From Ministeria vibrans ATCC 50519 (Eukaryota > Protista > Filasterea): a DNA stretch of 60,824 nucleotides. Under the pieces are notes generated by a model. The model was not told the DNA's origin. It ran no database searches and saw only the letters and a program-made list of their open reading frames with translations. The position numbers and the translations under genes are program-made. This document shows positions 1 through 60,824 of this stretch, piece by piece; the stretch's first letter is position 1; each line of letters starts with the position of its first letter. Where the stretch lies: positions 1 through 60,824 of the forward strand of contig CALSCP010002192.1 in the NCBI GenBank assembly GCA_943704425.1, written 5' to 3'.

Positions 1-51
1 AGTGACATATCTCCGCCACCAGGATTCAATTATGCTGACGACCTATTAAAG

Positions 52-508
52 CCTATTGGTAAAGATGCCGTCCAAGTCACAGAGCCCAAGAAGACGAAAG
101 CCCATGCTTGATATCGACGTGGTTGAGGAAGACGAGGAGGAGGCGGCGGTGGAGAAGGATGGAGAGCTGGGCAACGTGGCTGGCGCAGAGGCAGTGACGG
201 AACAGCGTGGCGCGAATGTCGCACTTGTCACACCACGCCCACGACAGGCGAAAGAGACGCTCTCAACGCCACCGCTGTCCGCCGAGAGCACCGCTACTAC
301 GCCGTGCTCGCCAAACAGAACGCGGAGCAGGAGGTCGCTGCAGCACAGGCGCGCACAGGAGCTGGCTCCACTGCGCCTTCCGGTGGTGCTTGAGGCCGTC
401 TCATGCCACCGCCACGAAGACACACCCGACCCACGCGTGCGCCGAGCATCCTTCGACACATGCCCTCACACGCCCGACTCTCCTTCGATGCTCCAATCGT
501 GTCGATGA
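52..508 (+). CDS. Probable 3'-terminal exon of a gene starting left of the window (low-complexity acidic and Ser/Pro/Arg-rich tail)
   Basis: Open frame to TGA at 506-508, preceded by a branch-like CTGAC and an AAG acceptor at ~51, followed by AT-rich sequence with AATAAA. No recognisable domain. Confidence 0.35.
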
Positions 509-646
509 GAAACTACCCAACCCGCACGCAGTTCACAAACGAAATAAATTATTTGTAGCACCATCAAATGAACCAAAGCACAATCATTGTTGAAGTAGTA
601 GAGCGGAAAAAACTAAAAGTACATTAGAGTGGGAGCTAAGTAGGGA

Positions 647-1388
647 TCATGGACCGTGGAGGAAGACATCAAAGGTCGCCCACATGGCAGTGGTCTGAGC
701 GCGCACCCGCTCGCTCGTGCTGTGGTAGTCGACGGCATCAATCTGCCAGACGCCCACGCCGCCTAGTGCATGGTCGTGCGCCACACGCATCTTGAGCGAC
801 AGCGACTGCGGGTCGTCGTACCACAGCTGGTGGCGCGTTCCCTTGCTGTCGACGTAGTTAAACCAGGGCGACTCGAGCTGTGCGTCCCAGTGGCGACCGG
901 GCGCTGTCGCATTGTGCTCAAGCCAATCCATAATGACATCATAGTTGATTTCGTCGCCAGGGCTATCGCTGCATTCGACGCCGCGGAAGGGAATCTTGGC
1001 AATGGGACAGACCGTCTCGTTGGTGGGGTGCACGCACGGGTAGTCGCGCCCATACCAGGGAACGCCAAGGTACAACTTGGACGCGGGAATGCCCAGCTTG
1101 AGGAAGTCACTGATCCCCTGTTGGGCCGTCCACAGAGGGCTGTTCGCTGAGGCAATACACGGCCCCAGAATCTGCGAGCGCGTGTCATAGTCCATGACAA
1201 AAAGAGCGTCGCAGACCTCGGCGAGCGCAGCGTAATCGTAGCACCGTTTGTCGATGCAGCCTGTGTCCCAGGCGACGTCGACCGTCACCCGTGCACCGGG
1301 CACTAGGTGGGAGTACGCCTCTTTTGTCTCGCGAACAAGCGCCGTGTACGCATCGCGTTCGGGAGAGTCCGCCTACGAGTGTGCGTGC

Positions 1389-1469
<81 letters not shown>

Positions 1470-2044
1470 GAGAAAAAGAAACAAAGTGATAGAGAGAGAG
1501 AGGAGAGAAAGAAACAAAGTGAGAAAGGAGAAAGAAACAAAGTGAGAGAGGAGAAAGAAACAAAGTGAGAGAGGAGAAAGAACAAAGTGGGAGGAGAAAG
1601 AAACAAAGTGATAGAGTGAGAAATGACATTACAATTTGTAAGAGAGGCGCTATTTCGGAGGTATACCGCAATGGGAGACTCAACATCGAAGTTGACGCCA
1701 TCGGTAAAGGTCTCGCGGGTCAGCTGGAGCATGGACTCGACGAAGCGCGCGCGGTCTGCGACGGTGGTGAGGTTGGCGACGGGGAAGTCGCCGTGCAGCA
1801 CAACGCGCACGCCGTGCTCGTGCGCCGTGCACACCATTTGCGGATCAAGCGGTCCAAACATGGCCAGCGTGGTCAGTCGCGACCAGTCATACTTTTGCCA
1901 GTTTGTAGTTTTCAGAGCGAATCCGAAAATTTCCTTCTCAGGCACTGTCTGTATCGGCTCACAGAGCGCCGCTGTCTTACACGGGCACCCCGCAGCACTT
2001 ACGTGCGTGCTCAAAAGAGCAACAAGAGCCAATGCAAAAATCAT
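647..2044 (-). CDS. CTBS: Di-N-acetylchitobiase (GH18, secreted/lysosomal), 2 exons
   Basis: Signal peptide MIFALALVALLS, CPC-x4-C N-terminus, catalytic DGVNFDVE, plus FVMDYD, LGVPWYG, WYDDPQSL and GGVGVW motifs. One intron (~1373-1666) is filled with GA repeat and splices in frame to ADSPERDAY. Confidence 0.9.
1391..1620. repeat. (GA)n plus GAGAAAGAAACAAAGTGA minisatellite in the chitobiase intron
   Basis: Directly visible. The same unit occurs at 2680-2950, 35040-35310 and 49655-49870. Confidence 0.9.
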
Positions 2045-2262
2045 TCTCAACAAAATTGTGAAGAAGAAGATTATATTTATTTTGATTATTTTTGCTTTGG
2101 TAGTGGCATCACTCTATTCTCCATTACATTTTGTCTGTAATCATTGACGTACTCTGTCAAAGCGATTCTGGTCCCAAACACAAAAACTCTTTCATTCTTA
2201 ATACGTGGGCGCTTAAAGATGGAGAGAGAGATAGAGAGGAGAAACCAAAGAGGAGAAAGGAG

Positions 2263-2857
2263 CTACTTGGCGTCGAGTTTCTCGAGGGCGTCGGCGAGGA
2301 CGGCCATGTCGCTCTTGATGATGTTGGCCAGCTTGCGCACCTCACCCGTCGACTGGATCACCTCCACGCTTTCTGTGTACGGGTTATAGTGCACCGTAAA
2401 GGGCCGCGAGAGCGTCTTGGCAAATGCACTGTAAGAAGGTTTGAGCAAAATGACAGTGAGAGAGAAAAGGAAAGATAAAAACAAAAAAAAACATACCGAA
2501 TTTTGTTTTGAGCGTCACGGAAGGACTCTGCGCAAAAGTAGAGCGGCTGGGCAGTGGTGACATCGTACGGCGTCTTGGAGGCAACCTCCGGATCAAAAGG
2601 AAGCATCTAGGAGACGCAAGAGAATGAGGAGAGGGGTGTGAGCCGCATTTCGCATGTTTCTGCCTCCCTCCATTCTCCAAACTCTCTCTCTCTATCACTT
2701 TGTTTCTTTCTCCTCTCTCTCTATCACTTTGTTTCTCTCTATCTATCACTTTGTTTCTCTCTCTCTCTCTCCCTATCACTTTGTTTCTCTCTCTCTATCA
2801 CTTTGTTTCTCTCTCTCTCTATCACTTTGTTTCTCTCTCTCTATCACTTTGTTTCTT

Positions 2858-2952
<95 letters not shown>

Positions 2953-3756
2953 ATTTGCAGTACCTGCGGGGGAGTGGTCCACTTCTCGGTGAGTTTGTTG
3001 TTGACAGAGTACTCAAGCTCGTCGACACTAGACAACAGCCCAGCACCGTACGCCTTCACCGATCCCTACAAACACAGTGCGTCCATTCACATGCCATCTC
3101 TTGCTCTTTCCCTCTTCTCAAACACTTCGTTGTCCCTCCTGTCTCACTCACTCTCTCATGTCTTACGTTCTCACGTGTGACACCAAACTCAATGGTAAAC
3201 CAATAGACAGTTGCCTGTACAGAAAAATGAAACAACAACGAGTGCAAGTGAGTCGTTCAAACATCGCTCTGTCCCTGTTCGTACAATGCGGACAATGTCT
3301 TCGTCAGACACACCCAGTGACGCAAGACCTATCTCCTGCGAGAACGCTGCAAAGTCAGGATCGGCAAACAGCGGAACCTATTCAACAAAAGAAGTGTCAG
3401 ACGTCTCTGTCTCTGTCTCTCCTTTCTCCGTACGTGACCGAGCAATTCGTGGCACACATCGGGCTCAGGTGTGTAGAAGGGCTCTGAGTGGTGGCGCAGG
3501 TACTGCGTTGAGTGAAACACTCGAAATGCAAGCCCTACATATATACGTCGAAGTGTAAGACACTCAAGGGACACGGGGGCTTCTCGAATACCGTTGAGGA
3601 AATCGCGGGAGGAGAGAAGACCGGCGACGGGACGCAGACGGAAGCCTGTACAGTCGTGCAGGAAGTTGCTGACATCCTCAATTTGCGGCACATTGTCCGC
3701 GCTGTAACCGCAGTTGTCCTCGAGCAGAGGAAATACGCGCTGTTATAATTCAAAGA

Positions 3757-3801
<45 letters not shown>

Positions 3802-4726
3802 GACAAAGCGTTAAGGACGCTGGTTAAAATGCATTTGCTGTTCACTTACGAGATGTTCACGACACGCAAACTTCTCGTAAAGGCCACGCAGATGAGTGTA
3901 CACTGTTTTCCAAGTCTCCTTCTCGGCTGCGCCAGAACCACGAGTGTGAGTTGAGGAATAGTGCACTTTGCAGCTTACTGTCGGTGTACTCAACGCGAGG
4001 CAGCGGGTCGCCATAGCGGTAGTTCTTCGCAAGCTGGGCGATGATTTGGCGGCGCTCAATGTACACCTTGTCTGTGAAGCCGGGATGGTCTGCTTTGAGC
4101 TCGTGACCCATCGCGAGAATCTTGTTGGCATAGGTGTCGAGGTCGGCGATTTTGCGGGGGAACCATGGAACGGACGACGACCCGTCGCTGTCGTCCATCA
4201 CAATCACGTGGCTGGCCACACCGCTGAGTGCCGACACCAGCTCGGAGACTTCGCCCTTGCTGCGATCTACGAAAACAATTGTGCGAAAAATGCAAAAATC
4301 AATGGATGAAACACACAGTAAACGTGAGAGAGATATGACTCGCTGACACTTTCATACCGAGAGTAACGAAGAAGTCGTAAGAGTTGAACGATTCTTTACT
4401 GGGACGGCTCTCGATGTGAGAGAGCGAGACGCCGTGTTCCTGTGCGACAAAGAGCACAGAGTGCGATATGTTTGAGAGAGCGTTTTTTTTTTTTTTTTTC
4501 TCTGTCATCCCAATGGTTTGGCAGCAGCATGTGCAGAGACGCAACGAGGCACAGCGAAAGGGGATGCAGGGGCGGGCACAGCAGGACGCACCTTGAAGAA
4601 CTGCAGGACGTCGGCGAGCGCACCGGCCGTGGACGTAATGGAGAAGCGGATGCTCACGTTGCGCACGGACGGCGCGCTGTCGATGCTCGAGTTGAGCGCG
4701 TGCGGGGCGTCGCTGGCGATGTCCAT
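2263..4726 (-). CDS. PAH: Phenylalanine 4-hydroxylase with N-terminal ACT domain, multi-exon
   Basis: ACT motif LSHIESRPS; [33 protein letters not shown]; iron ligands in [14 protein letters not shown] and YWFTIEFG; [10 protein letters not shown]; [11 protein letters not shown]. Confidence 0.92.
2680..2950. repeat. CTCTATCACTTTGTTTCT minisatellite plus (CT)n in a PAH intron
   Basis: About 7 visible copies of TATCACTTTGTTTCT followed by (CT)n. Confidence 0.9.
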
Positions 4727-5732
4727 GCTGCGTCACACACAGGTCTTACAACTAAAAAATTTATTCATGAACAACTTTTGCAATGACAAGGGATTATCAA
4801 CAAAACAAAAGGTGATCGCAATGGTACGCCATACCCCAGTAAAGGCTTCGGCCTATGTCACCAATCAGTGAGTGATCAGTCAATCACCATCAACCACGAG
4901 TGAGGGAGTGAGACCGCGCTGAGCCGCTGACCGTCTTGTAAAATAAATTAANNNNNNNNNNNATAATAATAATTATTATGATTTAATCACTAATTTTTCT
5001 CCTCTACAACCGCAAGAGGACAACTGACTACGAAGTACTGAGTAAGCCATCTTTCTCACCTGCGTGTCCAGTCACTCCAGTATATGAGAGAATTGTGTTA
5101 CAGCTTGAAAGAAGTGGCAGCGCCGATGTGAATTGAATGTGAATGGGAAGTGTATGTCACCCAATAGTGGAGCACCTAAGTAGCCACAAGTTTGAAACCC
5201 AAATCGCCACCATCTTCGTGGCGTCTCCTGCCAATACGTTTATTCCTTTGTTAATATTGAGAGCTTGCCTATGAGATTGTGGTGTATTATCCCCCTTGTG
5301 CTTAGTTCGTGTTTAGAGAAAGTGATTTTTGATATTAATTCTTCTTTATATCCTCTGTACTATTTCGAGTCGACTCGTCTCAGAGGGTTAGAATTTAGTG
5401 GTGTTGCTTGGTGGTGGGAGTGTCAAGAATTCGGGTTTCTCTGAGCTGCAACGTGAATTGTAACCCCCCCTGTGGCGAAAATTGAAAAAAAAAAAACTTC
5501 ATTCTTCCTTCATTCCTCCTGTCTCCCCTTCCTTTCAGGACCTCCTCGATTGCTCCTCAATTCCCTTTGGGGGAGGGGGGGGGGAGGGGTGGTCTCTGGC
5601 TGGGAGGAAACTGTTGCCAATTGGTTCTCTTCTTTCTTTGAGTTTTGACTTCGTTTTGACATTCTCCCAAACTCCTCCCTTCCTCCCTAATCTTTTGCTT
5701 GGGGGTTCTCTCTTCTTGGGTTTATAGGAAGA

Positions 5733-6304
5733 ATGCGTTTTTGTCACTTTCTCATCGCTTGTGTGGCGACGATAGCAACGGTGGCGCTCGCTGCAGATGG
5801 TGAGACTGGCCAAACCCGTGCTCGTGCCGAGATATATTGCACTGGAGGAGCTATTGCTTGGGACGACTTTACTGATGGTGCAGTTCCCATTGCCGCCGCC
5901 AATCGCTACATTCGCACATCTTGTGAAGTGCTCAGTACTGGTACGGCCCGCGTATTTAATTGTACTCCCGGATTGTATAAATCCACACTGTTATTTCCTA
6001 TTATCTTCATTTTCCTTACAATGTACAATACAACTTCATTTTAGGTAACACCTTTTGCACGGTGGACGCTATGTCTATGCATGGCGGCGGCACTTGCGAT
6101 GTGTTTGTGTTTATGTTGCCACACCATTTTACGGCATACTGTACGCCACATGCGAGCCCATTGTGTAATATCGGTGACGCTGTCACCGAAACCCCACAGC
6201 CGGCGGGATATACTACCACGAACAATGGAGTCACATGCACGCTGCTATCAATTAAAACGCACGTGATTGGCACGCACACACCGGGCCCCAGCTGTCTTCA
6301 GTAA
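5733..6304 (+). CDS. Small secreted cysteine-rich protein (~155 aa), join(5733..5940,6045..6304)
   Basis: Signal peptide MRFCHFLIACVATIATVALA. A phase-1 GTACGG..TTAG intron (5941-6044) joins two ORFs in frame. The mature part has 8 Cys. Confidence 0.65.
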
Positions 6305-7005
6305 GCGTGCCCTCGCTATTACATTGAAGAATGAAGTTTCAAAGTTTGAAAAGGACTAATTCCGGACTAATTAAACATACAACGTTAACGCTAGTGAGAC
6401 GTCGATTGTGCCATTCACGAGCAACATGACTAGACTATAGCTAACACTCTTTAATTTCCATCAAAGCTCTAGATTTGAAGAATGATCAGGGAATATTACG
6501 GGTGTCCATACATGAACTACTAATTGTAATTGATACTACTATAATAATAATAATTATTATTATTATTATTGTTAATTAATAATAAGAAAAAGAAGAAGAA
6601 GAAGAAGAAGAATACAACCCATTATAATAATATAGTTAATTATTTTATTAATGATACATGTACAGTCACCACGCGAAGACAGCCCCTTAAGCTTGCAAAT
6701 TAAACTCACGAGAGGTAACGGGAGAACATGTACAGTGTCAGGTCAGAGTGCTGTGCCGTCGCTATCCCAGTGAGGCAATCGCAATGGTACGCCATACCCC
6801 CAGTGGGGACTTAGGGCTCTGACACCATGAAGGTGTCTGTCGACAAGGGGTGTAAAGTCGAAGTCGTGGTTGAAGCAATCGGATCGGTGGTCGGCGGCGG
6901 CAAGACCAGGTGGCTGCGGGGCGCTCCCGTGGTACACAGGTGGCGCGAGTCGGCTGCAGGAGCTAACTATAGGGTGGCTGGCGTGCATGTTGTTGTGACT
7001 GTCTG

Positions 7006-7567
7006 TTAGATTATGGGAATAAAGATATGGATGGGTAGGGGGATAAAAAAAACGGGGGGTTCGGGTGAATCACTGGGTGGCGTTGACGGCGACGATGAAA
7101 CATTGTTACATCTCCCCCAGGGGATGAAGTGCTTCATAGTGCGTGTCGTTGGTCGCGCGCAATGCCTCGGCAAGGGTCTTTCCGACCAATGAGTCGTGTC
7201 GGTGTCGGTACACCGCAGGGTGAGCACAGTGGAGCAGAAAGTGTTCTGGGCTCTCCGTGGCCAGCGGTGGCTGTAGTGATTGTTGCTGTTGTTGTTGTTG
7301 TTGTGGTTGTCGGGTGGCTGGGCACATGCAACAGCGGAATGTGTCGACTGTCGCGTTCACAGGAATATCGAAGCGCGCGAAGGCTGAGCCTGTCATACCG
7401 GCGGATGCAGGTGGAGCCCGTGATGAATGCGTTGTAGTGCAGCAGCAGCCGCACTTACCCGGAACTTTTCGGCGTCTTGCTCAGTCAGGTACTTCTTATA
7501 AGTGCTCAGCCGGTCGAACATTATGTCCTTGATCATGAGCGGCGACGGGCTTGTGGGTTCCGAGAGA
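7006..7567 (-). mobile_element. Decayed 3' fragment of a non-LTR retrotransposon ORF2 (CCHC zinc knuckle)
   Basis: CCMC...ESPEHFLLHC matches the C-x2-C..E-x2-H-x4-C knuckle found after RT in LINEs. The reading frame is broken by frameshifts and contains a poly-Q microsatellite. Confidence 0.6.
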
Positions 7568-7568
7568 C

Positions 7569-7569
<1 letters not shown>

Positions 7570-7667
<98 letters not shown>

Positions 7668-7678
7668 TTATNNNNNNN

Positions 7679-7715
<37 letters not shown>
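7570..7715. repeat. (TAT)n, N gap (7672-7678) and (GA)n junction
   Basis: Directly visible. Confidence 0.95.
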
Positions 7716-7718
<3 letters not shown>

Positions 7719-7778
7719 AAGTAATAGACGCACGCACGCACGCACAAAAAAAAGAAAAAAAAAAGAAAAAAAAAATAC

Positions 7779-10700
7779 CTTGCGTCATAGGTGCTCTTGC
7801 GACCGCGGAAGGTCTCGCTGGCAAAGAGTTTCTCGCGCAAAACCCTCTTGCGGCTCGCCGATAGAGAGAGACGGTATTTACGACAGCGCCAGCGATGGTG
7901 CATCTTCTCAAGCTCCTCGGAGACCTTGCGAAGGTTCTTGCGGGGCGTCATCCAGGTACCCTTCGCCGTGGGTGAGTCGCGCGGAAGGGAGCGCGACAAA
8001 CGCGTGAGCCAGAGAAACTTTTGCAGGTTGATCATGAAACGTTTGATGATGGGTGCGGCCCAAGCGCGCGGACGAGCGTAGTTTCGGCAGCGCCATTGGT
8101 GGTGGAGGGAGCGCAAGATGGACGACGTGCGCATCAAGTTGCTTGGGGGCTTCATCCACCGCTTGTCGATGGGCGAGTCGGACGGGAGTGAGCGAGAGAG
8201 TCGCATGAGATACTGATGCTTCTGGAGACCTTGCATGAAGCGTATGATTATGGGGGCGGCATGGGCACGGGGACGCGCGTAGTTACGGCAGCGCCACTGG
8301 TGGTGGATCTTCTGGATGAGATTGCTCAGCTTGCGCAAATTAGACGGGGGCTTCATCCAGCGCTTGTCAATAGGCGAGTTGGAAGGCAGGTTCTTTGCAA
8401 GACGCATGAGGAAGCGGTAGCGCTGCAGGGCCTTCATGAAGCGAATGATGACGGGCGCGGCGGCGGCACGGGGCCGGGCGTAGTTGCGGCAGCGCCACAG
8501 GTGATGCATCGAGCGCAGGAGGTTGTTGGTTTGGCGACAGTTGACGGGCGGCTTCATCCAACGCTTGTCAATGGGCGAGTCAGTGGGCAACGCCACTGAC
8601 AGACGCATGAGGTACTGGTGCTTTTGAAAGGCCTGCATAAAGCGTGTGAGGATGGGCGCGGCCCAGGCACGCGGACGCGCATAGTTGCGACAGCGCCACT
8701 GATGGTGCATGTAGTGCAGCAGGTCGTCAGTCTCGCGCAGGTTGGAGGGAGCTCTCGGCCAGAAGAGATCGGCAGGCGACTCGGAGGGCAACTCGCGCTC
8801 GAGACGTTGCAGATAGAGGCGTTTTTGCAGGGCAAACATGAAGCGAATAAGAATCGGTGCGGCCCAGGCGCGTGGGCGAGCGTACTCTCGACAGCGCCAC
8901 TGGTGATGGATGTATTGCAAGAGGTTCGACGCGGGCATCAGACTGTTGGGGGCGTCGGGCCAGGCATTGTCAATGGGCGAGTCGGAGGGAAGTTCGAGGT
9001 AGAGGCGCTTGAGCCAGCGGTGACGTAACACCTGGCGCAGGAAGCGCTGGATGATGGGCACGGCCCAGACGCGCGGACGGCAGTACTCGCGACAACGCTG
9101 CACATGATGGAGTCGCTGGATGATGCTAGCTGTCGTGGCGAGGCTTCTGGGTGCCGGTGGCCACGAGCAGTCAGTGGGCGACTCGGTAGGCACTTCTTGA
9201 GAGGCGCGCGTGAACCAGCGAACTCGGAGAAGCGCCTTCATGAAGCGTTGCAGGACGGGTGCGGCCTTGGCACGGGGACGCGCGTATTCACGACAACGCC
9301 ACTGATGGTGCATGTACTGGAGAACGTCGCTGCCCATCTTGAGATTGCGGGGCGGCGTAGGCCAGCTGCGGTCAATAGGCGAGCGCGTTGGCAGTTCGCG
9401 AAGGAGCTTTTGGAGGAAGCGAACGCGTTGAAGGGCGGCCATAAAGCGAATGAGAATGGGTGCGGCCTTGGCACGGGGGCGCGCATACTCACGACAGCGG
9501 TAGAGATGAAACATGTCGACGAGAGCCTGGTGACCCGCACTGAGGTTCTTGGGGGCGGTCGGGAAGGCTCGGTCGATGGGTGAGAGGGACGGCCAGGCCT
9601 TGGCGCACCGCTTGAAGTAGAGGTGAAGTTGGAGGCGACGGAAGAAGCGCTGGAGAATGGGCGTGGCCCAGGCGCGGGGACGCGCGTAGCGACGACATCG
9701 CTCCTGGTGGTAGATGTACTCGAGTTCGCTTGAGACATGAGCAAGGTTGCGGGGCGCGATGGGCCACTTCTTGTCGATGGGTGACATGGTTGGCAGGCCC
9801 TCAGACACGCGAGTGAGCCAACGGTAGCGCTGCAGACCCGCCATGAATCGTTGAAGAATGGGCGTAGCCCAAGCACGCGGGCGAGCATAAGCACGACACT
9901 GTAGAGAAATAAGAGGAACGAGAGTGAGACAAGTGAGTCAGAGAAAGAATATTGAACGAAAATTATAACAATAAAACAATAATAATTATATCAATTCTCT
10001 TACGCGCATTTGGTGGTAAATATATTCGATGATATCGGAGGTGCGCTGAAGAGAAGCGGGTGCGTCCATCCAGTGCTTGTCGATGGGAGAGAGAGAGGGA
10101 AGTTGGGTGGAGAGACGCGTGAGGTAGCGGTAGCGCAGGAAGCGACGCATGAAGCGAGTGAGAATGGGAGCCGCCCAAATGCGCGGGCGCATAAAGTTGC
10201 GACAGCGCCACACGTGGTGGAGGTCTTCAAGGAGCAAAGCAGTCTTTTCGAGGGCGGGCGCCGCGGGTGGGTAGGAGTCGTCGAGGGGCGAGTCGCTGGG
10301 CAAGAGACGGGCATACTTTAGAAGGAAGTTGACCTTTTGCCACTGAAGCATGAAGCGCGAAACGATGGGACCAGCCCACTTTTTGAAGCGACGAATGTAG
10401 CGACGCCACGTGAAGTAGCCTCGCACAGCGGCCTGAATCTTGATTGCGGAGCGCTTCATAAGCTTGTAGCGCTGGCGCTGGCGGTAGCCACGCCACTGTG
10501 CCGAAATGAGGATCTGGGCGGCACGCATGTGCTGGTAGTGGCGCCACTGGTACCAGCCACGGTAGACGGCCTGAATAAGCGTCGCAAGACGATGCAGGCC
10601 TTGGCGACGACTATCTTCGAGGTGAAACACCGTGCGCGGCTTGCGCACAAAGACCTTGGTGCGACCAAAGGCAAAGCCCTCGGCGGTGATGCCAAGCTCG

Positions 10701-12208
10701 GCCAAAATGTAGTTGGTGGCCTCACGCGACGGTACACGCTCCCAGTAAGGCCACACGTCGGGAGTGAGCATGCGGTAGCGCTCGACGAAGCGCTCGTAGG
10801 TCTGACGGAATGCAAACCCCGCACGACGCACGCGAACATTCTCGAGAAGACCCAAGTAGCGACACTGGTGACGCACAAGGTCCTCCTCAAACTTGTGGGC
10901 CTTCTTTTCATCGTTGGGTTTGATGCAACGCACGTAGTGGGGCGTCTTACTGAGGAGGTTTTCCATGAGCGACTGCATGCTCACCTTGAACTGAGCGCCG
11001 GCGGTGGGCGGGCGCTTCTTGCTGCCGCCCGAACGATGGAAACCCTTGTCGGAGCGACCGTCTGCGGAGTTCGACGAAGACTCGCCGTCGGGGAAACACG
11101 CCTTGAGGAGCGCATGGTCCGAGTTGAAGCAAGCATTCTTGAGGTCCTTGAAGAGCAAGTCACGGTTCTTCTCGAGAAACCCCTCTGTGTTGTAGTCGAC
11201 GTCGCCAGCGTAGTGCTTGAGTCGGAAGCACGTGTAGGCAATTTGGCGGTTGCGCGACGAACCGTAGCTATCGTAATGGGGGTGCGAGGCGTAGCGTTCG
11301 TCGAGGTCGGCAAGAAAAGCCTCGTCGCTGGCATTGCCGGGTCGCAGGCACATGTCGTCGAGGAGCGCGAGAATGCCCACGGTGGGCTTTTCGATGAGGT
11401 CGCAAATGATGCGGTTGTTGAAGTAGGCGACGGGAGTCCATTCGATGCCCTCGGCTGCGTACTCATCCTGCTCCGACTTGAGCGTGAGCTCGATAAAGAT
11501 TTGTTGGAGCTTCTCGTTGCAGTGGTTGATGACGAACTGCTCAAAGGTGTTCGAGGTAAAAATCTCAAAGCCGTAAATGTCAAGGACGCCAATGCAGCGT
11601 GTCTTCTTGCTCTGCTTGCCAAAGACCGCCTCGCGCGACTTGCGCAGTTTGGAGTTGATACGTTGAATGACCCACGAGAACATACGGTCGTAAATGGCCT
11701 TGGCAAGAGCATCGCGCGCAAACAGCGCCATGGAGTGGTTGAGTGGCGACTTGACCGACTCGCGCACCGTCTCGACCGTGCGGTTTGTCAGTGCTTCCAG
11801 CAGCATGTCAGTTGGGAGTTTGACAAGCGACGCGGCCAGTTCGAGAGCTATGCAGTGACGCATATTTTAATGAGCAGCATGCCGAAGGAAGTAGGGTATA
11901 AATGCACAACTTACATTTGCGGTCGACTGGAACCGCCTGTTCCTCTCCAGTGAAATCAATGTTTCCTATGTGAAGGATGGCGGCAAGAAGCGAAAAGAGT
12001 AGGCTCACTTCGGTCTGATCAAAGCCAATCAGATCGAGTCCGTTCTAAACAAAGCAGGCAATCAGGTTTTGCGCACTGCTCCGTGTTTTCTTCTTTTTAT
12101 ATATCGTTGTACCTTTGTCTCTTTGTAGGCGAGCGTATCGTCAATGGTGGCAACACGCACACAGCCACTGTCACTGAGATAGCGATATTGCATTGGGTCT
12201 CGCTCGAG
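7779..12208 (-). CDS. Class I myosin (Myo1a/b/c-like), partial: motor C-terminal two-thirds, 3 IQ motifs, 12 tandem post-IQ repeats, start of TH1
   Basis: ARDALAKAIY, GVLDIYGFE, CNEKLQQIF, CLRPG, HYAGDVDY, KRPPTAG, HYVRCIKPND, ENVRVRRAGF and FGRTKVF. IQ motifs IQAVYRGW, ISAQWRGY and IQAAVRGY. EKLFASETFRGRKSTY marks the TH1 start. The P-loop exons and most of TH1 are absent from the window. Confidence 0.92.
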
Positions 12209-12249
12209 CTTACAGAAACCTATAAATTATATTATTAGGAAAAATATGA

Positions 12250-12318
12250 AAATAATTATTATAATTATTTTTATTATAATTATTTTTATTATTATTATTA
12301 TTATTATTATAATAATTA

Positions 12319-12417
<99 letters not shown>

Positions 12418-12440
12418 TTATTATTATTACTATTATTCTT

Positions 12441-12501
<61 letters not shown>

Positions 12502-12559
12502 ATAGTATTCTTATTATTATTATTACTATTCTTAGTATTCTTATTATTATTATTATGAG

Positions 12560-12625
<66 letters not shown>

Positions 12626-12635
12626 CTATTATTAT
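12250..12635. repeat. Degenerate (TAT)n array
   Basis: Directly visible; lies where the myosin's upstream intron should continue. Confidence 0.95.
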
Positions 12636-12664
12636 TCAAATTTTCACTCTAAACTTTTATCCGT

Positions 12665-14771
12665 TCATTTTCTTGGTCGAATGGTATAGGAGATGCTGGG
12701 GGAGGAAGTGAGAATAGGGGCGATGGGACAGGCGACGGACTGAAGCAGGCCGTTTCGCGAGACGACAGGTTCGCCATCGAGAGCACATAGAACATGGTGG
12801 CCCGGCGAGATGTCGTCCACCTGGAAGGTCTGTGTGCCCCACTGTGGGTTTCCGGGCAGCGACACTTGCGCGGTAGTGTTGGTCAGCAACACGCTAGTGT
12901 AGCTGTGGCCGTCGAAGAGGAAGGCGGGAAAACGCACACCAAATGCGGTGATGTGGTCGCCCGACAGTGACGCGCGCACTTGTACACCCGTTGACGGACT
13001 GAGTGTGTACTCTTCGGTGACACGCACCCTGTCGAGCTGGTAGTGAACGGTAAAGGCAACGCTGTCGGGCTGCGGCGTACCGTTGGGCGCAAAGTCAATG
13101 TTCTTAATGTCTTTATAGCTGGAGTTGGCGAGCGACGAGAGGGTGCCGTCCGCGGTGGTCCAGAAAGCGCCAATGGCCAGACCGCCGTGTTGCTGTTCAG
13201 TGCCCGCCGAGGGCCCCAACAACGACTGAAGCGGACCTTGGTGCACGCGCTGCAGTCCCGATGAGTCGTAGTGGGGGTCGGCGGCCGTCTCAAGCTCGAC
13301 ATACAGACCGGCGGCATTGGCAAAGATCTTGTTGAGCTTGGGAATGCGGAAAGCAAACCCTCCAACCTCGGCGGGCGCCGCACACTCAGCAATAGTATCG
13401 TCCATGTAGAGCAGCGCCGTCGCCAGCATCGACGCCGGCAGCAGGTTGTACTGCGCCTGGTACGAGTAGCTCTCGTAGCCCCAACGCAGCGACGGATCAA
13501 AATGATTCTTGATGATCTGCAGTTCGCCCGTCGGCTCGTTCTGCCAGCGACGCACCGACTGCAGCGACAATCTCGACGCCCGTTTATACTGGCAGTGGCT
13601 GTCGGCACTTTGGTCCGTGTCCGTCGCTCCCAATTCGTACAACACCGTCATGACCGCCTCGTTCCACTGGTGCTGACTGCTCCGCCCACCCGTCTACATT
13701 TACAACAACAACAACAACATCATCACCATCAACGGTTTCAATCAAAAGACAACACGCCACAAGAACAAGTACGGGTATTTCGCCACGAGGGCTCTGCATG
13801 ATGAGAGAGACAAGCTTGCCGCGTCGCATGAGCTCGGTGAGATCAGCTGCGTGGGCGCCTGCATAACCCTCGCGCAGCATCACCGCAATGTACTTGCGCG
13901 GAAAGGCATCGTATGGCATAGGATTAAGGCCGTCCATGCCACTGTGATCCTCGTAGTTGCCGTTGTCCGTCAGCGCCTGCGACTCCCATTGCTTCTCGAG
14001 CTCCTTCTTGTACCAATCCGGCTCCGTATTAAGTCCCGCCTTGTCGCGCAAATATTCACCCGCAACCGCCACTAAACCCCAATTATTGCCTAAGTTAATG
14101 TATGCCTTGTCGGGATTGATGGCACGCAGCATGGTCTCCCATTGTGCCTTTTGCGACACGGAGACGTACTGACTGAGAATGCGATATGCAAACTACAGAA
14201 GAAAGGTCTGGTTGGTCAAACGCGATCAGGCACAAAGGACCGCAAAGGAAAGGTACCATAAGTGGCATGATATAAAAGTTGCAGTGGCCCTGTGCGCACG
14301 TGACGTCGACGAGGGCCGTCAGAGAGAAGTTGAAGGCACGAATGGCCGACTCGAGCAACACTGCACGCTGTTGCGTGTGGTTTCGCTCGACGAGCGTTGC
14401 CGCCGCAAACGAGTAGCAGGGTGTCGAGTATTGGATCTCTTCTTTGGCATACTTGTCGATAATGGCGCCCTCTGCGTTCTGCTGTGCCTGAAAATGCACC
14501 ACAATCCCTAAAAACAAACAAACCGAAATCAACACTCACTCACGCACACACACACACACGCTCTCTCTCTCTATCTTGCTCTCTTCTCTATACCTGAGAT
14601 GGTATCCAGGTAGTCGGAGGCAGAGAGGCCGGTCGGCGCGACGGGAGCCGCCTGCGAAGCGAAGTGGACTGCCTGCGAGGTGACTTGGGCGAGGGGAAAG
14701 GCGCCAATGGAATAGGCGCGGGCAGAGCCGCCAGTCAGTCCAATCAGAGTCAACGCGATGACCACAAGCAT
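12665..14771 (-). CDS. Secreted ~625-aa protein resembling uncharacterised bacterial putative glycan-acting proteins; exons 14771-14594, 14507-14257, 14192-13773, 13693-12665
   Basis: Signal peptide MLVVIALTLIGLTGGSARA. Three GT-AG introns splice in frame (1878 nt). Conserved-looking blocks YDAFPR, MQSPRGEIPTGGRSSQHQWNE and KNHF..RWGYESYS..QYNLL. Helical N-half, beta-rich C-half. Function is inferred. Confidence 0.7.
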
Positions 14772-15191
14772 GGGGTTTGGTTGCAGTCGAAATAACAAAT
14801 GACAAAAAAAGTAATGACTCAATGTCAAAAGTCAAAACCAGACTGTACGTCGTATACCCGACAAAACAAAGAGCAGCACTATACTTCCGCCGCAAACTTT
14901 AAAACGAGAATGTCCGGAAAGAAACCCATGAACCCATTGCTACACGTATGAGCGAGAAGAATGTCTAGAGGCACACGTAGACCCTGTACACGGCAGTCCC
15001 CGGTTTAGCGGCACCCCTCAGGCTCAATGCGCCGGAGGGCCCTCGAAAGGCAACGGGAGAACTAGGTGCCAACGTTCACGAAACTCTGATAAAGAATTAT
15101 TATCAAAATAATTATAATTATTATTCGTATAATAATATTATTATGAAAGAACTTAACCAAAAGTGTATTCAAAAAGACGAAAAACAAAAAA

Positions 15192-17086
15192 TCACCAGGC
15201 AAAAGGCGCAATGTAGTTGTCAATCTTGGATTTGTTCTGCTGGCTGATGCACTCGGCAATCCACACAATGTTACGACACTCCTGCTCCTTCAGCTTCACA
15301 AACTGTTCAAACCAGAAACAACATGAGTCAGAGACACATGCACCAGCACACATGGACACATAACACAAATAGAGACAAGAGCAAAAATTCGCAATGAACC
15401 GTACCGCGTAGAATTCGCCATAGTGGAACTGCTGCTCGAAGGAGAAGCCGTTGAGCTTGACCTCATGCTCGAAGAACTTGTCCTCCAGTGTCTTGTCGGT
15501 GGCCGTCGTGCCAATGCCGTCAAACAGGTTGCGGTAGTCCTACACCACACGACGAGGACGGAAGGAAAGGTGGTTGTCAGTGATGTGAAGGAAGAACAAG
15601 GTGTAGACGCGTACGGCGTAAAACTCTGCGACAGCGCGCACTTGGTCGAAGTCGTCACAGCGGGCGAGGCGCTGCAGACCCTCGGGGTACAGCTTGCCGC
15701 AAGTCGGGTACAGCTTCTCGCGTTCGTCACGCTGAAGCTCAGTGCCAAACGAGTTGATCGTGATCATAAACGCACGTCGGTCCGCCTCAAACTACAACAC
15801 ACACACGCACACACATCAGTTTTGAAACGCTCTCGTTTTTTTTTTTCTTCGTTTTTCTATGCGTACTGCAAGAATCTCGCCCATTACTTCGCCTGTGGCG
15901 CCTCCAAGAGTCTGGCAGAACTCATGGAAGTCCTCAATGTACGCCTTGTAGAGAGTGTTGCGGATGATTTCAACATTCATCTCGTCAAGATCGTGCTCAG
16001 ACAGACAATTGACAAAGTAGGGCGCTAAAAGAGAAACAAAAAAAGGTGCCGTGAGTCAAACAGCAAGCGGTAGAACGCGGCGTGGGTCTAGCAGTCTCAC
16101 CAATGGGAGTGTCGACAAGGACAGAGTTGTACAGTTCGGTGGGACTGGTGGCAATGGTGAGCGAGCCCATCGACTCAAAGAGACCCAAGGGGTGGCACTT
16201 GGGGAGCAGTTCGCTGAGGTCACGCTCGTGAAGGGTGCCTGTGATTAGCAGGATGATGTTGTCAATCCAGTAGCCATAAGTGATGTAGTCCAGAAAGGTC
16301 GCGAGAGGCTCGACTGCGTGGTTTCGCAAGTGAGTAAACTCGTTGACAAACTTCTCCGTCAGCTTGTCCGACACTGTAGAGACGGCCACGGGCGAAGCCT
16401 CATTGGCAAGAAAGTTGCCGTAGCTACATGTGTGAAGAAGAAGAGAGGATGGCAAGTGAAAGAAGTGAGTGAGTGAGACAATGAAACAATGAGAGGAAAA
16501 AAAAAAAGAGTGAGAGAGAGAGAGAGAGAGAAAAACACATCAAAACACATCGATGTTGTTTGAAAGCTTACCCTGTACTTTGAAGATGCATTTTCATGTC
16601 TACATGGCATGTCGGGCGATAGGAAGAGAGAAGAAGAAAATTGTCATCAAGGATTTTTTTTTCTCTCTCTCTCTCTCTCTCTCTGCTCGTACCGTCCAGG
16701 GTTTCGCACTGGACCAAGTTCAGGTAGTCTGACGGGCGCAGGATCTCAGCCTTGAGGCCGCGGAGGAGACCTATGCGAATGGATGAGTCGCGTTGGGCAG
16801 CGGAGAGGGGAGGCAAAAGGGCAGAGGCAGAGAATGGGAAAAAAAACGCACAGAGAATGCGTTGGAAATGCCGTTCAACGGGGGCAATGCAGCACGGGGT
16901 GGAGAGGGGTGTGTCACAAGGGGTCTTGGTGGGCCCGTCGGGGTGGACGCGCGCGCCAATGGCGAGAAACGACGAAGGAGAGAGAGAGTAACGAGCGCCG
17001 ATGACAGTGTGTCGTGGTGTCCGAACCATACCTTCAAGATATCCGTCGTTGACATTGAAGTAGTACTCTGACTGTGAAAGATGCAT
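15192..17086 (-). CDS. ATP6V0D1: V-type H+-ATPase V0 subunit d, multi-exon
   Basis: [64 protein letters not shown] and [14 protein letters not shown]. Confidence 0.95.
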
Positions 17087-17188
17087 GTCGAGTCTCCGTT
17101 GAGTAGAGTGTATTAAAAAATGAGTGCATCAATTTAAAATTAATACTATTAATTATTCGATCGTTCCTCTTCGCCCTGGGCCTACACC

Positions 17189-17974
17189 ATGCCTCGGGCT
17201 TCCGAGTTGGCACTGTTGAATCGTCGCCGTACACAACCCCCTCAACAGACACCGGTGGTGGTCGAGGGTGTGCCAGAACCACCGCCTCCGCGTCGCGCGC
17301 CCCAAACACGAACTCGTCGCCGAATTGTCCTGCCGAATCGACCCCACCCACTTCCAAACGGCAGTACGTTGACACATGCATGGATGGAAGGCAAGTAAAC
17401 CGTCGTACTCTGTGTAGTTTTGCTCGTCACCTGCATTTTGGCGATATCAGTGCTGTCCGTTCTTGTCTCCATCGCCCTCTCCGAATGGCTTCGCAAGGAC
17501 GTCACCGGCCTCATTACCTCCATTGGGCTTATACGTTACTGCGTGCCCAGCTACGAGCAGCAAACATATTGTGGGCTCATTCCGTCCGAGTCTCTCAATG
17601 GCACTTGGAACTTCACCATTGCCCTTAGCTCTCTCGGCCTCCTCTTTGACGCCTGCTCACTCGCCTGTTACATTCGAGCGTTTCGCTATGGCAATGCTGT
17701 GCGCGGCGGCCGTCTTTGTGGCATCATTGCAGCGTTGTTCTTGCTGTTGGCGCTGGTGGTGTTTCCTGCTGGCTTCTCGGCGGACGTCGTCGGTGGTGTG
17801 CCGTACAAGCTGCCTCACGACACGTCTATTGGCCTCGCCTTTGGCATGTTTGTTGCTGGTACTCTCTTGTGTGTTTCCGTCGAGCTAGGCGCTCACAAGC
17901 TGTCGCAGCGCGTGCCTCCCTGGCCTCGTCGCCATCGCAACGTGTCACTCGCTCAGCGTATTGGCTTACTTTAA
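17189..17974 (+). CDS. MOSMO: MOSMO/ATTHOG-like tetraspan (claudin/PMP22 superfamily), join(17189..17363,17418..17974)
   Basis: Four hydrophobic helices and the claudin W..GL..C..C signature. FPAGFSADVVGGVPYKLPHDTSIG matches the MOSMO loop FPxGF.....GGxPYKLP. A 54-nt GTACGT..TAG intron restores the frame. Confidence 0.8.
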
Positions 17975-18149
17975 CATGTTTTTTCTCATTTCTTTGCATG
18001 TAACAAGAACAAGTAAAACATTAATAATATAATAGGATTGTTTTATACTCTACAGTACTTTGGGAGTGGCAATGTGTAAAATGATTAATATATTATTTCT
18101 TTTTCAATAATAAAAGGTACAGTACACACGCTCTCACTCTCTTTCTCGC

Positions 18150-20654
18150 TTAGATTTCTGTCTCGACGAGCTCCTCAAAGTCGGTGCTGTCGTTGCCGAC
18201 GGGATCGTCGTCAGTCTCATTGCCATCGTCCACACTGTCGTCTGTCTTGCCCACCTCGTCGTCCTCGGGCGTGTAGTCGTCTCCAACGCCACTGTCGCCC
18301 ACTGTCTCCCGTGCCGCTGCCGCCATCTCAAACAACGACGGCTTCTCCTTCTTGCGCTCCAGATGCGGTGAGTGCACCTCCACCTCGCGCACCTCCACCG
18401 CTGAAATGGCCACTCGCTTGCGCGACTCTGTCGACCCCTGACGATCAAGTCGTCTCCGTCCTAACTTCGAGTTGCTCGGGCCCAGCTTCTGCGCCACAAA
18501 CTTTAACATATCCAGTCGTACCTACAAAAAAAAGAAAAAAAAGAAAAAAAAGAAAGAAAAAAAAACGAAAATTAACAATGAGAACAATAATAAGAATAAA
18601 AAAACAACAATAACAATACAAACCGACAATACAGTAAGAAGCTTCATGGGTTTATGAAAGCGATTGTTTGATCAGGAGACTTACAGTGAAGACGGTTTTG
18701 TAGTTGTCGATGAGAACACGCACACAATCGATGACCTTGAGCGACTCGGTCATGTCGCCCGACTCAAGACTGACGCTCGTCTTGTTCTTGGGTCTACGCA
18801 GCACGTTGGGCCCAAACATAAGAGCCAGGTTGTTGCTGTCCATGTGGTTGCCCTCGACGGGCGTCCCATCTGGCTTGCGCGCCTCTTTGGACATGGCCGC
18901 CACCCGCACCATGTGTCGCACCAGCATCTCCAGCACATCCAAATGCGCAATGGGTACCAGTGCCACTAGCAAGTTGAATGTTCGTGCACGCAACAATGGA
19001 TCCTCAAGCGCTGCATAAAAATAAAATAAAAATTGAGTAGGGATAATCGTGTGATTTGATTGTGAGAGTACCGAGAGCAGCAATGAAAGAATCGTATAGA
19101 TCATATGTGAGAAGGGGCTCGGGCAGAGCGCGGAGGTAGTGCTTGAGCAGACTGGCGAGGTCGTGGCATTTGTAGGTGGATACGTTGATGAGCTCGCCGG
19201 CGTCAAAGTCCATCTCAATGTCTTTCATACGCTTGGCAGAGCCCGATACGCGGTAGATGCCAGACAAGTGTAATCCTAACAAGTGAAAGGGTAAGTGAGT
19301 AAGAGTGGGAAGGAGTGAATTGGAATAAGAGAGAGGGAGGAGAAGACAAAGTGTAAAAAGAAATAAAAAACGGAGCAATAAACAACGAGACAGACAACAA
19401 GAGACGTACCGTCTTGGTCGATTCGGGCAATACAACTGGAGACAAGCAGAGGAACGCGCAAACGTGGCGAATCGCCCGGTGCGCCGTTGCTGCTGAGAAT
19501 CATTTGGTCGTGTTCCAGTGCCTTCTCCAGCGGAAGACCAAACAGTCGCTTTTTTGCTGCCGACTTTGAGGGAGAATCTGAAGAAGAAGAAAAAAAAAGG
19601 AAGAGGAATGAGGGGCGAGAGAGGCGAAAGAGGTCGCGTACCGGAACGGAAGAAAGCCCTAATGGAGTTGTCTTTACGAAACATACGGTCACGAGGAGGT
19701 TTGATGGTGCGGCCAAGAATGGTACTGAGCTGTTGCACAGCCAAATTGCGCAGCACACGCAGTTCGTTCTCCTCAAGATCACTGAAGCCCAGCGGACCAT
19801 CTTCGTCGCCTTGTCGGACGTCGATGGTCACTGAGGACCGTCGTGGCTACGAAAAAAAAAGGAGAGGCGGAAAATTAATGGTTAAAAAAAAGGAAACATA
19901 TAAACGAATGGTTTCCTACTTGACTTTCGGTCCAGAGGGCAAACTTGGAGGCGGAAGAATTGGACGTGTTGGGGGAAAGAGAGTCGTGAGAGGCCTTTGT
20001 CTGCGCCGTTGAGGCAATCGAGCTGCCACGCTTGCTGCGTGGCGGTGTGGACGAATTGTCACCGGCGCTGGCAGCGGCATCACCGATTTGGCTTCGGCGA
20101 TTCATACGGAGCGAACCACCAAACATGCGAGCTCGCGTAAGCAATGACTGTTTAGGCTCGGCGGCGCTGGGTGACTGGGAAGCGCTATTGCTGCTGCCCA
20201 GTTGGGCGGCACGAAGCGTCGAAGCCGAGGTCGATTGGCGCAGTGGGGACGCTGAAGAGCTTAATGATTTTTCGGGAGTGCCGAGATTGGCACCTCGACG
20301 AAATCGAAACGATGATCGTTTTTTCTGCGACACCATGTCCACTTCGAGATCCGTGTTGACTTTGGACATGAGCACCTGGTTGGCCGAGTGGCTTCTCGTT
20401 CGTCTCAGAAGATTCTTCAAGCCGCCTGCAGTGGCGGGTGCCTCCGCAGCAGTCGCTTGGACATCCGCTTTAGGCACTGCTTTGCTGGGTGACGATTGGA
20501 CGCCCGCCTGTGCCGCCTGAATGCCATATGGAATAGTGGGCGGTGCACTTGACTCATCTGCGCCGCCCGACGAGCTGCTTGCCATCGAGGAGCGCCGTGA
20601 ACCGGCGCGAGGCGGCTTGAAAAGTTCCACAACGGGAATGTCCGGGTCACTCAT
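18150..20654 (-). CDS. Rho GTPase-activating protein, ARHGAP6/36-like, multi-exon
   Basis: LFGLPL, VPLLVSSCI, arginine finger GIYRVSG, LASLLKHYLRALPEPLLT and GNHMDSNNLALMFGPNVL. Long Ser-rich N-terminus; start codon uncertain. Confidence 0.85.
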
Positions 20655-21913
20655 GCTTGAGACACGAGGGCTCGACTCCTGAAACAAACACACACCACTG
20701 TAAGCAACTACTCACCAGCGACACTGCATACTGCTACAGCACAAGCGACACATTCGGAGTTTGTCTTCGTTTTTCAAAAAAAAAAAAAAAAAAAAAAAAA
20801 AAAGAAAGAAAAAAAAAACGAAAATTAACAATGAGAACAATAATAAGAATAAAAAAACAACANNNNNNNNNNTTTTTCAAAAAAAAAAAAAAAAAAAAAA
20901 ACCATGACGTCGCAAACGAAAAAGAACCCCTCATCACAAGAGAGAACGCCACAGGCCCCATTACTTCAAATGGACCACAAGCCACATACACCGCGGCACT
21001 ATGGAAGGCGCCACGCCGCATAGAATGGCACCAGGCTGCGTTTGAGAGGATAGCAACGACGAAATGTTGCAAAAAAAAACGGAAAGAAATTCAACGGCGG
21101 AAGGAGCGAGAGAACACTCTCGAACAGCCCAGTGGGCATTGTTTGGCGCATGGGGGGGGATTATAGCGGCAGAAAGGGCACGGGATAGGCGCTGGAAGCG
21201 GCATACGGAAGACGCAACGATATGGGATATCTGACGTAGCATCCCTCCTTCCGCAATTTCATAGGATGGCGCGCACCTTTCGAACGACAATGACAATAGT
21301 ACACTGTCAGTCAGCGAGGGAAGCAAAGAGATGCGGTGACGAAAGTCACAGCGAGAAATTATTGCCTGAAATGCCTTGAGCCAGTCAGTCTCCTTTGGGA
21401 TTTGGATTTGGAAGGCACGAAAGGGATTTGAAACAAAATAATCACAAAATAATCGTGAAATAATCGTTGCGTCGAATACATTTTCTCGATATAACACGGC
21501 ACTCTGGTCTCTGAGTCTCCGACCGGCCAATCGGCCACTGTTGAGTGACTGAATTTGTTGTTTATTGTTACCTCTAGAGTTTCGGTTGAGTTTGCAAGGC
21601 GGTCTGGTCCGTCTGTGTCTTCGCGTGGTGACATTGTTAAGCAGTGGTTAAGCACAGACAGAGCACTTTCTCTTTACAACCAAGTATGCGACCTAGACTC
21701 TGAATAAGGCTCACAATCTCACATAGTGTATACTGTATAGTTATTACTTAACGTTATTGAAATCTCATTTATTTCTGCTACCAGTTGCCATTTGTGTGAG
21801 GCGTCACTTTCAGCAGTGCCTTCTTATCCCTCAACGCCCTACGTACCTGGATCCACACGCCACGTCGGCGTCCCATCACACATCATCATCATAATTGTAT
21901 AATTATAGTTTCC

Positions 21914-25484
<3,571 letters not shown>

Positions 25485-25823
25485 TGTCAATTTCGTGCTT
25501 TTCATTTCCATTTCTAAGTATTTTGTGAATGTGACTGAGTGAGGTATTTGAGTGACATTGGAGTAGTTTTAGTGTGAAAGAATAATAATAATAATACTTT
25601 TATTAATCTTTGCATTCTTGCCCTTGAATCACATACTACACACAAAAATCCACAGTATAACAGTGATCAAATGAAGATCAAATACCGGTCAAGTAAGTGA
25701 AGACTGGATAAAATGATGTAGGATGTGACAGGTCTTGTTAGCCGTTACCCACAGTAGCCGACGTTTTCAAGATTAGTTTTCAGTCGCCACTCGCCAGTCA
25801 AATAATTTTCATAATTTTTTCCA

Positions 25824-27994
25824 ATGCTCTCCCGGGCACTTCGTTCGTTCGCGTCAATTACGAGAGGACACGGTGGCAGCGTGATCTCAAAGAGCGTGCG
25901 GGCGTATGCGCAGGCGGCAACCTCGGCCGAGTCGGCTGTCGTTGTGCCGATTGAGCGCGTTCGCAACATTGGCATCAGTGCACACATTGACAGTGGCAAG
26001 ACAACGCTGACGGAGCGCATTCTGTTCTACACCGGGCGCATTTCTGCCATGCACGAGGTACGCAGCGCCCCCCTGTGCTCGTGGCGATGTGCATATCATC
26101 GTGGTTCGGCCCGTGCTGTGGTTCACGCGACACACTCTTTTCGTCACACTCTCTCGCGTGCCAAGATGAAGCCTGCACTTGTGGTGGGCTCGCCTTGCAT
26201 TACGTCGTGTTATTGCTGCTGCTAGTATGAGTGCGATTGTTGTGGACGGAGTGCGTTTCGTCTGGGGCTTGTGATGGGGATTGCCGGTTGATCGCGTGCG
26301 CACAAACGCGAGCCCTAAACCTTGTGCGACAGAAGCGTTCATTCGACTGACTCGTTGGTGAATTTTAGGTGCGAGGTCGCGACGGAGTTGGTGCCAAGAT
26401 GGACTCGATGGAATTGGAGCGGGAGAAAGGGATCACGATCAAGAGTGCGGCGACATTTACGACGTGGAAGGATCACAGCATCAACATCATCGACACGCCA
26501 GGTATGCATAAGAGTGTTTTGACGCGACCTTTGTTTGGTTGTGTGGCGTGTCGTTTAACGACTGGATGCAAAGATGTATATATTTTGATACAATGGTGTT
26601 GTGATGTACTGGTGATGCAGCGCAGAACTGAAGACCCCTTTTGTGTTTAGGTCACGTCGACTTTACGATTGAAGTTGAGCGCGCGCTGCGTGTCTTGGAC
26701 GGAGCTGTACTTGTGTTGTGTGCTGTGGGTGGTGTCCAGAGCCAGACTATGACGGTCGATCGGCAGATGCGCCGTTACAATGTCCCGCAGATTGCATTTA
26801 TCAACAAGTGCGATCGAACCGGCTCGAACCCAGCCAAGGTGCACATGACGAGCGACAAAACACTCTGAATGGGAACTAAACTGTCGTATTGGTTGTTTGA
26901 TTGCCGCTAGGTGATTGCTCAGGTTCGTCAGAAACTGCGGCGCAATGCAGTGGCGGTGCACTACCCGATGGGTCTGGAGGCGAACATGGAGGGTGTTGTC
27001 GATCTCATGACCATGGAGGCGGTGTATTTCGAGGGCAAATTCGGAGAGACGGTACTACATGATACGATATCATAATGACGAGCGATAATTATTATTATTA
27101 TTATTATTATTATTATTTTCATTATAATTATTATGATATTTTTTGTTAACTAAGACATTGTATTGTTTTTTTTTTCTTCTTTTTCTTGTGCGTTGTTTAG
27201 GTTCGACGCTCGAGTGACATTCCGGCCAAGTACCGGGAAGGCGTGGAAGCGGCACGTACAGTGCTGTTGGAGGCACTGTCGGACATTGACGACCACATTG
27301 CGGAGAAGTACTTGGAAGAGCAGCCTTTGACGGCGGAGGAGATTATGGCGGCGCTGCGCAAGGCGACGCTGGAACGCACCCTGACGCCTGTGATGATTGG
27401 CACGGCCTTGAAAAACAAGGGCGTGCAGACTCTTCTGGACGGTGTGCTGGACCTGCTTCCCAACCCGACCGAGGTGGAGAACCGCGCGCTGGATTTGAGC
27501 AACGACGAGGCACCCGTGCCGCTGGTGTGCACACGCGAGGAGGAGTCGACACTGCCCTTGTTGGCACTTGCTTTCAAGCTAGAGGAGAGTCGCTTTGGAC
27601 AACTAACGTACATGCGTGTGTACCAAGGCAGTCTACGTCGCTCGGTGACCGTGTTCAATCAGCGTGACGGACGCAAGACGCGCGTGACACGCTTGGTGCG
27701 CATGCACTCGGACGAGATGGAAGAGATTGCCGAGGCGCACGCTGGTGAGATCTGTGCGGTCATGGGGCTTGAGTGCAGCTCGGGCGACTCGTTCAGTGAC
27801 TCGACCAAGACCAAGCTGTCCATGGCGTCCATGCACGTGCCCGACCCAGTCATTTCACTGTCTCTGCGCAACACACGCCAGCCTGACCAAGACCGCTTCT
27901 CCAAGGCGCTCAGTCGCTTCCAGCGCGAAGACCCCACCTTCCGTGTTCACCTCGACGAAGAGACGCGCGAGGTATTTATTCACAAAAAATGAAT

Positions 27995-28032
<38 letters not shown>

Positions 28033-29177
28033 TTGAATTCCTTTTTCTTCTTTTTTTTGCTCTAGATCATCATCTCGGGAATGGGTGAGCTGCATTTGGA
28101 AGTGTATTGCGAGCGAATGTTGCGTGAGTACGACTGTCCAACCGAGCGAGGAAAACCAAAGGTACTTCTTTTTGGTTGAGTTGGGTTCGGTAGTGTTGTA
28201 TTGTGTTGGGCTTGTCGTGATTTGATGTGCTATAATTATTATTTTATCGTCTTGCATTGTGTTGAGATGAAGAATGTTATTTTCTGTTGGGGCCTAACCC
28301 ACACTTGTGGACCCTTTTTTCGGGGGTTTAGGTGGCATTCCGCGAGACCATCACGTCGCCAGTGGACTTTAACTTCACGCACAAGAAGCAGACGGGCGGA
28401 TCGGGTCAGTACGGTAAAGTGATTGGCAAGTTGGCGCCACTGCCGCCACTAACGGATGCGGACGGCGTGGTCCACGGCGTGCCCCTGAACGAGTTTGTCA
28501 ACGAGACGGTCGGACTCAATATCCCGCCGCAGTACGTGCCGTCGATTGAGAAGGGTTTCAACGAGGCCTGTATTAAGGGCTCGCTCACGGGCCATCCCAT
28601 TGTCGGGTAATTTTTCCCATTATAATAATTATTTATTATTGCATTAGAATTGTTTTTTTAAAACCAGCGCTGTTGTGTGTTTACAGCTTGCAGTACACGT
28701 TGCAAGATGGAGCGGCGCACGCGGTCGACTCGAGCGACCTTGCCTTCCGTGTGTGTGCTCGTCAGTCTGTGCGTGCCGTCTACGAAAAGGCCCGTCCACA
28801 AGTTCTTGAGCCAGTCATGCGAGTATGCGCTCATTTATTTTGGACCTCACAGAATCCCATTGACAAAATTTTCGTTTTTTTTTTTTTTTTTTTTGAATCA
28901 GGTTGAAGTGACAGTTCCTGATGAGTATCAAGGCACGGTGATGGGCGGGCTGAACCGACGACGGGGCTGCATTATTGACAGCGAGACGAACGACGGCACA
29001 TGCGTGATTGTGGTGGACGTGCCGCTCAACGACATGTTTGGGTACAGCAGTGAGCTGCGCACACAGACGGCCGGCAAGGGTGAGTTCACGATGGAGTATC
29101 TCAAGCACCAGCCAGCGCTGAAGGACCTTGAAGAAGAGCTTATCAAGAAGTACAAGGAGCGCGACGCCAAAGATTGA
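25824..29177 (+). CDS. GFM1: Mitochondrial elongation factor G1, multi-exon
   Basis: [65 protein letters not shown] and [22 protein letters not shown]. Confidence 0.95.
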
Positions 29178-29263
29178 GTTTTTTTTTTAAAATAATACAG
29201 TACAAAGGGCGCGCGCGTGTGTGTATGGAACCGAAGTAATGTACAACGTGCATCTGCATTGGT

Positions 29264-31398
<2,135 letters not shown>

Positions 31399-31551
31399 AA
31401 TAGCTCGTTCTCTTCAGCGAAGTGGAAATAATATGAGTTTATTGAGTTATATGACGACTTGAGAAACTCGTGAGAACAGAGAAACTCTGAATGTAGAGAA
31501 AATTCAACAATAATAATTTGTATTTATCAACTTTTTGTTTTCTTTATTGAC

Positions 31552-34294
31552 ATGGAGACGTCATTCGACGATGTGTCCGTGCTGACGTCGCGAGCAGATA
31601 TCGAGCGGGCACTTGTGGCCATGAATGAGCGAAGTGCCACTGTCGACGCTTCACTGGATGCTCTTCTTGCGACCCGGCCTGAGCTCGTTGCCAAGGCAAA
31701 CAGCCTCACGGGCTTGGTGTACGTAGAGACGGGAGACGCAGGGGCACAGGGGCTGCGTCGATACTGCTGCCTCTCGCGTTTTAGTTCTTTTGCAGACGAC
31801 TAATAAACTTTTTGCATATAGGTCGCAAATGGAACAGCTCGAATCGGACAGTGCGCGTTTGCACGGAACGATTTCGTTCACCTGCACCATTGCAGAGAAT
31901 GTCAGTGGTCGAGTGCGTGAATTGGACGTGGCACAATCGAATGTACAGACGGCCCTGAAGCGCGTCGAGGACATTATTGATCTCAAGGTGGGCGGCAGGA
32001 CACGACGTGCCTGCCATGGCTGATGTTTGGAGTTGTAGATGTGTGCGGCAGGAGTGCAAACGGCCTTGGACCAAGGAGATTACGAGGTGGCAGCGGGCCA
32101 CATTAGCCGCTATCTGAATGTGGACGCAGAGGTGCTGGCGAGCACGCTTGAGCACGACGACGACGACGACGATGGCGACAGGAACACCGACGAGGAAGAT
32201 GATGTGGACGACACCACCAACGAAGACGATGACGACGAAGACGATGACGACGATGAAAGTGACGGCGGAGTTGGGCGCCGTCGTGGTCATCGAAGGCGAA
32301 GCAACCGATCGAAGCCATCGGCCGGGATGCTGCTGCAGCACGGCGAGCGACAGTTGCGAGAATTGTGTCGCGAACAGTTTGATGCGGCAGTGGCAAGCGA
32401 CAACGAGACGAACATTGAGCGATTCTTTCGGATATTTCCACTGCTTAATCAGCATCAATTTGGACTGGATCGCTACATGAAGAACGTCGTGTGCGTGCGT
32501 GTGCGACGCGCCAACGAAGACAACGTCGCAAAGCTCATGAGTCGCTTCGATCACAAACAAGGTGAAAGGAAAAACGTTGTAAATCAGTTTATTGTTATTC
32601 TTATTGACGTTGGCGAGGAGAGTGTAGAAGAGGCTGGGATTGTGGATGCACTTGCGGGACTGTTTGAGCTGGTTGCGAAACAGGTGCAAGGGTTGACAGC
32701 GGTCGTGAGCGAGCACTACGGGAGTGTGTGGATGCTGGTGGTGGCACAGGTGTTACACACCGAAACGCAAGTGCTTGCAGGGCGCCTTATTGACATGTGG
32801 AAGGAACGTCATCAGTTTGGACGAAAGGTTCAAGAAAACTCGCAAAAAGAAAAAGAAAAAAAGACTACAATTTTAAATATTGTTCTTGCATCTTTGTTAA
32901 ACTAGGTTGCGGATGTGACGGCGCTGATGGGCTACTCAAGTCGGCACCATGGAGCGACTGGTGCAGGTGCAGCAGGGACCCTGTCGGATGCAGACGAGAA
33001 CGACCCTGCTCTACTGGACCCACTGCTGAACCAGTTGGTAGTGATCATTCAACGGGCAGAGATGTACAATCGGTTTATGGGCCGACGCGCGAGCAAGGCA
33101 CTCGAGGCCGCGAGTAGCGCACCGGAGTGGGCCCAGAAGGTCCATGCGGAGTTGACACATTCAGGAGATTTGCAGCGAAAGGTGCAGGAGCTTGCAGGCT
33201 ACTACATTCTTCTTGAAGAGTCCTTCATGAAACGCAGTGTGCACAAGGTACGCTTAATCAGAGCGGTGTCGACACAAGTATGCATCTTATCCATTGCATT
33301 CGGGGCTGCTAGGCTATTGCGAGGGACGCATTGGATGCAGATCAGCACACATTTAGCTTTGTGGACAACACGTTTTTTGTGCTCAAGCATAGTACACAAC
33401 GGACCGTAAACACGCTCGGCAGCAACACGCTGTGTGCGTGTCTCAACCACGCTGGGACTGTGCTTGCAGGCGAGTACAAACGCCACCTCGAGACCCTTGT
33501 CGCCCAAGGTTATCGCTCTGTCAGCACCGACCTCAAGCACGTCGTCGCTCAGCGCCTTACGAACGCCGGGAAGGACGACGGCTGGCTCTTTTACATGGTA
33601 ACTTTATTAATAATACTTGAATTTATTAATAACACTTTTATTGTACTATTATTATTAATATTGTTGTATTACTATTATTGTAACATTATGAATAATATTT
33701 TTGTGTCTATTATTATTATTATTATTATGAATAATAATTATTATTGTGTCTACTATTATTATTATTATGAATAATATTATTTTGTCTACTATTATTATTA
33801 TTATTCAATTTTATAATGATTGCTTAGGCGGCACTAAATGCGCTGGATATGTCGGCTAGCAATACACTACGACTCATGAACACACTGAAGATGGACTGCA
33901 AGCAGCTGTTTGCACAGGTGGACGAGCGTGAGCGGCTCAAGGTGACGAGTTGCCTGACCGACCTGGTAGCGACAAGTAGTGCCTTCAAGCATACGCTGCA
34001 GTCGGCTCTCGAGCATCTCTGCAATAACCTAATTGCGCCTCGCCTTGTGCCTGCCTACGACACCATGCTCAAGTCAGTCATGTTCATTTCAATATCACTT
34101 TACTGACAGTGTATGTGTATGGTTTTTTTTCTTCTTTTTTGTTGCATTTTTTTTACATTTGCAGAAACAACTACCAGCTGGACGAGGAGACGCTGATGGC
34201 CGTTGAGAGCGATCCCGACTCGTTTGTTGTCCGAATTTGTGCAACCGTCAAGGAGAGTGTTGAGACGATCAAGGTTCGCTGCTGTGCATATCTT

Positions 34295-34365
<71 letters not shown>

Positions 34366-34474
34366 GTGTGTGTGTGTATGTGTGTGTGTGTGTCTGTCTG
34401 ACTGTATGTGTGTCTGTGTGTCTGTGTGTCTGTGTGTCTGTGTGTCTGTGCGTCTGTGTGTCTGTCTGTCTGTT

Positions 34475-34508
<34 letters not shown>

Positions 34509-34932
34509 AAACAGGTCGTGTTTAGGAGCTCGCGTGCGAGTCGGTCTATGATGATGTCGTTCTCCTCATTGCACAGTCTATTGCCTCTGATCTCGAGCGC
34601 ACAGCATTCAAGACGACCTTTAATATGGTAGGACGAAGAAAGAATCAGAGGGTTGAAATAATTTGACCCGACTGTTGTTCATGTAGTTTGGTGGGATGCG
34701 TCTGCAAACGGAGCTGCACAAGCTGACATCATTTCTTTTTACGCTCACGCCCGCGTCGATGCGTGACAAGTTTGCGCGGCTCAACCAAATGTGCGACTTG
34801 GTGACACTAGAGAGCGTCAATGACCTGCCGACGTCTGCAAGCTGGCGACTGACTCCAAGCGAGATGCGTCGCACGTTGAGTCTTCGGTCCGATTTGCGTG
34901 CGGCGGAAATTATGAAGAAGATTAAAGTGTAG
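31552..34932 (+). CDS. COG4: Conserved oligomeric Golgi complex subunit 4, multi-exon
   Basis: AENVSGRVRELDVAQ, DIIDLK, DYEVAAGHISRYL, ERFFRIFPLL, YYILLEESFM, RDKFARLNQM and WRLTPSEMR..LSLRSD. Confidence 0.92.
34295..34508. repeat. Intronic (TA)n/(TG)n/(TCTG)n
   Basis: Directly visible. Confidence 0.95.
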
Positions 34933-35031
34933 AATTGATAATGGCAGGAAAACAATGATGCTATATAAAATATATATATATATATGAGAAAGAGTCAACG
35001 AGAGAAATTCTGATTACTGAGAGAGGCAGAG

Positions 35032-35114
<83 letters not shown>

Positions 35115-35347
35115 GGAGAAACAAAGTGATAGAGAGAGAGAGAGAGAGAGAGGAGGGAGAAACAAAGTGATAGAGAGAGAGAGAGAAAGGAGGGAGAAAC
35201 AAAGTGATAGAGAGAGAGAGAGAGAGAGGAGGGAGAAACAAAGTGATAGAGAGAGAGAGAGAAAGGAGGGAGAAACAAAGTGATAGAGAGAGAGAGAGGA
35301 GACAAAGAACCAAGTAAGAGAAAGCACAATTGAGACGTACGACTCAC

Positions 35348-37365
35348 CTGACGGATTCCGCATTCAAAGACATAGTCTGTCGCAATGTCCCACATTGTCG
35401 GACGCGCATCTTCCGTCTCATTTGCCGGCAAAGCATACATATCACGGATCATTTTGCTGTTCTATAAACAGAGCGAAAGAGAATGAGAGAAAGGAAGAGA
35501 GAAAGGAGGAAGAAAGAAACAAGATGAAAGAGAGAGAGAAGAGAGAAAGAAACAAGGTGAAAGAGAGAGTGAGAGAGACAGAGAAGTGAGAAAGAAACAA
35601 AAGTGTGTGAGAGAGAAGAGAGAAAGGAACAAAGCGAAAAAGAGAGAGAGAGAAAGAAACAAAGGTGTATACAGAAAGAAGAATCAAGGGATGATAGAGA
35701 GAGAATCCCCCCCAAATAAATAGGTGTAATAAGAAAAGTGTGTGTACCTCCAGTCCAAACACAACGTCCATTGCTTCTTCGTATTTGAGCTTGTTGATCA
35801 GTTCCGGAAACAACTGGACAATAAACTGGACACTGTAACAAACAAAAGGGGTTCAAGAATCGAATAATTGTGACTCTATAGTATACCCTTCCTGTGTGAG
35901 TGTTCCGAGCATAGTAGGAACTTTGTGAAACTTTCCGTCGTTGACAAGGTTCATTGGTTGATCAGCAAGAACGTCACCGCCCACCGTGGGAGACCACATG
36001 TACGCATGTCTAACACATATATAATTTGTGCAAAGGTAGCGTGTAAGTTAGGGGAAGAGGGGGTTATTTGAATGGAGACGTGTGAGTCAGTTGGGAGAGC
36101 GAGCGAGCCAGTCTGAGCCAGGTTGATGAAATACAAAATAAAATTTCTTACTTGATCAGTTGTGGGAAAGGGAAAACATTCTTCTCCGTCAGAACCTAAA
36201 CACACACACACACATACACACACGCAAAAAATCAATCCAACGCCACACTGAAACCCAATGCTGTAAACCTGCGCCTGAAGAATCTCCTGCCAAGATTTAG
36301 ACATGTAGCACGACAGGTCGTCCTACAATAAAAGGAAAAGCACAAAATCAATTACATCAACCACTCTCTTCTTTACTATAATTTACCTCAGTGCAATTGG
36401 TGAACTCGGCAAACTTCTTATTGACAGCGCGAAACTTCTGATCGCCAAAGGACTGATACTGAATGGCGACGGGATTGCTCATCATAATGGCCCGCTGGTA
36501 GAGCAGCGCACCCTTGTCGACGAAGACGGGCGATGTCATGGCAACCATCACGCTGCCGGCACCGGCACTCTGCCCGCTGATCGTCACTTGCTGTGCGTCT
36601 CCGCCAAACGCGCCAATGTTGTCGCGCACCCTGGTGAGGTGATGGAGCGTTGAGGCTGATGTAGTGTAAAGTGTGACTGTTGCGTACCATTTGAGGCCGA
36701 ATGCTTCGTCGTAGATGCCAAAGTTGCCCTTGAGACTCGACTTGGTGGCCAGAAAGCCCAAGGCGCCCAGGCGGTAGTTGGCGGTCACAATGACCATGTT
36801 TGTGAATTTGCTAAAGTAGTCGGCTAAGGAGAATCAACAACAACAAGAGCAACAACAACAATCGCGTCGTACAGTAGTACAGCTCGGTGCCGGCCGTCAT
36901 AAGCTTGTAGTTGCCGCCGGACCAGAAGACGAGGACGGGCAGGCGGGAGTCGGCTGTGGCGTTGCGTGGCGTGAAGACGTTGAGCTGCAGACAGTCTTCG
37001 GAGAGGACCGTCGGACACACAAAGGGCGGCTCGTTGCACTGCTGCGGACAGCCCGGCCCGAACTGCGTCGCCTTGAAGGGCGTCGTCCACGGCGCGTGCT
37101 CCACGGGCTCTTTCCATCTGAGGAGAGAGAGAAAGAGAAAAAAACACAAAAACAAACAAATTTCAGTTCAAAATTGGCCTTTGCGCAGCGCAGACCGAAG
37201 GGATCCCACGGGCGGGGCGGCAAAGGGAATGCCAAGCCACACGCGTGCGTCGGGCGTCGTGAAGCCCTCGACCGGGCCCTGTGTGGTCTGTACGGTCGGC
37301 CCTGAGCTGACCGCCCGCACGCCCGCCACGAGCGCACCGAGGATGCACAGAACAACTGCTTTCAT
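35348..37365 (-). CDS. Type-B carboxylesterase, secreted; 3' exons missing
   Basis: Signal peptide; WLGIPFAAPPVG, SEDCLQLNVFTP, NYRLGALGFL, DNIGAFGGD; nucleophile GQSAG. The catalytic-His region is not found before COG4. Confidence 0.85.
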
Positions 37366-37543
37366 GGTCACTACAATGTGATCTCCGTAGCTGTTCGTCA
37401 GTCAAATTTAATAATCTGAATTCTGACTAGAAGTTTCACAAACGAGTGACTTCTCCTTTTCATTACTGATTGATAGGAAATTGAAGCGAAACGAGATAGA
37501 ACGAAACCAAATGGGCTAATGATGCAGCGACTTTTCTATTTTC

Positions 37544-38140
37544 TCAATATGCTGGGGCCAAGTAGAGCGAATACGGCTGAGGATGTCGGGGGTGGATATA
37601 CGGGGAGGGTTGTTTTTGAGGAGGGTCTCGAGCTGGTCCACCCTTGGGCGGGGGAGTGATACCGGACACGTAATGTCTCACCCACAGCTCCGCCTCCTCC
37701 GCACACAACAGGTCGCGAGTTTCCTCCAGCAGCAACTGTGCGCGAGTCTGCACCTTCTCATTGGTGTACTTCTTGCGCAGGCACGAGACAAAGTCACACG
37801 TGAAAAATTCTTCGCCACAGCTCTATCACACAAGCATGCGCTTTCTGCGCCAACTTGCCCAACTCTCTCTGCTCCCAGTTGTCTCGGCGCAGCTTCCACT
37901 TGGCACGTACCAACTCGGTCATAGCTGAATTGGCCTTCAGTCGCTTGTCCTCTCTGATACACGCCTCGACGTCCTTGTCTGGGTTCCACGGGTCAAACCG
38001 TTGGTTCACCCACCCCTCTGCCAGGTGGACCTTCTTGCGCATCTCCCAGTGGGTCAGCCTGCACTTCCATTCCGTCCGCACCGCCTCCAAGAGCTTTTTG
38101 TTGCGTCCCACACAGCTCTTCGTGTCCGCCTTCACGAGTC
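37544..38140 (-). mobile_element. Possible degenerate retroelement or pseudogene fragment
   Basis: GC-rich, coding-like island without introns, with frameshifted Lys/Trp-rich frames and a degenerate Cys cluster (CGEEFFTCDFVSC). Identity uncertain. Confidence 0.3.
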
Positions 38141-38346
38141 ACTCATGACTCATGTGTCTAATGACCACCTCATCTCATGACTGTCAAAAGTCAAAACTGT
38201 CAATCAGTTGAAAACTGTGAATGAATTTTGATTTTTGAGTAATAATTATTATAGTATTGCGGTGTACTCGTTAACTCATAAGTCGTAAGTGAGTCGTAAC
38301 TTGTTGGGGGGATAACATATTATATAAGTAGATAGTCTGGTTAAAA

Positions 38347-41300
38347 TCAGTAAAACATGGAGTTGGCTGGCTCGAAGTCACCGGCGATCCAAGCGTCGTG
38401 CGAGGGTGCCTCGTCTAGCCGGTAGGAGGAGCGACGACGCACCGCCTGAGCGGCCGCATGGTCGTCGTCGGCCACAATGGGCGGTAGTGAGCCCTGTTCG
38501 CTTCGCATGCGCAGGTCAAGCTCTACCTCGAGCTCATGCAGTCCCGCGTACTCCACCGCGCCCTCTTCCACCACATTCTCCATGGGATAGGCAATGTCGA
38601 ACGGAATCGACGAGTTGAGCAGGTTCATTTCGGAGCCGCTTGTCGACAGGTTTAGCTCGCTTAATGACGCACCCGACACATGCGAGTGGAGTGGCTCGAG
38701 TGCGAGTCCACTCTCGCTGGCACGTCGCGTCTTGGGCTTGCGGTACATGTTGGAGCCGGCGACGGTGCGCTGCGTGCTCAACGAACGCGACAAGGTTGAA
38801 TCAATGGATGAGCGTGAGGAGCCCTGCAGGATGCGTGTGCGCATGTCGCGCACCTTGTCTTGCACACGTCGCAACAGTTCTTCACGCGTGCGACCCGACA
38901 GCACAAAGAAGACACACAGGAAGACGCCCTGCGTCGTGTTGAACAGCACAAAGAGATACCAGAAGACGACACCGCCGCCGACCATGGCCAGGTAGGCAAA
39001 TACCCAGGCGAGACCCAGACACGCGACAATGCCGCCAAAGAGCACCACCTGTTGCGTCGCACGACGCTTCTGCTTGGTCGCCGCACTCTTGGACATTTTG
39101 CCAAAGGTCACGTCGGTCAGCTTGACGGTGACAAAGACAAAAATGGTAATGTTCACCATGAGGAGGATGCCCACGGGAATGAGAAATGCCCCATAGAGAC
39201 CCCAGGTGGTGGAGATCCAACAACGGTTGGCGTCACCAAAGCCAATGGGGCTGTTCAGCGCCGAGTCAATGCCCACAAGAATGCCTGTGATGACCAAGGG
39301 CAAGCCCCAGCCCAGAAGCACGTAAATCTTGGTGCGAGTCGCATTACCAATGAGCGTGATGAACATGAAGCGCAGATTGTCGGCAATGATGGTCATCCAT
39401 GCAAAGGCGGCCAGCAGGAAGAAGTAGAGGAGCGCCGCGATAACACGGCACCCCAGCGCATTCGACGTGCGATCAATGCCCACCAAGAAGATAAGGTTGA
39501 CACAAAACAGCGCGACACCCAGGTTGAGCACGAGGCGAATGGGTCGTGAGCGGAAGGTGGGTACAATGGCGTAGGCGAGGAACATGAGAGCGATGCATAC
39601 CATCGAGGCAATGCAACCCACATAGGTGAGAACCTCGAGGACCTTGGCGTCCTTTTGCGACAACGTCGATGAGCCCGAGGGGGTTGCCAGCACCGCAAAG
39701 CTGGTCAAATGAGTGCAGCGACACACCGTGTGCGTGGCATTGTCGCTCTGAACCGAGCAGCCCGTCGTGCTATATGTCTTCTCCGTCGCGTCCCAGTAGT
39801 AGCAGCCGCGCGTGCCGGTCGTTGCGCCGTCGTGCGAAAGTGCCATCACCACCGCATTGGCATCGCTCAGACCCCACACGGTCGTGGCGGACACGGAAAA
39901 GGTGAACACGTCGGAGACCACAGAGCGAGCCGTGGTGGTCGCGTCGCGACGCCGACGGCTCGTCATGGTCGTCTCCTTCGTGTCGAGGTAGGGCGACTCG
40001 TCGTAGCGAATCACCTGAAGACCATAGCACGCTTCGGTGGGCAGCGTGGAGACAAAGCCCTGCGAGAGACTCACCAAATTTCGTCCGTTGCGACTCGCAT
40101 AGTCACCCATCACCTCGGCAGTGGTAGAGCGTGTGATCACCGACATTTCGACCGCGCCACCCTGGTAGACGGTCTCCGAGTCGCAGGGACTCGCCGTGGT
40201 CACCGCATCAGCAAGACGGTTCACCACTCCGGCAATTTTATTTGCTTGTGACGCCGTATTCAGGCGATCAATCGACGATGTCGTGAGCATGTCGCCGAGC
40301 GTCGTGAGTGTCGACGAAGCAATCGAATTCAAATCCGCGTCGATGGGCGAACCGGGAGCGCCAATGGTGGCGCTGGAGGCAGACGTCTCGGCAAACGTCA
40401 CAACACTCGACAGTACGTCCATCACATCGGAAGAGGTTGTCTCGGCATCGGAGAGCTCGAGCCAGCTGTTGGACTGGGCGACATTGCGCAGCAGCGACAC
40501 GCGCGTGGTGGCAGCCGACAGGCTGGACACCTGAACGCCAACCGTGCCCTTGAGCGACTGCATGTTGCACGCGACGGATGACGCAAGCGTCGAGGTGCCT
40601 GTTGTCGACAGCGAGCCTCCCACCACAACACCAATGTTGTCCCACAGCGTGAAACAAAAATCCGTAAGGCTTTGCAGTAGCACATTGCCGTTCACCTGCA
40701 GCGCACTTGTGAGCGCGGAGACGCTTGCCAGACGTACATTACTTGACAAGTTCAGGTTGCCCGTAATCAACGTCAGCAGGCTAGGTGTGCTCAAAGAACG
40801 AAGATGGGGTAGTTGCGTGAGCGTGAGCGAACCCGTCAGCACCGTCAGGCGGGACAGGCCCACGTTTGCAAGGAGGGCGTTGTTGCGAATCACAATGTCG
40901 CCCGTGTGCGCACCCGTGAGTGCTGTGTCGGCCAGGCCGGAGCCTGCAAGTGTTAGCAGCTTGTTGTTGCCCTCAATGAACACATCACCCTGACTGAGCG
41001 ACGTGAAGCCGGAGAGGGACACGAGTGCGGGGTTGGCACTCACAGTGATGCGCGACACTTGGACGATGCTACTAAAAGCGCATGTGATGCTGGTGAGCGC
41101 CGCATTGTTCGAGATGAGAATCTCGGCGTCCACTGCAAACAATGGTGAACCGCTGGCACACGGGAACGAGGCAAGCAGTCCGTTGTCCGACACAACCAAC
41201 TTGTTGAGGGGGCCGGCGAGTCCTTCGAGCCCCGTCAGCGAGACGAGTCCCGCATTGTTGTGAAGCACCACCGACGTGATGCCCGAGCTCACGGTGCCCT

Positions 41301-44300
41301 CACCGAGCCACGAGGTTGTCGTGGTACCGCAGTTGGTGATGTTGATCACGCCCCTCTTGAGGATGGTGGTGAGCGAACCCAAGTTTACGAGCTGAGGCAA
41401 CGCGTACAAATTGAGGCTGTTGAGTGACGCGAGGGAGGTAGGAAGGTCAAACTGAAAGAGCAATGGCGAAGCCCGGACGTTGAATGTACCACCCACCGAA
41501 GCGAGTTTGTGCATAGAGCGTATGCGCTGCAACGCCGGGTTGGATACAATGGAAAAGTCGCCACCCACAGTCTCCAAGCTGGGAAACTCGAGGATGATGA
41601 GCAGTGCATTGTTCTCGATGGTGAGATTGCCGCCTACGGATGTGAGTGCCGCCAAGTGAGTCAGCTGGGACAGTCGTGGCATGTTCTTCAAGGTGAGCGA
41701 ACCCGTCACGGCCGTCACCGACGCGAGGTCAGCAAGGCTCGAGGCTGCGTCAATGACTAGGTCTCCGCCAATAGTGCTACACGTCGCCAAGGTTGCCATC
41801 GATGCATCCGAAGAGCGCACCGAGCCGCGACAGTCCACGCCACATGTAAGACCCGAAGTGTAAGGAAGGCAATCGCACGACTTCCTGCCACCTTGTTCGA
41901 GAAGGGGCACACAGGTGCCGCCGTGCAAGCAAATGTTCAAGTCGCAAACGGTCATGTCCGTCTCGCAGACGTCTCCGGTGAATCCTTCGGCGCACGTACA
42001 CAAAAACGAGTCGGTCACCTCGATGCACACACCCTGGTTTTGGCATGGAGCCGAGACACAAAATGAGGGCAGCTCGCACGTGAGTCCACGAAAGTTGCCG
42101 GGACATTGACATGTGAAGCCGTTGACGGCATCGACACACGTCGCCCTGCTGGTGCAGGGCGACGAGTTACACTCATCAATGTTCACGGTACATGTGCCCC
42201 CGGTGTAGCCGGCGGCACAGTCGCAGCGGAAAGAGTCGACAAGGTCGGTGCAGGAGCCGCCATTGACGCAAGGGTTGTTGACACAGTCGTCTGTGTCTGT
42301 CTCGCACCGGGCTCCCTCGTAGCCGGGAGGACAGGTGCACTGGAAGGCATTTACCTTGTCGGCACAGGTTGCACGGTTCTCACACGGCGACGAAGCACAC
42401 TCATCAATGTTGATAGAACAGTCGAGGCCTTCAAAGCCTGCGGCACACACGCAGGTGTACAAGACGATGCCGTCGAGGCAGCTTCCGCCGTTCTGGCAGG
42501 GTGCCGAGGCGCAGTCGTTGATGTTCACCTCGCAAGAGTCGCCTTGGAAGCCATCTTGGCATTCGCAGATGTACTTGAGGACGCCATCAATGCAAACTCC
42601 CTCGTTTTGGCAGGGCGACGAATTGCACTCGGGCAAATTTGTTTCGCACACGACGCCGGTGTAGCCACCCGCACACAAGCATTGGAAGCCGTTGACAGCG
42701 TCGACGCAGGTGCCACCGTTGGTACAAGGCGTGCTGGCACACTCTTGCACGTTGGTCTGGCAGGTGACTCCGACAAACCCGGGGGCACAGCTGCAGATGA
42801 AGACATTGATACTTTGCGTGCAAGTGGCACCGTTGGAGCAGGGAGACGAGGCGCACTCGTCAATGTCGCTCTCGCACAGCGTGCCGGTGTAGCCAGCGAC
42901 ACACGTGCACGTGTACGAAAGCAACCCATCCAGGCAGACTGCGCCGTTCTGACAAGGCGCCGAGGCGCACTCGTTGATGTTGGTCTGGCACCGGTTGCCA
43001 GTGTAGCCGGCAACGCACAGACACGAGGAGCTGCCTGATTGCTGAGCGCACAAGCCTCCATTGAAACACGTTGCCGTCTCGCACTCGCTGGTGAGTGCTT
43101 GAGTGTACACGCGCACATCGCTCAGGTCAGCGGCCATGTAGTCGTCGGACGAGCTCGACGAGCGACCAATGTAGTTGACGGAGCGCTCGACAGTTGCCAG
43201 AGGCAGCGCCTCTGTAAAACTTTCGGTTGTGATAAGCACGCCATTCTGGAAGTAGCGCACAGTTTTTCCGTCGGCCGTCATGTCGACAGCAACGTGTGTC
43301 CACTCGTTGAGGATGAAAGTGTTGCTCAAAAGAGCAAATCGCTCGACGCCACCGTTGCGCCAGGTGAGTGCAAGACGACCGATGCCAGCGCGAAACGAAA
43401 AGAAGATGTTATCGGTGCCTGCAACGGTACCCAGCTCAATGATGCGACCCCAGTTGGAGTAGCTTCGCGCGCGCATCCAGGCGGTGAACGCGAGGGTTTG
43501 CTCACCAATAGTGGTCGGTGGCACCGTCACGTGGTCGCTGACACCATCGAGGGCCAGGAAACCATTAGGTGGGGTCATGGCCAGTGCCGATGTGGGATAC
43601 CAACTGTTCTGGGGATTGCTTGGGCCGACGAGAACGCCGTTGGCGCTGGAGCACGCCGAATCGGCAACGTTGGCACCGTTGTTCTGTCCCGCGCCGTCCA
43701 TGTTGTAGTCAAAGAGCAAGCCTGAGGAGCAGGAGCACGCATAAGCATTGACACGGTCGGCGCACGTGAGCGGCGACGTGCAGGGTGACGAGGCACACTC
43801 ATCGTCGTTGGTTGAGCAACGAGTGTCGGAGTAGCCTTGGGGGCACGTGCACTCAAAGGTTGCCTTGCCCGACATGACAATGTTGTCGATAGCCCAGAAC
43901 CAGGCGGGCGTGCTGCTGCGCATAATGAAGGAGATCACGGCCGACGTGGCACCCGCCGGGTTGTTGAGGTTGAGCACCAACGACTCAGAGAGCGCGGTCA
44001 TCTTGTACGCGTCCGAAGTTGAGTCGGCGCTGTAGGTCAAGGGAGTTTCGGTGCTGAGCACTTGGCCGGCGGCGTTTGAAAACTCAACGGTGACCGTGGC
44101 CTCCTGCGACACGCCCGCCGTGATTTTCCACGCCGACGAAAAGGCAACTTGCAACTCGTTGATACTCAACAAGGAGACGTCGACGCTCACTGAGAGTTTC
44201 GCTGCGAACACACCACTCATGGTGGTGGCGCTGCTGTACGCATCCAGATCGGCAACAGCAATAGTGTTGAGACCGGCCGAGAAGGAGGAACGATCTTCGT

Positions 44301-44362
44301 TGCCTTCGCTGCTGATCCACCACACATTGTTCACAAACGTCCAGCCCTCGTACTACACAGTA

Positions 44363-44437
<75 letters not shown>

Positions 44438-60824: not shown

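What the first reader, a model, noticed from the sequence alone, without database searches (positions are those of the whole stretch)
7875..10378. Myosin-I with its post-IQ neck module amplified into 12 tandem ~67-aa units
Seen: after three canonical IQ motifs come 12 units of ~67 aa (201 nt), with consensus about WAAPIL.RFM..LQ+..YL.RL...LP.DSPID+.W..PP.NL.....LL...HHQWRCR.YARPRA. The 12th unit runs into the TH1 start (EKLFASETFRGRKSTY). All units are in frame, and a single intron (~9900-10003) interrupts unit 2. Established: Myo1a/b/c have one such segment (Myo1b-type LSPIDKNWP...FHLWRCKKY), and in Myo1c it helps bind calmodulin and makes the neck rigid and Ca2+-sensitive. Myosin levers normally lengthen by adding IQ motifs. 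Inference: ~800 extra residues form a new repeat-built lever or spacer, possibly with many calmodulin sites, letting a membrane-actin motor span a much larger gap (filopodia or microvilli) or act as a Ca2+-collapsible tether.
Basis: partly seen in the sequence, partly recalled or inferred. Interest (0 to 1): 0.9.

Follow-up and report, generated by a model that had tools for sequence, protein, structure and literature searches.

The report
Myosin-I with twelve tandem post-IQ modules
A class-I myosin gene of an unidentified single-celled eukaryote carries twelve in-frame copies of the short "post-IQ" neck module that all other found myosin-I proteins have once, which probably gives this membrane-actin motor an exceptionally long neck.

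Summary
On the minus strand, three IQ motifs are followed by 12 units of exactly 201 nt (67 aa), from 10378 to 7862. All are in frame. One 105-nt GT-AG intron (10003-9899) lies in unit 2, and unit 12 runs into the TH1 start. A profile of the unit matches the post-IQ of mouse Myo1c (PDB 4R8G). A model of unit 1 superposes on that segment.

The units are old. Nucleotide identity is 47-70% and synonymous sites are near saturation, yet 12 residues are invariant. In 1.84 billion representative proteins, every relative listed has one unit. A paralog in the same genome has three.

RNA-type runs hold 0.92 of the sampled words, as expected for a fully spliced mRNA with all units (0.923). This is indirect.

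The gene is split by assembly breaks at microsatellite introns. The motor start lies on contig C192 and the TH1 body on C2195.

The array is very basic (about +9 per unit) and is predicted as 51-residue helices joined by 16-residue proline-rich connectors. The most likely function is a greatly extended neck, probably loaded with calmodulin-like light chains. That function is inferred, not shown.

Verdict: real, a new variant of a known kind.

The parts
12113..12219 (-). Motor-domain exon ('..R FCKLERDPMQYRYLSDSGCVRVATIDDTLAYKETK'). Its acceptor AG is at 12221-12220, directly after the (AAT)127 microsatellite.
   Evidence: The phase fits the donor on contig C192.
11915..12044 (-). Motor-domain exon ('NGLDLIGFDQTEVSLLFSLLAAILHIGNIDFTGEEQAVPVDRK').
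10004..11847 (-). Exon A: C-terminal half of the motor, three IQ motifs, unit 1 and the first 58 residues of unit 2.
   Evidence: Myosin_head E 3e-130; IQ; closest solved chain is Myo1b, E 1.7e-101.
10379..10597 (-). Three canonical IQ motifs.
   Evidence: Pfam IQ, 3 stretches.
10178..10378 (-). Post-IQ unit 1, the most divergent unit, which follows IQ3.
   Evidence: AF2 model residues 35-101 have pLDDT >90 for most. Superposes on 4r8g_E residues 746-828.
10004..10177 (-). Unit 2, N-terminal 58 codons.
9899..10003 (-). Intron of 105 nt, GT..AG, phase 0, after 'HQMR'. This is the ancestral intron position of the module.
   Evidence: The same position is seen in all 3 units of the paralog and as read-through in animal fragments.
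9872..9898 (-). Unit 2, last 9 codons ('CRAYARPRA').
8063..9871 (-). Units 3-11, nine units of 201 nt each (starts 9871, 9670, 9469, 9268, 9067, 8866, 8665, 8464, 8263).
   Evidence: AF2 model of units 8-10.
7862..8062 (-). Unit 12, the terminal unit. It has one extra residue in the connector, and its end leads into TH1 instead of the 'YARPRA' junction.
7779..7861 (-). Linker and first 20 residues of TH1 ('LREKLFASETFRGRKSTYDA'). The exon ends in phase 2 before the donor GT at 7778-7777.
7672..7778 (-). Start of the next intron: T-rich, (GTGC)n, (CT)17, then a 7-N scaffold gap (7672-7678). The TH1 body continues on contig C2195, which begins with (CT)43.

Best explanation
This is a real, transcribed, selectively maintained short-tailed class-I myosin gene. 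Its motor is closest to Myo1b among solved structures. The post-IQ module is the helix-connector-helix segment that in Myo1c sits between IQ3 and TH1 and helps hold the third calmodulin. Here it has been multiplied to 12 tandem copies.

The module is bounded by an ancestral phase-0 intron. The array therefore most likely grew by tandem duplication of a symmetric 201-nt exon, with later loss of all but one of those introns.

The product is an ~800-residue, strongly basic segment of about +9 net charge per unit. In the models, helix 2 of each unit runs straight into helix 1 of the next, giving 51-residue helices joined by conserved 16-residue Pro-rich connectors. In this layout each helix 2 takes the place that IQ3 has relative to the single post-IQ of Myo1c.

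I infer that the array is a modular extension of the neck between motor and membrane-binding TH1. It is probably neutralised and stiffened by one calmodulin-like light chain per unit, bound in the Myo1c IQ3/post-IQ manner. That would give a lever or tether of tens of nanometres whose stiffness could respond to Ca2+.

Shown here: the anatomy, the homology, the antiquity and constraint of the units, and their rarity. Inferred: light-chain binding, rod shape, length and cellular role.
For: - Anatomy and register.
- Homology to the Myo1c post-IQ: the unit profile hits 4r8g_E at E 9.2e-5. The model of IQ3 plus unit 1 gives 4r8g_E as top hit, Z 7.7, rmsd 4.3 A, 68 residues, 28% identity. The model of units 8-10 also gives 4r8g_E as top hit, Z 8.1.
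- Class-I identity.
- Constraint: units share 47-70% nt identity, with mean pS 0.64 against pN 0.39 and median dN/dS 0.41. Twelve columns are invariant.
- Transcription: five runs guessed to be RNA hold 0.92 of the sampled 31-mers. The expected value for a spliced mRNA with all units is 0.923, and each skipped unit would cost 0.083.
- Independent DNA: a 2022 run from another sample holds 1.00 of the words.
- Helix-connector-helix prediction with helices continuous across unit borders.
- Basic composition.
- Role of the post-IQ in Myo1c (N-lobe of the third calmodulin binds it; Ca2+ changes tail flexibility): PMC4914028 and PMC7948490.
- Exon-duplication origin: the intron position is shared with the 3-unit paralog and with animal genes.
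Against: - Pfam IQ finds nothing inside the units. Only 4 of 12 units keep an IQ-like '[IL]Q...HH/HQ...R' remnant.
- No calmodulin complex could be tested.
- pTM of the 3-unit model is 0.37, so the mutual arrangement of units is not predicted with confidence. The array could be extended or folded back.
- Two conserved prolines lie in each unit junction (RPRAWAAP), where AF2 draws a continuous helix with lower pLDDT. The junction may be a kink or hinge.
- The RNA evidence is a k-mer share in runs only guessed to be RNA.
- The TH1 body and motor N-terminus are assigned from other contigs by inference.
Confidence: 0.55

Rival explanations
1. The array is a light-chain-free polybasic rod or platform. 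Its ~+110 net charge binds acidic partners directly, such as acidic phospholipids, F-actin or nucleic acid. It would then act as a second membrane- or actin-binding region or a passive spacer, not as a calmodulin-decorated lever.
For: The composition is extremely basic: R 14.9%, K 4.6%, D+E 5.5%. No Pfam IQ motif lies inside the units. Basic neck and tail regions of Myo1c have been discussed as electrostatic binders (PMC5797967).
Against: The unit is homologous to a segment that in the only solved structure contacts calmodulin. The most conserved residues are aromatic, hydrophobic and Arg on the junction helix, not just bulk charge.
Confidence: 0.2
2. The units fold back on each other into a compact helical solenoid. 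This would be a protein-interaction or regulatory domain that adds little length between motor and tail.
For: pTM is only 0.37 for three units, so an extended arrangement is not established. Helix-loop-helix repeats often form solenoids.
Against: The connector is 16 residues long, conserved and Pro-rich. That fits a connector running back along a parallel helix pair, as in HAMP (3lnr_A, Z 5.8-6.0, rmsd 3.9-4.0 A over 67-69 residues), better than a tight hairpin. In Myo1c the module is part of a rigid extended neck (PMC7948490).
Confidence: 0.12
3. The array is a dimerisation rod. HAMP-like helix pairs from two heavy chains would form a four-helix bundle and make a two-headed myosin-I.
For: Only the weak structural resemblance of single units to poly-HAMP, an obligate dimer.
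Against: Nothing supports it. The Z values are below the level the tool advises trusting for helical proteins. Like-charged +9 units would repel each other without an acidic partner.
Confidence: 0.05
4. The array is not functional. It would be an assembly artefact, a decaying pseudogene or an untranslated region.
For: The window's scaffold is demonstrably broken on both sides of this gene piece, at microsatellites. No reads were laid.
Against: The units differ by 30-53% at the nucleotide level, so they cannot be assembly duplicates. The frame stays open over 706 codons, and dN/dS is well below 1 with saturated synonymous sites. All unit-specific words recur in independent runs, including RNA-type runs at the share expected for spliced mRNA. 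The array is physically continuous with the motor and IQ exon.
Confidence: 0.04

Closest known systems
Post-IQ domain of vertebrate myosin-1c (PDB 4R8G; Lu et al. 2015, as summarised in PMC4914028 and PMC7948490)
   Same: The same module by sequence profile (E 9e-5) and by model superposition (Z 7.7, rmsd 4.3 A, 68 residues). It has the same position after IQ3 and before TH1, and the same 'LP..SP.D..WP..P' connector and 'H.WRC+.Y' helix.
   Different: Myo1c and every relative found have one copy, while this gene has twelve in tandem. The internal units end in a new junction (YARPRA-WAAP) that fuses helix 2 to the next helix 1 instead of leading into TH1. Myo1c has about 15 extra residues in helix 1.
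Lever-arm lengthening by extra IQ motifs (e.g. Myo1b/myr1 splice forms, myosin V with six IQs)
   Same: The neck is lengthened by repeating a short basic helical module between motor and tail. Light-chain loading is probable.
   Different: The repeated module is 67 aa (helix-connector-helix), not a 23-25-aa IQ. Pfam IQ does not match it. The repeats are fixed in the gene, not produced by alternative splicing.
Single alpha-helix (SAH) lever extensions of myosins VI, VIIa and X
   Same: A way other than IQ motifs to extend the neck.
   Different: SAH domains are E/K/R-rich and roughly neutral, and form one uninterrupted helix. This array has 5.5% D+E, 9% Pro and regular 16-residue connectors.
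Poly-HAMP arrays of bacterial receptors (Aer2, PDB 3LNR)
   Same: Only an architectural analogy. Both are concatenated helix-connector-helix units in which the second helix of one unit continues as the first helix of the next.
   Different: There is no sequence relationship. HAMP is an obligate dimeric four-helix bundle, and dimerisation is not supported here. The Z values of 5.8-6.0 are not decisive for helical proteins.
Three-unit paralog in the same genome (contig C1670)
   Same: The same unit, in a myosin-I with IQ motifs and TH1. Its units 1-2 group with array units 2-12.
   Different: It has three units, each still carrying the ancestral intron after 'HHxWR'. The 12-unit gene keeps that intron only in unit 2.

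Membership tests
Class I myosin, short-tailed (Myo1a/b/c/d/g/h/k type) | Myosin motor domain of class-I type | tested here: met
   Pfam Myosin_head E 3.1e-130 on exon A. The best solved relatives are Myo1b (E 1.7e-101), Myo1c and Dictyostelium MyoE, far ahead of other classes. The N-terminal third, including the P-loop, lies on contig C192.
Class I myosin, short-tailed | IQ motifs after the converter | tested here: met
   Pfam IQ, three stretches, at 10597-10379.
Class I myosin, short-tailed | C-terminal TH1 domain | tested here: inconclusive
   The first 20 TH1 residues are in the window. No TH1 body lies in 3000-7780 on either strand. The body is on C2195, which starts with the same (CT)n tract. 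It has an acceptor in the fitting phase and continues the TH1 profile from position 21. The physical linkage is inferred, not shown.
Myo1 post-IQ module | Sequence and fold match to the Myo1c post-IQ (4R8G) | tested here: met
   Profile hit E 9.2e-5 to chain residues 79-133. By VIA-align, Z 7.7, rmsd 4.3 A, 68 residues, Myo1c 746-828.
Myo1 post-IQ module | Binds the N-lobe of the calmodulin held by the preceding IQ | not testable with these tools
   No canonical calmodulin sequence could be obtained by reference.
IQ-motif repeat lever | Units match the IQ motif (PF00612) | tested here: not met
   No IQ hit in exon B or in units 8-10, even at E 10. An IQ-like remnant is seen in 4 of 12 units. 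ESM Atlas look-alikes are IQ proteins, but only at 0.80, below the trusted range.
SAH (single alpha-helix) lever extension | E/K/R-rich uninterrupted helix | tested here: not met
   D+E 5.5%, P 9.1%. The helices are interrupted every 67 residues by a 16-residue connector.
HAMP / poly-HAMP | Dimeric four-helix parallel bundle with the HAMP sequence signature | tested here: inconclusive
   Only a structural resemblance of one unit: Z 5.8-6.0. There is no Pfam HAMP hit. The homodimer prediction gave no verdict. The array is not filed as a member.

The most novel reading that the evidence does not exclude
Each of the 12 units, together with the IQ3-like helix 2 of the unit before it, binds one calmodulin-type light chain in the unusual Myo1c IQ3/post-IQ mode. 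The single-headed motor would then carry about 15 light chains on a rod of roughly 45-100 nm. That would be the longest lever or tether of any known myosin, and the first built from a non-IQ, non-SAH repeat, with stiffness that Ca2+ can switch along its whole length.
Probability: 0.3. Interest if true: 0.8.

Novelty: new variant of a known kind. Interest (0 to 1): 0.62.

Why it matters
Myosin necks set step size, reach and force sensitivity. Two known ways to lengthen them are extra IQ motifs and SAH helices. A natural myosin-I whose neck is lengthened about twelve-fold by repeating the post-IQ module would be a third route.

It would also be a ready-made series for testing how neck length and calmodulin/Ca2+ control the tension sensing of a membrane-bound motor. 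The same genome offers a 3-unit gene to set beside the 12-unit one, and relatives elsewhere have one unit.

Domain-based myosin surveys cannot see this array, because no Pfam model covers the post-IQ. The 2014 pan-eukaryotic myosin classification has no occurrence of 'neck' and describes class-I tails only as IQ plus TH1 (PMC3942036).

Tried and rejected
No reads were laid.
- Putative exon 7567-7459 downstream of the N gap: first considered, then dropped. It has no TH1 similarity, and C2195 supplies the TH1 body in the right phase.
- Relatives with several units: none were found. In the unit-profile search of 1.84 billion representatives, the best hit scored 76 bits. The rows with '2 stretches' that I read (8 of them) are each one unit, six of them visibly split by a read-through intron. 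The exon-B search gave six weak single-unit hits. The JGI metagenome scan with junction patterns gave nothing. These collections cover protists thinly and may hide this genome's own records.
- The look-up of encoding contigs on the 758-aa ORF: nothing on record.
- Calmodulin: the best EF-hand loci turned out to be centrin, calcineurin-B-like, fimbrin and others. No canonical calmodulin ORF was found, so no calmodulin complex was predicted.
- Complex prediction homodimer of units 8-10: no verdict (score 0.00). This is not evidence either way.
- Alga as source: rejected, because no LHC genes were found.
- Aphelid as source: considered because 'algae metagenome' runs hold the sequence. It is not supported. 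There is no sign of TAA/TAG reassignment in these ORFs, and aphelids are reported to lack myosin VI, whereas earlier unchecked notes list myosin-VI-like genes here.
- Recent homogenisation of the 3' units: not supported. pS between neighbours is 0.53-0.77.
Unit 2 was left out of profile A1. Its two pieces were compared codon by codon only inside a local script. Three short paralog peptides printed were re-used as text in the local tree script.
Full report
**Observation.** The feature lies on the minus strand. An open exon (11847-10004) encodes the C-terminal half of a myosin motor (Pfam Myosin_head, E 3.1e-130). It also encodes three IQ motifs (Pfam IQ, three stretches), the first repeat unit, and 58 residues of the second.

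A 105-nt intron with GT..AG ends and in-frame stops (10003-9899) follows. A second exon (9898-7779) then runs for 706 codons without a stop.

Units start at 10378, 10177, 9871, 9670, 9469, 9268, 9067, 8866, 8665, 8464, 8263 and 8062. Each is exactly 201 nt, or 67 aa. Eleven intact units align with a single one-residue gap, in unit 12. Twelve columns are invariant: A2, P4, R8, F9, P27, S30, P31, H55, R58, C59, R60 and R64.

In a six-frame scan of the organism's whole 29.7-Mb assembly, each unit matches the unit profile at E 3e-25 to 9e-36. After unit 12 comes 'LREKLFASETFRGRKSTYDA', which matches positions 1-20 of a TH1 profile built from relatives.

**What the unit is.** The unit profile finds one entry among all PDB sequences: the tail of mouse myosin-1c (4r8g_E, E 9.2e-5). 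The match covers the connector 'LPRNVLDTSWPTPPPAL' and its flanking helices, which is the post-IQ.

I made an AlphaFold2 model of IQ3 plus unit 1 plus part of unit 2, with 31 relatives as the alignment. It has pLDDT above 90 over most of unit 1. Its best match among 48,161 PDB representatives is again 4r8g_E: Z 7.7, rmsd 4.3 A, 68 residues, 28% identity, Myo1c residues 746-828.

According to the literature held here, the N-lobe of the third calmodulin of Myo1c binds this post-IQ while its C-lobe holds IQ3. The region forms part of a rigid neck, and Ca2+ changes its flexibility (PMC4914028; PMC7948490).

**The whole gene.** The window does not hold the whole gene.
- *Downstream.* Exon B ends in phase 2 at 7779. 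Its intron runs through a (CT)17 tract into a 7-N scaffold gap at 7672-7678. A local profile search finds no TH1 body anywhere in 3000-7780.
- *TH1 body.* Contig C2195 (5.5 kb) begins with (CT)43. It then has an acceptor AG followed by one base and an open frame, 'S-VPIMFRGDRFGLNDTSYVGMWNEV..'. That frame continues the TH1 profile from position 21 to 163 and ends in a stop.
- *Upstream.* Exon 12219-12113 follows an (AAT)127 microsatellite. Contig C192 (1.3 kb) ends in the same microsatellite. It encodes the P-loop part of a myosin-I motor, and its donor ('..GAV C|GTAAGT') has the phase that fits.

I conclude that the assembly broke at microsatellite-filled introns and that the gene is probably complete: motor, 3 IQ, 12 post-IQ units, TH1. 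The linkage is inferred.

**Real, old and constrained.** The units share only 47-70% nucleotide identity. Mean synonymous difference is 0.64, near saturation, against 0.39 at non-synonymous sites. Median dN/dS is 0.41. Such diverged copies cannot be an assembly duplication. The frame and the twelve invariant residues have survived long divergence. The most similar units are 9-11, but even there pS is 0.53-0.69, so I see no recent homogenisation.

Public runs support the sequence. A 2022 run from another sample holds 1.00 of the sampled 31-mers. Five runs that the tool guesses to be RNA, from two studies, hold 0.92. A fully spliced mRNA carrying every unit should hold 0.923, and each missing unit would cost 0.083. 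This is indirect evidence.

**Origin.** A second myosin-I gene, on contig C1670, has three units. Each is interrupted by a phase-0 intron directly after 'HHxWR'. That is the position of the single intron in unit 2 here. It is also the position read through in genomic fragments of other species' myosin-I genes ('..YHKWR|V..').

The ancestral module is thus bounded by a phase-0 intron, and in the array one repeat from that intron position to the next is exactly 201 nt. This allows in-frame tandem exon duplication. The 12-unit gene must then have lost 11 of these introns, or expanded after losing them.

In a tree of the single-exon core of the unit (44 columns, weakly resolved), units 2-12 and paralog units 1-2 form one group apart from 112 units of other organisms (support 94/91). 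Unit 1 and the paralog's last unit fall outside that group. This fits an expansion of internal units in this lineage, with the first and last units keeping their ancestral contacts to IQ3 and TH1.

**Rarity.**
- A profile search of 1.84 billion representative proteins gave 169 hits. The best scored 76 bits, the score of a single unit. No listed row has more than two matched stretches. The eight two-stretch rows I read each hold one unit, six of them visibly split by a read-through intron.
- A search with the whole repeat exon gave six weak single-unit myosin-I hits, from ticks and a bird.
- A scan of JGI metagenomes with the junction peptides found no relative.
- Pfam has no model for the module. 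Domain-based surveys such as PMC3942036 describe class-I tails only as IQ plus TH1.
- Two literature searches found no description of such an array.

These collections cover protists thinly and may hide this genome's own records. 'Absent elsewhere' therefore means 'not found'.

**Likely working.** AlphaFold2 on units 8-10, with other three-unit windows as the alignment, gives mean pLDDT 84. It predicts helices at 3-24, 41-91, 108-158 and 175-197. Helix 2 of each unit continues into helix 1 of the next, and 16-residue Pro-rich connectors ('LPSDSPIDKRWMKPPSNL') link the 51-residue helices. The same holds for IQ3 running into unit 1. Each helix 2 thus stands to the following unit as IQ3 stands to the post-IQ of Myo1c.

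After 4R8G, the next structural match of a single unit is a poly-HAMP array: 3lnr_A, Z 5.8-6.0, rmsd about 4 A over 67-69 residues. This suggests a parallel helix pair with the connector running back along it. Such a stagger would advance about 3.7 nm per unit, or about 45 nm for the array. These Z values are below what the tool advises trusting for helical proteins, and pTM is 0.37. The length could lie anywhere from a compact bundle to about 100 nm.

The array is very basic: R 14.9%, K 4.6%, D+E 5.5%, about +9.4 per unit. Like an IQ neck, it would need acidic partners.

My best reading (confidence 0.55) is a modular, light-chain-decorated extension of the neck that acts as a long lever or tether between actin and membrane. 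Calmodulin binding is not shown:
- Pfam IQ does not match the units.
- Only four units keep an IQ-like remnant.
- I could not obtain a calmodulin sequence to test.

Rivals are a light-chain-free polybasic lipid- or actin-binding rod, a compact solenoid, a dimerisation rod and a non-functional region. The homodimer prediction gave no verdict.

**Context.** The source organism is not identified. It lacks LHC genes and has more than 25 myosin loci and at least 8 TH1 loci. The window also encodes an adhesion-GPCR-like protein with EGF, LamG, GPS and 7tm_2 domains. The picture is of a heterotrophic protist with a rich actin-motor toolkit. A link to filopodia or microvilli is speculation.

**Method note.** All queries were single exons given by reference.

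**Verdict.** The function is plausible but untested. This is a new variant of a known kind, of real interest to myosin biology.

Noticed in passing
window 7672-7778 and 12255-12636; contigs C2195 (L012) and C192 (L015): The scaffold is broken or mis-joined at microsatellite-filled introns of the myosin gene. The TH1 body sits on a 5.5-kb contig that starts with (CT)43. The motor N-terminus sits on a 1.3-kb contig that ends in (AAT)n. In the window, the (ATT)127 tract abuts the 3' end of an unrelated ORF (12665-13651, minus strand).
   Followed up: partly
L011 (G000:C1670:12000-21999), minus strand, about 6830-8420: A paralogous myosin-I has three post-IQ units. Each is split by the ancestral phase-0 intron after 'HHxWR'. 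Units 1 and 2 also have an extra intron inside helix 1, and an N gap lies in one intron.
   Followed up: partly
window 38350-44334, minus strand: A single 1995-aa ORF with 8 EGF domains, Laminin_G_3, Recep_L, GPS and a 7tm_2 domain. It is an adhesion-GPCR-like receptor in a unicellular genome.
   Followed up: no
window 22375-25392 (+), 51778-54744 (-), 55699-59667 (+): 2-oxoglutarate dehydrogenase E1 split over two adjacent ORFs, a UBE2O-like giant E2 with tandem SH3-B domains, and a 1323-aa NACHT/AAA protein.
   Followed up: no
whole assembly G000: More than 25 myosin-head loci and at least 8 TH1 loci in 29.7 Mb, and no chlorophyll a/b-binding genes. The best EF-hand loci were centrin, calcineurin-B-like and fimbrin. 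A canonical calmodulin ORF was not found among the top hits.
   Followed up: partly
window 7700-10500 in public runs: Near-identical sequence is held by runs labelled with five different organism codes and by an 'algae metagenome'. A small share is held by a marine poly-A metatranscriptome. The organism may be a culture associate or contaminant, or may be filed under several names.
   Followed up: no
window 8216-9583 and 10337-11953, plus strand: Long antisense ORFs (up to 538 aa) overlap the myosin exons. They look like by-products of the GC-rich codon usage on the coding strand.
   Followed up: no
window 7862-10378, minus strand: Every unit keeps an invariant Ser-Pro in the connector ('SP[IL]D') and an invariant Cys in 'WRCR'. 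That gives twelve regularly spaced S-P sites and twelve cysteines whose roles (structural, phosphorylation or redox) are unknown.
   Followed up: no
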